A stretch of DNA of 64,000 bases, taken from the NCBI GenBank assembly GCA_963772365.1, contig CAVYXA010000001.1:1664001-1728000 (forward strand), written 5' to 3'. Within the stretch, counting starts at the first letter, position 1, and each line of letters begins with the position of its first letter. The stretch is from an uncultured Verrucomicrobiae bacterium. Lineage in GTDB: Bacteria; Verrucomicrobiota; Verrucomicrobiia; Chthoniobacterales; UBA10450. The notes beneath the pieces were generated by a model. That model saw only the letters and a program-made list of their open reading frames with translations. It made no database searches and was not told the origin of the DNA. Positions 1 to 64,000 of this stretch are shown here, in pieces. The position numbers and the translations under genes were made by a program.

Positions 1-193
1 TGCGATGGCTCAGAAGTTACAACAGGTGCATGAGTCCGATCCCGAGGCGAAAGTGTTCGTTCGGGGCGACGCCGACACTGTTCACGGAAACATCATCCGG
101 CTTCTCGATCTGCTCCGGGCGGCGGGGTTTTTCAAGATCTCGTTTGAGATTAAGAGCGAAGCCTTGAGCGGAGTGCCCGGCCCCGGCAGATAG
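1..193 (+). CDS. exbD: Biopolymer transport protein ExbD/TolR, C-terminal part (5' end outside window)
   Basis: KVFVRGDADTVHGNIIRLLDLLRAAGFFKISF matches the ExbD periplasmic domain; lies directly upstream of tonB. Confidence 0.8.
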   Translation, partial: AMAQKLQQVHESDPEAKVFVRGDADTVHGNIIRLLDLLRAAGFFKISFEIKSEALSGVPGPGR

Positions 194-202
194 GCAGTTT
201 CT

Positions 203-844
203 ATGGCACAAACCGCGACCATAACCGAGCCAGTGAAACCGGTGCTCTACCGGCCTGCACCAAAGTGGCACGTTTGGGCCGCACTGGGCGCAGCCTTGGC
301 GATTCATCTGACTGCGGTAGCGCTCGCCCAAAAACGCGAAAAACCAGCCGTAAATCTCGAGGATATCCCTATGGCGACGGTCGAGGCCACCTTGGAACCA
401 GTGGAACAGCCGACACCGCCGCCGGAAGAAGTTCTTGCACCGACCCCACCGCCGGAACCCGAAATTAAGCCGGAGTTTCATGAGGAAACCACGCCGCCAC
501 CGCGAATCCAGCGGCCACCAAAAATTGCGCCGATCAAGGCGCCCACTGTTGGCCGGCCCGGTCCGATGACGATTTCCAAAGCAAAAGCGCTGGCAGTGTT
601 TTCGCCAAGACCCGCTTACCCGTACCAAGCGCGGGCCCACCACATTACCGGTAGCGGCGTTTGTGTTGTCACTGTCGATACGGGCAGTGGCCGCGTCACC
701 GATGCCGATATGGCCGTAAGTATCGGCAGCCCGATTCTCGATAACGCTGCCCTGAGTGCTTTCAGAAACTGGCGGTTTAAGCCGGGAACCGTATCAAAAG
801 TTCGAATACCGATCACGTTCACTATGGCCGGCGCTTCCTATTAG
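203..844 (+). CDS. tonB: Energy transducer TonB
   Basis: N-terminal TM helix with His, Pro/Glu-rich linker, C-terminal PAYP...G...LDNAALSAFRNWRFKP TonB_C domain. Confidence 0.9.
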   Translation: MAQTATITEPVKPVLYRPAPKWHVWAALGAALAIHLTAVALAQKREKPAVNLEDIPMATVEATLEPVEQPTPPPEEVLAPTPPPEPEIKPEFHEETTPPPRIQRPPKIAPIKAPTVGRPGPMTISKAKALAVFSPRPAYPYQARAHHITGSGVCVVTVDTGSGRVTDADMAVSIGSPILDNAALSAFRNWRFKPGTVSKVRIPITFTMAGASY

Positions 845-846
845 TT

Positions 847-1317
847 ATGAGACTTCCTTCACCGATACCTCACAAACACGCCCGCATCGAAATCATTCCA
901 CTGATCGACATCATGTTCTTTCTGCTGGCCAGCTTTATGATGGTCAGTTTGAGCCAGACCCACATGAAAGGAATTCGGGTGAATCTTCCTTCCGGAGCAC
1001 CGCCTCCGGGGCCCCCAAAAAAAGATTTCGTTTCCATTCAAGTGCGCGAGGGCAATGCCATCTACGTGGATGGTCGATACGTGGGGCCGGATGACTTGCA
1101 GCCGATGCTCTACCGGCTTCACCAGGCAAATCCGGGTATCAAAGTCTCGATCAGCGCAGAAATGATGGCCCTGCATGGTGATGTGATCGCAGTTTTGGAC
1201 AAGGTGCGCACCGTTGGAATTGACAAGGTCGGCTATCAAATCCGGGCCGCTCAAGCCCCCGGTGCACCCGGCGGAGCGCCACCGGGTGGAGCTCCACCGC
1301 CTCCACCTCCGCCTTGA
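847..1317 (+). CDS. exbD: Biopolymer transport protein ExbD
   Basis: IIPLIDIMFFLLASFM signature; Pro/Gly-rich tail. Confidence 0.9.
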   Translation: MRLPSPIPHKHARIEIIPLIDIMFFLLASFMMVSLSQTHMKGIRVNLPSGAPPPGPPKKDFVSIQVREGNAIYVDGRYVGPDDLQPMLYRLHQANPGIKVSISAEMMALHGDVIAVLDKVRTVGIDKVGYQIRAAQAPGAPGGAPPGGAPPPPPPP

Positions 1318-1940
1318 TCCTCCCATCTGCCTGCTGCCGATCGAACAAAAGTCTCGAAGTAAGTACGATCCAAATTGCGCAGGAGCGCCGCGGCGAATTG
1401 TTGCCGATCCACCTGTCGATCTAACGCCATCGCCAGCGAGATAGCGTGCTCTCGCAATTCTTCCGGAAAATCTTCGCTTCGGTGATTAACATTGATGCCA
1501 ATTCCCGCAATCGCTATGTGCGGCGCATTGGATTGGGCCCGCATTTCCACCAATACTCCTGCGACTTTTCGCTTGTCGATCTCAACATCGTTAGGCGATT
1601 TCATCTTTACTGAAAGGCCAAATTCGCTCCGAATGGAATCTGCTATCGTGGCTGCGGCCCAAGCCGTGAGCCGTGCCGAGTGAGCGAGGTCGATCTTCGG
1701 TCGCAAGAGAAATGAAAACCATAAACCCTTCGAGGCTGCAGATTGCCACCGGTTTCGGCGTTGGCCGCGTCCGGCAGTCTGACATTCGGCAAATATTACC
1801 AAGCCTTCCGGCGTATTCCGACCGGCAAACTGCAAAATGGCATCGTTCGTCGAAGTGGTTTCCTCGAGGACGATAATTTCGCGTCCAATCGTGCAATCTC
1901 TCACTGCGCAACCAAGGGCTTCGGAATCAAGACGCGACAT
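1251..1940 (-). CDS. birA: Biotin-[acetyl-CoA-carboxylase] ligase (no HTH)
   Basis: STND, QTAGRGQRRNRW, KVAGVLVE and GIGINVN motifs; start taken at ATG 1940, overlapping the nadC stop; 3' end overlaps exbD and may be extended. Confidence 0.88.
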   Translation of the reverse strand: MSRLDSEALGCAVRDCTIGREIIVLEETTSTNDAILQFAGRNTPEGLVIFAECQTAGRGQRRNRWQSAASKGLWFSFLLRPKIDLAHSARLTAWAAATIADSIRSEFGLSVKMKSPNDVEIDKRKVAGVLVEMRAQSNAPHIAIAGIGINVNHRSEDFPEELREHAISLAMALDRQVDRQQFAAALLRNLDRTYFETFVRSAAGRWEDQGGGGGGGAPPGGAPPGAPGA

Positions 1941-2790
1941 TCTTGATCTCGAGCGAAAGGTTGATCGCCGGCGCCGAATGAGTGAGCGCGCCGACAGAAA
2001 TGTAATCGACTCCAATCGCGGCAATCTGACGCACGTTAGTTAGGTTGACGCCGCCGCTGGCCTCAAACTTTGCGGCCCCGCCCCGGCGCAACTTTTTGCG
2101 ATATGCCACCGCTTTTCGCATCTCACCGGGGGTCATGTTATCGAGCAGGATAACATCGACATTTGCGATTTGCAGAAGATCGCGGACTTGATCGAGATGG
2201 TCCGCCTCGACCTCGATTCGAATCCGTGGGTGTCTCTTGCGAATTCGCTCGATGGTTTTTGCTAGACTGGATAATCGTGCGCCCGCCACCAGGTGATTGT
2301 CCTTCACCAGAACCATGTCGAACAAACCGAAACGGTGATTCGTGCCGCCGCCCGCCAGGACTGCCGCTTTCTCGAGAAGTCGCAGGCCCGGCGTGGTTTT
2401 ACGCGTATCGAGAATTTGCACGGGCTTGTTCCCCGCAGCTTCGACAAATTTTCGAGTGAGCGTCGCAATTCCGCAAAGATGTTGCAGAAAATTGAGGGCG
2501 ACTCGTTCCGCTTTCAGAATCGAGCGGGCCGAGCCGCGTAATTCGATAATCGGTTGGCCCGGAGCAACCGCACATCCGTCGTGGCGAATGATTCGGATTT
2601 TGATTTTTCGATTGACGCGCCGAAAAACGGCCGCGGCAGTTTTTGTTCCGGCAACAATGCCTCGCTGGCGCGCGACGATTTTGGCCGTGGCCTGTCTTCC
2701 AGCCTGAACAAACGCTTCGGTTGTGATATCGCCTCGCCCAATGTCTTCATTGAGCGCGGCGGTCACAGGATCGAACTTTTTCACGATCAT
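1927..2790 (-). CDS. nadC: Quinolinate phosphoribosyltransferase
   Basis: EDIGRGDITT, DTRKTTPGLR, HRFGL, KDNH, LLDNM and EASGG motifs. Confidence 0.97.
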   Translation of the reverse strand: MIVKKFDPVTAALNEDIGRGDITTEAFVQAGRQATAKIVARQRGIVAGTKTAAAVFRRVNRKIKIRIIRHDGCAVAPGQPIIELRGSARSILKAERVALNFLQHLCGIATLTRKFVEAAGNKPVQILDTRKTTPGLRLLEKAAVLAGGGTNHRFGLFDMVLVKDNHLVAGARLSSLAKTIERIRKRHPRIRIEVEADHLDQVRDLLQIANVDVILLDNMTPGEMRKAVAYRKKLRRGGAAKFEASGGVNLTNVRQIAAIGVDYISVGALTHSAPAINLSLEIKNVAS

Positions 2791-3067
2791 GAAAGGCTCT
2801 CTCAGCTTGATTTTCTATAAACCAATTTGCCGCGCACGTAAGTTTCTGGATCGGCCGAGGAAAATTCGTGGTTCGAAGAAAAAAGATTCGGACGGCGCAC
2901 GCCAAGGAGAAACAGCAAATACGAGAAACGTGCAACCGCCCGAATCGCCTTAACCTGTTAAATTGGACATCGATCCAGGACTACCGTTCGAATTTTTTAC
3001 GAAAAATTCGTATCAGCCCCGCAAACTGCACGAAAACCCGGGTAGCTCCCAGTTCGAAGCGCATCCT

Positions 3068-3982
3068 CTATAGGAGATTTCCCTGTGCGGAGGCGCCAAG
3101 TCGTAACGCTTCCTCGCGCACTTCCTGAAGCAGTGATTTAAATTCACATTTCTCTAACGCCGCGATCAGCTCAGGATAATCGGGGTCAATCCGTAGATTA
3201 TCGATCGGCATTGGCAACTCCATGTTGCAATCGAGCTCCACCATTTTGCGATTTTGTAGAATCTGCTCGCGCGCGTTCGCGAGCTTCTCCCGGCTGCGCT
3301 GGCTTTTTACTTTGTCGATCTTAGCCAGCAATTCGTCGAGCCCGTCAAATTCTCGAATCAAGGCGGCGGCAGTTTTTCGTCCAAAGCCGGCACCGGGAAT
3401 ATTGTCCACGGAATCGCCGGTTAGAGCGAGAACATCGCCAATCATTTTCGGCGGCACTTCCCATTTTGCGGTTGCTTCGGCTTCGCCCAGCAGGGCAAAT
3501 GCATCCTTGGGAGAGGCGAGGTCGGCCTTGGCAGTGGTGTAGACTTTCACGCACGGACCAACCAGTTGATACAGATCTTTGTCGTTGGTAGCGAGAATCA
3601 CTTCCATTCCCGGCCGTTTGCAGCCGGCAATGGCATAACAGCCCATCAGGTCGTCCGCCTCGGTATTCGGCAGCGAGATGCTTTTGAACCCAAGCAACCC
3701 CGTCAGCTTTTCCTGGATGAACTTCAGTTGCGGGACCATCGGTCGCGGCATTTCTTTGCGGGTCTCCTTGTAGGCCGGCTGCAATTTTACCCTGCGTTCC
3801 GGCATTCCTTCGTCCCAAAAAACCGCGCCAAAATCCGGCTGCAGATGTTTCAGCATCAACCGAAGCGTTTTAGTAAAACCGAAAATGGCGTTGGTCGGTT
3901 CGCCCTTCGAATTCGATAGATTCGGAATCGCAAAGAACGAGCGATAAACGTAGTAATGTCCGTCGATAAGCAGAAGCTTCAT
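3068..3982 (-). CDS. Stand-alone 5'-3' exonuclease / flap endonuclease (PolA N-terminal-like)
   Basis: LLLIDG..YRSFFA, EADDL, DKDLYQL and GDSVDNIPG motifs; no polymerase domain follows. Confidence 0.9.
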   Translation of the reverse strand: MKLLLIDGHYYVYRSFFAIPNLSNSKGEPTNAIFGFTKTLRLMLKHLQPDFGAVFWDEGMPERRVKLQPAYKETRKEMPRPMVPQLKFIQEKLTGLLGFKSISLPNTEADDLMGCYAIAGCKRPGMEVILATNDKDLYQLVGPCVKVYTTAKADLASPKDAFALLGEAEATAKWEVPPKMIGDVLALTGDSVDNIPGAGFGRKTAAALIREFDGLDELLAKIDKVKSQRSREKLANAREQILQNRKMVELDCNMELPMPIDNLRIDPDYPELIAALEKCEFKSLLQEVREEALRLGASAQGNLL

Positions 3983-4035
3983 TGCAACGCAGTCTGATGC
4001 TGGATTCTGGATGCAGCATGCTCGATGATCAAGCG

Positions 4036-5151
4036 ATGGCCGAGAGTTGGTTTATTCGAGTTGACGGGAAAGAGTATGGGCCCGCGGAATTGGAGACACT
4101 TCGAGCATGGAAGATCGACAGCCGCGTTTTGCCTACTAACGAGGCCAGATCGGCAGAAAGCGATAAATGGGTCACCGCGGCGGAAATCCCTGGTTTGTTC
4201 GAGACGGAGAATGTGGCAACAGGTTTGCCTGCCACCAGGGATTTGGCACAGGCGCCGATACAACAGCCTCGCAGTTTCGGCCAAATCATCGGCGAGATTT
4301 TTCGGATCTATGGTCGCGGGTTTTTTCAATTTCTCTATCTAACTCTGCTGGTGTTATTGCCGTCGATTTGTGCACAATTGAGCGGCTCGGGATTCAACAG
4401 TTCCTCCACCAATCTTGAACTTAATTCAGCGGCAGCCGCTCTCTTCACTGTATGCATGACTGGACTGAGCCTTGCCGCCTGGCCCGTTTTTATCATCGGC
4501 ATTCAGATTCTAACGGCAGAATTCATGGCTGGCCGAAGACCGAACGTGTTTGGCATCTTTGGAGACATCCTGAAATTTTGGCCTCGGGTGGCGATGCTCT
4601 GCATTCTTGTTTACGGCATTTTCCTTCTACTGAGCGTGTTCGCGGTCGGTATCGCCGCAATGATTATTATCGGCGCGTCATCACCATTCTTGATCCTCAT
4701 CGCATTGGTTTTGCTGAGCGTTCAAGTTTGGTTGTTCGGCCGCTTTTACATCAACGTTCTTTTTTGGCAGCAGTTCGCGGTGCTCGGCGATTCGGATGTG
4801 GCAAGCGCATTGCGCCGGAGCAAAGAACTCGCTCGGAGCGGACGAAACCTCGCGTGGTATCAACGGCCCATGTGGCGCGGCGTTTTCATCTCCTCGCTCT
4901 GGTGCGCATTCGTTCTCGCGATGATTCTGGGCCCGGAATGGCCCATGATCCGGCAGTACTACCATGAGATGATGACCACGACCGATCCAGAAGCGCTCCT
5001 TAAAACCTTACGCGCCGGTTCAACTCCTCACGGTTTTAACGTGGTGGCCTTCGCCCTTGGCCTCGTCCAAACCATTCTGAGACCACTTCTGGGCATCGCC
5101 TTTGTGGTTTTGTATTTTGATGCAACAAGGCAAAAAAAATACTTGCCTTGA
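4036..5151 (+). CDS. GYF_2 (DUF4339)-domain membrane protein
   Basis: WFIRVDGKEYGP...L..W motif followed by about 6 hydrophobic helices. Confidence 0.7.
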   Translation: MAESWFIRVDGKEYGPAELETLRAWKIDSRVLPTNEARSAESDKWVTAAEIPGLFETENVATGLPATRDLAQAPIQQPRSFGQIIGEIFRIYGRGFFQFLYLTLLVLLPSICAQLSGSGFNSSSTNLELNSAAAALFTVCMTGLSLAAWPVFIIGIQILTAEFMAGRRPNVFGIFGDILKFWPRVAMLCILVYGIFLLLSVFAVGIAAMIIIGASSPFLILIALVLLSVQVWLFGRFYINVLFWQQFAVLGDSDVASALRRSKELARSGRNLAWYQRPMWRGVFISSLWCAFVLAMILGPEWPMIRQYYHEMMTTTDPEALLKTLRAGSTPHGFNVVAFALGLVQTILRPLLGIAFVVLYFDATRQKKYLP

Positions 5152-5199
5152 GAAGTCCGATTATAGTAATTATAAGCCGAGACAAGATTCCTTCCTCCA

Positions 5200-5466
5200 A
5201 TGAAAACTAAAATCGTAGCCTGCCTGTTCGGACTCAGCCTGACTTTGCTTTCCGCTTGCTCGACAACCCAAACAGCCGAGCGCCAGACACTCCAACAACG
5301 GCTAATGAATAAATACGCCGCAGCGGACGTGACCGGTGCCGAACCTGCCCCGCCTGCGGAAGGCCCAGAGGATGTTGCCGCGGAAGCACCACAGGATCCA
5401 AAAAAGAATCCCAAGCTGGTTCCCACACCATTGCTCCGGCTGTCAGCCGCGTCCTCCACGCCGTAG
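5200..5466 (+). CDS. Small hypothetical lipoprotein
   Basis: Signal peptide with lipobox LSAC. Confidence 0.65.
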   Translation: MKTKIVACLFGLSLTLLSACSTTQTAERQTLQQRLMNKYAAADVTGAEPAPPAEGPEDVAAEAPQDPKKNPKLVPTPLLRLSAASSTP

Positions 5467-5502
5467 TCTGCGGTTGAAACAAGAATCTCAATCGCGGGCC
5501 TG

Positions 5503-6340
5503 CTACATCCAGAGGCCCCAGGAAAGCAGCGCAGAGGCATCACGCCAGACCCCAGCTTTGCTGTCCCCCAATACGACTACAATGATATCGCGGCCTGGTC
5601 TTGAGCCGCTGGAAATCAGACAATGTCCGGCTGCTTCGGTGTAACCGGTCTTCATCCCATTGCAATAAGGAGAACGGCTCAACACTTTGTTTGTATTTTT
5701 TAGCTCCCGAGTTCGTCCGTTCGCATAACGAAAAACAATGCGGGGATGGCAAACGATGGATCGAATGGTCGGATTTGCATAAGCGGCGCGCGCAATGATG
5801 GACAGATCGCGCGCAGTCGAATATTGTCCGGGCATGGGCAATCCATTGGGATTGACAAAATGTGAATCAATTGCCCCCAGCTCGCGGGCCCGCCGGTTCA
5901 TGATTTCGGCGAAACCTTCGATGCTGCCGGCATAATCGCGGGCCAGGCAACGAGCCACATCATTCGGGCTTTTTACCAGCAATGCGCGCAAAAGTCGATC
6001 CGTCGATAAGTCTCGCCGGATTTGATATTGAGTTTTACCGGTTCGCACAACGTATCGCCGCCCTTAACCGTAACTGGTTCATCCAGGAATCCTCGCTCGA
6101 CGATAATCAATGCGGTCAATAATTTTTGCGTGCTCGCCGGGGCCCGCGATTCATCCGCATTTTTCTCGTACAGAATCTGTCCTGTTCTAGCATCAACAAT
6201 CATCACCGCCCTTGCGCCCGTAGCCGGCGCCTCGCAGAAACGGGAGGGCTTGTCTCTCCATCGGCGAGTGGTCAGGCGCTTTTCGATCTTTGGAGCGCCG
6301 CGACGTTCGCTTTGCCGCGGCCTTTGGGCCGATTTTCCAT
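5503..6340 (-). CDS. D-alanyl-D-alanine carboxypeptidase (S11), frameshifted near 6005; start uncertain
   Basis: STQK (SxxK) in one frame; SPN, NPNGL, STARDL and KTG in another. Confidence 0.8.
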
Positions 6341-6478
6341 AGCTCGGAAACGTGAGTTGGCCCAATCGCGTCCTGCGTCCGCCCGGTAAGCGTGAAGGAA
6401 CAGTCCGATTGCTGTCAGAACTGAAATCTTGCGAATAGTCAGTTTCATCTTGGCGCAAAAAAATTAGAAATAGAGTTT

Positions 6479-6895
6479 TTATGATGCAAGCAGATCACGG
6501 GCTGAAAACGGCGCTTTATGACTTTGCGCGTCGATCAGTTCGATCTCGTAACCTTCTGGCGCATCGACAAATGCGATCCGGCCACTGCTACTCGCGTGCG
6601 GGCCATCGGAAAGCGGATAGCCTTTTGCCGCAGATTCCGTGGCGAACTCATCCAGATCGTCCACTTCAAAGGCGAGATGGGTCAGATCGGGACCAACAAC
6701 GATGGGTCCGCTCTCGTCGAACTTGCAAATCTCGATTTCCTCGTCGCTGTCCGGCGCTTTGAAGAAAACAAATTGCGAACCGCGCCCGGAAGTGTGCCGT
6801 CGAATCTCCTGCAGCCCGAGCACATCTTTGTAGAAGGAGACGGTCTTTTCCAGATCTTTCACGCGATAGCGAGTGTGTAATAGCTTCTTGACCAT
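6479..6895 (-). CDS. VOC / glyoxalase I family protein
   Basis: LLHTRYRV.DLE....FY..VLG, HLAFEV and APEGYEIELI motifs. Confidence 0.85.
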   Translation of the reverse strand: MVKKLLHTRYRVKDLEKTVSFYKDVLGLQEIRRHTSGRGSQFVFFKAPDSDEEIEICKFDESGPIVVGPDLTHLAFEVDDLDEFATESAAKGYPLSDGPHASSSGRIAFVDAPEGYEIELIDAQSHKAPFSARDLLAS

Positions 6896-6952
6896 GACGT
6901 ATCTTATTGCCCCGATTAGCGATTAAATTCAAACTCGGCTTAAATTCCATCG

Positions 6953-7526
6953 ATGAAACTTGTCATCGCCGCGACCGGTGCGAGCGGAACGATTTATCTG
7001 CAGAGATTGCTCGAGCAGATCGATTGCTCGGCGCATGAGGTGCATCTGGTCATGAGCGTCCATGCCCGGCAGGTGGCCGTGCAAGAGATCGATAAACTCA
7101 ACGTTCCGGAAAGGAGTCACCCAGCACACCGAGAACGATCTCAACGTGCCCTATGTCAGCGGTTCGGCGCGCTTTGACGCCATGGTGATCGCACCTTGCT
7201 CGATGGCGACGCTCGGGCGCATTGCCTCCGGTTCGGGCGAGAGCGCCTTGTTGCGCGGCGCTGACGTTTTCTTGAAGGAACGGCGCAAGCTCATTCTTGT
7301 TCCGCGCGAGACACCGTGGAATCTGATTCATGCGCGCAACGTTGCCACGTTGCTCGAGGCGGGCGCGATCGTTCTGCCGGCGATTCCTTCGTTTTACAGC
7401 CGGCCAAAATCGATTGTCGATCTTGTCGACACGGTGGTCTGGCGCATTCTCGATCAACTCGATCTTCCCAGCGCCCGCGCCTACCGCTGGCCGAAGAAAA
7501 CCACTAAAGCCGTCCGCAAACGTTGA
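6953..7526 (+). CDS. ubiX: Flavin prenyltransferase UbiX, frameshifted near 7110
   Basis: TGASG in the first frame; SGS, APCSM.TL, KERRKL and RETP in the second. Confidence 0.9.
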
Positions 7527-8167
7527 AAATCCAAGGTCGGCCCGCGCGTTGGCTAATCGCGTTTGGATTTCATTTGCTCAAACTCTGGGCGCGCACGCTG
7601 CGTTTTGAGATAGACGACCGGGCCGACATCGCAGGCAAACCGGTGGTTGAAAACTACATTGGCGCGATCTGGCACAATCGGTTGCTCATTTGGCCGATCG
7701 TCTTGCGTCGATTTTTTCCGCATCGTTCGGGCGCGGCCCTGATTAGCGCGAGCCGCGACGGCGATCTGCTGGCCGATGCCGTCCAGCGTTTCGGCTACGG
7801 CGTTGTGCGCGGATCCAGCTCGCGCCTGGGTGCGAGCGCGATTCTGCAGCTTTCTGAGTTGCTCGCTTCACATCGAGATGCCGTCATCACGCCGGATGGC
7901 CCGCGCGGCCCGGTTTACGAAATCGGTCCAGGCGTCATATTTCTCGCCCAAAAAACGGGCGCGCCTGTTCTGCCGATGAATCTGGAATATTCGAGCTGCT
8001 GGCGTTTCAAGAGTTGGGACCGATTCATTGTGCCGCGGCCATTCGCGACGATTCGGATCAAGGTCGCGCCGCCATATCGCGTTCGATCGACTTCGACGCC
8101 GGAGGAATTCGAGGCTGAGCGACTCCGTTTGCAAGACGCGATGATGGCACTGGTTGAACGGCGTTGA
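7523..8167 (+). CDS. DUF374 / lysophospholipid acyltransferase family protein
   Basis: WH, SASRDGD, RGSS, TPDGPRGP and SWDRF motifs. Confidence 0.85.
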   Translation: MKIQGRPARWLIAFGFHLLKLWARTLRFEIDDRADIAGKPVVENYIGAIWHNRLLIWPIVLRRFFPHRSGAALISASRDGDLLADAVQRFGYGVVRGSSSRLGASAILQLSELLASHRDAVITPDGPRGPVYEIGPGVIFLAQKTGAPVLPMNLEYSSCWRFKSWDRFIVPRPFATIRIKVAPPYRVRSTSTPEEFEAERLRLQDAMMALVERR

Positions 8168-8184
8168 TTCTTCTAGGTTGCAAT

Positions 8185-9064
8185 ATGGGTAACTTGATCG
8201 ACGGCCGCGCCATTGCCGAAAAAGTCTATGTCGATCTTCGAAGCGAGATCGCGGAGTTAAAAGCGTGCAAGCCTCACGCCCGGTCTCGCCGTCGTTCTGG
8301 TTGGCGACGATCCTGCCTCGCGTGCCTATGTGCGTTCGAAGGACAAGATGAGCCGCGATCTGGGTCTGTATTCGGTCAAACTGGAGCTGCCCGAATCCAC
8401 CACGCAGACGGAGTTGCTCGCGCATGTCGAAAAATTGAATCGCGATCCCGCGGTTCATGGGATCCTGGTCCAGTCTCCGCCGCCCAAACAAATCGATGAA
8501 GCCGCGATTGTGCGCGCATTGGATCCGCGCAAAGACGTCGATGGTTTTCACCCGCTCAACGTTGCCAAGCTCGCGCTGGAAGATCCGACAGCTTTCGTGC
8601 CCTGCACGCCCCTCGGAGTCTTGCGTTTGCTCAACGAAAGCAAGATCGATATCTCCGGCGCGCATGTAGTTATTCTCGGTCGCAGCATGATCGTTGGAAA
8701 ATCGCTGGCCCTGCTGCTCATGCGAAAAGGGACAGACGCGACTGTCACAGTCATTCATTCGCGGACGCGCGATATTCCCGCCCTCACGCGGTCCGCCGAC
8801 ATATTGATCGCAGCGATCGGGCGGCCCAACTTCGTGAAAGCGGAGCATGTCCGCGACGGCGCGGTGATTGTTGATGTCGGAATCAATCGCGTAGAAGACG
8901 CGGCCAGCCCGCGCGGTTATCGATTGGTGGGCGATGTGGCGTTTGATGAAGTTGCGGCAAGGGCTTCGGCTATCACGCCCGTCCCCGGCGGCGTCGGTCC
9001 GATGACTATCGCGATGCTCATGGCAAACACGGTCAAGGCGTGTCGCGAACTCAATTCGGCCTGA
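8185..9064 (+). CDS. folD: Bifunctional methylene-THF dehydrogenase/cyclohydrolase, frameshifted near 8270
   Basis: [24 protein letters not shown] and [10 protein letters not shown] motifs. Confidence 0.95.
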
Positions 9065-10136
9065 CGATTTTCGCAGTCAGCAGCCGCAGAAGAGAAGGCT
9101 GAAAGCGCGCGATTTGTAAGGACGAAAGAGGCAAGACGTGGCGATAGAACCGCGGCGCGAGTCAGTTGGTTGATCCATAATCTGCCGCGGTACATCGCCG
9201 CGTGCGCGTTCGAAAAATCGCGCAAAGCAGATTTACGATCCTGTCCGCGAACGATTTGGATTACAGCGCTTGCCGCGAGTTCTCCGCCGCGCAACGCGTA
9301 ATAGATTCCTTCGCCGGTAAACGGCTCGACGACACAGGCCGCGTCCCCGATTAGAAAAAGATTTTCGTGCGCCGCCGGCAGCGCGGTCCGGGTTAGCGGC
9401 GTAATTGTGCGCCACGCATGGTCGGGAGCGAGCGAAAAGTTTCTTTCCGCCCATTTGCGCAAAGACGAAATGCTCGCTGGCACACCGACAAGACATAGGT
9501 TCAGTTCCCGATCGTTTACCGGCGCCTGGCCGGAATAACCCTCCGGCAGGAATTGCAAGACGACGCGGTTTCCAAAATCGGCAGGCAACGAAACATGGCT
9601 TTGGAGCGCGATGCGCTCGCGAGCAGGTCGCGGCAGGAGATTGCAAAGGCGCGCAACAGTGGAGTTCCGGCCATCGGCTGCGATCAGGATTCGCGCTTCG
9701 ATTGCTTGGTCGCCGGTATCGATCTCCCAATTGTCCGTCGGGGTTTTTCTGATCGCACTGACGGTGGTTGCGTCGCGCACGTCGGCTCCGAGCTTCCTTC
9801 GCGCGAGCTATCAGCAGGTCGTCAAACAAACTGCGTTTGACCGCGATCTCACTCTCGTCGCCGCGCGGCAGATCGACATGTATTTTTTGCCCGGCAATGG
9901 CGATGAATTCGACCGCATCGAGTTTTCCGTGGGGCAACGCGCGCACGCGTTCGAAGACCCCCAGGCGGCGAAGCACCGGCCAGCACGAGGGATTCAGACA
10001 ATCACCGCAAACTTTTTCCCGGGGAAACTTCTCGCGCTCGAGCAAGAGGACGCGCAATCCGGCATTGCGCGCAGAAAGCGGCACAGGCCGAACCGGCCGG
10101 ACCGGCCCCGACGATTGCAACATCGAAAAGTTCCAT
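9051..10136 (-). CDS. FAD-dependent oxidoreductase (geranylgeranyl reductase-like), several frameshifts
   Basis: [27 protein letters not shown] and [13 protein letters not shown] spread across frames. Confidence 0.8.
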
Positions 10137-10259
10137 TTCCGAGAATAAATTACACCGAAGAAAACAAAGATAGCGAAGGTTTCGAGACAAAGAGCGGCAC
10201 CGCAGTTAGCCTCCGTTCATTGGCTGGCGCGCGATGCAATCCCAGACGAGATTCACGTC

Positions 10260-11357
10260 ATGAGCTGGTCTATTCCCATTTTGCGCATCGCCGGAATTCA
10301 ATTGCGGATTCATGTTACGTTTCTACTGCTCATCGCCTGGCTCGCATTTCGGTTACTACTCGCAAGGCGGCGCGCCGGCAGCAATCAACGGAGTGATTCT
10401 GATTCTGTTGCTTTTTCTTTGCGTCGTGCTGCACGAATTCGGCCACGCGCTCGCGGCGAAATCATTCGGCATCAATACGCCTGACATCACGCTGCTTCCG
10501 ATCGGCGGAGTGGCGCGACTGGAGCGAATGCCGGAAGAACCGAGGCAGGAGCTAATCATCGCCGCCGCCGGACCGGCGGTTACGGCTGTAATCGCGCTCG
10601 GTCTTTTTATCATTGCCGAGATTGTGCGCGCTCAAATCCAGTCGCCGCCGATGCAGAGTCCGATCTTGTTTCGTCAACCTGCTTTCAATAAACGTCCTGC
10701 TGCTTCTGTTCAATTTGCTGCCGGCCTTTCCGATGGATGGAGGTCGCGTGCTGCGGGCCTTGCTCGCGACGCGCATGAGTTACGCTCGCGCCACGCAAGT
10801 TGCGGCCACCATCGGACAAGGGTTCGCTTTTATTTTTGGTTTTGTCGGTTTGTTGGATTGATTAGTGGAATCCGTTCTTATATTCATCGCTGTTTTTCGT
10901 TTACATTGGTGCGTCGCAGGAAGCGGCCCTCGCGCAAATGAAAGATATCTCGCGCCGGTTTCCCGTCTCGAGCGCGATGGTGCGCGAATTTCGGACGCTG
11001 CCGGAGAATGCGACGCTGCATGAGGCGGTTGATGCGTTGCTCGCGACGTCGCAGCACGATTTTCCGGTCGTCGATGAAAACAGTAATGTCGCGGGGGTGC
11101 TCACGCGGCACGATCTGATTGCCGCCTTACGCCGGGGCGATCCGGGTCTGCGCGTTGCCGACGTCATGCGGCGCGATATTCCGACGGTCACGACAGGCAC
11201 GCGATTCGAAGAAGCATTCCGGATCATGCAGGAGTGCAATTGTCCGGCTGTGCCGGTGCTCGACCACATGAAACGGCTGGTCGGATTGCTCACGCCGGAA
11301 AATGTGAGCGAGCTCATGATGGTGCAATCGGCGCTGCCCCGGCAGCGCGTAGCATAG
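10260..11357 (+). CDS. Site-2 protease (M50) with C-terminal CBS pair, frameshifted
   Basis: [17 protein letters not shown] and CBS repeats spread across frames. Confidence 0.85.
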
Positions 11358-11442
11358 AGTCCGTAGTATTGTTCGACAAAGCGCGGCGATCCCATTCTCG
11401 ATTGTCGATCTGCGGGCCGGAGCAAGATTAGGAGCGAGAAGC

Positions 11443-13068
11443 ATGATGATGGCAGAAAAGGAAAGACCTGATTTGACCAAGAAGGTGCACGAGGTGCCGC
11501 ACAAACCCGGGGTGTACCTGATGCGCGACCGGTTCAATCGCGTCATTTACGTCGGCAAGGCGCGCGATCTGCGCAAACGTGTGAGTTCATATTTCTTGCC
11601 CTCGAAAATTGCGCAGGCGGATTTGAAGACGCGCGCCATGCTCGATGCGGTTTGGGATTTTGAAACGCACATCGTCCGCAGCGATGCGGAATCCGCTCTT
11701 GCTCGAAGGCAAACTGATCAAGGAATATCGGCCGCGTTACAACATCTCGTTTCGGGACGATAAACGTTTTCTTCTGGTGAAGATCGACATGTCGGAGGAA
11801 TGGCCGCGTTTTCGCCTGGCGCGTTTCAAGAAAGATGACAATGCGCGTTACTTCGGACCATACGCGCACGCGGGCGCACTTCGGCAAACGTTGAACTTCA
11901 TGCGCAAGAAGTTTGGGGTTCTGACTTTTGGGCGCGGCTCGCCCACCGAACGAGAATTGAAATCATCCACCTACCAGGTTCCGGTGCGGTTGAGCGAGAT
12001 CACGGCCGAGCAATATCGCGAACGCGCCGCTCAGGCCTGTGAATTTCTGGAGGGAAAATCGCGCGAAATGATCGAAGCGCTTGGAGGAAGAGATGCGCAA
12101 GGCGGCAGGGAAAACCGATTTCGAAAAAGCTGCCGAGCTGCGCAACATGATCGACGACCTGCGCGACACGACGAAACCGACACGGCGGTTCACCCGCGGC
12201 AGCTTGCCGAGCTCGATCGATCCGATGGCAGACGTGCAGGCTTTGGCTGATGCGCTGCAACTTCCGCGCCCGCCGCCCGTGATGGAGTGCTTCGATATTT
12301 CAAACATTTCCACGCACGCACGTCGTTGCTTCGATGGTCTGCTTTCGCGAACGGCGTGCCGGACAAGGACAATTACCGGCGCTATCGCGTGCGCACCGTC
12401 GAAGGGCAGGATGATTTTGCCAGCATGGCCGAAGTCGTTCGACGGACGATATTCGCGGATGTTGCTCGAGGCGCGCGCGGCGAATCCGGAGGCGGCGGAA
12501 TTTTCGCAGGAGGGAACGGTGGATGCCATGCGAGCGATTGAAGAGCAACCGCTTCGGTTGCCGAACGGACGAAGGCAGGCGGAACGCTCAGCCCTACAAC
12601 TGCAGAAGAGGAACAAGACGACTTCGTTCGATTGCCCGATTTAATCATTGTCGATGGTGGAAAGGGCCAGCTTTCAACCGCGTGCCGGGAATTGCAGCGG
12701 CTCGGTTTACATGATTTGCCGATCATCGGTCTGGCCAAGGAACACGAAGAAATTTATCGGCCGGGCCGGGCGTTGCCGTTGCAGCTTGCCGTTCGATTCC
12801 GGCGCGTTGCGATTGTTGCAACGGATTCGGGACGAGGCGCACCGATTCGCCAATGCCTATCACCAGTTGCTGATGAAGAAGCGAATCGGCGAAAGCATTC
12901 TCGATGATTGCCCGGGCGTGAGCCAGAACCGGAAAAATCTGCTTTTGCGCAGATTTGGATCGGTCAATCGGACTGCGCAAAGCAAGCATGGAAGAGATTG
13001 CGGCCACAGAGGGAATCGGCCGAAAGTTGGCCGAAGACGTTCACCAGTTCTTGCAGCAGCATCATTGA
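11443..13068 (+). CDS. uvrC: Excinuclease ABC subunit C, multiply frameshifted
   Basis: [42 protein letters not shown] and [10 protein letters not shown] motifs. Confidence 0.92.
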
Positions 13069-13109
13069 CCGCAGATTCGCAGATGCCCAGCATTTTCGGG
13101 AAGATGTCG

Positions 13110-15054
13110 ATCTGAGAACTGCGCGGATTTACGCAACTTGTCTGCTTTTTCTGTCGCTCCTGTTGTGTTTGGCGTCTCGCGCAAACACGACGCCAGCCGG
13201 TAGCTCAGTATCGTCACGCCACACCCCGCCTCAGGCGCCCGCACCGGAAGAAGAAACAATCTCCCGACTTTCGAGACGCAAAAGTTGGCGCGAACCTATA
13301 TTCTCGATATTCCCGCGCCGCGCGGGCAGATCACAGATCGCTACGGGGTGCCGCTTGCGCAAAATAAACTTAGCTACAATCTCGCGATAAATTTTCCGAC
13401 CCCGCTCGATTTTTCGGACACGCAGGCGATCGGTTTCGTCCGCGAGAAGATCGAGCAAGGCGGAGAAATTACTTGGCCGTTCGATCAAAATCTCCGAGCA
13501 ATCAATTCTGCGTCATTATCACAACCGCGGGATTATGCCATTTGAGATCGTGCAGAATCTGAGCGACGCGGAATACAACAAGATCAAGGACGATGTTCCA
13601 GCGGGGATGGTCGTGCGGCCGATTTATATTCGCGTTTATCCGAAAGGGAAAGTCGCTGGCGACATCGTTGGATATACGGGCAAAACTGGACGCAATCCGA
13701 CGGGATTGTGGACAATCACGAAACGCTCTGGCCGGAGACCGAAGGACGCGAAGGACTGGAGCAGACATTCAACGACATGCTCACCGGCAAGCACGGCGAG
13801 TACAAGCTCGATATTCGACAAGGACGGTCGCAAAACGTCCGAGAAGCTGATCTCGCCGCCGATCCCCGGTTACAATGTAGTGACCACTCTCGATATTCGG
13901 CTTCAGGAATTGGCGGAAAAGGCCCTCGAAGCAAAAGCCAAACGCGGCGCGATTGTGATTGTCGATCCTAACAATGGCGACGTTCTTGCCATGGCCTCCT
14001 GGCCGAACTACGACCCGAATGTATTCGTCCCGTCGATCTCGACGGAAAAATTCAAAGCGTTGCAGGATGATCCCGATATTCCGTTATTACCGCGGGCATT
14101 TCGATCTGCTTATCCGCCGGGGTCAGTATTCAAAATCGCGGTCGGGATTGCCGCTTTGGAAAGTGGCGCAGTGCGGCCGGAAGATCTCTACCAATGCGTT
14201 CCCGCCATTCACATTGGTAATCTTACTTTCCACAACTGGAAGAAAACGGACCGCGGCGCGCTGAATTTCGTCCAGGCACTCACGGAATCATGCGACACAT
14301 GGTTTTATCAGGTCGGAATCAAGACCGGCGCGCAACCGATCATTGATTGGGCGTTGAACCTCGGTTTCGGTGCAAAATGTGGCATCCCGCTGCGAGGCGA
14401 AGCCGAAGGCCGGGTACCGAACGATGAATACATGAAAGCGACCCACGGCCGGAGACTTCTGAACGGCGACATTGCCAACTTGTCGATCGGCCAGGGCGAC
14501 ACGCTCGTTACCCCATTGCAAGTGGCCCAGGCGATGGGGATCGTGGCCAATGGCGGCACATTTTATCAGACGCGTCTGGTTCAACAGGTCCAGACTCTGG
14601 ACAATAAAATCGTAACTGCCTATCAAGTCCGTGCTAAAAGAACACTCGATATTTCTCCGACGACTCTGGATCAGTTGCGGACGGGCTATGATCCAAGTTG
14701 TAAGCGGATCGCGCGGCACAGCTCACCAGGCAAACCTGGACAATGTCGAAGTCGCAGGAAAAACCGGCACCGCGCAATGGGGACCGAAACATAAGGAGCG
14801 CAATCGCGGCGTGGTTCGCCGGGTTCTTGCCTGCCGACCAACCGCAGTTCGCTTTCGCGGCAGTTTACGAGGGCGAAGTTGGCGTCAATGTGCATGGCGG
14901 CTCGGTAGCCGCGCCGATGATCGCCGATATTTTCAAGGACGTATACAAAGCGCAACAGGTCAGCATCCGTCGGCATCCCGTTGTCGCGCCCCCGCCCCAG
15001 CCGGGACAGCCAATCCCTCGCGCTCAGCCGGTAGACGAGGACGAATCGGACTAA
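13110..15054 (+). CDS. mrdA: Penicillin-binding protein 2 (class B transpeptidase), multiply frameshifted; start approximate
   Basis: [17 protein letters not shown] (SxxK), SCD and AGKTGTAQ motifs. Confidence 0.85.
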
Positions 15055-15069
15055 TTCTCGTCGTCCCAT

Positions 15070-15097
15070 TGTCATCCTGAGCGAAGCGAAGGACCTC
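15070..15097 (+). repeat. REP-like element (GTCATCCTGAGCGAAGCGAAGGA family), single arm
   Basis: Matches the arms at 17810, 22290, 24238, 43526 and 44179. Confidence 0.8.
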
Positions 15098-15132
15098 CAA
15101 CTATATCAATCTGGCGGTTCTCGCGGGACCGC

Positions 15133-17751
15133 TCAGAGCAGATCCATTTGCGGTTTATCCGGAATCTTTTTTGGGGTTCTTCGCTCGCGCACTTTTGAAG
15201 GCGGCGTTTCGTTAACGCCGTTTGGCTTCTCCAAGTGAGCGAGAATGTCTTTGGCCCGGTCGAGAATTTCTTTCGGTATACCAGCAAGCCGCGCGACGTG
15301 GATACCGTAACTTTTGTCAGCGCCACCGGGCACGATCTTGCGCAAAAAAATAATCTGATCGTTCCATTCGCGCACCGCCACATTGTAATTGGAAACACCG
15401 TCTCGCTCCGCCGCGAGCTTCGTCAGTTCATGATAATGCGTCGCGAATAGTGTGCGCGCCTTGATTTTATCGTGCAAGAATTCGGCCACACTCCAGGCGA
15501 TCGAGAGTCCGTCGAATGTCGATGTTCCGCGGCCGATCTCGTCCAAAATGACCAGGCTTCGTTCGGTTGCATTGTTGACGATGTTTGAAGTCTCATTCAT
15601 TTCCACCATGAACGTAGATTGGCCGCGGGCGAGATCGTCATTCGCGCCGACCCGAGTGAAGATGCGATCGACCAGCCCGATCTCGGCGCTTTCCGCCGGA
15701 ACAAAGCTGCCGATCTGCGCCATCAATACAATGAGTGCGACCTGGCGGATGTAAGTGGATTTCCCCGCCATGTTCGGACCGGTGATGATGGCCAGACGCG
15801 CCATTTCGCCATCTAGCATCGTATCGTTAGGGACAAATTTTTCTTCCACCAAATTTTGATCCAGAACCGGATGCCGGCCATCTTTGATAACCAATCGAAG
15901 AGAATCGTTTAACTGCGGCCGGCAATATCGATAAAGCCGCGCCGTCTCGGCCAGGGCGCAGATAACATCGACAATCGCAATTGCCGCAGCCGTTTGTTGG
16001 ATCAGTCCCAGCTCCTGAAGAATTTCGTCCCGCAATTTTTGCAAGAGCTGGTACTCGAGTTGACGCGCTCGTTCATCTGCTCCGAGAATCTTTGCCTCCA
16101 TTTCCTTGAGCTCGGGCGTGATGAAGCGCTCGCCACCGACGGTAGTCTGTTTGCGAGTATAATGCCCGGGCACGCTTCCAAGGTTCGACTTCGTGACTTC
16201 GATAAAATAACCGAACACCGAATTGTACCGAACCTTGAGTGATTTGATCTTCGTTGCCGCAATTTCACGCTCCTGCAATTGGCTGATCCAATTTTTTCCG
16301 TCGCGTGAGGCCTGGCGCAAGGTGTCTAAATCGGCGTCATAACCATCGCGAAAAATTCCGCCCTCCTTTACCGCAATGGGCGGATCATCAACAACCGCGC
16401 TAGTAAGCTTCTCCGCCAGTGCGGGCATTTCGTGGATCTCGTTTTGCAGATGAACTGGTAGGGCGCGACCGCCGGGCGCGCCGACATCGGTCTCCTGAAT
16501 TGCAGGCGGGCTCGGCGAGCCCGCCCTACCAAAACTTGTTCGCTCAATCAGTTTTCCAAGCTCCGACTTGAGTTTCGGGAGCTGTTGAAGTGAATTTTTT
16601 AAAGCGACCAGATCGCGCGGATTGCCCGAAGCTTGACTCAACCGCCCGGCAGCACGCTCGATGTCGCGAATCGCTTTTAGCTCGGAGCGGATTGAGCCCA
16701 GCAGGTCTGGCTCCTGTAACAAATCCGCGATCATTTGCTGTCGGCACTCGAGCCCAGGCAAATTGCGCAGGGGTCGCAAAATCCACGCCCGCAATTTGCG
16801 ACCGCCCATCGGCGTTACCGTCCTGTCCAGCACCGCCAGCAGACTCGTATCGCGAATACTGCGGGACTCGACCAGCTCGAGATTGGTCTGAGTGGCCGCG
16901 TCGAGCGCCACATGGTGCGCAGGCGGATCGCTCCGCAAAGAAGTCAGATGATCGATTTTCCGCCGAAGCTGATGTTTCAGGTAATGAACAATCGCGCCTG
17001 CCGCGGCGATCGCCTGCGGCATTTGCCCGCACCCGAAACCGTCGAGCGATTTCACTTTGAAATGTTCGCATAGAGTGAAGACGGCCTGCTCGGGTAGAAA
17101 TGCGTAGCTGTCGTAGTTCAATGCGCCGCTGATCCCGTGGAACTTTTCCGCCTGGGTATCGCTGATCAAAACTTCCGCCGGAGAAACGCGAGCCAGCTCA
17201 TCGAGCAAAGATTGATATCCTCGGTTCCCACCTCGCGTACCCTCTCGGGCTGGCCCGTCTACGTCGCACGCGTCCCCGCGGCTCCGTTGTCGATCATCAT
17301 CAAATTGAGTCAAACGAAACTCGCCAGTGCTCAGGTCGGCATAGGCAAATCCAAACAGGCCGGCTTCGATAGCTACTGCGCCGAGATAATTCGCCCGTTT
17401 GGAGTCGAGAAGATCGAGATCGCTCACTGTCCCGGCGGTGATGATCTGAGTAATGTCGCGGGTAACGATCTTGCCCGGTCGCGGCTCGCTGGTCTGATCG
17501 CAAATCGCTACTCGTCGGCCGGCCTTGATTAGCTTCGCGATATAAGTTTGTGCCGCGTGATACGGAACGCCGCACATCGGGACCTCGTTTCGCTTGGTCA
17601 AGGCAACGTTCAGCAGCGCCGACGCTTCCTTTGCGTCCTCGAAAAAAAGTTCGTAAAAGTCGCCAAGCCGAAACAGCAAAAGTGTATCGGCTGGAATGCT
17701 GCTTCGCAGCCGCCGGTACTGCTGCATCATCGGAGTAAGCGCGTCGGCCAT
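15133..17751 (-). CDS. mutS: DNA mismatch repair protein MutS
   Basis: TPMMQQY, GDFYELF, GPNMAGKST, DEIGRGTST and SYGIHVARLAG motifs; two apparent in-frame insertions. Confidence 0.98.
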   Translation of the reverse strand: MADALTPMMQQYRRLRSSIPADTLLLFRLGDFYELFFEDAKEASALLNVALTKRNEVPMCGVPYHAAQTYIAKLIKAGRRVAICDQTSEPRPGKIVTRDITQIITAGTVSDLDLLDSKRANYLGAVAIEAGLFGFAYADLSTGEFRLTQFDDDRQRSRGDACDVDGPAREGTRGGNRGYQSLLDELARVSPAEVLISDTQAEKFHGISGALNYDSYAFLPEQAVFTLCEHFKVKSLDGFGCGQMPQAIAAAGAIVHYLKHQLRRKIDHLTSLRSDPPAHHVALDAATQTNLELVESRSIRDTSLLAVLDRTVTPMGGRKLRAWILRPLRNLPGLECRQQMIADLLQEPDLLGSIRSELKAIRDIERAAGRLSQASGNPRDLVALKNSLQQLPKLKSELGKLIERTSFGRAGSPSPPAIQETDVGAPGGRALPVHLQNEIHEMPALAEKLTSAVVDDPPIAVKEGGIFRDGYDADLDTLRQASRDGKNWISQLQEREIAATKIKSLKVRYNSVFGYFIEVTKSNLGSVPGHYTRKQTTVGGERFITPELKEMEAKILGADERARQLEYQLLQKLRDEILQELGLIQQTAAAIAIVDVICALAETARLYRYCRPQLNDSLRLVIKDGRHPVLDQNLVEEKFVPNDTMLDGEMARLAIITGPNMAGKSTYIRQVALIVLMAQIGSFVPAESAEIGLVDRIFTRVGANDDLARGQSTFMVEMNETSNIVNNATERSLVILDEIGRGTSTFDGLSIAWSVAEFLHDKIKARTLFATHYHELTKLAAERDGVSNYNVAVREWNDQIIFLRKIVPGGADKSYGIHVARLAGIPKEILDRAKDILAHLEKPNGVNETPPSKVRERRTPKKIPDKPQMDLL
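16457..16530. repeat. GTAG-type REP doublet inside mutS
   Basis: GGTAGGGCG...CGCCCTACC inverted ends with internal hairpins. Confidence 0.8.
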
Positions 17752-17809
17752 TACTTCCAGTATCGAGGAAACGCGAAACTAGGAAAAGCCTGATTGCATC
17801 GGTGCCTTT

Positions 17810-17900
17810 GTCATCCTGAGCGAAGCGAAGGATCTCCGACTTCCTCCGGGATTCACGAAGAACAGAATGATTAGAGATGTTTCGCTCCGCTCAACATGAC
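17810..17900. repeat. REP-like inverted doublet (GTCAT...ATGAC family)
   Basis: GTCATCCTGAGCGAAGCGAAGGATCTC ... GAGATGTTTCGCTCCGCTCAACATGAC. Confidence 0.85.
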
Positions 17901-17912
17901 CGGAGAAGGGAA

Positions 17913-19412
17913 CTATTGTTTCGCCAGTTGAGACAGATACTCAACAAACGAAAGCACCGCTCCGTCGTATCCTTGAATCTTCGGGTTAGATGATTCGATG
18001 ACGAAATATTCGTCCGGAGCATGCGCTCCGCTGCCGTGTCCAAGGCCGAAATGTCCGGCCGGCACCTTGAGCGGGTCGCTAGTGAAAACATAACCAGGCC
18101 AGGAACCGGCGCTGCGCGGGAGAATAACCGGATCGATCCCTTCATCTTTCAGAACCGCCAATTGCGCTTGAATCAGTTTTGAATCGAGAGCGGTGCTGGT
18201 GGGATCCTAACCGCCGGTCATATTAACATCGATGTCGCCGAAACCTCGCTTAGCCAAATGCGCTTTGAGCGCAGCCAGCGCGCCGGCTGCCGTCATGTTC
18301 GGAACCAGACGCAGATCCAATTTCGCCACAGCTTTGTGCGGCAAAATCGTTTTGCCTCCCGGGCCAGTGTAACCGCCCACCAACCCTTCGATATTCACGG
18401 TGGGTCGCGAAACCCAAAGCTCGAGCGCTCTCTCCCAATCCACATCGCGCACCCAATGTTGCACACTCAGAGCCTTCTTGGTTTGCGCTTCGCCGAGGCG
18501 CTTGGACGCTTGCGCGACCATGGCTTTTTCCTTCGCATCCATCGGCCGCACCTTTGCGGTGAAATTATCTATAGCCGGTTCGTTTCCATCTTCCGACACC
18601 AGCGTGTTCAGCGCTTTCAGCAAATGCCAGGCGGGACTGTCCACGCGCGCTTTGTTCGACGAATGAATGTCTTTGCTCGGGCCGCGGCCCCATTTTTCTC
18701 CGGTCGATGTCAGTTCCACTTCGATCACACCTTTCGCGCCTAAAGTCAGGGTCACCATTCCATCCAAACCCTGTTCGGCTGAGGGAATGAAAACGCCATC
18801 GCATTTTGACAACGCGGTCTGCACTTCGGGCTTGTGCACGATTTGGGGAAAATGAGGCGAACCGATCTCTTCTTCACCTTCGGCAACGAAAACAAGATTG
18901 ACCGGCAACTTTTTTCCAGCTCCACGAATGGCATGCAGCGCGGCGAGAAAGGCGGACTCCGGTCCCTTTTGATTCACTGCTCCGCGGCCGATGATCACTT
19001 TTCCCAGCCCGGGCTTATCGACGAGCGCGGCTTCGGTGGGCGGAGAAGACCATTCCGCCGGATCAAATTGTTTGACGTCGTACATGAAATAAATCCCGAT
19101 CGACTTCTTTGCGCCGGCATCGAGAGTCGCGAACACTCCAGGTTTTCCATCCGTTGGAACCTGGACTGCTTTATCAAAGCCTGCGTCCAACAGGAGTTTG
19201 ATGATGTAATCGGCGCCTTCGGGATATCCGCGATTTTCGGCGGCAATGGAAACCTGGTGAACCCAATCCTGGAGGCGTTTGACCGATTCGTCATGCTGTT
19301 TCGAAATCTGCGCCTTGATATCGGCAAATTGGTCCTGCGCTGACGCGCGATGATTTCCCAGTGAAAACGTCAAGCCCGCAATCGCCACGATGAAAAAGCT
19401 TTTCCAGTTCAT
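17913..19412 (-). pseudogene. Secreted M20/M25/M40 metallopeptidase with an in-frame TAG at 18207-18209 (or a base-call error)
   Basis: Signal peptide, GRGA...KG, EGEEEIGS; the same frame continues after TAG to GAHAPDEY. Confidence 0.75.
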
Positions 19413-19601
19413 GCTTCTTACATGACGGGTGAAGTCGTTGCCTGCAACCTGCTATTTCAAAGGGAAATGCGATATTTCTGGCCCCAATCCGCAGCATCGA
19501 GAGAAATATTGTCCTTCGCTTCCTGTTCTTGTGGAGGGCCTTATGACTCGAGAACAGGTGTCGCACTGGACAGGCACGTAACCGGCTGTATGGAAGTAAG
19601 G

Positions 19602-19658
19602 ATGAAAACGATCATCGCGCTCTCTCGCTCCGCCCGCCAAATCGGGCGACTTGCCTAG
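19602..19658 (+). CDS. Candidate 18-aa leader peptide MKTIIALSRSARQIGRLA
   Basis: Purine-rich GGAAGTAAGG directly before the ATG; followed by a structured region and a downstream gene. Confidence 0.35.
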   Translation: MKTIIALSRSARQIGRLA

Positions 19659-19773
19659 AGGGTGCGCTGGATCTCGCCAAGTTGGAGACCGCCTTTCGCG
19701 GCACCCCAGTGGTTGAATCTCACCACGCGCGGGTTTTTGCGCCGGAACCCAGACCGGAATTTGGGGAAAATTT

Positions 19774-20058
19774 ATGAAACCAACACCTCAAATCAGCTAT
19801 CAACCAGTTCGGCAGAATTTGCCGCGGACTGATTATCATTATCAATCCACCCTCGAAACATCGAGCACGACCGTTGAGAACAGGCGCGACGCGCAACGGC
19901 TCGATGGGTTCTGGAGGTTAAGCTCCGGATTTTTCAGCGCCGAAGCGAAGCTCGATTATGCGACCGAGCTGTTGTTTTTCTCGCTCATCACAGCGCTTTC
20001 GGCCTGGCCAGTCATCTCAGCGTTTGTCGCGGTCACCCGAATGGTCCGGAATTACTAG
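19774..20058 (+). CDS. Hypothetical protein with C-terminal hydrophobic helix
   Basis: RBS GGGGA, 94-aa ORF, C-terminal TM-like segment. Confidence 0.65.
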   Translation: MKPTPQISYQPVRQNLPRTDYHYQSTLETSSTTVENRRDAQRLDGFWRLSSGFFSAEAKLDYATELLFFSLITALSAWPVISAFVAVTRMVRNY

Positions 20059-20143
20059 TTCGCTGCGGCGATGGCCGCGTGATGTTTTAGTGGGCAAGAT
20101 CAGTTGTCGCCGGCTGAGACGTTGAATAGTTTGGTCTTCGATC

Positions 20144-20248
20144 ATGAAGACAATTACCAACGCTTTCCAAATCGTCTGGTTGACCTTGGCGCTGACCATT
20201 AGTTCGTCCGCTGTCGATGAACCGTTGTATAACGGAAGCGAAGTTTAA
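20144..20248 (+). CDS. Candidate 34-aa small protein MKTITNAFQIVWLTLALTISSSAVDEPLYNGSEV
   Basis: Translated by hand; signal-peptide-like hydrophobic stretch; fills an otherwise empty gap. Confidence 0.4.
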   Translation: MKTITNAFQIVWLTLALTISSSAVDEPLYNGSEV

Positions 20249-20296
20249 GAAGATTTGGGCAGAAGCCGATCTCAAGATCGACACCTCGTGTCTCTG

Positions 20297-21364
20297 TTAG
20301 CCGCGGGCGTAACGGATCGTCGATCGTCTTCTTGCTTTGTCGATCCATTTCGTGACGTCCGAAAGCGGCATGAAATTGACGATTCGCTCCGGCGGAATCT
20401 TTGCCTTGAGCGCTGCGGCGAGACCGAGCTCAATGAAACCGAGTTGCCAGGGATGATGGGCGTCGGTTCCAAGTGAGATTCTTGCGCCTTCTTTTCGCGC
20501 CAGCTTCAGCAGCGACAGATTAAGATCCTGGCGATCGGGATAACAATCGATTTCGGCCGCTTTATTTAGCCGGGCGGCTTCGGCAAAAACGCGCGACCAA
20601 TCCGCTTTCAGACCAAGCCGGAAATTGTAAATGCGGCCACGCGGATGGCCGAGAATTTGGATGTGCGGATTGCGCACCGCTGCTATGTAACGCGAGGTCT
20701 GATCATCCAGCTTGCGCAGGGCGGAATGAAAAGAACCGAGCACCAGATTTAATCGGCGCAGTGCTCGCGGATCCATGTCACCTTCCCCGCGCGGATTCAG
20801 GTTCAATTCGATCGAACTCAGGACCGTGACATTCGATTTCGCTCGGGTGAGCAATCGGTTCGCTTTCGTAATTTCGTTTGTCTGTTCCTTCAGCTGCGTT
20901 TCATCAATACCGCCGGCGATCTTCAGTCCTTTGGAATGATCGGTAATCGCAATGTATTCGTAGCCGCGTTCCTGCGCTGCCTTTGCCATTTCCAGAACCG
21001 TTCCCGAGCCGTCGCTCCAGCGGGTATGCATCTGCAAATCGCCTCGAAATCGTTTCGACCAATCTGGCTTCCTGCTAAGGAGAAGCTGGGCATCGGCCAG
21101 AGCAAGGAAGTCTCGCCGAATTTGCGGCGTTCTCGGCAACGGCTGTGGTGGTTTGTCGATCCAGCGGCGGATTCGTTCGGCCATGAACGGACCGACAGCG
21201 GCCAGCTCCGTTAACGAGCGATTTTGGATGACAAGCTCAGCTGCATGCTCGGGCCAAAGAAATGCACTTCGCGCAGCACGCCGATAGGCCCGGACTAGGA
21301 TTCCCGATTCCCGCTCTGACTGCCGGGCAAGCAGCTCCGCGATCTCCGAGTTTGATAGCATCAA
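20297..21364 (-). CDS. PHP-domain protein with PolX-like N-terminal helical domain, no polymerase core
   Basis: N.EIAELL...RAYRRAARS, GDLQMHTRWSDG, TDHS, GHPRGR and TDAH motifs. Confidence 0.8.
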   Translation of the reverse strand: MMLSNSEIAELLARQSERESGILVRAYRRAARSAFLWPEHAAELVIQNRSLTELAAVGPFMAERIRRWIDKPPQPLPRTPQIRRDFLALADAQLLLSRKPDWSKRFRGDLQMHTRWSDGSGTVLEMAKAAQERGYEYIAITDHSKGLKIAGGIDETQLKEQTNEITKANRLLTRAKSNVTVLSSIELNLNPRGEGDMDPRALRRLNLVLGSFHSALRKLDDQTSRYIAAVRNPHIQILGHPRGRIYNFRLGLKADWSRVFAEAARLNKAAEIDCYPDRQDLNLSLLKLARKEGARISLGTDAHHPWQLGFIELGLAAALKAKIPPERIVNFMPLSDVTKWIDKARRRSTIRYARG

Positions 21365-22267
21365 TCATCCAACGATCTCCACGCCTTCCCTGGCCGTCCG
21401 CCGGCCGTAAAGATCGCTCAGGCGTCGAGTCATGGGACCAATTTGGCCTGTGCTGATGATGCGATTGTCGATCTTAATTATTCCAGCCAGTTCACCCATC
21501 GTGCCTGTGCAAAAGGCTTCATCTGCGCCGTATAAGTCGTCGAGTTTCAAATCAGTTTCGACGCACGGTATTTTTTCCCCAGCGCAAATCTCGATCACGG
21601 TTCCGCGAGTGATTCCTTCGGGGCAGGCCACGACGCGGCTCGTGGCCAGTTCATTCTGACGCACGATGAATACATGCGTCGCGTTGGTTTCAGCAACGAA
21701 TCCCCGCATGTCCAGCATGAGGGCGTCATCCGCGCCGGCATTGTTCGCTTCGATTTTTGCCAGGATCGAATTGAGCAGATTCGCGTGATGAATCCTGGCA
21801 TCCAAAACTTCTGGTGGTGGACGCCGAACTTTGGTCGTGATCAAGGTGAGACCGGTCTTGGCATAAACCGGCGCTTTGTGCTCGGCCAGCACGATCAACG
21901 TTGGTCCGCTTTGATTGAGACGCGGGTCCATGCCTGAGGTGATTTTCACCCCGCGGGTGAGTGTCAGGCGAATGTGAACTCCATCACGCATCTTATTCGC
22001 GGCAAGGGTGCGCTTTATCTCGTCGATGATTTTGTCGCGCGACGGAAGATCGAGAAACGATAGTGCCCGGGCGGAGCGTTCGAGACGATCGAGATGTTCG
22101 TTGAGCTTGAAGATGCGACCGTCATATAAGCGCAAGCCTTCCCAAACCGCATCACCACCTTGCACCGCCGAATCGAACGGACTGATGCCGGCCTGATCCC
22201 GATGAATCAGCCGACCATTGATATTTACGATCAGGTCGCGGTTTCGTTCGTCGAATTGTTGCAGCAT
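21365..22267 (-). CDS. Class IV aminotransferase (BCAT-like)
   Basis: GDAVWEGLR, HLDRL, EGITR and ADEAFCTGT motifs. Confidence 0.88.
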   Translation of the reverse strand: MLQQFDERNRDLIVNINGRLIHRDQAGISPFDSAVQGGDAVWEGLRLYDGRIFKLNEHLDRLERSARALSFLDLPSRDKIIDEIKRTLAANKMRDGVHIRLTLTRGVKITSGMDPRLNQSGPTLIVLAEHKAPVYAKTGLTLITTKVRRPPPEVLDARIHHANLLNSILAKIEANNAGADDALMLDMRGFVAETNATHVFIVRQNELATSRVVACPEGITRGTVIEICAGEKIPCVETDLKLDDLYGADEAFCTGTMGELAGIIKIDNRIISTGQIGPMTRRLSDLYGRRTAREGVEIVG

Positions 22268-22289
22268 GACTAAACTCCAAACGTCACAT

Positions 22290-22380
22290 TGTCATGTTGA
22301 GCGAAGCGAAACATCTCCAATCATTGGCTTTCCGCGCCGGTCAAAAAAGATGGAGATCCTTCGCTGCGCTCAGGATGACA
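22290..22380. repeat. REP-like inverted doublet (GTCAT family)
   Basis: TGTCATGTTGAGCGAAGCGAAACATCTCC ... GGAGATCCTTCGCTGCGCTCAGGATGACA. Confidence 0.85.
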
Positions 22381-22390
22381 AAATGGAAGT

Positions 22391-23116
22391 TTACAATCGA
22401 TATTGATGAAGCCGCTCATAACACTCCCGGCAACTTTCATAGATTTCGTTCAATTGATCCGGAATCTCTCCCTCTCGCGGTCGATACAGCTCAAATGCTG
22501 TCGATGTTATCACTTCCCGGTACCAATACTTCGCCCAGACGCCGTCCGTCTCGCGCAAACCCGGTCGCCAGGAAAGCATCGATGTCTCGAATTCGACTCC
22601 GACCGCGTCACACAAAAGTCGCAACAGACGCTCAGGATTTTCCAGCACGTCTTTTGCGTCAATAACCGGCGGAATCGATTTTGTCTGATCCCGAACGGAA
22701 TCGAAAATCTCGGTCTGCTGGACAAATCCAAGATCTTCAAGGGCAGGCTGCTCACGCTTTTTTACGTAGGAGAGAATCGCCTCGCGCGGATCACGGATGA
22801 GAAAGCAATTCGTTACTTCCGTGAGCCATTGTCGATCTACCGTCGGCAACAAGTGATGGGTCATCTGTTTCTCAAAGAAGATGCGCTTTCCATTTGGAAT
22901 CGGGCCGGTGAGCTGCGCCACCACTTTTCGCCAATCTGTTTCGCCGGTAGCGATGATTTCTTTTGCGCCGGGATGATTCTTTCCCGTCGCCTGCAAATAA
23001 AAGGCGTAAAACGGTTCATCGATCACTGCGGTATCGCCCCGGTTTCCCCATGATCGCATCATGGCAGTCGAGATGTTTCTCGGGCCCGACCACATGGCGA
23101 TGCGGACCGGGTTCAT
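22391..23116 (-). CDS. Sulfotransferase-like P-loop protein
   Basis: IAMWSGPRNISTAMMRSW, DEPFY, FLIRDP and DGVWAKYWY motifs. Confidence 0.8.
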   Translation of the reverse strand: MNPVRIAMWSGPRNISTAMMRSWGNRGDTAVIDEPFYAFYLQATGKNHPGAKEIIATGETDWRKVVAQLTGPIPNGKRIFFEKQMTHHLLPTVDRQWLTEVTNCFLIRDPREAILSYVKKREQPALEDLGFVQQTEIFDSVRDQTKSIPPVIDAKDVLENPERLLRLLCDAVGVEFETSMLSWRPGLRETDGVWAKYWYREVITSTAFELYRPREGEIPDQLNEIYESCRECYERLHQYRL

Positions 23117-24198
23117 AACGACATCAGGAACTCCGCAATATCGAGGGATGCGCACGGCCGGCTCAGCCTGGCAGTGTTCGCCGACCATTCACGCCATTGC
23201 CGGGAATCATCGGTGAATGCCCGCCGAACCTGAGCTACAACTTCGGCCGGCTCGAGAGCGATCACGCCGGAATTGGTTTGCTCAATCAACTGTGCATTGC
23301 CTTCTTCCTGGCCGGATACGATGTGATTGATGATCATCGGACAACCAGCCGCGATCGTTTCCTGCACGGTCGCGCCGCCGGCTTTGCCGATTAGCAAATG
23401 GCTCTCGCAAAGCATCTGCGGCAATCGATCGGTCCAGCCAACAATGTTGACCTCGCAATCTCCGGCCGCTGCTTCGACAGCGCGACGAAGTTTGTCGTTT
23501 CGTCCAACCGTCACCGTCAACGCAATATCCAGGTCGAGAAGTTTCCTTACCAGATCCGGGGCGGAGCGCGTGCCCGCGTTGATCATGTAAAGCACGCGCG
23601 GGCGCAATTGAAGCGAAGGCGGTCGTCGATCCTGGGGGCAATCGGCAAATCTTGGACTAACAGGAAACCCGAACACTTTGATCTTGTCGGACGCGACTCC
23701 GCCGGCTTGCAGCACGGCCGCGCTTGGTTCATTGGGAAGCAGAAAATAATCGGCCCGGGATTGGTACCAGCTTTTGTTGATCGTGATGGAATCGGTGACA
23801 ACGACGATGTTTTTCGGGGTTCGATTCGGTCCCTGAATTTGGTCGAGCACGTAGGGATACGGTGGAAAAACCGAAACAACGACATCCGGCTGAAAGCTCT
23901 TCAGCAAACGAGTGAATCGCTCTTTAAGTCTGTCAAATTTTTGAAAGTCCCGATTAAAATCCTCTTTCTTCTCGAGCCAACGATAAACGGTGCCCCAAAA
24001 ACGCGGCGCATAATTCACGATCATCAAATAGGCGCGTCCGGCAAATCGGAACCAAAACGGGTACGTCTCTGCCAACAGATCGCGCAGCTCAACCTCACAT
24101 TCGCCGGGGGCCACACGGGCTAGACCGTCTCGGATACCACGCGCTGCGGCATTGTGACCTTCCCCAAATCCAGCGGTGAGAATGAGGATCTTTTTCAC
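23113..24198 (-). CDS. MGDG synthase / UgtP-like glycosyltransferase (GT28)
   Basis: AGFGEGHNAAA, VVTD, KAGGAT and GQEEGN motifs. Confidence 0.88.
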   Translation of the reverse strand: MKKILILTAGFGEGHNAAARGIRDGLARVAPGECEVELRDLLAETYPFWFRFAGRAYLMIVNYAPRFWGTVYRWLEKKEDFNRDFQKFDRLKERFTRLLKSFQPDVVVSVFPPYPYVLDQIQGPNRTPKNIVVVTDSITINKSWYQSRADYFLLPNEPSAAVLQAGGVASDKIKVFGFPVSPRFADCPQDRRPPSLQLRPRVLYMINAGTRSAPDLVRKLLDLDIALTVTVGRNDKLRRAVEAAAGDCEVNIVGWTDRLPQMLCESHLLIGKAGGATVQETIAAGCPMIINHIVSGQEEGNAQLIEQTNSGVIALEPAEVVAQVRRAFTDDSRQWREWSANTARLSRPCASLDIAEFLMSL

Positions 24199-24237
24199 AT
24201 TCAGTCAGGCAGCAACCGGAGCGCACCTCTCTACAAA

Positions 24238-24329
24238 TGTCATTCTGAGCGAAGCGAAGAATCTCTGATTACTTTTGACTGATCCTCCAGCGGAATGGAT
24301 TGAGATGTTTCGCTTCGCTCAACATGACA
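24238..24329. repeat. REP-like inverted doublet (GTCAT family)
   Basis: TGTCATTCTGAGCGAAGCGAAGAATCTC ... GAGATGTTTCGCTTCGCTCAACATGACA. Confidence 0.85.
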
Positions 24330-24416
24330 ATTCTGATGAAATCTCCAGGCTCGTCACTGGTGAAGCATTCGGAGTTTAATGGATATTTGCCACGGGCAAA
24401 GTAAACTCTGGCCGCG

Positions 24417-25310
24417 ATGAAATTTTTCCGATTCATCTGGCGAGTCGTGCGGCGCCTGGTTTGGGAAACGGCGACTGACAACACCACAGGCTTCGCGGCG
24501 CAGATGGCTTACCTTCTCTTGTTCGCACTCGCACCCGGCTTGTTTTTTTTCTGGCATCTGCTGGGTCTTTTCGGGACTGATCCGGCAAAACTTCATCGCA
24601 TGTTCGTTATTTTAGAAAGCTTCATGCCTCCGGATGCCAAGGTGAAAGACATTCTGGATATCGCGATGGCCAGCGTTGTGGTGACCGGTTCCAGCGGAAT
24701 GCTGGCGAATGTGGGCATCATTCTCGGGATCTATTTCGGCACTGTGTTTATCGCGACTATTTCCCGCGCCCTGAGTCATACTCACGGCGTGCTGGAGGAT
24801 CGACATTGGTGGTCCAAATATATCATCTCATTTTTTCTGCTGTTCTGGTTCGGGATCACGATTCTGGTTTGCTTCAACGCCATGGTTTTTGGCGAACGGC
24901 TCGCCGGCGTGGCTGAAGTCAATTTTCAGCTCAGCATTCCGCTGCAGACCTGGTTCGCCTACTTAAACCTGCCATTTATCGCGCTGGCCCTCATCGGACT
25001 CGCTCTCGCCTTGTATCTACTCACCCCGGAAAATTATCTGACCATTCGGCAGGCATTGCCTGGTGCGATTTTCTTTTCCATCGGCTGGATCATTGTGACC
25101 AAGCTGTTTCAGTATTATGTCGTAAAATATAATCGGTACAACCCGACCTACCTCGCTTTGGCGTCGATCATCATGCTCCTGACCTGGATGTATCTGACTT
25201 GTTTACTACTTCTGCTCGGCGGAAAACTGAACGCTATTCTTCAGCGGGAACGCGAACGTCATGGCAAACCCAGCCCGGCGGCGACGGCCCCGACAATTCA
25301 GCCTGCCTGA
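24417..25310 (+). CDS. YihY / virulence factor BrkB family membrane protein
   Basis: AAQMAY.LL.AL.P, ALPGA and YN.TY..L....LLTW.Y motifs; about 6 TM helices. Confidence 0.85.
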   Translation: MKFFRFIWRVVRRLVWETATDNTTGFAAQMAYLLLFALAPGLFFFWHLLGLFGTDPAKLHRMFVILESFMPPDAKVKDILDIAMASVVVTGSSGMLANVGIILGIYFGTVFIATISRALSHTHGVLEDRHWWSKYIISFFLLFWFGITILVCFNAMVFGERLAGVAEVNFQLSIPLQTWFAYLNLPFIALALIGLALALYLLTPENYLTIRQALPGAIFFSIGWIIVTKLFQYYVVKYNRYNPTYLALASIIMLLTWMYLTCLLLLLGGKLNAILQRERERHGKPSPAATAPTIQPA

Positions 25311-25365
25311 ACTGCACACCGATCCCGAGTTGATCCAACGGCTCGCTCTGTTACGCTGCGCTGCG

Positions 25366-26433
25366 GTGGTGCGCTTCCGGATTTGCCTTCTGATTTTTCT
25401 CGCGCTGAGCGCGATCATCGGCACCGTTCTCTGCGCTCAAATCAGCGACGAAGAACAACGGAAACGCGAGATATTTCTAAAAACGCGCACTAGTCACTCG
25501 TCGAATGCGGACGAATCGCCCGCGCCGAAGCGGCATTCGAAGAAAAAGTCATCGACCACCGAAAAACATTCCACGTCATCGAAGAAAAAGAGCAGCGTGA
25601 CTCCGAAGCCGAAAACGTCGAAACATAAGGCGAGTACAAAGAAGGGCTCGAGCTCAAAAAAAGGAAGGAGAAAGAAAAGCGCTCGACCGGAGAAAACGCC
25701 GGTCCCGAAAAAAGAAAAGGAACCAGCCGCTACGACTCCTTCCCCGCCGGCCGAGCATCCGACACCATCGATCCCGCGAGCCATCCCAATCCCTTCGCCG
25801 CAGGAACGAGCACAAGTTGTGGTCGAGAAATCGGGATTTGACGGCGACCAGGGGTTTGTGCCGCCGCCCGAGCCGCCGCCACGGCGATTCAGGTTCTGGC
25901 CATGGTCGCGACAATCGCGCGCGCCATCCTATCGATATCTGACTCGATCGGTCGTTGAAGAGATTCGGCGGGCACCGGTGCAGCGCCGCCGGTGGCAGTT
26001 CATCGTCGTTCACAACAGCGGAACTCGGCAGGGAAACGCGCGCGTCTTTGATTATTACCATCGACATGTGCGCCGGATGCGGAACGGGCTCGCCTATCAT
26101 TTCGTGATCGGCAACGGAACCTCGACCGGCGATGGCGAGATCGAAGTGGGTGATCGATGGCGGCGCCAGATCAATGGCGGCCATGTTCACAGCGATTATC
26201 TCAACAATATCTCGCTCGGGATTTGTTTGGTCGGCGATTTCAACCGCGATCAACCGAGCCGCGCCCAACTCGAGTGTTGCGAAGAACTGATTCGGTACCT
26301 GCGCCAACGCTGCGGAAAGGTCGATGATCACGATATCCTGGTCCGGCCCCATCGGGAGATGAATCCGCCGCGCTGGCCGACCGATTGTCCGGGCGATCGA
26401 TTCCCCTATTCCTGGTTCCGCCGATTTCGCTAG
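25366..26433 (+). CDS. N-acetylmuramoyl-L-alanine amidase (Amidase_2/PGRP) with Lys/Ser-rich linker
   Basis: IVVHNS, AYHFVIGNG, GGH, GICLVGDF and H...TDCPG motifs. Confidence 0.85.
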   Translation: MVRFRICLLIFLALSAIIGTVLCAQISDEEQRKREIFLKTRTSHSSNADESPAPKRHSKKKSSTTEKHSTSSKKKSSVTPKPKTSKHKASTKKGSSSKKGRRKKSARPEKTPVPKKEKEPAATTPSPPAEHPTPSIPRAIPIPSPQERAQVVVEKSGFDGDQGFVPPPEPPPRRFRFWPWSRQSRAPSYRYLTRSVVEEIRRAPVQRRRWQFIVVHNSGTRQGNARVFDYYHRHVRRMRNGLAYHFVIGNGTSTGDGEIEVGDRWRRQINGGHVHSDYLNNISLGICLVGDFNRDQPSRAQLECCEELIRYLRQRCGKVDDHDILVRPHREMNPPRWPTDCPGDRFPYSWFRRFR

Positions 26434-26507
26434 TGGTCCAGTCCCGAGGGGAAATTTCCGTTGGGGAACGCGATTTGCTTTTAACCTGACAAAGCCATCG
26501 TTTTTCC

Positions 26508-26739
26508 ATGAAGCACATCTCACTGACGAGCCTTATTCTACTGGGAATAATCTTTTCCACGGTCGCGCAGGCGCCGGACACACGAGCGAAAAATGAAGAG
26601 CAGTTGCTTGCCCTCGTGAAAGACGTTCAGGCGCAACAGGCTCAAATTATTGCCAATCAAGCCAAAATTGATTCCAAACTGGCGCAGGCGGACCGAAGCT
26701 GTCCGGATCGCACGCATCTTTGCCAGTCGAGGAAAATAG
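26508..26739 (+). CDS. Small secreted coiled-coil protein, frameshifted near 26690
   Basis: Signal peptide and Gln-rich helix; a shifted frame gives ..EAVRIARIFASRGK*. Confidence 0.6.
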
Positions 26740-26745
26740 AGAAAA

Positions 26746-27051
26746 ATGAAGCCATCGATTTTGTCCCTGTCGATCCTCAGCACGATCTCGCTGTTGGCCG
26801 CGAGCGCGCAATCGCCGATGCCAGTAGTTGTTCCGGCGGCCTCACCAATAACGGCAACATCTAGCACTTCTGCCTCCGGCGTTCAGCTCCAGAAAAAAGG
26901 CTCCGGCGCAATCGACGCCGCCATAAAACAGCTCGAGCAAATGAAAGCAGCGAACGAAGATCTGCTTCGAAAACAGGAGACGATGCTGCAGCAATTGGAT
27001 GAGCTGCAAAAAGCGGCCGAGCAGTTGAAAATTTTTAGCGCGCGGAGCTAG
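26746..27051 (+). CDS. Small secreted coiled-coil protein
   Basis: Signal peptide, coiled coil, ends LKIFSARS. Confidence 0.7.
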   Translation: MKPSILSLSILSTISLLAASAQSPMPVVVPAASPITATSSTSASGVQLQKKGSGAIDAAIKQLEQMKAANEDLLRKQETMLQQLDELQKAAEQLKIFSARS

Positions 27052-28417
27052 CCGTTTTCTTCGGCTCAATCTTCCGGTAGAGCGTGGCCATGCTAATACC
27101 CAGCATGGTTGCGGCTTTTTCGCGCGAACCGCTGCAATGGTTCAGGGTCGCTTCGATGTAGCGACGCTCCTGTTGCTGGATGTAATCGTCCAAGCTTTGC
27201 CCGACCGGCATTTTCTCCATTTCTTCGTCAGCCTTCTCGCCTTTGGCTTCGCTTACAATGTGCGGCGGCAAATCGCTCGCTAAAATTGTTTCGTCCTCGC
27301 ACAAAGCGCAGGCGCGCTCAATCGCGTTCTCCAGCTCGCGCACATTGCCCGGATAAGAGTAATGACACAAAATGTCGACTGCTTCGGGATCGATCTTCTT
27401 CGGCTCGCCGCCGGTGGCACTGGCCTGCTTTTGAAGAAAATGATTCACCAGCAATGGCACATCTTCGAGCCGGTCGCGCAATGGCGGAATCTCCACCGGG
27501 ATAACGGCCAGCCGATAGTAAAGATCTTCGCGAAATGTGCCGTCCTTCAGCTTCGGTAAAAGCGCTTCATTCGTGGCGCCGACCACGCGAACATTAACGG
27601 GCGAACTCTTGTTGTCGCCCACGCGGCGGACTTCGCGTTCCTGCAAAACTCGAAGCAACTTCGTTTGTAACTGGGGCGCCATGGAATTGACTTCATCCAG
27701 AAAGATCGTACCGAGGTTCGCTTCCTCGAATAATCCGCGCTTATCTGCCACCGCGCCGGTAAACGCACCCTTCTTGTGTCCGAACAATTCCGATTCGAGC
27801 AGATTTTCCGGAAGCGCACTGCAATTGATGGCTACGAAGGGATGATGCTGGCGGTTGGAATTGAAATGCAGGCCGCGCGCGATGAGTTCCTTGCCGGTGC
27901 CGCTCTCCCCGATGATCAACACTGTGCTGTCGGTATCGGCGACTTTGTTCACCAGATTGTAAACCTGCTGCATCTTCTGGCTCGTCCCGACGATGTTCTC
28001 GAACCGGTAACGGTTTTTTAGTTCCTTGCGGAGATAAGTGTTTTCCCGAACAGCGGCTTGAAAATCGAGCGCGCGCTGAATGGTCATTTGTAGCTCGTCG
28101 ATCTTAAACGGCTTGGGCACGTAACCATATGCGCCCATCTTCATCGCCTCTACTGCGGTATCGACTGATGCATAAGCCGTGATGAGAATGACCGAAGTTT
28201 GTCGATGATGTTCCCGCACGTGCCGCAACACGTCGAAGCCGCTCATTGTTTCCATCTTGATGTCGGTGATCACGATTTGCGGTTGGACCGTATCGAGCTG
28301 CTCGACCGCTTTGTTTGCCGAGTTAAATGGAAAAACCTCGTGACCTTTTTCTCGGCAAAGGGTCACGATTACTTCCACCATCGCCGGCTCATCATCGATA
28401 ATTACGACTTTGGCCAT
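27035..28417 (-). CDS. Sigma-54-dependent response regulator (NtrC/AtoC family)
   Basis: Receiver domain, GESGTGKE, GAFTGA, FREDLYYRL and Fis-type HTH. Confidence 0.95.
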   Translation of the reverse strand: MAKVVIIDDEPAMVEVIVTLCREKGHEVFPFNSANKAVEQLDTVQPQIVITDIKMETMSGFDVLRHVREHHRQTSVILITAYASVDTAVEAMKMGAYGYVPKPFKIDELQMTIQRALDFQAAVRENTYLRKELKNRYRFENIVGTSQKMQQVYNLVNKVADTDSTVLIIGESGTGKELIARGLHFNSNRQHHPFVAINCSALPENLLESELFGHKKGAFTGAVADKRGLFEEANLGTIFLDEVNSMAPQLQTKLLRVLQEREVRRVGDNKSSPVNVRVVGATNEALLPKLKDGTFREDLYYRLAVIPVEIPPLRDRLEDVPLLVNHFLQKQASATGGEPKKIDPEAVDILCHYSYPGNVRELENAIERACALCEDETILASDLPPHIVSEAKGEKADEEMEKMPVGQSLDDYIQQQERRYIEATLNHCSGSREKAATMLGISMATLYRKIEPKKTASSAR

Positions 28418-28502
28418 AAAATCTCAGCGCGGAGAATATTTCAGAATTGAGAAAAGGAAAGCGAAAATGAGAATTATCTCTAGGCCGCCACCATTCTGAG
28501 AC

Positions 28503-29699
28503 TTACTGAACCTCACCGCCGAGCATCATCCAATCGACCGCGCCGTCGAAGCCGAGGATCTGCTCGAATGCGTCTCCGCCCGAATCCGGCGTGATTGCAA
28601 TCAAATCCGCCGCATAGCCAGGAGCGATCCGCCCTAGCCGAGTTCCGGCATGCAACGCTCTAGCCGCATTGATCGTGACCATTTCCAAAATCTCTCGCGG
28701 CCAAAGTTTCTCATGGCTCCGTTGCAAAGCGCGCATCTCGGCGAACAGGCTCAGGGTTTCATTACTGGCAAGGCTGTCGGTGCCGAGGCAAATATTCAAA
28801 CCGAGCTTGCCGAACTTGCCGATCCGAAATGGCGAGTGTCCGAAGTATTCATGGCTGCGCGGACAATGCACAATCGTGGGCAGCGTTTTCCGTTGGACGA
28901 GAAATTCCAAATCGTGCAGCGAAACTTCATTGAGATGTACGAGCAACCAGCGGTCGTCGAAATTGCAGAACTCGGATAGATGCTCGATCGGCGTGACATG
29001 ATGCAGGTCTGATGGATCGCGGCCAATCCCGGCGAGAAAATCCGCCAGGAGGCCGCGAGAATGGGCGAACATCTCCATCTCTTCGCGCGATTCGGCCAGG
29101 TGCGTGGTGAGCAGAGCATTTTCGCGGTGCGCAATCTCTTCGCAACGCCGATACAGATTTTCCGAGGCTGTGAACGGCGCATGGGGAGCAAGTCCCCAAT
29201 TTTGCGCGGATTTCAGGGCGTTGCTGGCGAGATCGACAAATTCATTCGAGCGTTGCGGTGAACGAAGATCAATCAGCTCGCCAAACCACCACGTCCGGAT
29301 CGGCGGCCGAATTTGCGCGATCAGCTCGGGAAACGCGGTGAGATTCGCGATAGCAGTCGTGCCGAACTTTTTCGCTTCCGCGAAACCTTCATTGATCGAC
29401 GCGACATAATCCTGCGGGGAAAGTCTCTCTTTTTGGGCAATGATCGCTCGAACCCAATCCGCAAAAGACTTTTGCGGCGGAATCTTGCCGCGCAACCATG
29501 TGTAATCGAGGTGGCAATGAGCGTTGATCAAACCCGGCAGCAGCACTTGTTCGCCAAGATCGACAACTGTGCCTGACTTGCGGGCTCGGACCTCGCCAAA
29601 TTTACCAACATCGACAATCTGCTCGCTCTCGACGGCGACGGCGCCGCTTTCGATCGGCGCGCCTTCCATCGTGACCACGATGCGCGCGCGGAGAATCAT
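28503..29699 (-). CDS. Amidohydrolase family protein (MTA/SAH- or aminofutalosine-deaminase-like)
   Basis: PGLINAHCHLD, APHA, THLAES, HCPRS and GTDS motifs. Confidence 0.85.
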   Translation of the reverse strand: MILRARIVVTMEGAPIESGAVAVESEQIVDVGKFGEVRARKSGTVVDLGEQVLLPGLINAHCHLDYTWLRGKIPPQKSFADWVRAIIAQKERLSPQDYVASINEGFAEAKKFGTTAIANLTAFPELIAQIRPPIRTWWFGELIDLRSPQRSNEFVDLASNALKSAQNWGLAPHAPFTASENLYRRCEEIAHRENALLTTHLAESREEMEMFAHSRGLLADFLAGIGRDPSDLHHVTPIEHLSEFCNFDDRWLLVHLNEVSLHDLEFLVQRKTLPTIVHCPRSHEYFGHSPFRIGKFGKLGLNICLGTDSLASNETLSLFAEMRALQRSHEKLWPREILEMVTINAARALHAGTRLGRIAPGYAADLIAITPDSGGDAFEQILGFDGAVDWMMLGGEVQ

Positions 29700-29707
29700 T
29701 CTCCCTC

Positions 29708-29776
29708 TGTAGCGGCGCTCTGTCAGCGTCGCAAACTTTGCGGACAAAACGGCGACGGTCGCAGACCGCCGCTACA
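29708..29776. repeat. REP doublet, TGTAGCGGCG family
   Basis: TGTAGCGGCG...CGCCGCTACA; related copies at 46181 and 48884. Confidence 0.85.
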
Positions 29777-29788
29777 ATCCAGAGGTGT

Positions 29789-30442
29789 TTACTCTTCGCC
29801 TTTCACGACTTTCCGGCACTTGGCCACGAGCAGATTGCACGCTTCCTGACAAAGCAACGGTATGCTCGGCTCGTTGCGACCGGTTTGATCATGCACAGGA
29901 TCGAATTTTTCTGGAGGCAAGTGTGTCGATGGAATCGTGCCGGATCTGTCCCGCTTCCACAGAATCGTCCGAAGACATCCGCCATCGGACCTGCAAAACT
30001 TTGCCACAAGCGGATCGAGTTGTTCCTCGGAAATCTTCGCTGCGACTCGATACATTCCCGATTGTCGGTTCAAAGTCTCTCGCAACGGCGTAGTGTTAAG
30101 TCGATCTGCCTTCCAGGCAGCGAACACCGGCAGCCGACCCGGATAAAAATAGTCCAGGGTTCTGTGGACTTGGTCTCGATCAACAAGTTCCAATTGCCAG
30201 CCATGTCGCAAATTCGGCGCAGTCTTCAATGGGCGATATCGTCCTTCGTCATCAAATTTGGCCATGCGGATCGCCTGCTCGTAATCCGAGAACTTTTCCA
30301 GATCATTCCGCGGTTCGTCATCGCGATGTTTTAGAACGAACCGATTCCCGATCCTGCGCACCAGGATTTGCCCGATGCAAAAACGATCGCCCGGCCGGAA
30401 TTCGCTTGCCATGTCGATCGAATTGTAGGGCGTCTGGGTCAT
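29789..30442 (-). CDS. DR2241-family protein with C-terminal 4-Cys motif
   Basis: GRYRPLKTAPNL..GW, YPG, RQSGMY and C.....C...CQEAC motifs. Confidence 0.7.
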   Translation of the reverse strand: MTQTPYNSIDMASEFRPGDRFCIGQILVRRIGNRFVLKHRDDEPRNDLEKFSDYEQAIRMAKFDDEGRYRPLKTAPNLRHGWQLELVDRDQVHRTLDYFYPGRLPVFAAWKADRLNTTPLRETLNRQSGMYRVAAKISEEQLDPLVAKFCRSDGGCLRTILWKRDRSGTIPSTHLPPEKFDPVHDQTGRNEPSIPLLCQEACNLLVAKCRKVVKGEE

Positions 30443-30494
30443 ACGCCAACCTCAAAGACGTTTCACAGAAACGTTCTACAACATTCGTGGCGTC

Positions 30495-30953
30495 TCAGTG
30501 TAAACAATGCGCGATCAAGCCACCGGCGCGCTCGAGAAATTGTCGATCTTCCTGATCGAATGCATTTACCTTATCGCTCTCGGCATCGATCATACCTACG
30601 ATTTTGCGGTGATCGTTCGTCATCGGCACAATGATCTCAGAACGAGTTGTGTGAAAGGTCGGCAAGTACCGCAGGTCATTTTGCACATCACCGACGATAA
30701 TCGGTTTACCCGATTCTAATGCCGCACCACAAATACCCTGAGTAGTCGGGAAACGCGGATAAGTCGGCGGTTCGTTTCCAGTCCCTGAGAGAATGACAAA
30801 ATCATTGTTTACAATCTTATAGACGCCCACCCAGCGGTAATCGCGCGCGGCCCGAACCATCTCCAACAACTGCCGCATCCGCTTTTTCGTGCATCCACCG
30901 GCTAGGGCAAATGCCCCAATTTCCTGCAGCTTTTTACACGTGGTTTCCTTCAT
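30495..30953 (-). CDS. Stand-alone GAF domain protein (MsrC-like)
   Basis: WVGVY, GICG, DV..D.RY, SEIIVP and D.ESD...AF motifs. Confidence 0.85.
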   Translation of the reverse strand: MKETTCKKLQEIGAFALAGGCTKKRMRQLLEMVRAARDYRWVGVYKIVNNDFVILSGTGNEPPTYPRFPTTQGICGAALESGKPIIVGDVQNDLRYLPTFHTTRSEIIVPMTNDHRKIVGMIDAESDKVNAFDQEDRQFLERAGGLIAHCLH

Positions 30954-31159
30954 TAGCCGGGAAGCAATCTCGCGAAAAAGGAAACAAGCGCCAGCCCGAT
31001 TTCAACTTTTCCCATCAAATTTTGCAGCCATGCGTGGTATCAGCGTGCTCGCTCGATTGACCCTGATTCAGAACAGATTTATCGAGGGCTGCAGCGGGAC
31101 GCAACTCGCTTCCAAGCGTTCTATAACGGTGGGTTTTGACAATTCCTGGACGTCGCTCT

Positions 31160-31963
31160 TCAGAAACTCCGTGTTTGGTCGACGATGATGTCAGCGACGC
31201 CCGGATCAGTGCCAATCGATGGCGCATAGAACAACGCGCGATTGTCGATCTTGTAAGGGTCCTGGCGGAAAATCTCTCTAACCGCCTGACCGCGGTCCAC
31301 GCCCGCGGCGACAGCGATCCCCAACAAAACCGGAATGTCCTCATAGCTGTGAAGCCCCTCTGCGATAAAGAAAGGGACCACTATCACGTTTGGCGTTTTG
31401 GTTAACTTTCGCCACTCGGAAACTAGCGGGGCTTCTTCCATGTAAACATTCAGAACTGCTGCGAACTTTCCGATCGCGCGGATTTTTTCGGCCTCGCGTT
31501 TTGCCGCGGCCGCGCTGTTTTCGTTCAAATCTGTGCCGTGAGCGACGATCAACAAAGTCGTCTCGGCAGGATCGACATCCGGCGCAATCTCCGAGGCACG
31601 GCGCAGGAGGAGATTGGTCATGGCAGGATGATTTCCCACTGGCTCGCAATAATGCCAGACTTGACCCGTTTCTCGCCTCGTTGCCCGCCCGCTCAACTCA
31701 AGCTCGCGGGGGATCACCGTCTGCGTGAAATAACCTTCGCTGATGAAGTTCGGCACAACGGCGACTTTGCGGATTGATTCGGGATCGAACAGGAATAGCG
31801 CATCGCGCAAGCTCGGTTCCTCTTTCCAGAAGACACACTCAACGCTGGCAAAAATGTCGCGCCGGCGAATCTCAGCCGCATGTGCCAGCGTCGGCACATC
31901 GGAATCGGGATTCACCGTCGATCCGTGGCCGACAATGAGGAGACCAGTCGATTTCGTATCCAC
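31160..31963 (-). CDS. CbiX/SirB-like class II chelatase domain protein
   Basis: VGHGS, WKEEP, VP.FISEGYF, AHGT and VPFFIAEGLHS motifs. Confidence 0.8.
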   Translation of the reverse strand: MDTKSTGLLIVGHGSTVNPDSDVPTLAHAAEIRRRDIFASVECVFWKEEPSLRDALFLFDPESIRKVAVVPNFISEGYFTQTVIPRELELSGRATRRETGQVWHYCEPVGNHPAMTNLLLRRASEIAPDVDPAETTLLIVAHGTDLNENSAAAAKREAEKIRAIGKFAAVLNVYMEEAPLVSEWRKLTKTPNVIVVPFFIAEGLHSYEDIPVLLGIAVAAGVDRGQAVREIFRQDPYKIDNRALFYAPSIGTDPGVADIIVDQTRSF

Positions 31964-32002
31964 CTTGAACGTTTGGCCTTGGAAGGTTAATTTTCAAATC
32001 CT

Positions 32003-33043
32003 ATGCGTTTCCGGACTTACACAAACACCGATCTGAAGGTCAGCGAAGTCGGATTTGGTCTCTGGACCATTTCGACTGGCTGGTGGGGAAATTTCACGGA
32101 AGGCGAGGCGATCGCGCTGATGCACAAGGCGTTCGATTTCGGGATGACGTTGTTTGATGCCGCTGATACTTACGGCAACGGCTTGAGCGAAGAGTTGATC
32201 GCGAAAGCGTTTCCGAATCAGCGCGACGACATCGTGATCGCGACAAAGGTTGGCTATGATTTTGTCCATCACGGCGAAGCGCGCGGGCGTGGGCAGCGTG
32301 AAATTCCGCAGGATTTTTCACCGGAAGCCATTCAGCGGGCAACGGATGCAGCGTTAAAACGGTTGAAGACCGATCGAATCGATCTTCTGCAACTGCACAA
32401 TATTCGAATGGAGCAGGTCGAGGACGACGCTCTTTGGAAAACGCTCAAGAAACTAAAATCCGCCGGGAAAGTGCGCTATTACGGAATTGCTCTCGGCCCG
32501 GCAATCGGATGGTTGTACGAAGGAGTTAATTGCATTCGGGAACGCGACATCACAAGCGTTCAGCACATTTACAACTTGCTCGAGCAACACCCCGGACGCG
32601 CAATGCAGAATGCTGCAACCGAGACTGGTAAGGACACGATGTTTCTAGTCCGCGTGACGCACTCATCGGGAATGCTCGAGGGCAAATACACCGCCGATAC
32701 TGTTTTTCCGCCCACGGACCATCGGAGTCACCGGCCTCGAAGCTGGCTGCTAAATGGAGTTAAGAAGATCGACAAGCTTCGGTTCGTGGAAAATCAGGGT
32801 CGGACGCTTGGCCAGGCAGCCTTGCAATGGTTGCTCGCAGATAAACGCGTCGCCTCGACATTGCCAAACATTTACAACGAAGAACAGCTCGTCGAGTTCG
32901 CGAAGGCGCCGGAAACAGCAGCGTTAACGAGTGAAGAAATGGCGAAGATCGACAATCTTTATTCGGACAACTTTGGTCTCGAACCGGAGCAACCGAAATT
33001 TAAGGGCACAATGGAATTGCCGCAGGAATCGGCAGCGGCCTGA
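32003..33043 (+). CDS. Aldo/keto reductase
   Basis: VSEVGFG, FDAADTYG, ATKVG and RLKTDRIDLLQLH motifs. Confidence 0.92.
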   Translation: MRFRTYTNTDLKVSEVGFGLWTISTGWWGNFTEGEAIALMHKAFDFGMTLFDAADTYGNGLSEELIAKAFPNQRDDIVIATKVGYDFVHHGEARGRGQREIPQDFSPEAIQRATDAALKRLKTDRIDLLQLHNIRMEQVEDDALWKTLKKLKSAGKVRYYGIALGPAIGWLYEGVNCIRERDITSVQHIYNLLEQHPGRAMQNAATETGKDTMFLVRVTHSSGMLEGKYTADTVFPPTDHRSHRPRSWLLNGVKKIDKLRFVENQGRTLGQAALQWLLADKRVASTLPNIYNEEQLVEFAKAPETAALTSEEMAKIDNLYSDNFGLEPEQPKFKGTMELPQESAAA

Positions 33044-33160
33044 GCCGATACTGCTGACTTCGCTCACTGACGCAGGTAAAGCGCAAGTCAGGTAATTTGA
33101 GCACCTTTCGAGGTGACGATACGCCACGCTGGAATTATGATCAGCGGTTCGGTTTTTCAT

Positions 33161-34570
33161 ATGCCTGTTAAGACGGAAAAGGATCTCGGCGAAACGCAGC
33201 GTAGCCTTTGGCTGAAGGCGGTCGCGGCGATTGAGCTGCGTAATTTTGGTTACGCGATTTCGCTTTTACAGGGCATACTTAAACTGGAGCCGGAATTTCT
33301 CACCGGCCGCCAATTGCTTCGTCGAACCGAGATCACACGAACCAAATCAGCTAAAAAAAGTCTGTTCAATATCTCCACCGCGCCGATCGCGGTAATGAAA
33401 GCGCAGCGCGAGATCAGGAAAGATCCGAACCGTGGGATGGAAATGCTGGAAAAGGTGCTGGAAAACGAACCTCACCATCGACAGGCAAATCTCGCCTTGA
33501 AAGAAGCAGCGGTGGCCGCGGGCTGGATCGAGATCGGCATTTTCGCATTGCGGACACTGCTCGAAGAAAACCCGCGCGACGTGAAAGTGCTCTACGAGCT
33601 GGGGCGTTTGCTTCAAGAGCTTGGCCAGAATGATGAAGCAGTCGAAGTTTATAATCGCATCACCGCAATTGATCCGCTCGATGCCGAGGCGCGTCGGCTG
33701 GGAAAAGATGCCTCGGCCCGAGCGTCTATGAAAACCGGCGGCTGGACCCAGGCCGAAAGTTATCGGGACCTGATCAAGGACAAGGAAGCGGCAATTTCGC
33801 TGGAACAACAGAGCCGGATGAAATTGAGCGGCGAAGGATTGGATCGACAAATCGCTGAGGCCCAGAAACGTCACGAGGCGGACCCGAACAATGTCGATGT
33901 AGTCCGGCAGCTCGGAATGTTGAACGAAGCGAAGGAAGATTTCGGAGCTGCGATCGACTGGTATCAATGTGCCGCCGACCTGACCAAGGGCGCGGACACA
34001 GGTTTGGTGCGCAAAGTCGCCGATCTCAAGGTCAGGCAATTAGAGAAGGAAATCACCATGCACGAGGAATACATCGCCACGCATCCACGTGATGATAAGC
34101 GGCTGGCCGAAACCACTGAAAAGTTAAGAGCGGCCAGGCAGAAACGCGCGGAGATGCAGATCGCGGATGCGCGCGACCGCGCCGCCCGCAATCCAACTGA
34201 TCTCCAGCTTCGCTTTGAATTAGGAGAATGCCTGGTGAACGCCGGACATTTTCGTCAGGCTTTGCCGGAGTTACAGCGCGCCCGGCAAAACCCAAATGCC
34301 CGGCTGAAAGCGATGAACTTGCTTGGGCGCTGTTATGCCGAGCAGGGAATGCTCGATTTGGCCATGAAACAGTTGGAAGAAGCGTCGAAGGAAATCCTGT
34401 CGATGGACGGAATGAAAAAAGAAATCGTTTACAATCTCGGCCTGGTTTACGAGCGAATGGGTGAACGCGAAAAATCACTCAACTGCCTTAAGCAGATCTA
34501 TGAGGCCGACTACGGTTACAAAGACGTGGCGAATCGCGTGGAAAGCTCGTACGCTCAGAATCCACCCTAA
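33161..34570 (+). CDS. Tetratricopeptide repeat protein
   Basis: Multiple TPR-like helical repeats; ends IYEADYGYKDV. Confidence 0.8.
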   Translation: MPVKTEKDLGETQRSLWLKAVAAIELRNFGYAISLLQGILKLEPEFLTGRQLLRRTEITRTKSAKKSLFNISTAPIAVMKAQREIRKDPNRGMEMLEKVLENEPHHRQANLALKEAAVAAGWIEIGIFALRTLLEENPRDVKVLYELGRLLQELGQNDEAVEVYNRITAIDPLDAEARRLGKDASARASMKTGGWTQAESYRDLIKDKEAAISLEQQSRMKLSGEGLDRQIAEAQKRHEADPNNVDVVRQLGMLNEAKEDFGAAIDWYQCAADLTKGADTGLVRKVADLKVRQLEKEITMHEEYIATHPRDDKRLAETTEKLRAARQKRAEMQIADARDRAARNPTDLQLRFELGECLVNAGHFRQALPELQRARQNPNARLKAMNLLGRCYAEQGMLDLAMKQLEEASKEILSMDGMKKEIVYNLGLVYERMGEREKSLNCLKQIYEADYGYKDVANRVESSYAQNPP

Positions 34571-34811
34571 GCTGAACCGCGAAGAAATGTCGATCTTGCG
34601 GGTGTCAACCCGTTGGGCGGCGAAGGCGTGTCCCGGAGCCGAGATCGAATTTGCCGCGTCTAGGCAGTCGAGAGTTTGCGATTCCTTGAATATCAACTCG
34701 TCGAATTTGCGGGGTGAAGCTTCCGAGCGAATGAGAGGTAACAGCTTTGTTACGTTTCAGAAGTTGAGAGCTTCGCTCATGTGTTTCAACTGAAAATCAA
34801 GGAGCTAATTT

Positions 34812-35963
34812 ATGAACAGCATCAATCATAAAATAAGATCGATCGTTATTTCGCGGTTTTGCCATTTTTCTCTCCTAATCGCATTCTTTGGTCTCGCCGG
34901 ACTGGCAGCCGCCCAACGGAGACCGATAAGAAACTTCCGAGAAACAGGAAGCGAAGGCGACAGCGCGCTGTACGCTGTCGATGCTCTTTCGTCGAACGAC
35001 GTGTGGGCAGTCGGCTATAAATATCAGGGTTCGCAAAGCTTTCCTCTCGTCGAGCATTGGGACGGCACTGCCTGGAGCATCATTCCAAATCCCCCTAACG
35101 TTGAGCAAAGTCAGATGTACGGTGTAGCAGCGGTCGCACCTGACGATGTTTGGATTGTCGGCCAAACGTGGGTGGTAAGCGACAGAGCGTACGTCTTGCA
35201 TTGGGACGGTACGAGTTTGCAATCAGTCTCGCCAGCCAACCCCGGCTCTTACGTTGCATTCTATGATGTGGCCGCGGTCGCGCCGAACGACGTTTGGGCG
35301 GTTGGCACGTCCTCTTCGAATGGCCACGATTACTTTACGCTGGTCGAGCACTGGAACGGTGTGAATTGGAGTGTTGTCCCCAGCGCGAGCGGTACCTATG
35401 ACACGCTGACCGGAATCTCGGTCGTATCGGCTAATGATATTTGGGCAGTCGGCTGGGGCCTCACTAACGCCGAGATTCTGCACTGGAACGGTCAGTCGTG
35501 GACGTTCTCCCCCTCTGGGTCGGTTGGAAATTACGCAATCTTCTCTGGCGCAGCGGCCATTGCACCGAACGACGTTTGGGCGTTCGGTGGCGGGAGCGGC
35601 AGGCCGTTGGCTGATCATTGGAATGGTTCAGTCTGGCATCTTTCGCCCACACCGCGAATGACAGGCGACGGCAATTCCGTCAATGACGGAGCCGCATTGG
35701 CAAGCAACGATGTTTGGGCAGTAGGCCAATCCTTTGCCCTGGGGAACGCATGGCATACCTTCGCCATGCACTATGACGGAACTCGCTGGCGAAAGGTGAG
35801 GACGCCGAGCCCCGGTAGCGGTGAATCTTACACGAACATTCTCAATGGTGTTTGTGCAATTGCACCTGGCGACGTTTGGGCCGTCGGGGTTGGCAACCAG
35901 GCTATGACGATGCATTGGGACGGCCAACGCTGGACAGTAATTCCGAATCCCGCTGCGAACTAG
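34812..35963 (+). CDS. Secreted beta-propeller repeat protein
   Basis: RBS AGGAG, signal peptide, seven (N/D)D(V/I)WA(V/F)G...H(W/Y)(D/N)G..W repeats. Confidence 0.8.
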   Translation: MNSINHKIRSIVISRFCHFSLLIAFFGLAGLAAAQRRPIRNFRETGSEGDSALYAVDALSSNDVWAVGYKYQGSQSFPLVEHWDGTAWSIIPNPPNVEQSQMYGVAAVAPDDVWIVGQTWVVSDRAYVLHWDGTSLQSVSPANPGSYVAFYDVAAVAPNDVWAVGTSSSNGHDYFTLVEHWNGVNWSVVPSASGTYDTLTGISVVSANDIWAVGWGLTNAEILHWNGQSWTFSPSGSVGNYAIFSGAAAIAPNDVWAFGGGSGRPLADHWNGSVWHLSPTPRMTGDGNSVNDGAALASNDVWAVGQSFALGNAWHTFAMHYDGTRWRKVRTPSPGSGESYTNILNGVCAIAPGDVWAVGVGNQAMTMHWDGQRWTVIPNPAAN

Positions 35964-36158
35964 CCGCACCCGAGAGTTGCCCTCCGACACATCCGTGTGG
36001 ACGAGTCGTTAAGATCTGGATCCAGCGGAGATCGAAATCACATCACCGTAGCAACCGTTTCAGCAGACTGCGTATCGTCCGCTAAAACGCGCTGATCGCA
36101 TTTCCCACATTTGCGCTGCGTTGAAGCTCGGTGTTAATGGATTCCAATCTCGTAATTC

Positions 36159-37562
36159 GTGCGCAAAACGAAAATCATCTGCACACTCGGTCCAGCTACT
36201 CAGCAAAAGGATGTGTTGCGGCAATTAATCGAAAAGGGCGCGGACATTTTTCGATTGAACATGAGCCACGCCACTCACGAGTGGGTGGGCCGCATCGTCC
36301 CGCAAATCCGCGAGCTGGCGCGCAAGGCCGGGCGGTCCATCGCTATTCTGCTGGATACTCAAGGCCCGGCCATTCGCACCGGCGATTTGAAAACAAATCT
36401 GCACCTGAAACCGGGCGACATTTTGGAATTTACCGTGCGCGGAGCGAAAAAGACCAAACCCTATTCGGTAGGCGTAAATTACGGTGGGTTTGTTGATAAC
36501 GTTTCCGTCGGCAATACCATTTTGGTCGATAACGGCCTGATCGAGATGCTGGTGGTCGAGAAACGACGCAACCGTGTGATTTGCAAAGTCCTGAACCGCG
36601 CCCTGCTCGGGTCGCGCCGGCATATTAATCTTCCGGGAATACATGTGAAGCTCCCGCCGTTAACGCGAAAAGACATTGTCGATGTTAGCTTTGGCGTCGA
36701 ACTGGGAATCGATTTTATCGGAATGAGTTTTGTTCGCGAAAAAGGCGATATCAAAGAATTGCGCCGTTTGCTGGCCAGGAAAAAGAGCAAAGCTCTGATT
36801 GTGGCCAAAATCGAAGATCAACTTGCCGTTCGTTCGATCGACAAAATCATCGAATGCGCGGACGCGATCATGGTGGCGCGAGGCGATCTTGGGATCGAAT
36901 GCCCGATGGAAGAATTGCCGATTATCCAGCGCCGGATCGTGAAGAGTTGCATCCGTCTGGGCAAACCAGTGATCGTCGCGACCCAGATGCTGGAATCGAT
37001 GATTTTGAATCCATTGCCCACTCGGGCCGAGATTACTGATGTGGCCAATGCAGTCTTCGAGCAGGCGGATGCGATTATGTTGAGTGGAGAAACAACCATC
37101 GGCCGTTATCCAGTCGAATGCGTCGAAGTATTGAACCGCGTAGCCCGGCGGATCGAGCGCAGCGGCGGGGCCGGTTATGCCGAAGATGCGTTGCTGGAAA
37201 ATGATCGGCAGAAAACGGTCGCCTCTGCTGTTCTGCTCGCCAATTCACTACATGATTCCAAGCTGGTCGTGTTTACCAGACATGGACGAATGGCCAGATA
37301 CGTCTCGAATTTGCGACCGCAGCACGCGCCTATTTTCGCTTTCACTGAAAGCGAACAAGTCTATCACCAACTGGCCTTGTATTGGGGGACGGTCCCGATC
37401 CGGATCGATTTTAGCAAAGAACCGAACGCAACGATCGAAGCCGCCGAACGTTATCTTCGAAAGAATAAGCTGGCCGCCCGAGGCAATCGCCTGGTGGTGA
37501 TCAGTGACATCGAATGGGGCCGAACCCTGGTCGATTGCGTCCAGTTACGGATCGCAAAGTGA
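36159..37562 (+). CDS. pyk: Pyruvate kinase
   Basis: RKTKIICTLGP, RLNMSH, AKIE, MVARGDLG, ATQMLESM and MLSGET motifs. Confidence 0.97.
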   Translation: MRKTKIICTLGPATQQKDVLRQLIEKGADIFRLNMSHATHEWVGRIVPQIRELARKAGRSIAILLDTQGPAIRTGDLKTNLHLKPGDILEFTVRGAKKTKPYSVGVNYGGFVDNVSVGNTILVDNGLIEMLVVEKRRNRVICKVLNRALLGSRRHINLPGIHVKLPPLTRKDIVDVSFGVELGIDFIGMSFVREKGDIKELRRLLARKKSKALIVAKIEDQLAVRSIDKIIECADAIMVARGDLGIECPMEELPIIQRRIVKSCIRLGKPVIVATQMLESMILNPLPTRAEITDVANAVFEQADAIMLSGETTIGRYPVECVEVLNRVARRIERSGGAGYAEDALLENDRQKTVASAVLLANSLHDSKLVVFTRHGRMARYVSNLRPQHAPIFAFTESEQVYHQLALYWGTVPIRIDFSKEPNATIEAAERYLRKNKLAARGNRLVVISDIEWGRTLVDCVQLRIAK

Positions 37563-37572
37563 ATATTCATCT

Positions 37573-37690
37573 CGTCATTCCGAGCGAAGTGAAGCCCAGC
37601 GAACGAAGTCGAAGAATCCCGCGGAATAAGCCCCCAGGTTGCGCAACGGGATCCCTCGACTGCGCTGCGCTGCGCTCGCTCGGGATGACG
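37573..37690. repeat. REP-like inverted doublet (GTCAT family variant) between convergent pyk and sigma genes
   Basis: CGTCATTCCGAGCGA ... TCGCTCGGGATGACG. Confidence 0.8.
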
Positions 37691-37697
37691 GTGGGGT

Positions 37698-38552
37698 CTA
37701 AGCTTCGACCGGCAATTCGACGTCCACCGGGCGCTCTTTCTTGCTCAGAGCGCGACGCAATTTCGACAGCGCGATGTTTTGCAATTGCCGAATTCGTTCG
37801 CGGGTGACGCCGAATTTCTTGCCGACTTCCTCGAGCGTCTTTGGCTTGCCGCCGTCGAGCCCGAAGCGCTGGAAGATGATTTTCTTCTCGCGATCGTCGA
37901 GCACATCCAGCAAACCGCCCACTTCGTTGCGCAGGTTCTTGTCGCGCAAAAGTTCAAACGGCGTCTGCGCCTCTTCATCGCCGACAATCTCGCCAAATTC
38001 AGTCGAATCATCATCGCTGATCGGAGCGTCGAGCGAAGCCGGCCGGATCGACACGGTCTTCAACTGCGACACTTTTCCGGCAGCAATTCCGATCTCGTCA
38101 CCGAGCTCTTCATCGGTCGGCTCGCGGCCGAGCTCCTCGCTCATTTGCAACGAAACCCGGCGCATCTTGGAAATTTTATCGACCAGATGAACCGGCAACC
38201 GAATCGTCTTTGACTGATTGGCCAGAGCCCGCTTGATCGATTGTTTGATCCACCATGCAGCGTAGGTCGAAAGCTTCCCGCCCTTCGCCGGGTCGAAACG
38301 CTCGACGGCTTTCATCAAACCGATGTTTCCTTCCGAGATCAAATCGAGCAGCGGAAGACCGAGATTGGCGTAATCGTGCGCAATCTTCACGACCAGTCGC
38401 AGGTTAGACCTAATCATGAGCGCACGCGCCTCGCGGTCGCCCTTCTTGATTTTGGCGGCCAGCTCGATCTCCTGTTGCGGAGTCAAAAGCGGGATCTGCC
38501 CGATCTCGCGCAGGTAAATCTTTATTCCAGTATCGCTATCTTCAGCGGCCAT
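37698..38552 (-). CDS. Sigma-70 family factor (RpoD/RpoS-like, lacking region 1.1)
   Basis: YLREIG, NLRLVV, DLISEGNIGL, STYAAWWIKQ and TRERIRQ motifs. Confidence 0.93.
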   Translation of the reverse strand: MAAEDSDTGIKIYLREIGQIPLLTPQQEIELAAKIKKGDREARALMIRSNLRLVVKIAHDYANLGLPLLDLISEGNIGLMKAVERFDPAKGGKLSTYAAWWIKQSIKRALANQSKTIRLPVHLVDKISKMRRVSLQMSEELGREPTDEELGDEIGIAAGKVSQLKTVSIRPASLDAPISDDDSTEFGEIVGDEEAQTPFELLRDKNLRNEVGGLLDVLDDREKKIIFQRFGLDGGKPKTLEEVGKKFGVTRERIRQLQNIALSKLRRALSKKERPVDVELPVEA

Positions 38553-38660
38553 ATAACTTCTCTTCATGAATCGTTGGGGGGACGGGGGGTTGATTTAGCA
38601 AGTTTGCGGCGGTTTCATCCGCCGAAGCCTCGTAAATCAGACCTATAAACATTTACCAAC

Positions 38661-38679
38661 TATTTAACAAGGTTAAATA
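38661..38679. promoter_or_regulatory. AT-rich inverted repeat, candidate operator upstream of the sigma gene
   Basis: TATTTAAC-AAG-GTTAAATA, perfect 8-3-8 palindrome. Confidence 0.4.
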
Positions 38680-38928
38680 TTCGCATCTCAGACAGGCCCC
38701 GGACGCCTCTTGTTCAAACTTTTTCCAGTCCGCGAGAAGCAGCTAAAAAGAAGCGTGCTCCACAGACTTCCTGACCTCGATTTGTCCTTCCCTCCTTACT
38801 AAGATCGGCTCAGCTATTCCGCTTGGTTCCACCAGAGAAATGGCTTCTCCATCGAACGCGGAGAACTACCGCTCTCCAGTCCGCGATTGACCTTTTCCTC
38901 CCCCGCAATCTTTGACAACCTGAACCGC

Positions 38929-40500
38929 GTGACGTTGGCGAAATTTTATTCGGCTGCGGTTTACGGCGTCGATGCGTATGAAATAGAGATTGAAGTTAAT
39001 GGCGCCGGCGGTCTTCCGGCGATTGTGGTCGTTGGTTTGCCCGATACTGCGGTCAAGGAGAGCCGCGACCGGGTGACGACCGCGATCCAGAACAGCGGTT
39101 ACTATTGGCCGCGCGGCCGGACCACAGTGAATCTGGCGCCGGCCGATATTAAAAAGGAAGGACCGAGTTTCGATCTGCCGATTGCGCTCGGTATGATTGC
39201 GGTAAGCGAAGAGATCGATACCAGCGCCTTCCAGGATTTCAGCTTCGTGGGCGAGCTGGCGTTGGATGGCGCCATTCGCCCGGTCAAAGGTGTCCTGCCA
39301 GTGGCTTTGGAAGCCAGACGCCGCGGCAAGCGCGCATTGTTTGTTCCGGAAGCCAATGCCCGGGAAGCGGCTATGGTAGATAAGATCGACATCTATGGTG
39401 TCCAGAATCTTCGGCAAACCTTTCAATTTCTGCGAGGTGAGATTGCGTTGTTGCCGACACGCGGCGATCTCAGTGAATTTTTCTCCAAGCATCAAAACTA
39501 CGACGTCGATTTCAGCGACGTGAAAGGCCAGGGACACGTCAAACGCGCGATCGAAGTGGCGGTTGCCGGCGGTCACAATGTCTTGATGATCGGTCCGCCG
39601 GGTTCCGGGAAATCGATGCTGGCCAAACGGATCCCGACGATCATTCCACCGATGTCGATTGATGAGGCAATCGAGACCACAAAAATTCACAGCGTGGCCG
39701 GCTTGCTCCACGACGACAAGTCATTCGTGGCCACTCGCCCCTTTCGATCGCCGCATCACACCATTTCGGATGTTGGATTGTTAGGCGGATCGGCGACGCC
39801 TGCCCCGGGCGAAGTCAGCCTCGCTCACAACGGTGTGTTGTTCCTCGACGAACTGCCCGAGTTCAAGAGATCGGCTTTGGAAGTGATGCGTCAACCAATC
39901 GAGGACGGAAAGGTCACGATTTCACGAGCAGCGGGCAGCGTTACGTTTCCGTGTGAGTTCATGCTGGTCGCAGCAATGAATCCCTGCCCATGCGGATATT
40001 TTGGCGATTTGAAGCGCGAATGCCGCTGCAGCCCGACTCATGTGCAACGCTACAGACAACGGATTTCCGGACCGCTGCTCGACCGAATCGATCTGCACAT
40101 CGAAGTGCCTGCCGTGGAGTATCGCGATGTGGCCAGCGAGCGGGTCGAGGAAGCATCAAGCGCAATCCGCGAACGGGTGAGTCGGGCCCGACAAATTCAG
40201 CAGGATCGTTTCCAGAAAGACCGAAGAACAAGTTGTAACGCCCGCATGGTCACGCGACACCTCAAACAAAGTTGCAAATTGAGCGCCGATTCGCAGGAAC
40301 TCATTCGCGTCGCGATGACAGAACTGAATCTCAGCGCTCGCGCTTACGATCGAATCCTAAAGGTGTCCCGCACCATTGCCGATCTCGATGGCAAGTCCGC
40401 CAGTCGGACGGACTCGTCCGTTGGCGAGATCGACATTGCGCCGGAACACGTCAGCGAAGCGATTCAATACCGCACCTTCGATCGGACGCTTTGGGTCTGA
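38929..40500 (+). CDS. comM: YifB/ComM Mg-chelatase-like AAA+ ATPase
   Basis: [32 protein letters not shown] and NPCPCG motifs. Confidence 0.93.
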
Positions 40501-40553
40501 TCGACTGGACGATGGACTCTTGAAGTTCGGTTCCGCGCCGTGGATTATTCGGA

Positions 40554-42749
40554 ATGCGAAAAATAGTCTGGGTAACTGTTATCGTCTGCGGGATTTTCAC
40601 TAACTCGAAGTCGATCTTGCACGCTGCTGCAAAATCGCCATCAAAGACCAAACCGATGACGACGAATCCGTTGCTTTCCGAAAGCAAACTCCCGTTTCAC
40701 CTGCCACCGTTCGACCGGATCCGAAACGGTGATTTTGCACCCGCTTTCGAGAAAGGCATGACCGAGGAGTTGAAGGAAGTAAAGAAGATCGCGGACAATC
40801 CAGACAAGCCGACTTTCGAAAACACGATCGTGGCCATGGAACGCGCAGGCATTTTGCTCGGGCGCGTGGACCGGATTTTCTCAAGCCTGGCCGCATGCAA
40901 CACAAATCCCGAAATTCAGAAAACCGAGAAGGACATGGCGCCCAAACTCGCCGCGCACGAGGACGAGATTCATTTAAACAAGCAACTCTTCGATCGGGTA
41001 CAAGCGATTTACGACAAGCGTGATGAGCTGAATCTCGATCCAGAATCGAAATGGCTGGTCGAACGATATTACAAAGATTTCGTCAGGGCTGGCTCCAAGC
41101 TCTCCGAGCCGGACAAAGCGAAATTGAAGGCCATGAACACGGAGCTGGCCGAACTTCAGACCACGTTCGCGCAAAATGTTCTGAAGGAGAAAAACGCTTC
41201 TGCCATCGTGATCGACGATCGATCGCAATTAAAGGGTATGTCCGACGCGGAGATTTCGGCCGCCGCAGCCGATGCAAAAGCCCAAGGTAAGGAAGGTAAA
41301 TTTGTAATCGCACTGCAAAACACGACCGGTCAACCTCCGCTGACTTCGTTGCAGAATCGACAGTTGCGGGAAAAGATCATGGAGACATCGCTGGCCAGGA
41401 ATAATCACGGCGGCGAGTTCGACAACCGCGCGGTGGTGTTGCGCATGGTGAAATTGCGCGCAGAACGCGCTGCCCTGCTCGGTTATCCCAATCACGCGGC
41501 CTATCAATTGGAAGATCAGACGGCCAAGAACATCGAGACTGTAAACAAACTGCTTGAGCAAATCGCGCCTCCGGCGGTGGCTAATGCCCGGCGGGAAGCA
41601 GTCGAGATGCAAAAAATCATCGATGAAGAGAAAGGCGGCTTCCAGCTAGGTTCGTGGGATTGGGCATTCTATGCGGAGAAAATCCGGCAGAAACAGTACG
41701 CCTTTGACGAGTCGGAGGTGAAACCATACTTCGACCTGAACCACGTCCTGCTCGATGGCGTTTTCTTCGCAGCGAATAAACTTTACGGAATCACGTTTAA
41801 AGAGCGACACGATCTGCCGGTATATCAGCCGGACGTGCGCGTGTTCGAAGTAAGCGATAAAGACGGCAAACCGCTGGCCTTGTTTCTGGCGGATTATTAT
41901 GCGCGCCCATCCAAACGCGGCGGCGCCTGGATGAACGCGTATGTCCAGCAGAGTGAGCTGTTGGGCCTGAAACCGGTCGTGGCGAATCATCTGAACATTC
42001 CCAAGCCCCCGGCTGGCGAGCCGACTCTGCTCACGTTCGATGAGGTCACCACCATGTTTCACGAGTTCGGACACGCGCTCCACGGGATGTTTTCGCACGT
42101 GAAGTATCCGCGGTTCAGCGGGACGAGTGTGCCGCGCGACTTCGTGGAGTTTCCCTCGCAGGTAAACGAGATGTGGGCGACCTGGCCGGAAGTGTTGAAG
42201 AATTACGCGAAGCATTATCAAACGGGGAAACCGATGCCGCAGGAATTGCTCGATAAAGTCGTCGAGTCGGCGCGCAGATTCGATCAGGGATTCAAGACGA
42301 CGGAATACCTCGAGCCCACCATTCTCGACCAGGCCTGGCATCAACTGTCACCAGATCAGATCCCGACCGACGTTCTCGCATTCGAATCCGCAGCGTTAAA
42401 AAAGGCGAATGTTGATTTTGCGGCGGTACCCCCGCGTTATCGGAGTACCTATTTTTCGCACGCTTTCGCGGGCGGTTACTCGGCCGGTTATTATTCCTAC
42501 ATCTGGAGCGAAGTGCTGGATGCGGACACGGTTGAATGGTTCAAACAAAATGGCGGGCTGAAACGGGAAAATGGCGATCGTTTTCGCGACTTTCTTTTAT
42601 CGCGCGGTGGCAGCGACGATGTCATGAAATTTTTCCGTAACTTCACCGGACGGGAACCGTATATCGAGCCGCTCTTGAAACGCCGCGGCCTGGAATCGGC
42701 GCCGCCGGCAAAGGCGCACGATGAAGCGCCGCAACCGGACAAAGATTAA
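40554..42749 (+). CDS. dcp: M3 peptidyl-dipeptidase Dcp, with signal peptide
   Basis: KRGGAWM, FHEFGHALH, DFVEFPSQ and GYSAGYYSY motifs. Confidence 0.92.
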   Translation: MRKIVWVTVIVCGIFTNSKSILHAAAKSPSKTKPMTTNPLLSESKLPFHLPPFDRIRNGDFAPAFEKGMTEELKEVKKIADNPDKPTFENTIVAMERAGILLGRVDRIFSSLAACNTNPEIQKTEKDMAPKLAAHEDEIHLNKQLFDRVQAIYDKRDELNLDPESKWLVERYYKDFVRAGSKLSEPDKAKLKAMNTELAELQTTFAQNVLKEKNASAIVIDDRSQLKGMSDAEISAAAADAKAQGKEGKFVIALQNTTGQPPLTSLQNRQLREKIMETSLARNNHGGEFDNRAVVLRMVKLRAERAALLGYPNHAAYQLEDQTAKNIETVNKLLEQIAPPAVANARREAVEMQKIIDEEKGGFQLGSWDWAFYAEKIRQKQYAFDESEVKPYFDLNHVLLDGVFFAANKLYGITFKERHDLPVYQPDVRVFEVSDKDGKPLALFLADYYARPSKRGGAWMNAYVQQSELLGLKPVVANHLNIPKPPAGEPTLLTFDEVTTMFHEFGHALHGMFSHVKYPRFSGTSVPRDFVEFPSQVNEMWATWPEVLKNYAKHYQTGKPMPQELLDKVVESARRFDQGFKTTEYLEPTILDQAWHQLSPDQIPTDVLAFESAALKKANVDFAAVPPRYRSTYFSHAFAGGYSAGYYSYIWSEVLDADTVEWFKQNGGLKRENGDRFRDFLLSRGGSDDVMKFFRNFTGREPYIEPLLKRRGLESAPPAKAHDEAPQPDKD

Positions 42750-42753
42750 TTTC

Positions 42754-43515
42754 GTGCAACGTCTCCGGCCTGCGTTGTTTCTGCTGGGGTTGTTGCTTGC
42801 CGGGTGTGGCGCATCCCGCGGAGTTCTTGAACAGACTATCGAGGAGACGCTCCAAATTTATCCGACGGCCTCGGTTACCATCGACAACGGCGATGGCTCG
42901 ATCCGAATCTACGGCGCGCCTGCCTCCGAGATGCGAGTGAAGGCAATCAAGCGGGCTTATACCGCCGATCGATTAAAGAAAATCGACGTGAAAATTTCCG
43001 CGCAGCTCAATTCTGTGTCGATTCAAACCAGCTTTCCACCGAAGCCAAAGTGGGGCATCACCGATCGCTCCGGCACTGTCGATTATGTGATCGTGGTGCC
43101 AGACACGGTCAGCCTCGCGCGAGTAAAGTTGGATACCGGTGAGATTCTCCTGAAAGAAATGCGCGGGCAGGAAACACACGCGCAACTAGGCACCGGCCGA
43201 TTGTTTGTCCATGATTGCTTTAGTAATTTGCACCTCGGCGTGAATACGGGTCCGCTCAATCTGATTTATGATTGGTGGGAGCCACAGAAATTTTCTGTCC
43301 AGGCAAACGTAAACAACGGTAGCGCCGTCGCTTGGGTTCCTGGTCAGGCTTCTTTTCATTTGGCAGCCAAAGCTCCCGTCATTTGGAACGACTTTTCTCC
43401 GCAGCGCAAGGTCGACTCAGGTAAGATCGACAGTTTCATCGGCCCAAACCCAACCGCCAGCTTCACCATTGACGTTGAAGACGGAAGCATCAGAATCTTC
43501 AAAGCGTTTCCGTAG
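42754..43515 (+). CDS. DUF4097-like beta-repeat lipoprotein
   Basis: Lipobox LAGC; N.DGSI.I and VDY.I.VP repeats. Confidence 0.65.
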   Translation: MQRLRPALFLLGLLLAGCGASRGVLEQTIEETLQIYPTASVTIDNGDGSIRIYGAPASEMRVKAIKRAYTADRLKKIDVKISAQLNSVSIQTSFPPKPKWGITDRSGTVDYVIVVPDTVSLARVKLDTGEILLKEMRGQETHAQLGTGRLFVHDCFSNLHLGVNTGPLNLIYDWWEPQKFSVQANVNNGSAVAWVPGQASFHLAAKAPVIWNDFSPQRKVDSGKIDSFIGPNPTASFTIDVEDGSIRIFKAFP

Positions 43516-43525
43516 AGTTAAAAGC

Positions 43526-43648
43526 TGTCATTCTGAGCGAAGCGAAGAATCTCCAATCATTTGCAGCTTGAGTTGCGACCTACATAATTTGAGATGTTTC
43601 ACTTCGCTCAATTCGCCACAGGACGAATCCGCCGTGGCGGACATGACA
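43526..43648. repeat. REP-like doublet (GTCAT family) carrying a nested 30-bp palindromic insert at 43612-43641
   Basis: Removing TTCGCCACAGGACGAATCCGCCGTGGCGGA restores the arm consensus CGCTCAACATGACA. Confidence 0.85.
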
Positions 43649-43661
43649 GCATAAACCCGCC

Positions 43662-44147
43662 ATGCCTTCATTCGATATTGTTTCCGAAGTGGACAGCCAG
43701 GAAGTCGATAACGCCCTGAATCAGGCGCGAAAAGAACTGGCTACGCGCTTCGATTTCAAAGGCGCGCAAACGGAGATCGTTCAGGAGAAAGACAAAATCG
43801 TGTTGACTGCCGATGACGCCGGTCATTTGAAAGGTCTGCGCGAAATCGTGATCGGGAAATTGTCGAAGCGCGGTGTCGATCTTCGCAACATCGAACAAGT
43901 CGAACCATCGATCTCATCGATGGGACACGCCCGTCAGGAATTGAAAATTCGGCAGGGGCTCGAAGGCGACAAGGCCAAGGAGATCATCCAGGCGATCAAG
44001 GCGCAGGGATTCAAGGTCCAGAGTCAACTGCAGGATCGACAAATTCGCGTCACTGGAAAAAAGAAAGACGACCTGCAAGAAGTGATTCAGTTCGTCCGCG
44101 GCCGCGATTTCAGCGTGGCTGCAAACTTCAAGAATTTTCGCGACTAA
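43662..44147 (+). CDS. yajQ: YajQ family nucleotide / c-di-GMP-binding protein
   Basis: MPSFDIVS, RFDFK, RVTGKKKDDLQ and NFRD motifs. Confidence 0.95.
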   Translation: MPSFDIVSEVDSQEVDNALNQARKELATRFDFKGAQTEIVQEKDKIVLTADDAGHLKGLREIVIGKLSKRGVDLRNIEQVEPSISSMGHARQELKIRQGLEGDKAKEIIQAIKAQGFKVQSQLQDRQIRVTGKKKDDLQEVIQFVRGRDFSVAANFKNFRD

Positions 44148-44178
44148 TTTCGAAACTCAAAAGCGGGACTTCTAATCT

Positions 44179-44302
44179 TGTCATGTCCGCCACGGCGGAT
44201 TCGTCCTGTGGCGAATTGAGGGAAGGGAAACATCTCTAGCTATTGGTCTTGGCGATTGTGGGAAGAGATGATTGGAGATCCTTCGCTGCGCTCAGGATGA
44301 CA
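44179..44302. repeat. REP-like doublet with the identical 30-bp insert (44186-44215), inverted relative to 43526
   Basis: Insert is the exact reverse complement of 43612-43641. Confidence 0.85.
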
Positions 44303-44311
44303 AGGCTTTTC

Positions 44312-44557
44312 TTACCCGCCTTGGACCGGCGGCATGATCGCGATCTCTTCGCCATCGTGCATCTGATAATTGCGATCGACGAATTCCACACCGGCTCCGA
44401 TCAAGATCGTCTTCTCGTGCGCGCGAAGTGCAGGCGTTTGCGAGTAAATCTTCTCGATCAAATCGCGCACTGTCGATCCTAGCGGAAGATCGACATCCTT
44501 TTCCGGAACGCCAACCAGATCGCGCAGTTGAGCATAAAATTGCACTCGCACTCTCAT
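44312..44557 (-). CDS. moaD: MoaD/ThiS sulfur carrier protein
   Basis: V.FYAQLRD motif and C-terminal PPVQGG. Confidence 0.85.
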   Translation of the reverse strand: MRVRVQFYAQLRDLVGVPEKDVDLPLGSTVRDLIEKIYSQTPALRAHEKTILIGAGVEFVDRNYQMHDGEEIAIMPPVQGG

Positions 44558-44571
44558 CTTTTGCGCGAGGC

Positions 44572-44662
44572 GCTTTCGGAGTGCGGGGCGTCTTCGCACC
44601 GCTTTTCTCCTTGTGCCCGGTTCGATCCAAAGCGACACGAAGGCGTGTCGCACTCCCAAAGC
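44572..44662. repeat. REP doublet, GGAGTGCG...CGCACTCC family
   Basis: Inverted ends; second copy at 52240-52341. Confidence 0.8.
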
Positions 44663-44699
44663 TTCGCAAAACTGAATATCACGCTTTTCCGATTCGCGT

Positions 44700-45281
44700 T
44701 CATTCGGGTGATTCGCGGGTGATCAAATCTTTCCGCAGCACACCGATGTACGGAAGATTGCGGTAACGCTCCATGTAATCGAGCCCGTATCCAACCACAA
44801 ATTCGTCCTCGATCTCAAAACCGAGGTAATCCGCATCCACTTTGCGGGCGCGCGGTTTCTTCTTGCTGAGTAAGACGCAAACTCGAATGCTGCGCGGTTT
44901 TGCGGTCTCGAGTTTCTCGCAAATGGCGGCGAGGGTATGACCGCTGTCCAGGATGTCGTCGAGGATCAGAATATGTCGATCTTTTACGTCCGGCAGCGCG
45001 ACTTGTCCGCCACCGGAGGGATTCGCCGTGGCGAATTTGAAAATCACTTCACCGCTCGTCTGCGCTTTGCCGTGGTAACTGGCCACGCTGAGGAAATCCA
45101 ACTTCAACGGGAGAGGAATGCGCCGGAGCAAATCGGCCATAAACATCAAGCTGCCGCTCAGGACTGCGATCACGGTTAGTTCGCGACCGCTATAATCCTT
45201 TGAGATTTGAGCGGCCATCTCGTCGATCCGGCTCAGGATTTTCTTCTCATGAAATAAGATGCGCTCCAGATCGTCCTGCAT
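44700..45281 (-). CDS. hpt: Hypoxanthine phosphoribosyltransferase (with 10-aa insert)
   Basis: FMADLLR, SY, LDDILDSGHTL and FVVGYGLDY..YRNLP motifs. Confidence 0.95.
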   Translation of the reverse strand: MQDDLERILFHEKKILSRIDEMAAQISKDYSGRELTVIAVLSGSLMFMADLLRRIPLPLKLDFLSVASYHGKAQTSGEVIFKFATANPSGGGQVALPDVKDRHILILDDILDSGHTLAAICEKLETAKPRSIRVCVLLSKKKPRARKVDADYLGFEIEDEFVVGYGLDYMERYRNLPYIGVLRKDLITRESPE

Positions 45282-45292
45282 TTGTAATTGAC

Positions 45293-45316
45293 GGGAAGCT
45301 GTCAGCTTCCCCTACA
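45293..45316 (-). repeat. Single REP TGTAGGGGAAGCTGACAGCTTCCC
   Basis: Identical 24-bp copy inside the CDS at 52615-52638. Confidence 0.8.
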
Positions 45317-45387
45317 GCCGTACTACAAAAGATCAAACATCAACCCTTCCGATTCGCGGTGAGACGCGAATGCGTTATGTTTTCGCA

Positions 45388-46179
45388 ATGTCGGATAAGC
45401 CTTCCAAGCTCAAAATTGCCGGCCGCGAGTTCGCTTCCCGTTTGCTCGTCGGCACCGGCAAATTTTCGTCGAATGAATTGATGCGTGACGCACTGGTCGC
45501 GAGCGGAAGTGAGCTGGTCACCGTTGCGTTGCGACGAGCCGATTTGTCCGGCAAAGCCGATCCGTATGCGAACATTCTCGATTTTGTCGATCCGAAACGC
45601 TTCCTGCTTTTGCCGAACACGAGCGGTGCGCGGAATGCATCCGAAGCAGCGCGATTAGCGCGGCTGGCCGTGAGCGCTGGGCTTCCTAACTGGATCAAAC
45701 TCGAGATTCATCCCGATCCTCGCTATCTGCTTCCAGACCCGGTGGAAACGTTGGCCGCAGCCGAAGTTTTGGTGAAGGAGGGCTTCACCGTCCTGCCTTA
45801 TATCAATGCCGATCCGGTATTGGCGAAACGCTTGCAAGATGTCGGCGTCGCTACCGTGATGCCGCTTGGTTCCCCGATTGGAAGCAACCGCGGAATCGAG
45901 ACGCGACCGCAGATTGAGATCATCATCGAACAAGCCACCGTGCCCGTTGTTGTTGATGCTGGATTGGGCGCGCCCAGTCACGCTGCGGAAGCGATGGAGA
46001 TGGGCGCCGACGCCGTCCTGGTCAACACCGCGATCGCCATTGCCTCCGATCCGGTGCGAATGGCGCAGGCATTTCGAAAAGCCATCGAAGCCGGGCGCGA
46101 CGCATTTGAAATTGGTTTGGCCGAGAAACTGGCAAACGCTTCCGCGACCAGTCCGCTCACCGGTTTCTTTGCGCAATAA
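45388..46179 (+). CDS. thiG: Thiazole synthase
   Basis: [29 protein letters not shown] and SPLTG motifs. Confidence 0.97.
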
Positions 46180-46180
46180 T

Positions 46181-46247
46181 TGTAGCGGCGGTCTGTGACC
46201 GTCGCCATCTTCGAAGAAAGTTTCGATGCTCACAGAGCGCCGCTACA
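46181..46247. repeat. REP doublet, TGTAGCGGCG family
   Basis: TGTAGCGGCG...CGCCGCTACA. Confidence 0.85.
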
Positions 46248-46464
46248 GATCGGTGCGGACGCTCGCGTCGTTGTAGAATTCGATCTGATGTCCGCCGACC
46301 CGCCGCACGATTCGCCAGCCATGATCGGCTGCGAAACCATCCAGTTGCTGATCTGTCAGCGAATGCAGAACCCGCAACTCAGCTGGATGGGTGATGAATA
46401 TTTCCGGTTTCACCGCGAGCGTCGCCTGAATTTTCGATGTGAGGGCGCTCAAGTCTCGCTCCAT
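46243..46464 (-). CDS. Small hypothetical protein
   Basis: 73-aa ORF with plausible composition; its stop codon lies within the REP. Confidence 0.55.
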   Translation of the reverse strand: MERDLSALTSKIQATLAVKPEIFITHPAELRVLHSLTDQQLDGFAADHGWRIVRRVGGHQIEFYNDASVRTDL

Positions 46465-46470
46465 ATTAAT

Positions 46471-46623
46471 TCACCGGTGTGACTCAGGAACTCGTTTGCG
46501 GGCCGGCTTTCGAATCGGCTGCGGTAAAGACGGCGGCAGTTTCTCTTTGCGATTCAACTTTTCTCCCAAAGCCCGATGCGATTTCCGGCTTGGCGATGGC
46601 CCGCGAATATTTGGTTTTTCCAT
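46471..46623 (-). CDS. Candidate 50-aa basic protein MEKPNIRGPSPSRKSHRALGEK...
   Basis: RBS AGAGG upstream; ends 6 bp before the next ORF on the same strand. Confidence 0.45.
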   Translation of the reverse strand: MEKPNIRGPSPSRKSHRALGEKLNRKEKLPPSLPQPIRKPARKRVPESHR

Positions 46624-46763
46624 TTCAATCTACCTCTTCCGCTTCCTCTAATATTACTCTGACTTTATCACGAGAATCCAAAACAATGCTGAGTAACAGT
46701 TAAAGCGGGAGACGAAAAGTCGGCCCGACTGGCGCGCGCAATTGGATCGGCTACAGTGGGCGG

Positions 46764-47975
46764 ATGTTTTCGGAAACGGTTGAGCTACGCGGTCATATTA
46801 TCGACTCGCTGATTCTGCCGAAGGTGCTGGATCAGATCCTGACCCGCGGCGGAAATTTTAAGATCAGCGAAATCAAAATTGGCGAGAAGCGCGCCGACCA
46901 AAGTTTTGCCCGAATCGAGGTTTCAGCCGATACCCGAGAGGCCCTCGACGAATTGATCCTGCGTCTGCGTCAGCATGGGGCGGAGGCTAAAAAACGAACG
47001 AACGTGCAACTGGCCAAAGCGCCAGCCGATGGAGTCTTTCCGCGAGAATTTTACGTAACCACAAATCAGCAGACGTTCATTCGTTTGGACGGTAAGGAGG
47101 TCGAGGTGCGTCCCGCCATGATGGACAGCGCGATTGCCGTCGATCGAAAAGCGGGAACAGCCCGGGCTGTGAAGTTTTTCGATGTCAGAAAAGGCGACGA
47201 GATTGTGATTGGCCACAAAGGTGTTCGAGTCGTGCCGGTGCAACGGGCGACGTCGCGCACGGACGTTTTTCAATTCATCAATGCCAGCATTGCCGCTGAC
47301 GAGCCCAAGTCGGCGATCATCCGTGAGTTAGCTCGCGAACTACAGGAAGCCCGTGCGGCCGGAGCAAAAATTGCCATCGTTGGCGGCACGTCGATCGTGC
47401 GGACCGGTGCGGGCGAGCACCTCGAGCGCTTGATCGACTTGGGTTATGTCGATCGGCTTTTCGCCGGGAACGCATTTGCGGTTTACGACATCGAGCGCGC
47501 CATCTTCGGTACTTCGCTAGGGATCAGCTCGGAACGCGCGTTTGTCGCCGGCGGCCATGAAAATCACATTCGGGCCATCAATATTCTCCGCGAATCGGGC
47601 GGCATTGTCCCGGCCGTCGAGAAGAAAGTTATCACTCGCGGCGTCATGCGGAGTTGTGTGCGGCGCAAGGTGGACATTGTCCTGACTGGCTCGATTCGTG
47701 ACGAAGGCCCGATTCCGGGGGTTGTCACGGACGTGATCGAAGCGCAGAAAATCATGCGAGATAAGCTGGCCGATGTGACCCACGTATTTTTCCTCGGAAC
47801 GCTCCAACTATCGCTCGCCATCGCTGCAATGCTTCCGCCCTCGGTAAAAACGGTGTGTGTCGATATCGATTCAGCCGCGGTGGAAAAAGCCGTCGAACAT
47901 CAGCCGTTGCAATCGTTGGGGCTCGTCACCGATGTCGAGCCATTCCTGCGCGAACTGGCGGATTGTCTGAGATAA
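46764..47975 (+). CDS. TIGR00300 / LOR-SDH family protein (homolog of the ArgZ/AgrE C-terminal ornithine cyclodeaminase), divergent
   Basis: GHIIDS, AP.DGV.P..FY.TTN, GTSLG and GSIRDEGP motifs. Confidence 0.85.
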   Translation: MFSETVELRGHIIDSLILPKVLDQILTRGGNFKISEIKIGEKRADQSFARIEVSADTREALDELILRLRQHGAEAKKRTNVQLAKAPADGVFPREFYVTTNQQTFIRLDGKEVEVRPAMMDSAIAVDRKAGTARAVKFFDVRKGDEIVIGHKGVRVVPVQRATSRTDVFQFINASIAADEPKSAIIRELARELQEARAAGAKIAIVGGTSIVRTGAGEHLERLIDLGYVDRLFAGNAFAVYDIERAIFGTSLGISSERAFVAGGHENHIRAINILRESGGIVPAVEKKVITRGVMRSCVRRKVDIVLTGSIRDEGPIPGVVTDVIEAQKIMRDKLADVTHVFFLGTLQLSLAIAAMLPPSVKTVCVDIDSAAVEKAVEHQPLQSLGLVTDVEPFLRELADCLR

Positions 47976-47981
47976 AGCCTT

Positions 47982-48063
47982 GTCATGTCGAGCGAAGTCG
48001 AGACATCCCGTGAAGTTGGCTGGGAGTTTCGCCACGGGATTCCTCGACTTCGCTCGGAATGAC
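47982..48063. repeat. REP-like inverted doublet (GTCAT family variant)
   Basis: GTCATGTCGAGCGAAGTCGAG ... CTCGACTTCGCTCGGAATGAC. Confidence 0.8.
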
Positions 48064-48084
48064 GTTTAGGAGACGAGAGATCTT

Positions 48085-48888
48085 ATGCGCGAGTTGCTGC
48101 TTTGTTCGCCGGAGCATTATGGGATCGAATATGAGATCAATCCCTGGATGAGCCGCGACCGTGGCGCGGAAGTGCCGGTCGCCCAAAAGCAGTGGAAAGA
48201 ATTGTACAGCACGCTTTCCCAACTCGACTGCAAAATTCAACTGATCGATCCGCAGCCAAAACTGCCGGACATGGTTTTTACCGCGAACGCCGGTCTGACG
48301 GTTGGCAAAAAATTTATCCCTAGTAATTTCCGGCATCAAGAACGCGCCGGAGAAGCGCCGCATTTCGCGAAATGGATGGAGCAACACGGCTACGAAGTGC
48401 AATGGCTTCCGAGCAATCTCTATTTCGAAGGCGAAGGGGATGCGCTCTTTGGGAGCGATGTTCTATTTTGCGGCTATAAATTCCGGTCTGATATCCAATC
48501 GCATCGGGCCGTGGCAGACATGCTGGGTTGTCTCGTCATTTCAGTCGAGCTTGTCGATCCTCGCTTTTATCATCTCGACACCTGCTTTTGTCCCTTGCCC
48601 GATGGCGGTGCGGTTTGGTTTCCGCCGGCATTCGATGAATACGGCCAGCGCGCGATTGGAGAGCATGTCCGCGAGCTGATCAATGTCGAAGAGGAAGAAG
48701 CCGCGCATTTTTGTTGCAATGCGGTCGTGCTCGGTCGTGACATCGTTTTGCCTCAAGGAGCGCCCAAACTTGCGTCAGTTCTGCGCGATCGCGGCTACCA
48801 CTGCCACGAACTGGCCATGACCGAATTCATCAAAGCAGGTGGCGCCTGCAAATGCCTGGTCATGTTCATGCCGCAACGGGAGATGTAG
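48085..48888 (+). CDS. Amidinotransferase superfamily protein (arginine dihydrolase / DDAH-like)
   Basis: YEINPWM, PDMVFTANAG, FEGEGD, FYHLDTC and KAGGACKC motifs. Confidence 0.88.
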   Translation: MRELLLCSPEHYGIEYEINPWMSRDRGAEVPVAQKQWKELYSTLSQLDCKIQLIDPQPKLPDMVFTANAGLTVGKKFIPSNFRHQERAGEAPHFAKWMEQHGYEVQWLPSNLYFEGEGDALFGSDVLFCGYKFRSDIQSHRAVADMLGCLVISVELVDPRFYHLDTCFCPLPDGGAVWFPPAFDEYGQRAIGEHVRELINVEEEEAAHFCCNAVVLGRDIVLPQGAPKLASVLRDRGYHCHELAMTEFIKAGGACKCLVMFMPQREM

Positions 48889-48938
48889 CGGCGGTCTATG
48901 ACCGTCGCAAGCTTTCGCGACAAACCGCGACGGTCGCA
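48884..48938 (+). repeat. REP, TGTAGCGGCG family, right arm truncated
   Basis: TGTAGCGGCGGTCTATGACCGTCGC...GCGACGGTCGCA. Confidence 0.7.
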
Positions 48939-48940
48939 AC

Positions 48941-50273
48941 CTAAGCCTGAAAACTTTCCCGTCGTCCTAGCTTCATCGGCATTCCAAATCGGGAACGCAG
49001 AGTCAATTGCGGCTCCAGTATGATCCGGGCTCGGGAAGCAAGTTGCATCTGCCAGTGTCTCGTTAGAGTAGCGATCACCAGCACGCCCTGCGTCCAGGCG
49101 AATCCTTCGCCGATGCATTGCAGGCCGCCGGCGCCGAAGGGAAAATAGGAAAATTTCGGACGCGCCGCGACTGCTTCAGGCCGCCAACGTTCCGGATCGA
49201 AGCGATTTGGATCGGGAAAATAACGGGGATCGCGATGCATTAGAAATTGGCTCACATGAACTGTACGAACCCTTGGGTATGAGCAGCCCATTTACCTTTG
49301 TCTCGCGGATGGCGTGCCGGCCAATGATCCAGACCGGCGGATACAACCGCATCGATTCGGCAAAGACCATTTTCGCGTACGGTAATCGCTCTACGTCGGC
49401 GATCTCGGGCAATCTTTCGCCTAACACGTTGTCGATCTCAGCGTAGAGCTTCTTCGTCACGTCGGGGTTCTTCGCGAGCAAATACCACGTCCACGTCAGC
49501 GCAGTCGCGACCGTTTCGTGTCCGGCCACGAAAAACGTCAGTATCTGATCCCGAATTTTCCTGTCGTTCATCATCCGTGGTTTTTCTTCGCTCAAACGAA
49601 CCAGGACGGAGAGCAGATCCGGCCGATCGGTCGGATGCGCGCGACGTTCAGCAATCATTTCGTAGATGAATTCGTCCAACCGTTTGGCCGCGCGACGGAA
49701 TCGTCTGTTGGCCGGCAACGGCAATTTTTCCAGGGTCTTACTCACGAGAAGCAAGTTATTGAAACGAGTGGCGCTCATGACGGTGACCAGAGCCTCGCCG
49801 ACTTCCGCCGCCTCGGATTCGACATCGACGTCGAATAGTGTTTTGCCGGTGATCGCCATGCTGAGGTGGTGCATTTCCGCCTGCATATCGATGGTTTGGC
49901 CGTCGCGCCATTGGTCGCTCCAACGCGCGGTTTGTTGCACCATCACTTCGCCCAACGCCGCGATGCGATGCTTTTGAAAGATCGGTTGAAGCAACGCGCG
50001 TTGCTTCCGGTGTGGCGCTCCTCGACTTGTTAGAAGACCGCGGCCAAGAATCCGCTGGACCGGCCGATGAACCGAACGCCGCATTCCTTCCTGATCCAAT
50101 AGAATCGCGCGGATGTAATCGGGATGATTGAGCAGGAAATCATGCCGCCGGCCGATCTCCACCTGCATAATGTCTCCATACTTGCGCGCAGCGCGTGAAA
50201 GATAACGCAACGGATCCCGATAAAGAGCGGCATAAGCCAGCAGTGGAATTTTTGGTCCGGGCGCTTTTTTCAT
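48941..50273 (-). CDS. Cytochrome P450, frameshifted near 49265
   Basis: AGHET and ESMR in one frame; FDPERW and FPFGAGGLQCIG (heme Cys) in the next. Confidence 0.9.
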
Positions 50274-50343
50274 CGACAGATCAGATTCTCGAATTCGTTT
50301 CGATCGTGCCGGCCTGCGTTCGAGTTTGTCAAGGAGAGCGGAT

Positions 50344-52161
50344 TCATCGGGATCCTTTCCGAGCGAGCTCAGTTTCGATTTTTCCGAGCGGAAGACAATT
50401 CACGACGTCTGCTTTTGTTAGCCAGCCTTTGCGTGCGATGCCGATGCCGAACCATAAATCCTGCAATCGTTCGGTACAATGCGCGTCCGGGTTGATGACG
50501 CATCTTACTCCTTTTTGTTTCGCCAATGGCCACCACCGCCAATCCAGGTCGAGCCGTTTGGGTGCGGCGTTGAGTTCGATCCAAGTGCCGGTGCGCGCGG
50601 CAGCATCGAGAATCGCCGGGAGGTCGATCTGATAGGCGTCGCGTTTCAACAGCAATCGTCCGGTCGGATGGGCCAGCATGGTCACGAACCGATTCTCCAT
50701 TGCTCGGATCACACGCTTGGTCATATCCGCCTCGCTCAAACTGAAAACCGAATGCACCGAGGCGACGACAAAATCGAGTTGCGACAAAATCTCGTCAGGG
50801 AAATCCAGTCTGCCATCGCGGAGAATGTCGCATTCGACTCCGGCGAACAAACGAAAGCCATGGAATTTCTTGTTCAATCTGCGAATCGCCGTGGCTTGCT
50901 CGAGCAACTTTTTCTCGTCGATCCCATGTCCTTGCACCGAGCTTTTGCTGTGATCGGCAATGCCGAGATATTCCAGCCCCAGCTCCTGAGCCGCGGCTGC
51001 CATTTCTTCGAGCGAATTGTGACCGTCACTCGCGTGCGTATGGCAATGAAACGTGCCGCGAAGATTTTCTTTCTCGATCAGTTTTGGAAGAGTGTGATTT
51101 TCCGCGGCCTCGAATTCGCCGCAGTTCTCCCGCAATTCCGGCGGGATGTAATCAAGATCGACAGCGCGATAAAGATCGGCTTCGTCGTGGATCGTCGGGA
51201 TTTTCTTCGGGCGAATTTTCTTCGCGCGCGACGGCCGGGTGGTAGGGGCGGTTGATCTCAACCGCTCGAGCGATTCGGGTGAATCGCCCCTACCTTCCGC
51301 CGGCAATGGCGCGAGACGGTATTCGTTGAGGGTCCAGCCGCGCTTTAAGGCTCGATTGCGCATCTCGATGTTGTGCTCCTTGTTTCCCGTGAAATAGGCG
51401 AGCGCAAATGCGTATTCGGCTGAGTTCACTACGCGCAAATCGGTCTGCACACCCGAGCGAAGACGCACACTCGATTTGGTCGGACCGTGCGCAATGATCG
51501 ATTCCACCAGCGGATGCTCGACAAAGAACTTCGTGATTGCCTCCGGTTTTTTTGTCGCAACCAGAAGATCGACATCATGCACGATCTCTTTTCGGCGGCG
51601 ATAACTTCCTGCGACGTCGACCTGTAGCGTATCGGGATGGGCTGCCAAATCCGCACGCAAGCTTTCCGTTTCGGCTGCGACCTGGCCAAATTGAAACGAG
51701 CCGGCGTGCGACGCGCGACGAGCGATTGCTTCACAAAGTTTTTGCTGCGTCATTTCGCCAAAGCCCGGTAATTCGGCCACACGTCCGGATTCGCAGGCCT
51801 TGAGCAGATCGTCGATGGAGCTGACCTTGAGCTTCTCAAACAGCGCCTTGATCTTTTTCGGGCCGAGATTCGGCAACGAAAACAATTCAACAATCCCCGG
51901 CGGAAATTCCGCGCGCAGTTCTTCCAGAAACTTCAATGATCCGGTTTTCGCTAATTCAATGATCTTCTCCGCGATGCTTTTGCCGATGCCGGGAATTTTC
52001 TCCAATGATTCTTCATCCTGGAGATTGGAAATGTTCCCGCCGAAGGTCTCAAGAGCGCGCGCCGCGTTCGTATAAGCGCGGATCTTGAACGGATTCTCAT
52101 CCTTCAATTCCAGCAGCGTCGCGATCTGCTCGAGCGCCCCGGCGATTTGCTCTTTGGTCAT
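50344..52161 (-). CDS. polX: DNA polymerase X / PHP 3'-5' exonuclease
   Basis: ENPFKIRAY, GSYRR, DVD + D triad, FTG.KEHN, HCHT..SDG and PDAH motifs. Confidence 0.95.
   Translation of the reverse strand: MTKEQIAGALEQIATLLELKDENPFKIRAYTNAARALETFGGNISNLQDEESLEKIPGIGKSIAEKIIELAKTGSLKFLEELRAEFPPGIVELFSLPNLGPKKIKALFEKLKVSSIDDLLKACESGRVAELPGFGEMTQQKLCEAIARRASHAGSFQFGQVAAETESLRADLAAHPDTLQVDVAGSYRRRKEIVHDVDLLVATKKPEAITKFFVEHPLVESIIAHGPTKSSVRLRSGVQTDLRVVNSAEYAFALAYFTGNKEHNIEMRNRALKRGWTLNEYRLAPLPAEGRGDSPESLERLRSTAPTTRPSRAKKIRPKKIPTIHDEADLYRAVDLDYIPPELRENCGEFEAAENHTLPKLIEKENLRGTFHCHTHASDGHNSLEEMAAAAQELGLEYLGIADHSKSSVQGHGIDEKKLLEQATAIRRLNKKFHGFRLFAGVECDILRDGRLDFPDEILSQLDFVVASVHSVFSLSEADMTKRVIRAMENRFVTMLAHPTGRLLLKRDAYQIDLPAILDAAARTGTWIELNAAPKRLDLDWRWWPLAKQKGVRCVINPDAHCTERLQDLWFGIGIARKGWLTKADVVNCLPLGKIETELARKGSR
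51241..51294. repeat. GTAG-type REP doublet in frame inside polX
   Basis: GGTAGGGGCG...CGCCCCTACC, 54 bp. Confidence 0.8.
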
Positions 52162-52239
52162 TGCTACTTTCAGTTTAGTGAAAAATTTGCTGATTCAAAA
52201 ACCTCAAGGAATGGCGACAGCACTTTTCGATTTCGCGAA

Positions 52240-52341
52240 GCTTTCGGAGTGCGAGGCGTCCTCGCGTCGCTTTTCCCCGCAAATGCGCAAACGGGCCGCC
52301 GTCCCAAAAGCGATGCGGGGACGCATGCGCACTCCGAAAGC
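52240..52341. repeat. REP doublet, GGAGTGCG family
   Basis: GCTTTCGGAGTGCG...CGCACTCCGAAAGC. Confidence 0.85.
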
Positions 52342-52401
52342 GCTGCCGCGCAAAAAGTATATGGGTGCACCTCGTGCTGCCGACTATAATGATTATTAAC
52401 A

Positions 52402-53304
52402 ATGTCAGCCGATTCTGTGAAACTGATCGAATGCCCGCGCGACGCATGGCAGGGTCTCCCGCGACAGATCCCGACCGAACTGAAAGTTCGATATCTCCAG
52501 GCGTTAATCGATGCCGGTTTCCGGCACATCGACGCAGTGAGCTTTGTCTCGCCGAAAGCGGTTCCGCAGATGACTGACAGCGAGGAAGTGCTCAAGCAAC
52601 TCGATTCGACGAATGGGAAGCTGTCAGCTTCCCCTACAGATCAAGCTGTGGAGATTATCGGCATCGCAGTGAATGAAAAGGGCGCAGACCGCGCAATTGC
52701 GACCGGGCGGGTGACGACGCTGGGCTATCCCTGCTCGATATCCGTAACATTTCTGCGCCGAAATCAAAATCAGACCGTTGAAGGAAACTTCAGGATCCTC
52801 GACGCAATCAAAAAACAGGCTGACGAAGCCAGGATCGACATGGTCGTTTACATCTCGATGGCGTTCGGGAATCCGTATGGCGATCCATGGAACGAAGCGG
52901 AGCTGAAGATCATGTTACAGCGAATCGCGGGACGCGGAGTTGGCGCGATCTCGCTCGCTGATACCGTTGGAGTGGCTGATCCGGAGTTAATCAAGCGAGT
53001 TGTTGGCGCGAGCAGGATCGACAATTTCGAAGTCGGTGTCCATTTGCACAGCACACGCGCCACTGCCGACGAAAAAATTCTCGCGGCGTATGATGCTGGT
53101 TGTCGTCGGTTTGATTCGGCGATGGGAGGTCTGGGAGGTTGCCCTTTTGCTCAGGACACGCTGGTCGGAAATGTCCCCACGGAAAGCGTAATCGAAGCCC
53201 TGGAAAAACGCGGTGTAAATCTCTCGATTCGAAATTCGCTCGGAAATGTCATCGCATTGAATGCCGAAATCGGCAGCAGATTTGCGAATGGAACAACGAA
53301 GTAG
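52402..53304 (+). CDS. Hydroxymethylglutaryl-CoA lyase
   Basis: ECPRDAWQ, SFVSPK.VPQM, DTVG, HLH and GGCPFA motifs. Confidence 0.92.
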   Translation: MSADSVKLIECPRDAWQGLPRQIPTELKVRYLQALIDAGFRHIDAVSFVSPKAVPQMTDSEEVLKQLDSTNGKLSASPTDQAVEIIGIAVNEKGADRAIATGRVTTLGYPCSISVTFLRRNQNQTVEGNFRILDAIKKQADEARIDMVVYISMAFGNPYGDPWNEAELKIMLQRIAGRGVGAISLADTVGVADPELIKRVVGASRIDNFEVGVHLHSTRATADEKILAAYDAGCRRFDSAMGGLGGCPFAQDTLVGNVPTESVIEALEKRGVNLSIRNSLGNVIALNAEIGSRFANGTTK

Positions 53305-53312
53305 CGCCGTCT

Positions 53313-54512
53313 TCACAGAAGCTGCGCATAAAGATTTTTCGTTTTCTGGGCGATGGCGGTCCAACTGAAGTTTTCTTCGGCGCGTTTGCGGCCGGCTTTC
53401 CCGAATTTTTCCCGCAATTCTCGATCCCGCATTAGTTGATTGATGCGACTCGCGAGGTCGCGGGCGAACTTTTCCGGATTCGTGGGCGCGAATGGACTTT
53501 CTTTCATTTGCTCGAGCGGAACCAGAAACCCGGTCTCACCATCGACTACGACTTCCTTGATCCCTCCCACCGCGGAGGCGACCACGGCCGTCTCGCAAGC
53601 CATCGCTTCCAGATTGATGATGCCGAAGGGTTCGTAAATCGATGGGCAGCAGAAGACTGCCGCGTGCGAGTAAAGCTCACACGTTGTTTTTCGATCCACC
53701 ATTTCATCAATCCAAATAATCCCGGGCCGTTGACTCTTCGCGCGAGCGACGGCGGTTTTCATTTCCTGCGCGATCTCGGGCGTGTCTGGCGCAGCGGCGC
53801 AAAGGACGATCTGAAAGTCGGAGTCCATGAATTGGACCGCGTCTATTAGATTGATGATCCCTTTCTGTCGCGTGATCCGGCCGACGAACAGCAAATACGG
53901 TTTGGCTGGATCAATCTCATATCGTCGGAGCGCTTCGGTGGAACCGACTTTGCGGTATTCAGCGAGATCGATCCCGTTATGGATCACGTGGACCCGCGCA
54001 GGATCGACATCGAACAAGCGCTCAATGTCGCGTTTGGTTTCGTGGGAAACGGCAATGATTGCGTCCGCCATTTCCAGCGCCGTTTTCTCGATCCACAGGG
54101 AAAAATCGTAACCGCCGCCGAGTTGCTCCCGTTTCCACGGACGCAGTGGCTCGAGCGAATGCACTGTGATAACGAGAGGAATCCCGTAGTTCTTTCTCGC
54201 CAGAACCCCGCCGAAATGGCTGTACCACGTGTGACAATGGACCAGATCGGCATCGATATTGTTCGTATTGAAATCAACGCAGCGTTGAACGGCGCCAAAT
54301 ACGGAACGTAGCGGTTCGGGACAGGTGAAGTCAGTGGTGTCGAGCTGGAAGCCGGTGACTCTAAGTTTGCCTTTCTCGAAACGCTGATCGCCGAAGCATC
54401 GGACTTCCACCGGCATGGTCTTGGCCAACTCACGCGACAGATAATCGACATGGACGCCCGCACCGCCATAGATGTGCGGCGGATATTCGTTGGTGAGGAA
54501 CAGAACTTTCAC
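53313..54512 (-). CDS. glgA: GT4 glycogen synthase / maltose-1-phosphate synthase (actinobacterial GlgA/GlgM type)
   Basis: EYPP..YGGAGVHV, HTWY, HSLEPLRPWK.EQLGGGY and EPFGIINLEAMAC motifs. Confidence 0.9.
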   Translation of the reverse strand: MKVLFLTNEYPPHIYGGAGVHVDYLSRELAKTMPVEVRCFGDQRFEKGKLRVTGFQLDTTDFTCPEPLRSVFGAVQRCVDFNTNNIDADLVHCHTWYSHFGGVLARKNYGIPLVITVHSLEPLRPWKREQLGGGYDFSLWIEKTALEMADAIIAVSHETKRDIERLFDVDPARVHVIHNGIDLAEYRKVGSTEALRRYEIDPAKPYLLFVGRITRQKGIINLIDAVQFMDSDFQIVLCAAAPDTPEIAQEMKTAVARAKSQRPGIIWIDEMVDRKTTCELYSHAAVFCCPSIYEPFGIINLEAMACETAVVASAVGGIKEVVVDGETGFLVPLEQMKESPFAPTNPEKFARDLASRINQLMRDRELREKFGKAGRKRAEENFSWTAIAQKTKNLYAQLL

Positions 54513-54534
54513 GGCCTAGATCCCGGCGTTGGAG

Positions 54535-54960
54535 TTAATTTTTCACTTTGAGGAGCAACACCGGCACATCGACGCCATGACGGACTTTATCGGCGGTGGC
54601 GCCGTAGAGAATATCGCTAATGAACCGATGACCGTGCGTGGTCATCGCGATAAGATCGACATCTTTTTCCTCGGTAAGCTTGATGATTTCATCGGAAGGC
54701 TCGCCGAGAGCAAGAACGGCATGGCAGGGAAAACCTTCGCTGGTCAATTCCTGGCTGCGCTTTTCCAGGTAAACGCGGTCGGCTTTCATTTCCTCGCTTT
54801 CGGCCAGCTTGAGCTGGTTGAAATTGCGCGCTACCCAACCATCGGAGACGTGAACGAGGAGCAGCTTCGCGCCGGTCATTCTGGCCAGCGGTTTGATGTG
54901 GGTGAGGATCGTTTCATCAGCCGGCGTATTTTCCAATGGAATTAGAATATGGTGATACAT
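54535..54960 (-). CDS. Universal stress protein
   Basis: MYHHILIP, G.P..EI and DLIAM..HGH....G..A..V motifs. Confidence 0.88.
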   Translation of the reverse strand: MYHHILIPLENTPADETILTHIKPLARMTGAKLLLVHVSDGWVARNFNQLKLAESEEMKADRVYLEKRSQELTSEGFPCHAVLALGEPSDEIIKLTEEKDVDLIAMTTHGHRFISDILYGATADKVRHGVDVPVLLLKVKN

Positions 54961-55012
54961 GGCTTCGCCGTCCTGATCCGTTAAAATCGTTACATCGTTA
55001 AATCGGGAAGAT

Positions 55013-56410
55013 TCATTCTGGCATTGGCAGCCCGAAGGCACCGTAAATTGTTTTCAAAACTGAAACCGGCAAGAACGTATCGAGGAGCAGTTTCACGTTT
55101 AAGAGAATAATAACTCCGGCAGTCGTCCAGCCGAGGATTTTTATCCAAAGAGCGTTGGTGAACTCACCCATCTTTGATTTTTCACCGGTGAACCGCATTA
55201 ACGGCCAGACTGCAAATCCGAGCTGCATGCTGAGCACAACCTGGCTGGCCACGAGCAATTCGGTCGTCTTGCTTTCGCCAAACATGCCGATCACCAGCAC
55301 CGCGGGAATGATTGCAATCAGACGCGTAATCAGCCGACGCAACCAGGGAGTGATCCGGAAATTGAGAAAACCTTCCATGACAATCTGGCCGGCCAGCGTT
55401 CCGGTGAGAGTGGAATTTTGTCCGGAAGCGAGCAGGGCCACCGCGAACAGAACACTCGCCATGCCCATACCCAGCAACGGGCTGAGCAATTTATAAGCTT
55501 CCTGAATCTCGGCCACGTTCTGGTGCCCCGACCAGTGGAAAACAGCGGCCGAGAGAATGAGAATGGCCGCGTTAATGAACAACGCGAACATGAGCGCAGC
55601 GCTCGAATCGATGGTAGCGAACTTGATCGCTTCGCGACTGCCGGCCGGCGTCTGCTCGAATTTGCGCGTCTGCACAATCGAAGAATGCAGATACAAATTA
55701 TGCGGCATCACCGTGGCTCCCAGGATTCCGATGCTGATGTAGAGCATGCCCTGATCAGTGACGATGTGTGGGCTGGGAATAAACCCGAGCAGAACCTCTC
55801 CAGGGTTCGGCCTCGAGAAAGCGATTTCCGCTGCGAAACAAACACCAATGGTGGCAATGAGCGTGATAACAATCGCTTCGATATACCGAAATCCTTTGCT
55901 TTGCAGATACAGCACCAGCAACACATCCGAAGCAGTGATGAGACAGCCCCAGACCAGCGGAATACGAAAAAGGAGTTGTAATCCAATGGCCGACCCCACC
56001 ACTTCAGCTAGATCACAGGCGGCGATCGCCACTTCGCACAGGATCCAGAGAAACCAGACTGTCGGGGTCGCATAATGGTCCCGACAGGCCTGCGCGAGAT
56101 CGCGACCAGTAGCCACGCCCAGTTTGATGCACAAATGCTGGAGCAAAATGGCCATCAGATTGGAAATCATGATGATTGCGAGCAGCGAGTAACCGAAGCG
56201 CGCGCCGCCCGCCAGATCCGTCGCCCAATTGCCCGGGTCCATGTAACCGACTGCCACGAGAAATCCGGGACCCGAGAAAGCGATCAATTTCCTCCAAAAC
56301 GATGCGGTGGTCGGCACGATGATGGTCCGATGAACTTCTGGAAGTGAGACCTGACCGCCGGTTCGGCGCCAGGCCAGCCGAGATTCCGTTACCGGAGCGA
56401 TGGGATCCAT
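55013..56410 (-). CDS. mntH: Nramp Mn2+/Fe2+ transporter
   Basis: GYMDPGNW, GATVMPHNLYLHS and GTLAGQIVMEG motifs. Confidence 0.96.
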   Translation of the reverse strand: MDPIAPVTESRLAWRRTGGQVSLPEVHRTIIVPTTASFWRKLIAFSGPGFLVAVGYMDPGNWATDLAGGARFGYSLLAIIMISNLMAILLQHLCIKLGVATGRDLAQACRDHYATPTVWFLWILCEVAIAACDLAEVVGSAIGLQLLFRIPLVWGCLITASDVLLVLYLQSKGFRYIEAIVITLIATIGVCFAAEIAFSRPNPGEVLLGFIPSPHIVTDQGMLYISIGILGATVMPHNLYLHSSIVQTRKFEQTPAGSREAIKFATIDSSAALMFALFINAAILILSAAVFHWSGHQNVAEIQEAYKLLSPLLGMGMASVLFAVALLASGQNSTLTGTLAGQIVMEGFLNFRITPWLRRLITRLIAIIPAVLVIGMFGESKTTELLVASQVVLSMQLGFAVWPLMRFTGEKSKMGEFTNALWIKILGWTTAGVIILLNVKLLLDTFLPVSVLKTIYGAFGLPMPE

Positions 56411-56421
56411 TATGGTTCAAG

Positions 56422-56439
56422 ATTTAGGCCAGGCTAATT
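56422..56439. promoter_or_regulatory. Candidate DtxR/MntR operator between divergent mntH and mntR
   Basis: ATTTAGGCCAGGCTAATT near-palindrome resembling DtxR-family TTAGG/CCTAA boxes, 12 bp upstream of the mntH start. Confidence 0.6.
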
Positions 56440-56521
56440 TAGTTAAGCTCTTATATTATTCTGTCAATCTTCAATTATTTATTGCTTTGACTATCCAGAG
56501 TGAGATTCTATTTTCACCGGC

Positions 56522-56962
56522 GTGCCAGGAAAAAAGAGCTCTCAATCCGCTCTCGGCAGCTCAGCGGCGGTCGAGGACTATCTGGAACGAATCCTTGAGT
56601 TGATTAACTCGAAGGGTTACGCCCGCGTCGTGGATATCGCTACCGCTTTGAACATTTCCCAGGCCAGCGTGACCAACATGGTTCAACGACTCGATGCTGA
56701 GGGACTATTGAAATACGAAAAGTATCGTGGCTTGATTTTGACCGCAGCCGGCAAAGGGCTGGCCCAAAAAATTGCTCATCGTCACAAGCTTCTCACCGAT
56801 TTTCTTACGCTCCTCGGGCTCGACGAGCGCGTGATCAATCATGATGTCGAAGGAATGGAACATCACATCAGCGCGTCCACTGTTCGGGCGATCGAGGCGC
56901 TCACTGCACAATTACGTCGAAGACCAGCCCTTCTCGCGGAATTGGAAGCTGCGCGGGCGTAG
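56522..56962 (+). CDS. mntR: DtxR-family metal-dependent repressor
   Basis: EDYLE, DIA..L..SQASVT.M, RH..L..FL and EGMEH motifs. Confidence 0.9.
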   Translation: MPGKKSSQSALGSSAAVEDYLERILELINSKGYARVVDIATALNISQASVTNMVQRLDAEGLLKYEKYRGLILTAAGKGLAQKIAHRHKLLTDFLTLLGLDERVINHDVEGMEHHISASTVRAIEALTAQLRRRPALLAELEAARA

Positions 56963-57013
56963 TGATTCTGAACTGTGACGCGCCGCGTGGGCGCTCGCAA
57001 ACGCGGGTTCCAT

Positions 57014-57196
57014 TCAGGCCGAAATCTGAAGATCGACAATCGCTCCCGGCTGGCAATTCACGAAGAGATTGATCGGCCGACAGCAGACGGAGCAATCCTC
57101 GATCAAAGTCTGTTCCGGCTGGGAGGTATCGATCTGAATCTGAAAAACCTCTCCGCAATGAGGACAGGCAACGTCCGCTTCAAGAACCAGTTCCAC
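57014..57196 (-). CDS. CPXCG-motif cysteine-rich protein
   Basis: CPHCGE...EDCSVCCRPI. Confidence 0.8.
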   Translation of the reverse strand: MELVLEADVACPHCGEVFQIQIDTSQPEQTLIEDCSVCCRPINLFVNCQPGAIVDLQISA

Positions 57197-57265
57197 CTGC
57201 AACCGAGGAAGTCGCTCGTCGCGCCGCGACGTTCTAATCGCGGCGCACGGCATGTGATTTCTGGA

Positions 57266-57709
57266 TTATTTCAGCGTGATTTCGCGCATCAATTTGTTGC
57301 CCATGATCTGGCGAATATCGAGGCGCTTTACCGCTGTGGCCCGTTGTTGATCGACGGTGCCTTCAATCTTTTTGGAGATGGGATCGAATTTTTCGCGCGC
57401 ATTATCGAACGCGGCCATGTTTTTCGATTCCACCATGAGCAGGATATCGAAATCCTCCGGACTCGCAGCATCGCCGATGAGGATTTTGTAATCGAGGATG
57501 AGTCCCTGCTTTTTCGCTTCATCCAACGTGCCTTTGAAGGTTTTCGCCAGACCCTTGAGGTAATCATCGGTCATCCCGTACTTCGTTTTGACCATGGTGA
57601 TTTGCCAAACCGAGCCTTCCGTATAAGGCGCGTCGGTTTGGGCGGAACAAATGCCCGACCACGCGGTGAATAAGGCCGTAGCAATTGCCAATGTGAGATA
57701 CTGCTTCAT
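57266..57709 (-). CDS. Secreted hypothetical protein
   Basis: Signal peptide; Y..GSVW...GLILDYK. Confidence 0.7.
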   Translation of the reverse strand: MKQYLTLAIATALFTAWSGICSAQTDAPYTEGSVWQITMVKTKYGMTDDYLKGLAKTFKGTLDEAKKQGLILDYKILIGDAASPEDFDILLMVESKNMAAFDNAREKFDPISKKIEGTVDQQRATAVKRLDIRQIMGNKLMREITLK

Positions 57710-57854
57710 TTGATCTTTTCTTTCTTGGTTCGAACGATTCGGTATTAAATCGTTAGCGCCGAGTGTGAGAGGGGCCCAGTGCGAGTCAATACAAATCCTT
57801 TCCCTACCGAAAACGCAGCTTGAACTAACGCGGACTATGTGCAGGATGCACCCC

Positions 57855-58316
57855 ATGAAATTTCTTTTCTCGCTCTTTACTGTCGCGCTGCTCCTTGTTC
57901 CTCCTGCCGTTACCCGTGCTGATGACGCCCATCATCGCCAGGCCGCTGAATCCCTCCTGACCCTTATGGGAATGGAAAAGCAGTTTAGCCAGTTAGTCGA
58001 TCAAATGCTGCAAGTGCAGGTGCAGCAAAACCCGGCGATCGCCCCCTACGAGAAAGAGATGCGCGATTTCCTCAACAAATACATGAGCTGGCCGAGCCTG
58101 AAGGAAGACATGATCAAGGTCTACGTAGAACAGTTCACGGAAGCGGAGTTAAAGCAGTTGGCGGATTTTTATCGGACGCCGATAGGGCAGAAGATGGTGC
58201 GCATCATGCCCACGCTGGTAGCGAAGGGAGCAGAGATAGGCCAAAAGCGCGTACAGGAACATCTCCCGGAATTACAGGCAGCGATTCAAGCCAAATCCGG
58301 AGCCTCACCGCGGTAG
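57855..58316 (+). CDS. DUF2059 domain secreted protein
   Basis: Y...FTEAEL..L..FY.TP.GQK motif. Confidence 0.85.
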   Translation: MKFLFSLFTVALLLVPPAVTRADDAHHRQAAESLLTLMGMEKQFSQLVDQMLQVQVQQNPAIAPYEKEMRDFLNKYMSWPSLKEDMIKVYVEQFTEAELKQLADFYRTPIGQKMVRIMPTLVAKGAEIGQKRVQEHLPELQAAIQAKSGASPR

Positions 58317-58361
58317 CCAAGGCACAGATTGCAATTCGCCTTCGCTTCGCGGCGCGATCCT

Positions 58362-59978
58362 TCAGCGTAGCGCACCAACATTGGATTTGACGATCGCCGT
58401 GTCGGTGGCGTTGATGACACCACTGGCATTGATATCCGAGCGGAAATTCATCGCATCGAGCGGTTGACCGATATGCGACTTGCACAACGTGACATCGGAA
58501 GCGTTGACTTGGCCATTTCCATTGACATCACCGATTCGGACGCCCATCGGGATCATAACCGCGCCCTGGGTCGATCCATCATCCACATTGAAAAGCGTGA
58601 CCTGGACTGTGATCATGCCGGTGCCACCGGCCACACTTGTTAGTGGAATTGTGACCATATTACCGTTTACAGTAACCATGCCGCCGTTGCTCACTCCACC
58701 AGTTCCCACAATCCCCGGTCCAGCTGTTACCTGAGCCTGTGGATTTCCATTCACAGTGACTGGGCCGGCAAAGGTCAGCACCATCTGGTAATCATTCGTA
58801 GCGCCGCCGCTGCGACATTCGATTCCAACCGGACCAGTCAGCGGCAGATCGATATCGAAATCACCCGCAGCGCCGTGGATTTTTCGGGAAACGGCTCCGG
58901 TCGGAGTCGGCCCGATCGGCAACATGGCGTAGGCATGAACTGCGCCGTTGTAAACGCCGGTGCCAACGATGATGCCGGTATCGCTAATGCCAAGCGCCGA
59001 CGAGGAAGTATTCATCGACAGGTCCCATCCGTTTCCGATCGGAATCAAATCCGCGAGGCGATACGTGGTCGTCCCGTCATAGAGGAACGGAATTGAAAAC
59101 GCTGAGGAATCATTGCCGACCACCCAACCATCCGAGTTGACCGCGCGTGCGGATCCCTGGCTCGTGCCGGACGCCAGTGGAATCGGCTGGATGCCGTTTG
59201 CGTCCGACCAGATGAACGGCAGACCCGAGCCCTGATTCAGCATGCTCGATCCAACAACATGACCCGCGTTACTCACGCCGAACGCGAGGGCGCCGTTCAT
59301 CCCTGGCAATGCACCGACTTCGAAAGCCATGCTCTGGCCCATGTCATAAACGATACCAACATTTCGGGCGGCGTTGTTCGGATCGATCCCCTGCCCGGCA
59401 ATTCGGCCCGAATTATTGATGCCGAACGCGGTAAGAAAATAACTTCCGCCTGATGTCGTTTGCGTGATCACCGCAGCGCTCCCGCCGCTATAGATCACGC
59501 CGCGTTGCAGACTTCCGGCGTTAACCGAGCCGACTGCGATGCCTGATGCATTGACGCTATTTGCATCTCCCAATGTTTCACCCGCAGGCAAAGGAAGTTG
59601 CGATACGACGCCGTTCTGCCAAACGACAGGCAAGCGGCCGGAGCCGAATGATGTTGTCGATCCTGTCCCTACAACAGTGCCGCTGTCGTTCGCGCTATTC
59701 GAAACGCAATAACTGCGACTGGATAAGTTCGGCAGACCGACGATTCCTCCGCCGAGAGTCCACGTAAATGCTTGTGTGCCGCCGCTGCGAAATGAGCGTC
59801 CAACGCCGATTCCGGCCGGAGAGACGCCAAATCCCTGCGATGCGCTGTCGCCAGCTTGAACCAGGCCGATGTCGTAAATCTGGTATTGCGGCGTGCCGCC
59901 AAAGGCGTTTGGCGAAGCGGCGAAGATTGCGCAAACGAGAGAGCAAAACAAGATGGAGATAGCGGATTGAATTTTCAT
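58362..59978 (-). CDS. Secreted HAF-repeat-like protein with C-terminal dockerin-like module
   Basis: Signal peptide; A.(G/S)(V/I)N..G.(V/I)VG repeats; GDVNGNG.VN..D and DINASG.IN..D motifs. Confidence 0.75.
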   Translation of the reverse strand: MKIQSAISILFCSLVCAIFAASPNAFGGTPQYQIYDIGLVQAGDSASQGFGVSPAGIGVGRSFRSGGTQAFTWTLGGGIVGLPNLSSRSYCVSNSANDSGTVVGTGSTTSFGSGRLPVVWQNGVVSQLPLPAGETLGDANSVNASGIAVGSVNAGSLQRGVIYSGGSAAVITQTTSGGSYFLTAFGINNSGRIAGQGIDPNNAARNVGIVYDMGQSMAFEVGALPGMNGALAFGVSNAGHVVGSSMLNQGSGLPFIWSDANGIQPIPLASGTSQGSARAVNSDGWVVGNDSSAFSIPFLYDGTTTYRLADLIPIGNGWDLSMNTSSSALGISDTGIIVGTGVYNGAVHAYAMLPIGPTPTGAVSRKIHGAAGDFDIDLPLTGPVGIECRSGGATNDYQMVLTFAGPVTVNGNPQAQVTAGPGIVGTGGVSNGGMVTVNGNMVTIPLTSVAGGTGMITVQVTLFNVDDGSTQGAVMIPMGVRIGDVNGNGQVNASDVTLCKSHIGQPLDAMNFRSDINASGVINATDTAIVKSNVGALR

Positions 59979-60128
59979 GTGCGGAATTCCAGTCGAGTGA
60001 AAGATTGTATCCAGCTTTGAGAAAACCTTCCAAGCTTTTCCCGCCCGGACTCGGCAGCAAACCAGGCTCCGGGACTCTCCATCCTTTCTTGTCACTCGAT
60101 TGCGACTGTGGGAATCTTGCCTCCCGCC

Positions 60129-61193
60129 ATGCCGCGATTGCATCGACAAGATTACCGGGACATCGAACGAATCATCGAGTTTGATTTTGTCCGCGCGACA
60201 GAAGCCGCTGCGCTCAATTCCCTGCGGTGGCTCGGGCGCGGCGACAAGGAGGCGGCAGACGCTGCGGCCTGCGACGCCATGCGAGGAATGTTCGATTTGA
60301 TGAACATCTGTGGCGAGGTTGTTATCGGTGAAGGAATCAAAGACGAAGCTCCCGGGATTTTTAAAGGCGAACAACTTGGGACCTGGTTACCAGGCGCACC
60401 GCAGTTCGATATCGCCATCGATCCAATCGATGGCACCACTAACATCTCCAAGGGCGCGCCAAATTCGATCAGTTGTATCGCGGCAGCCAGCCCGGAAGAA
60501 GGAGTGAAAGTCGCTTTGCGAGACGTCCCCAGCTTTTACATGTCGAAGCTGGCCTACGGACCACGGGTGCTCGAATACATGAAAAAACGCGGTGATTCGC
60601 TTAACCTGGACGCGCCGATCGCCGAGACTCTGGCAATAGTTGCCCGCGCTTTGGAGAAACGGGTCCAGGATATCGTGGTGATGATGCTGGATCGACCACG
60701 GCACAAGGAAATTGTCGAACAGATTCGCGCGGCCGGCGCATCGTTACGTATGATCGGGGACGGCGATATCGCTGCGGCCATGGCGCCATCATTACCGGAG
60801 AGCAATGTCGATCTTTACATGGGCATCGGTGGTTCACCCGAAGCCGTATTGGCCGCGGCCGGGATCAAATGTCTCGGGGGAGAAATGCAGTGCAAGATGT
60901 GGCCACGTGACGAAAAAGAGAAAAAGAAGTTGATCGACGAAGGCTGGAAAAAAGATCTCGATTGCATCTATTGGGCCGACGACCTGGCTAATGGCCAGAA
61001 CATCGTTTTCTGCGCCACCGGAATTAGCGACAGCGCCCTTCTACGCGGAGTAAAAGGAATGGGAACAAAAGCCGTTACCCATTCCATTTTGATGCGAGCC
61101 AAAAGCAAGACCGTGCGTTTCATCCGCGCCCTGCACGATTTGCAAACCAAGACAATCCGGTTGCGTTCCGATAAAAGGGAACACTTGCTTTGA
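60129..61193 (+). CDS. glpX: Fructose-1,6-bisphosphatase class II
   Basis: RATEAAA, ADAAA, VIGEG, DPIDGT, DGD and GGSPE motifs. Confidence 0.95.
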   Translation: MPRLHRQDYRDIERIIEFDFVRATEAAALNSLRWLGRGDKEAADAAACDAMRGMFDLMNICGEVVIGEGIKDEAPGIFKGEQLGTWLPGAPQFDIAIDPIDGTTNISKGAPNSISCIAAASPEEGVKVALRDVPSFYMSKLAYGPRVLEYMKKRGDSLNLDAPIAETLAIVARALEKRVQDIVVMMLDRPRHKEIVEQIRAAGASLRMIGDGDIAAAMAPSLPESNVDLYMGIGGSPEAVLAAAGIKCLGGEMQCKMWPRDEKEKKKLIDEGWKKDLDCIYWADDLANGQNIVFCATGISDSALLRGVKGMGTKAVTHSILMRAKSKTVRFIRALHDLQTKTIRLRSDKREHLL

Positions 61194-61206
61194 GGAAGCC
61201 GCGGTA

Positions 61207-62085
61207 GTGTTTGTTCATTGTCAGGTCGGGGAGGCGAATTCCACAACCCTCACCTGGCGGCGAAATCGATTACGATACACCTACGACCGGGCCTCCAACG
61301 TGAAGAAGCGGATGAATTACAAGAACGGCTCGTTTGTCAATTACACTTACGACACCGCCGATCGGATGAGCGATCTGGACATTTATCTCTCGGCATCGGT
61401 CCGGTTCTCGCATGAGCATTTTACGCTGGACAATATGAACCGGCTCACCGCCGTCGCCCATACCCAGGGCAACACCACCAACGATTCATACAGCTATTAC
61501 GCGGATGGCCAATTGCACACTGCCGCCTACGGCTGGACCACACGGGGGTTCACCTACAATCTGGATGCCGCGGGTAATCGCACCAGTGTGATCGATCAGG
61601 GCGTGACCAAGAATTATACCCCGAATGCGCTCAACCAATACACCGCTGCCGGGACAGACGCGGTGGCCAACGGAAACGTCCACGAGATCTCGACCTACAA
61701 GGGTGTGCTTTACAAATATTATGGCGACACCTGGCTTTCTTCAGCCACTGCTTTGGTCAACAATGTCTCCACCAAGTACGAGCTGTTCTACGATGCACTG
61801 GGCCGATGCGTGGAGCACAAGACCACCGTCGGAACAAACAATCCCACGAAGAATTATTATCTGTTCGATGGGGAGCATTGGACGGTGGAATACGAGACCA
61901 ACGGCTCGACGATCAAGAGCACGATGGTCTATGGCCTCGGGATCGATGAAGTGATCGCCCGCGCGATTGCCGGTGGTCAATACTTCCTGCCGGATCGCAA
62001 TGCCAATATCGCGGTAGTCACCGACATTACCGCGGCGGTGCTGGAGTCGTATCGCTATGACGCATTCGGCTTGCCGTCAGGATAG
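61207..62085 (+). pseudogene. Rhs/YD-repeat core fragment, truncated at both ends
   Basis: YTYD..., Y.LDAAGNR, N.LNQY, YDALGR, YG.GIDE and YRYDAFG repeats; stops before the conserved core end, at the repeat at 62080. Confidence 0.8.
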
Positions 62086-62143
62086 AAAGATAGGGGTCAG
62101 GCATCAATTCTGGATAGAAAGATAGGGGTCAGGCATCAATTCT
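62080..62143 (+). repeat. Perfect 32-bp tandem duplication covering the element left end
   Basis: GGATAGAAAGATAGGGGTCAGGCATCAATTCT at 62080-62111 and 62112-62143. Confidence 0.9.
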
Positions 62144-62416
62144 TGACAAGTAGCACTGGTGGGGTAAAAGAGCGGCTGTGGCCCGTAGTATTTGCATCGA
62201 ATATCCGGGGGGTGCCCGCAAGGTTTGTATTGCAAAGGTGATTTGGGAGCAGACGGTGGTGTCACAAAAATGGTTGGCGGACCGACTTGGAATGAAGAGC
62301 GCAGCGAACGTGAGCCAGCAGCTGCGTCGGCACCGGCCAAAATCGAAGCGATCGGATATCCCGGCTTCACTGCATAAATGGCTCTCTTTAGTCAAGAATT
62401 GATGCCTGACCCCTAT
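62122..62416 (+). mobile_element. Miniature element 1: internally deleted Y1/RAYT-like transposase element with 26-bp inverted ends
   Basis: ATAGGGGTCAGGCATCAATTCTTGAC and its exact reverse complement at 62391-62416; ORF 62178-62402 fuses MARSICIEYPG to the C-terminus RKVCIAKVIW...SAANVSQQLRR. Confidence 0.85.
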
Positions 62417-62458
62417 TCCTATTCCCCTATTCCTATTCCCTATTCTATTCCATCGCCA

Positions 62459-62953
62459 ATGAGATCTCCCCGGTCAGCGATTGGGCTTATCGTGGCTGCA
62501 ATTCTATGCTTCGACATTGCGGCAATGGCTACGCCGGAAAAGCAGTATAACGTTCGATACCGGTTCCAAGTGACTGATCGGCCTGATCAGCAACGGTTCG
62601 TGTTGACTCTCAGATCCGCAGACAAGAGGCCCATCTGTATTTACCGCGACAATTGGCCAAATGGATTTGGCCAAGTCAATCTCGGCGCTATGCGAGTAAC
62701 CCTTAAATCGTCGGAGGGAGAAATACGTGCCCATGACACGAATTTTGGGTTTTGCGCAGGTGACGCAAGCTGCTACATCCGTATCTTGCCGGGGGGAACG
62801 TTGACCGGTTTTATCGGCTATGAGCAATTTGGTAAACCGAAGACAATTGCCAAACTCGCTCGCCGTGAATTGCGTTTCCGCGTCTCGCCTATTGTGTGCG
62901 AAAAATGGCCGCCACCGCCGCCGCGATTACCGCCCTACGCACGCGGCCGTTAA
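62459..62953 (+). CDS. Secreted hypothetical protein between element ends (possible cargo or immunity-like protein)
   Basis: 164-aa ORF with signal peptide and several Cys. Confidence 0.6.
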   Translation: MRSPRSAIGLIVAAILCFDIAAMATPEKQYNVRYRFQVTDRPDQQRFVLTLRSADKRPICIYRDNWPNGFGQVNLGAMRVTLKSSEGEIRAHDTNFGFCAGDASCYIRILPGGTLTGFIGYEQFGKPKTIAKLARRELRFRVSPIVCEKWPPPPPRLPPYARGR

Positions 62954-63022
62954 CGAGCGCCGGGGAGATAAGATAGAAGATAAAGATAGGGGTCAGAAGA
63001 TAAAGATAGGGGTATAAAGATA

Positions 63023-63185
63023 GGGGTCAGGCATCAATTCTTGACAAGCAGCACTGGGGTGGTAAAACTACCGGGCGAGTCTGGAACGGCAGGCGCACGA
63101 TGTCTCCAGAGCGGAGCAAGGCCTGCGAGCGGCCGGAATCACGCAACAAGAATTACCCAAGCTTTCCGGAGCCGACCTTCGGATG
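63023..63185 (+). mobile_element. Miniature element 2: left end plus an internal transposase fragment, no right end
   Basis: 23-bp end at 63023-63045; interior reads NYRASLERQAHDVSRAEQGLRAAGITQQELPKLSGADLR. Confidence 0.7.
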
Positions 63186-63293
63186 CCGGAATATTCCAAG
63201 CTCGACCAGCCATGACAATTCGGACGCTTGTTCTTACATGAAAACATATCGATTCCTTCGGATAGGGAAGATAGGATAGGGGTAGGGAAGATA

Positions 63294-63491
63294 GGGGTCA
63301 GGCATCAATTCTTGACAAGCAGCACTGGGGTGATAAAACTACCGGGCGAGTCTGGAACGGCAGGCGCACGATGAAGAGCGCAGCGAATATGAGCCAGCAG
63401 CTGCGTCGGCACCGGCCAAAATCGAAGCGATCGGATATCCCAGCTTCACTGCATAAATGGCTCTCTTCAGTCAAGAATTGATGCCTGACCC
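63294..63491 (+). mobile_element. Miniature element 3 with both inverted ends
   Basis: Left end 63294-63316, right end 63470-63491; left half is near-identical to element 2 and right half to element 1. Confidence 0.85.
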
Positions 63492-63556
63492 TACTCTTCC
63501 TACTCTTGACCCGTATTCTTTCTCTCCTAAGTTCGTTTCGACGAGCCGCCAAAACC

Positions 63557-63582
63557 AGCACGCGAGGGCGCGTGCGCTACCC
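63557..63582 (-). repeat. GTAG-type REP hairpin
   Basis: Minus strand reads GGGTAGCGCACGCGCCCTCGCGTGCT. Confidence 0.65.
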
Positions 63583-63846
63583 TAACGAACCGAATAGCAA
63601 TCCTAGGCCGTAGGTGACGACGGCGACGATGACGCCGATCCAGGTCATTTCCAGGCCGGAAGCCCACCAGGAGCGGATCGTGATTAGTGATTTTAAGGCG
63701 CCGACGGCAAAATGGGCGAGCAGACTAATCGCAAATGACTCGAGCACGGCGTCGAGTCCGCCGGAGAAAAAGAATGGAATGATCGGAACGAATGCACCGA
63801 TCGCGGTGGAAATTGCGGCCGAGAATGCTGACGTCCAATAATTCGG
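63577..63846 (-). pseudogene. VIT1/CCC1 family transporter, C-terminal 90 codons cut off by the element end
   Basis: Hand translation PNYWTSAFSAAISTAIGAFVPIIPFFF...HFAVGALKS..TIRSWWASGLEM...VTYGLG; absent from the ORF track. Confidence 0.75.
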
Positions 63847-63857
63847 AATAGAGAATA

Positions 63858-64000
63858 GGGGTCAGGCATCAATTCTTGACAGGATAGAGTTAGGGTAGTA
63901 GTGAAGGCGAGTGGCGCGCAGTATTCGAATCGAGTCTCCCGGTGCTTTCTATCACGTGATGGCGCGTGGGAATCGGCGGGAAGCGATTTTCCGGAGCGAG
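63858..64000 (+). mobile_element. Left end of a putative autonomous Y1/RAYT-like element (continues beyond the window)
   Basis: Same 23-bp end at 63858-63880, followed by the transposase start. Confidence 0.8.
63911..64000 (+). CDS. Y1 HUH tyrosine transposase (RAYT / IS200-like), N-terminus
   Basis: MARSIRIESPGAFYHVMARGNRREAIFRSE is typical of the Y1_Tnp N-terminus. Confidence 0.85.
   Translation, partial: MARSIRIESPGAFYHVMARGNRREAIFRSE

What the first reader, a model, noticed from the sequence alone, without database searches (positions are those of the whole stretch)
61207..64000. Y1/HUH transposase element with hairpin inverted ends, miniature derivatives and interleaved cargo: candidate gene-capture array
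Seen: GGGGTCAGGCATCAATTCTTGAC occurs forward at 62125, 63023, 63294 and 63858 (partial copy at 62093) and inverted at 62391 and 63470 (the latter one base short). The last copy precedes a RAYT-like Y1 transposase start; the others enclose remnants of a close relative. Between them lie unrelated pieces: an Rhs core fragment, an intact secreted protein gene, about 75 bp of orphan sequence and a VIT1 fragment. Known: IS200/IS605 HUH elements lack terminal inverted repeats, and RAYTs are usually regarded as single-copy domesticated genes that spread REPs rather than themselves. Inference: here the end-transposase-end unit is itself copied and associated with acquiring or shuffling DNA at one locus, like a cassette array driven by an HUH enzyme.
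Basis: partly seen in the sequence, partly recalled or inferred. Interest (0 to 1): 0.9.

Follow-up and report, generated by a model that had tools for sequence, protein, structure and literature searches.

The report
TIRtron ends build Rhs toxin arrays
A little-studied single-strand DNA-cutting mobile element and its shrunken copies sit at the joints of bacterial toxin-immunity gene arrays here and in related soil bacteria, and may be the missing enzyme that adds new modules to such arrays.

Summary
The repeats are real. Extending the contig gives a complete 1,111-bp element with 23-bp terminal inverted repeats (TIRs) and a 348-aa Y1 HUH enzyme carrying a DnaA-domain-IV-like tail. This is a TIRtron/TIRYT (TnpA-Y1 subclass 2.1), named in 2013, function unknown; TIR-flanked HUH genes are therefore not new, and the end is not a stable hairpin. 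The cargo is mostly not unrelated: two Rhs fragments and an orphan Rhs-immunity homologue, plus a relocated VIT1 piece, in a 5.06-kb island absent from a congeneric genome. Beyond the window: 10 of 15 family TIRYT loci lie 1.2-3 kb downstream of an Rhs core; 18 of 18 such genes share the Rhs strand, while ordinary IS split 3:4. Orphan Rhs modules start at a TIR end in 7 of 33 cases (1% by chance). Ends carry tandem re-copies of their own junction with fixed break hotspots and often no microhomology. Best model: one-ended capture, with homology supplying one junction and the TIR end the other, pushing old modules downstream. Rival: accumulation plus adjacent deletion. Most phylum-wide TIRtrons (70 of 80) show no Rhs nearby. 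No biochemistry.

The parts
60108..61193 (+). glpX, left flank of the island
   Evidence: PF03320 381 bits; followed 15 bp later by the crystallin gene in G001
61203..61258 (+). First 56 bp of a ~175-bp dispersed repeat ('repeat A'); a 44-bp piece of it also opens the sister array on contig C3; possible homology anchor (inferred)
61258..62079 (+). Rhs YD-repeat fragment, cut off at its 3' side by the first left-end junction; 92% identical to the Rhs on C3:406269-405422
62080..62124 (+). Junction re-copy: 13-nt flank + first 19 nt of the TIR + 13-nt flank, no microhomology
62125..62413 (+). Mini-element 1 (289 bp): sibling left end joined to the last 201 bp of the full element (99.5%); 99.3% identical to a mini on C3:399204-398907
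62459..62953 (+). Secreted 164-aa protein, probable orphan Rhs immunity gene
   Evidence: homologues directly follow an HExxH-type Rhs C-terminal domain in G016, G118, G119 and follow an Rhs-linked TIRYT in G021; 3 other homologues had no Rhs core in the 3 kb held
63023..63175 (+). Left end plus internal transposase fragment (element positions 791-910, 87%), preceded by junction re-copies
63176..63262 (.). 87-bp piece of unknown origin, 47% G+C
63294..63492 (+). Mini-element 3 (199 bp): left end, element 791-825, element 990-1110
63483..63846 (-). Right-end junction plus 3' piece of VIT1 (coding 63577-63846) and a REP-like repeat (63529-63582); copy of the C3 VIT1 junction: first 171 bp identical, remaining 193 bp 87.6% identical
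63858..64000 (+). Start of the full 1,111-bp TIRtron: TIR 63858-63880, gene from 63911. Beyond the window (numbers continue along G000 C1): gene ends 64957, right TIR 64946-64968; then IS5-like fragment (64971-65432, -), unknown 202-aa ORF (65497-66105), Rhs core fragment (66104-66226) and the crystallin gene at 66309, which closes the island

Best explanation
The region is a decayed Rhs toxin-immunity island containing one intact TIRtron (TIRYT, TnpA-Y1 subclass 2.1) and internally deleted derivatives. SHOWN: identity of the element; the island is an insertion; TIR ends abut truncated Rhs, immunity and VIT1 pieces; across the family, TIRtrons lie downstream of and on the same strand as Rhs genes, and some orphan modules begin a few bases outside a right end. 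INFERRED: the DnaA-IV-like tail binds the TIR as double-stranded DNA; the Y1 domain nicks one strand 4-14 nt outside the TIR or at fixed points inside it (after base 7-8, base 19) and transfers that strand to another 3' end. Futile cycles give the tandem junction copies and short adjacent deletions. Productive events are one-ended: incoming DNA [conserved core - new toxin tip - immunity - TIR end] is anchored on its left by homologous recombination with the resident core, and the right TIR end is joined to the resident chromosome upstream of the crossover. That duplicates a stretch of resident core, puts the new tip in the expressed position and pushes the old tip and immunity gene downstream as an orphan that starts at a TIR end. 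Only donors with an end downstream of the immunity gene can be captured so, which would explain the position and strand bias. The window is a scrambled sister of the VIT1-linked array on C3, moved to the glpX site with 364 bp of VIT1 flank.
For: Element. Island. Rhs link from the TIRYT side: 10 of 15 testable loci in 7 family genomes, 1.2-3.0 kb downstream of an Rhs core, where such windows are ~0.5% of those genomes. From the Rhs side: 6 of 31 loci in 12 genomes picked without regard to TIRs, 0 in 143 kb of upstream control; 15 of 24 in six TIR-bearing genomes; TIRYT on the Rhs strand at 18 of 18 loci within 5 kb, against 3 same and 4 opposite for ordinary IS. Orphan starts at TIR-like ends 7 of 33 vs 199 of 20,000 random positions; in G188 two orphans with 98.5-98.9% identical cores and different tips start 12 nt past a right end. 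L190: gene X - Rhs - immunity - TIRtron - X', X' starting ~12 nt past the right junction, 7 mismatches in the first 316 bp and clearly more diverged after about 350 bp. Junction copies at 35 of 258 ends vs 6 of 4,762 controls; 15 of 31 simple joins without microhomology; 17.5 of 31 break weight at TIR bases 7-8; flank side 4-15 nt, peak 12-13. Strain series at one site: 0, 1 and 2 extra junction units and a 62-bp deletion starting within 9 nt of the right end.
Against: No biochemistry or reads. 70 of 80 phylum-wide TIRYT loci have no Rhs sign in the flank held and sit among unrelated genes (only 44 had 4 kb upstream). 26 of 33 orphan starts fail the fixed rule and 5 of the 7 that pass are from one genome, G188; arrays with no TIR exist (e.g. 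L182, L281, L283, L286). 4 of the 6 unbiased positives are from one genome, G019. Ordinary IS also gather downstream of Rhs (7 of 55 loci, 0 upstream). A second TIRYT on the opposite strand lies just beyond 5 kb at L079. Orphan-to-main core identity is only 76-94% in several arrays. Genomes are kin, so counts overstate independence. The window itself is too scrambled to show the model alone.
Confidence: 0.52

Rival explanations
1. Accumulation and erosion: TIRtrons are weakly mobile selfish elements that land in Rhs islands as other IS do (perhaps kept when transcribed with the Rhs operon); their ends then cause adjacent deletions that truncate neighbouring tandem Rhs copies, so orphans start at ends without any capture.
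For: Adjacent deletion is directly seen (62 bp); the window Rhs fragment is cut at a left end; ordinary IS are enriched downstream of Rhs too; tandem full-length Rhs genes exist in G100 (open frames of 1589 and 1639 aa); most TIRtrons are far from Rhs; a 98% identical element occurs in two unrelated contexts.
Against: Does not explain the relocated right-end-plus-VIT1 piece, the X/X' duplication bracketing a whole Rhs-TIRtron unit, or 18 of 18 same-strand against 3:4 for IS without extra assumptions.
Confidence: 0.28
2. Circle route: an end attacks DNA upstream in the same chromosome and excises a circle [core piece - tip - immunity - element]; the circle re-enters this or another cell by one homologous crossover. 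Same enzyme and same outcome, but the TIR junction is made in the donor.
For: Fits [L..R][VIT1 piece][L..R] in the window and the G188 array order; ssDNA circles are the intermediates of IS200/IS605 Y1 enzymes (abstract of PMC6006769 as listed).
Against: A single crossover predicts uniform donor-recipient divergence across the duplicated stretch; X/X' and the VIT1 piece are near-identical next to the end and diverged farther away.
Confidence: 0.14
3. Integron-like site-specific system: TIRs act as att sites carried by each cassette, and TIRYT recombines TIR with TIR.
For: Directly repeated lone ends with genes between them in G001 and L218; GTCA-N12-TGAC symmetry with break hotspots at the inner edges.
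Against: Junctions are TIR-to-non-TIR at variable positions; pieces are gene fragments of any length; spacers differ between left and right ends of one element.
Confidence: 0.04
4. Misassembly of the C3 array into C1.
For: Repeat-rich region; the structure could not be checked against reads.
Against: Shared pieces are 87-93% identical, not identical, each junction is distinct, both outer flanks match the G001 empty site, and the same architecture recurs in other genomes.
Confidence: 0.02

Closest known systems
TIRtron / TIRYT (Di Nocera et al. 2013, PMC3733652; passages read) = TnpA-Y1 subclass 2.1 (Quentin et al. 2018, PMC6006769; passages and section 20 read)
   Same: Y1 HUH gene between TIRs carrying GGGGWSAS; NH[YF]H and Y[IV]HLNP motifs; C-terminal DnaA_C-like HTH; TIR copies as singles, dimers and groups elsewhere in the genome; low gene copy number.
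   Different: The passages read give no function, no Rhs link ('rhs' 0 times in the main text of PMC3733652), no junction re-copies, no flank relocation and no empty-site comparison. Their figures and supplements were not seen.
TnpA-REP / RAYT-REP systems (PMC8266576 and PMC5581495; passages read)
   Same: Same catalytic fold (4er8, Z 15.7); cleavage at some distance 5' or 3' of the bound repeat and transfer to an attacking 3'-OH, as the junctions here imply.
   Different: No stable hairpin and no GTAG guide here; an added dsDNA-binding-type domain; the gene itself moves with its ends; NF047646 scores 63.4, below its cut-off of 80.
IS200/IS605 (IS608, ISDra2)
   Same: Y1 HUH core; no clear target duplication.
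   Different: Symmetric TIRs instead of subterminal hairpins, 348 aa instead of about 150, ragged ends, NF033573 21.4 against a cut-off of 55.
Rhs C-terminal displacement and homology-facilitated illegitimate recombination in effector-immunity arrays (Kirchberger et al. 2017, PMC5361080, passages read; Koskiniemi et al. 2014, PMC3967940, passages read)
   Same: New module anchored by homology, old module pushed downstream as an orphan.
   Different: That paper says no integrase-like enzyme was in evidence for the illegitimate junction; here a specific end sequence and enzyme are candidates, and a stretch of resident core appears duplicated rather than deleted.
rAID-1 immunity arrays of Bacteroidales (10.1101/471110; abstract and opening read) and integrons
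   Same: Enzyme gene beside a growing array of interbacterial-defence genes.
   Different: Those are recombinase-associated (tyrosine recombinase, recalled); here an HUH enzyme, fragment-sized pieces, and most elements stand outside arrays.

Membership tests
TIRtron/TIRYT (TnpA-Y1 subclass 2.1) | Y1 core with HUH motif NH[VYF]H and Y[IV]xLNP | tested here: met
   PF01797 46.2 bits, cut-off 23; N58, H59, H61, Y120, H122, L123, N124 invariant in 24 homologues (P0001 numbering)
TIRtron/TIRYT (TnpA-Y1 subclass 2.1) | Gene flanked by TIRs with GGGGWSAS | tested here: met
   GGGGTCAG-led 23-mers at 63858 and extended 64968; TIR-like pairs at 44 of 80 homologous loci, others cut by contig ends or unmatched
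TIRtron/TIRYT (TnpA-Y1 subclass 2.1) | C-terminal HTH of the Bac_DnaA_C type | tested here: met
   model residues 258-344 align with DnaA domain IV, Z 8.1, rmsd 3.3, 85 residues; PF08299 hits 5 of 24 homologues but not this protein
TIRtron/TIRYT (TnpA-Y1 subclass 2.1) | Placement in the published subclass 2.1 tree or HMM | not tested
   the published alignments and HMMs were not fetched
REPtron (TnpA-REP with REP) | Flanking REP hairpins with a 5' GTAG-type tetranucleotide | tested here: not met
   end folds at -1.1 kcal/mol, z -0.96; no GTAG at its foot (sequence)
IS200/IS605 | Short TnpA, subterminal hairpins, no TIR, many identical copies | tested here: not met
MITE-like non-autonomous derivatives | Both ends kept, interior deleted, copies at more than one locus | tested here: met
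   mini 1 is 99.3% identical at C1 and C3; minis of about 100-350 bp in G000, G001, G061, G188
MITE-like non-autonomous derivatives | Target-site duplication | tested here: inconclusive
   of 51 end pairs 30 have none, 19 have 2 bp (a self-complementary TA cannot be told from an extension of the inverted repeat), 2 have 3-5 bp
Integron / rAID-like cassette array | Site-specific recombinase with a conserved site on each whole-gene cassette | tested here: not met
   HUH enzyme; variable breakpoints and gene fragments
Rhs orphan toxin-immunity array | Core fragments followed by variable tips and immunity genes | tested here: met
   clear on C3 (3 TIGR03696 hits); in the window only remnants: two Rhs fragments and an immunity homologue, no intact tip
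TIRtron/TIRYT (TnpA-Y1 subclass 2.1) | Cleavage and strand transfer at the TIR | not testable with these tools
   needs purified enzyme; no such data appeared in the passages read

The most novel reading that the evidence does not exclude
TIRYT is a dedicated HUH 'one-ended integrase': homologous recombination makes one junction and the TIR end makes the other, so incoming toxin-immunity (or other paralogue-anchored) modules are added without loss of the old ones. It would be the missing enzyme for Rhs C-terminal displacement in these lineages and a first function for the second-largest TnpA-Y1 subclass (14.9% of strains in PMC6006769).
Probability: 0.4. Interest if true: 0.9.

Novelty: new variant of a known kind. 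Interest (0 to 1): 0.7.

Why it matters
Subclass 2.1 Y1 enzymes are widespread and, in what I read, have no function or substrate model. Separately, orphan Rhs and effector-immunity arrays are thought to grow by homology-anchored illegitimate recombination with no known enzyme (PMC5361080). The junction data give concrete, testable cut positions and a genomic role that would link the two questions. If true, it is also an insertion chemistry needing only one homology arm and a 23-bp end.

Tried and rejected
Hairpin ends: folding no better than shuffles. Multi-copy full element in this genome: one full gene only; the two full copies in G026 are 87% identical. Conserved cleavage dinucleotide on the flank side (such as C|T): none evident by eye in the joins. 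A clean empty site for a lone element: not found; L159 shares the left flank of L153 but holds other inserts. Reads: no run was listed, so none were laid. Sequence search of the C-terminal domain in solved structures: nothing below E 0.25. ESM Atlas for the secreted protein and the 202-aa ORF: only unnamed clusters. Cargo-type enrichment beside TIRtrons phylum-wide: 250 neighbouring ORFs showed scattered families, no dominant class; no formal background was run. Earlier findings of the scan: five answered look-ups, nothing shown. Literature searches for a TIRYT-Rhs link listed nothing that describes it; the one paper holding Rhs+orphan+transposase+RAYT (10.1101/2024.03.05.583533) was seen as a listing only; the library lacks most subscription papers.
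Full report
1. Observation. The window is G000 C1:1664001-1728000 of a 3.35-Mb, six-contig genome. Reading on, the last copy opens a 1,111-bp unit closed by an inverted copy at extended position 64946-64968 and holding a 348-aa ORF. The ends are not hairpins in any useful sense: -1.1 kcal/mol, z -0.96. The lineage is probably Chthoniobacterales (Verrucomicrobiota); this is inferred from the titles of the nearest named homologues, not tested.

2. The element. The protein matches PF01797 above its cut-off and falls below the cut-offs of the RAYT and IS200 equivalogs. HUH histidines and the YxHLN tyrosine are invariant in 24 homologues. The model (pLDDT 84) is closest to TnpA-REP 4er8, and residues 258-344 align with DnaA domain IV (Z 8.1). 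With GGGGWSAS-type TIRs this meets the description of TIRtrons (PMC3733652, passages) and subclass 2.1 (PMC6006769, section 20 and passages). The word TIRYT is in two works of the library and TIRtron in one. The genome has one full gene and 20 ends by a fixed pattern, with 0 for the reversed control. The pattern was found in 60 of 211 family genomes and the protein in 26 of 61 relatives (both tallies include G000 and the unpublished G008, the first also the unpublished G169 and G179; apart from the denominator, no other claim rests on these).

3. The locus. In the congeneric G001, glpX is followed after 15 bp by the crystallin gene region; here 5.06 kb lie between them. A second island on C3, between a permease gene and an intact VIT1 (1.4 kb apart in G020, about 8.9 kb here), has the same plan: piece of repeat A, Rhs core, tips and immunity-like genes, minis, VIT1 3' end. 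The window's Rhs piece is 92% identical to it, mini 1 is 99.3% identical, and the VIT1 piece carries the same right-end junction, identical for 171 bp and 87.6% thereafter. So an end moved together with 364 bp of its flank. The secreted gene has homologues in 7 of 250 other family genomes; in three they directly follow an HExxH-type Rhs tip, in one they follow an Rhs-linked TIRYT, in three no Rhs core was within the 3 kb held. I read it as an orphan immunity gene. The cargo is thus mainly Rhs material.

4. Rhs association. From the enzyme side: one search gave 17 family loci outside G000 and G008 (my grouping of its rows); two at contig starts were dropped as untestable; 10 of the remaining 15 (7 genomes) lie 1.2-3.0 kb downstream of a TIGR03696 hit on the same strand, where such windows make up about 0.5% of those genomes. 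From the Rhs side: in 17 genomes taken from the relatives list for contiguity, 12 had Rhs; 33 loci were fetched, 2 had no core by my local HMM, and 6 of 31 had a TIRYT hit within 5 kb downstream (G002, G009, four in G019), with none in 143 kb of upstream control. In six genomes chosen because they bear TIRs, 15 of 24 loci scored. At all 18 loci with a TIRYT hit within 5 kb it is on the Rhs strand; one opposite-strand gene lies just beyond 5 kb at L079. A rough control with eight IS queries found ordinary IS downstream at 7 of 55 loci, 3 same-strand and 4 opposite: islands do collect IS, but without the strand bias. Phylum-wide the link is weaker: 9 of 80 loci have an Rhs core hit, all same-strand, and L207 adds Rhs repeats right after the element; the rest sit among varied genes. 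By my hand count of the ORF list, about 43 of 68 nearest upstream ORFs are same-strand, so some general strand bias exists. Kin are not independent, and I give no weight to P-values.

5. Module boundaries. In G188 (L110) a long Rhs is followed by two orphans whose cores are 98.9% and 98.5% identical over 3.0 and 1.8 kb, each with a different tip, each starting 12 nt past the right end of a mini; a full TIRtron closes the array. By a fixed rule, 7 of 33 measurable orphan starts are at a TIR-like end against 199 of 20,000 random positions; 5 of the 7 are in G188, and four further cores had no measurable start. Further cases seen by eye and not counted: L112 (two), L194, L292, L327, L328, L312, L243. 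At L190 an ICMT-family gene X precedes the Rhs and reappears about 12 nt past the right junction, with 7 mismatches in the first 316 bp and marked divergence after about 350 bp: the pattern expected if the left junction was a crossover in X and the right end was joined to the resident X upstream of it. A TIRtron also abuts the truncated last copy of a cyclase-TPR paralogue array in G025, so the behaviour need not be Rhs-specific.

6. Junction signature. 35 of 258 distinct ends carry one or more tandem re-copies of the flank-TIR junction, against 6 of 4,762 GGGGW controls. Of 31 simple joins, 15 have no microhomology, which argues against polymerase slippage; breaks concentrate after TIR bases 7-8 (weight 17.5 of 31), with four joins at base 19 among all 48; the flank part is 4-15 nt, peaking at 12-13 (the earlier, looser count was 31 of 154). 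The same distance separates right ends from orphan starts. Metagenome contigs of a sister element show 0, 1 and 2 extra units at one site, a 62-bp deletion starting within 9 nt of the right end, and a 98% identical copy with both flanks different. TnpA-REP is known to cut at a distance from its bound repeat and to be resolved by an added 3'-OH (PMC8266576, passages), which makes nick, extend and rejoin chemically reasonable; that this enzyme does so is inferred.

7. Mechanism and rivals. I favour one-ended, homology-anchored capture (0.52): it accounts for orphan starts, near-identical duplicated cores, the X/X' pattern and the downstream, same-strand position. Accumulation with adjacent deletion (0.28) explains much of the window and needs no capture, but not the relocated VIT1 junction or X/X'. 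A circle route (0.14) uses the same enzyme. Integron-like TIR-by-TIR exchange (0.04) and misassembly (0.02; not checked against reads) are unlikely.

8. Relation to what is known. The element class is known; its role is not, in what I read. Homology-facilitated illegitimate recombination has been proposed for Rhs and effector-immunity arrays, with the remark that no integrase-like enzyme was in evidence (PMC5361080, passages). A 2026 preprint on Stenotrophomonas Rhs clusters does not use the word transposase in its main text (10.64898/2026.07.13.738213, passages), and 10.1101/2024.07.17.603846 treats RAYT and Rhs separately (passages). Searches listed no description of a TIRYT-Rhs link; figures and supplements of PMC3733652 and PMC6006769, which might list gene neighbours, were not seen. 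The association of H-repeat (ISAs1) elements with E. coli Rhs loci is recalled, not from a call. Verdict: new variant of a known kind, interest 0.7; the window is an untidy example of a pattern that is clearer in relatives.

Noticed in passing
G000 C3:398907 and about 401770; L067 6153 and 9978; L185 6927; L183 8345: IS3- and IS4-type elements appear inserted inside TIR sequences several times, recalling IS that target REPs (recalled).
   Followed up: partly
L063 (G001 C6:1227940, 1230269, 1231285); L064; L007 (G000 C5:293836-298789): Lone TIR ends repeated in direct orientation with unrelated genes between them (in L063 with a shared 30-40-nt tail, in a genome with no full TIRYT hit).
   Followed up: no
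L068 (G025 C1:127-137 kb): TIRtron left end abuts the truncated fourth copy of a tandem cyclase-TPR paralogue array.
   Followed up: partly
L110, L112, L257: Two or three TIR families (different 11-12-nt spacers) are nested in the same arrays, often with a conserved short tail beginning CGGCGTCATCGCCCAAGG.
   Followed up: no
all ends: The six bases outside left and right ends of one element resemble each other as inverted copies more than shuffled pairs do (3.14 vs 2.53 matches, 0 of 2,000 shuffles), hinting that one end's flank is copied onto the other.
   Followed up: partly
G188 C1:694.6-726 kb: The G188 Rhs-TIRtron array lies beside the same permease gene that flanks the G000 C3 array, in the opposite orientation, with VIT1 at 724-726 kb: possibly an old hotspot.
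   Followed up: no
window 61203-61258 and 63529-63582: Two other dispersed palindromic repeat families: a ~175-bp repeat with four near-complete copies elsewhere, and a ~54-bp REP-like repeat with many copies.
   Followed up: partly
L218 4884-5939: In a Kiritimatiellaeota genome, directly repeated left-type ends are followed at once by an Rhs core fragment (twice).
   Followed up: no
window 58362-59980 (-): Secreted protein with repeat-like N-terminal part and a dockerin-like C-terminus (by eye) upstream of glpX; not part of the finding.
   Followed up: no
G000 C3:669.8-672.0 kb, C2:55.9 kb, C1:1140.4 kb: Lone or outward-facing ends of a sibling TIR beside small genes that by eye look like PEP-CTERM and toxin-antitoxin genes; not scanned.
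   Followed up: no

Follow-up and report, generated by a model that had tools for sequence, protein, structure and literature searches.

IS200/IS605 elements are characterised by two different subterminal hairpins, fixed cut sites and a target of 4-5 nt. TIRtrons, with their TIRYT transposases, were described by Di Nocera et al. 2013 (PMC3733652); the same group is TnpA-Y1 subclass 2.1 in Quentin et al. 2018 (PMC6006769) and RAYT group 1 in Bertels et al. 2017 (PMC5581495), where group 1 is presented as the most IS-like of the RAYTs. Subclass 2.1 is reported to be the second largest group of Y1 HUH transposases, found in 14.9% of strains (PMC6006769). For TnpA-REP, loose cutting near the bound site, a 5'-phosphotyrosine link and homology-free strand transfer have been described (PMC3333891, PMC3479197, PMC8266576). 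HUH Y1 cleavage generates a 3'-OH together with a 5'-phosphotyrosine link, which in the case of TnpA-REP could be resolved by any single-stranded 3'-OH (PMC3479197). A nick-extend-rejoin model for tandem amplification has also been printed for REPtrons and BIMEs (PMC3333891). The passages on TIRtrons in the accounts cited here contain no leader that travels with the end, no stacks of partial end copies (stutter), no position at which such copies stop and no mechanism, nor was a mechanism for subclass 2.1 found in the literature naming it. A literature search for the leader, the stutter stacks and a stop at end nucleotides 7-8 found no account, its scope being the literature other than subscription journals and Figure 9 and the supplements of PMC3733652. 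The element class is already published, and we found no paper describing the stutter of its ends.

The window (the whole stretch of DNA analysed, 64,000 nt) is C1:1664001-1728000 of a 3.35-Mb, six-contig metagenome-type assembly (genome G000) of an uncultured Verrucomicrobiae bacterium. The repeated end GGGGTCAGGCATCAATTCTTGACA matches seven times between 62093 and 63881 (none in 100 shuffles), representing six ends and a duplicated partial one. Each of the six ends is a copy of the 24-bp terminal inverted repeat (GGGGTCAG...TTGACA) that bounds a TIRtron (TIRYT, HUH Y1 subclass 2.1). The sole full copy in G000, of 1,111 bp, runs from 63858 to C1:1728968, so that its right end lies beyond the window. 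It possesses one intact 350-codon frame, flanked by inverted repeats with GGGGTCAG at 63858 (+) and C1:1728968 (-) that are complementary over 23-32 bp. A truncated IS4/IS5-like transposase frame at C1:1729453 (minus strand) adjoins this right end (by eye).

The TIRYT protein matches Pfam Y1_Tnp (E=6e-12) and possesses the motifs N61-H62-Y63-H64 and Y123-I-H125-L-N-P, which fit NH[YF]H and Y[IV]HLNP of PMC6006769 Table 1; H62, H64 and Y123 are invariant among 50 relatives. Its predicted fold is nearest to that of E. coli TnpA-REP (PDB 4ER8; Z 15.5, rmsd 2.4 over 153), with which the catalytic fold is shared. Structural alignment matches residues 261-350 to DnaA domain IV over a length of 87-90 residues (rmsd 3.3-3.6; Z 8.8 and 8.3). 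The same DnaA top matches were recovered with the C-terminal domain alone (E 0.2-0.4, low-confidence model), while a Pfam search of this domain gave no match; the fold comparison gives moderate support to a helical, DnaA-C-like C-terminal domain.

The element thus resembles published TIRtrons in having a Y1 HUH gene between long inverted repeats with GGGGWSAS, in both sequence motifs, in the DnaA-C-like C terminus (subclass 2.1.2) and in solo and paired repeats at other genome sites. It differs from REPtrons (TnpA-REP subclasses 2.2/2.5) in that its flanks are inverted repeats lacking a GTAG-tagged REP hairpin; a strong hairpin within the 24-bp repeat was not supported, as the repeat folds weakly (-1.2 kcal/mol). 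TIRYT scores 63 on the NCBIfam RAYT profile, under the cut-off of 80. Unlike the TnpA-REP system, the whole TIRtron unit and deleted forms of it occur at several loci, and its enzyme has an extra predicted dsDNA-binding domain. With IS200/IS605 (IS608, ISDra2) it shares the Y1 fold (Foldseek E 5e-5) and the lack of target-site duplication, whereas its ends are symmetric, its outer cut is loose and there is no evident host consensus. On the IS200/IS605 family profile NF033573 the protein falls short, with 21 bits against a cut-off of 55.

The ends in the window and the tracts beside them are as follows (end nucleotides are numbered inward, the G run being nt 1-4).

61207-62079 (+): fragment of an RHS-repeat gene, truncated by the first join
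62080-62111 (+): outer partial copy, a 13-nt leader plus end nt 1-19, beginning exactly at the join to the truncated RHS gene
62112-62124 (+): leader of the left end of a mini-element
62125-62413 (+): this mini-element, a TIRtron reduced by internal deletion to 289 bp (left 85 nt and final 201 nt of the full-length copy)
62125-62148 (+): left terminal inverted repeat of the 289-bp element
62390-62413 (-): right terminal inverted repeat of the 289-bp element
62414-62451 (-): stutter of GAATA plus 1-4 G; five successive tandem duplications collapse the tract
62966-63022 (+): nested stutter (stops at end nt 0, 1, 5 and 8), collapsible as six tandem duplications
63023-63046 (+): terminal inverted repeat belonging to a deleted derivative in which the left end is fused to element nt 788-910
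63260-63293 (+): stutter opening with a 14-nt leader common to C1:1140369 and C3:399204
63294-63492 (+): 199-bp deleted derivative with both ends (terminal inverted repeats 63294-63317, +, and 63469-63492, -)
63493-63528 (-): 36-nt leader/stutter reaching a mapped join; identical copy on contig C3 (about 397562-397608)
63577-63846 (-): VIT1-family gene fragment (3' part) flanked by two outward-facing ends; paralog C3:397245-397608
63847-63857 (+): 11-nt leader plus short partial copy, from the mapped join to the end
63858-63881 (+): left terminal inverted repeat of the full 1,111-bp element
63905-64000 (+): start of the intact 350-codon TIRYT frame; likely GTG start 63911, HUH core NHYH...YIHLNP, DnaA-domain-IV-like C terminus

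A first-pass annotation of this DNA had described a 32-bp duplication and five further purine-rich tracts as different stutters flanking every element end, and had read them as scars of nick/rejoin or reiterative template slip that might be a signature of the enzyme family. The duplication is exact (62080-62111 = 62112-62143, with zero junction ambiguity), and the other five tracts sit where they had been placed, outside the element end. Stutter at every end holds in the window, where five of the six ends are positive by the detector described below and 63858 has only a 6-nt copy; family-wide it is seen at approximately a quarter to a third of ends. Nor are the tracts wholly different, since three loci begin with the same 14-nt leader. 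Purine richness on a common strand is true of the window (0.71-0.81 on the inward-reading strand) and fails family-wide, the flanks of MITE family G175 being C-rich; it tracks the inherited leader. As a whole the observation is confirmed with these qualifications, and its interpretation is partly supported. Identification of the element as a described TIRtron, and of a non-target leader that travels with it, goes beyond what had been noted.

The interior of the 289-bp element has a 99.3% identical copy at C3:399204-398907 with different flanks. The RHS and VIT1 fragments (window 61258-62079 and 63483-63846) are 92-93% identical to copies in a second TIRtron cluster, C3:397245-406269. Differences between the VIT1 coding sequences are mostly silent while the adjoining stutter is identical, a pattern which suggests DNA derived from a related strain. 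Three ends (window 62080, L178 and L202) meet an RHS core at its end or close to it, and the L175 end lies inside a gene resembling a four-helix bundle (both by eye).

Ends were scored as positive where a copy of 7 nt or more spanned the boundary between leader and end, once ends with a flank shorter than 100 nt, repeated flanks and the outer copies in near-full duplications had been removed. By this detector 17/22 ends in G000 were positive (the 22 include one probable chance match, C3:776043), against 2/66 grafted control flanks and 167/5000 random positions. A stricter measure, exact tandem collapse, gave 13/22 for G000 ends, against 12/669 in shuffled controls. Positive ends were also identified in close relatives (2/16), genomes found by protein (20/56), genomes of the same class (33/96), metagenome contigs (35/136) and MITE family G172 (12/32), compared with 0-7% of grafted control flanks overall; as the genomes are related and the samples partly motif-selected, p-values from these sets overstate. 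The partial copies are real and family-wide, yet not at every end, in keeping with the proposed family signature. The G172 loci (L244, L386-L390, L430-L445) are MITEs of approximately 90 bp consisting of two ends and a variable spacer. Family G175 (L251, L392-L475; 64 motif matches) comprises MITEs of approximately 80 bp with variable spacers and C-rich leaders and contrasts with the stuttering ends, showing little stutter (10/65 ends against 14/195 controls).

That the tracts are sequencing or assembly artefacts at a G-rich repeat might be suspected from the metagenome-type, six-contig nature of G000, and is scarcely credible. Short-read and long-read assemblies, assigned by record title, show similar rates (11/31 and 9/25 ends), chance matches to the motif in viral contigs are positive in only 2/88 cases, and the tract at 63493-63528 is repeated letter for letter on contig C3. 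Finished genomes point the same way: homologous ends on seven finished isolate plasmids carry partial copies in 6/17 hand-picked cases, and four further plasmid loci examined possess no such end.

Joins to host DNA were mapped by comparing flanks with paralogs or orthologs. The RHS paralog C3:405575-405422 (94.8%) diverges exactly at base 62080, the first base of the first copy, and at the 63858 end the join is 11 nt out. Among 17 unstuttered joins picked by eye (rows whose match ended 20-70 nt out being set aside), 15 lie 8-13 nt outside GGGG and two only 3 nt out. Stutter stacks, where present, begin at the host join itself or no more than a base or two from it. The host side of about 20 mapped joins has no consensus by eye. 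No direct repeat of more than 3 nt brackets any of 86 paired ends, which, with the mapped joins, bears out the earlier view that the tracts are not target-site duplications. Empty sites were sought in the same-genus genome G001 and five G172 relatives, which were too divergent or not syntenic at the joins; only 63846 aligned.

The sequence next to the end is not host target. One 14-nt leader follows three unrelated host sequences in G000, bare at C3:399204 and stuttered differently at 63260 and C1:1140369, and four Iodobacter ends have one leader in common. At an orthologous Skermanella locus on three finished plasmids, TT6 has one plain end, while Skermanella rosea and Skermanella mucosa retain an old decayed end with a new end, carrying another leader, joined inside it; in S. 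mucosa the join is the common starting point of three units, with stops at nt 8 and 19. Leaders or end subtypes are combined in some stacks (C3:669846, L223, L457), a mixture that in-place slippage cannot produce. Together, the leader's recurrence after differing host DNA, the Skermanella joins and the mixed stacks suggest that a non-target leader of approximately 8-13 nt belongs to the moving end, and that stacks are mostly laid down on arrival. Further GGGGTCAG end subtypes occur in G000 (C1:122979/123058, C1:700678/708366, C3:669892), for which tblastn identified no matching transposase.

Four identical IS3-like elements with an rve domain were also identified in G000 (C2:15855-17153, C3:397609-398906, C3:400468-401766 and C5:11089-12387). 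All four have an end that abuts sequence of the GGGGTCA type; in one case the insertion interrupts a TIRtron end at nt 8-10, apparently with a 3-bp duplication. The pair C3:398907/C3:397608, considered as an end cut inside the repeat or as an excision footprint, is really one end split by such an insertion. From these positions the IS3-like element may target TIRtron ends; IS1397 targets REPs.

Among the 120 innermost copies, stops fall in the G run (nt 1-4) for 58, at nt 5-6 for 4 and at nt 7-8 for 33; the remainder stop at nt 0 or deeper. Within nt 5-20, stops at nt 7-8 number 33/53, against 12.9% under a uniform null (p=6e-17, kin not being independent); the excess persists with one event per locus (25/40) and when G000 is left out (30/46). 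The commonest exact stop accounts for 9/28 unambiguous events. Four copies, three of them from G000, and S. mucosa are suggestive of a second hot spot at nt 19. On the outer side the boundary falls 4-13 nt from GGGG, and no dinucleotide is preferred there among 17 events. Of 57 copies that extend to nt 5 or further, 40 are full tandem duplications. At L048:2452-2722, L057:61-389, L066 and L223, ends are joined within their own transposase gene, where duplications of 70-330 bp start at the leader. Solo footprints were represented by one doubtful case among 30 leader+GGGGTCA sites in G000.

Similar tracts could in principle be made by the host alone, through slippage of the polymerase or template switching at microhomologies, either at a stalled fork or in the course of repair, with the transposase as only a roadblock or a break. 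A DnaA-like domain sitting on the DNA could block synthesis at one set position, short G-run units often show 2-3 nt of ambiguity, and L056, L161, L179 and L404 are pure tandem arrays. Against this, junction ambiguity among copies reaching nt 5 or beyond is at chance level (mean 0.97 against 0.82 simulated, p=0.40, n=37), and this chance-level microhomology together with the 7-8 stop argues against ordinary slippage. The phenomenon is also one-sided, exact tandem collapse being found on the inner side of 0/223 ends; none of the 8 ends of the IS3-like element in G000 shows stutter, and single stacks have mixed leaders. A purely host origin is consequently regarded as improbable, and slippage may add the short G-run units. 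Of the two origins first proposed for the scars, nick/rejoin fits the sharp stop at nt 7-8, while homology-driven template slip is weakened by the chance-level ambiguity. A PolX-PHP-like frame at window 50344-52161 (-), seen by eye, is a candidate host gap-filling polymerase.

The reading preferred here, to which we give a probability of about 0.5, is that the TIRtron HUH transposase joins its tip repeatedly and without homology on arrival, and so would produce stacks of leader plus the first bases of the repeat. The DnaA-like C-terminal domain would hold the enzyme on the inner half of the repeat, while the HUH domain would cut the inward-reading strand where the leader begins, outside GGGG at a distance that is only loosely measured. 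The enzyme would stay on the 5' end of the leader as a phosphotyrosine, a link that any free 3'-OH could resolve. A host 3'-OH would give insertion or an adjacent rearrangement; one produced by a cut or stall at nt 7-8, in an end that is resident or has just been copied, would give one extra stutter unit. Later moves would take part of the stack along, so that leaders would come to contain scraps of end. A resemblance to a DnaA box is seen in the inner half of the repeat (end nt 16-24; window 63873-63881, for example), with at least 7 of 9 positions fitting in 24/55 ends found by protein against a background of 1.5%, and this half is a possible binding site. The TTGACA of this inner half corresponds to the sigma-70 -35 hexamer and lies just upstream of the transposase start, and possibly forms part of a putative autoregulated transposase promoter.

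A scheme in which a nick at the leader start is filled in and resealed in place, was rejected, as it fails on first copies that are shorter at the 5' side (17/57) and on mixed leaders; for the same reasons repeated joins are preferred. Several observations count against repeated joining. Studied Y1 enzymes cut defined sequences, whereas the outer boundary here is loose and shows no dinucleotide preference. The full tandem duplications among the longer copies would be given by in-place models too, and slippage is possible at the 58 of 120 innermost copies that stop in the G run. The two joins only 3 nt out, and the 65 G175 ends with little stutter, are also unfavourable to it.

The same enzyme could instead nick the strand that reads outward, at C|TGACCCC (C|T within CTGACCCC), after which host polymerase would extend the 3'-OH outward through end and leader, and the new 3'-OH would attack the 5'-phosphotyrosine, adding a unit. 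The template for this proposal is the BIME amplification model of Ton-Hoang et al. (Fig. 7B; PMC3333891), so that a model of this kind is already in print for REP arrays. It is favoured by the 7|8 boundary, which reads C|T on the opposite strand, like the known cut of TnpA-REP (PMC8266576): at the commonest exact stop the duplicated segment opens with the T of C|T, which matches strand transfer by TnpA-REP. The stops found at nt 8, 14, 19 and 25, however, do not fall at C|T. The proposal also leaves unexplained the stacks that begin at the host join, the mixed leaders and an outer boundary that stays constant at 4-13 nt out whatever the copy depth (nt 7, 19, 25 or about 270). Fold-back onto the other end would give mirrored leaders, and these bear on the proposal in both directions. 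Leaders are mirrored per locus in the G172 MITEs (mean 6.4 nt against 2.7 nt permuted, 0/5000; 10-12 nt in three copies), with p=0.005 (n=6) within one subfamily, which hints at copying between ends; mirroring is absent in G000 (p=0.70) and in the other G172 subfamily (p=0.69). On balance, nicking of the outward-reading strand seems the less probable of the two readings, and is the strongest rival to repeated joining.

For the biology of the family, these findings would point to a route that is undescribed, here proposed only tentatively: a DnaA-like-anchored HUH nuclease acting on symmetric repeats, with a measured cut outside them, a carried leader, capture of any free 3'-OH, that of its own end included, and fold-back copying of one end from the other. 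The stacks give exact coordinates for the chemistry of subclass 2.1, namely a putative cut lying 8-13 nt beyond the repeat, a hot spot for stops at nt 7-8, and neither homology nor target duplication. TIRtrons reshape genomes through one-ended joins, deleted derivatives and captured gene fragments, and an enzyme able to link a tagged 5' end with any 3'-OH would be interesting for its mechanism and possibly for practical use. If this reading is true, each stack would be a written record of successive joining attempts, and subclass 2.1 would be a large active transposon family with a chemistry of its own.
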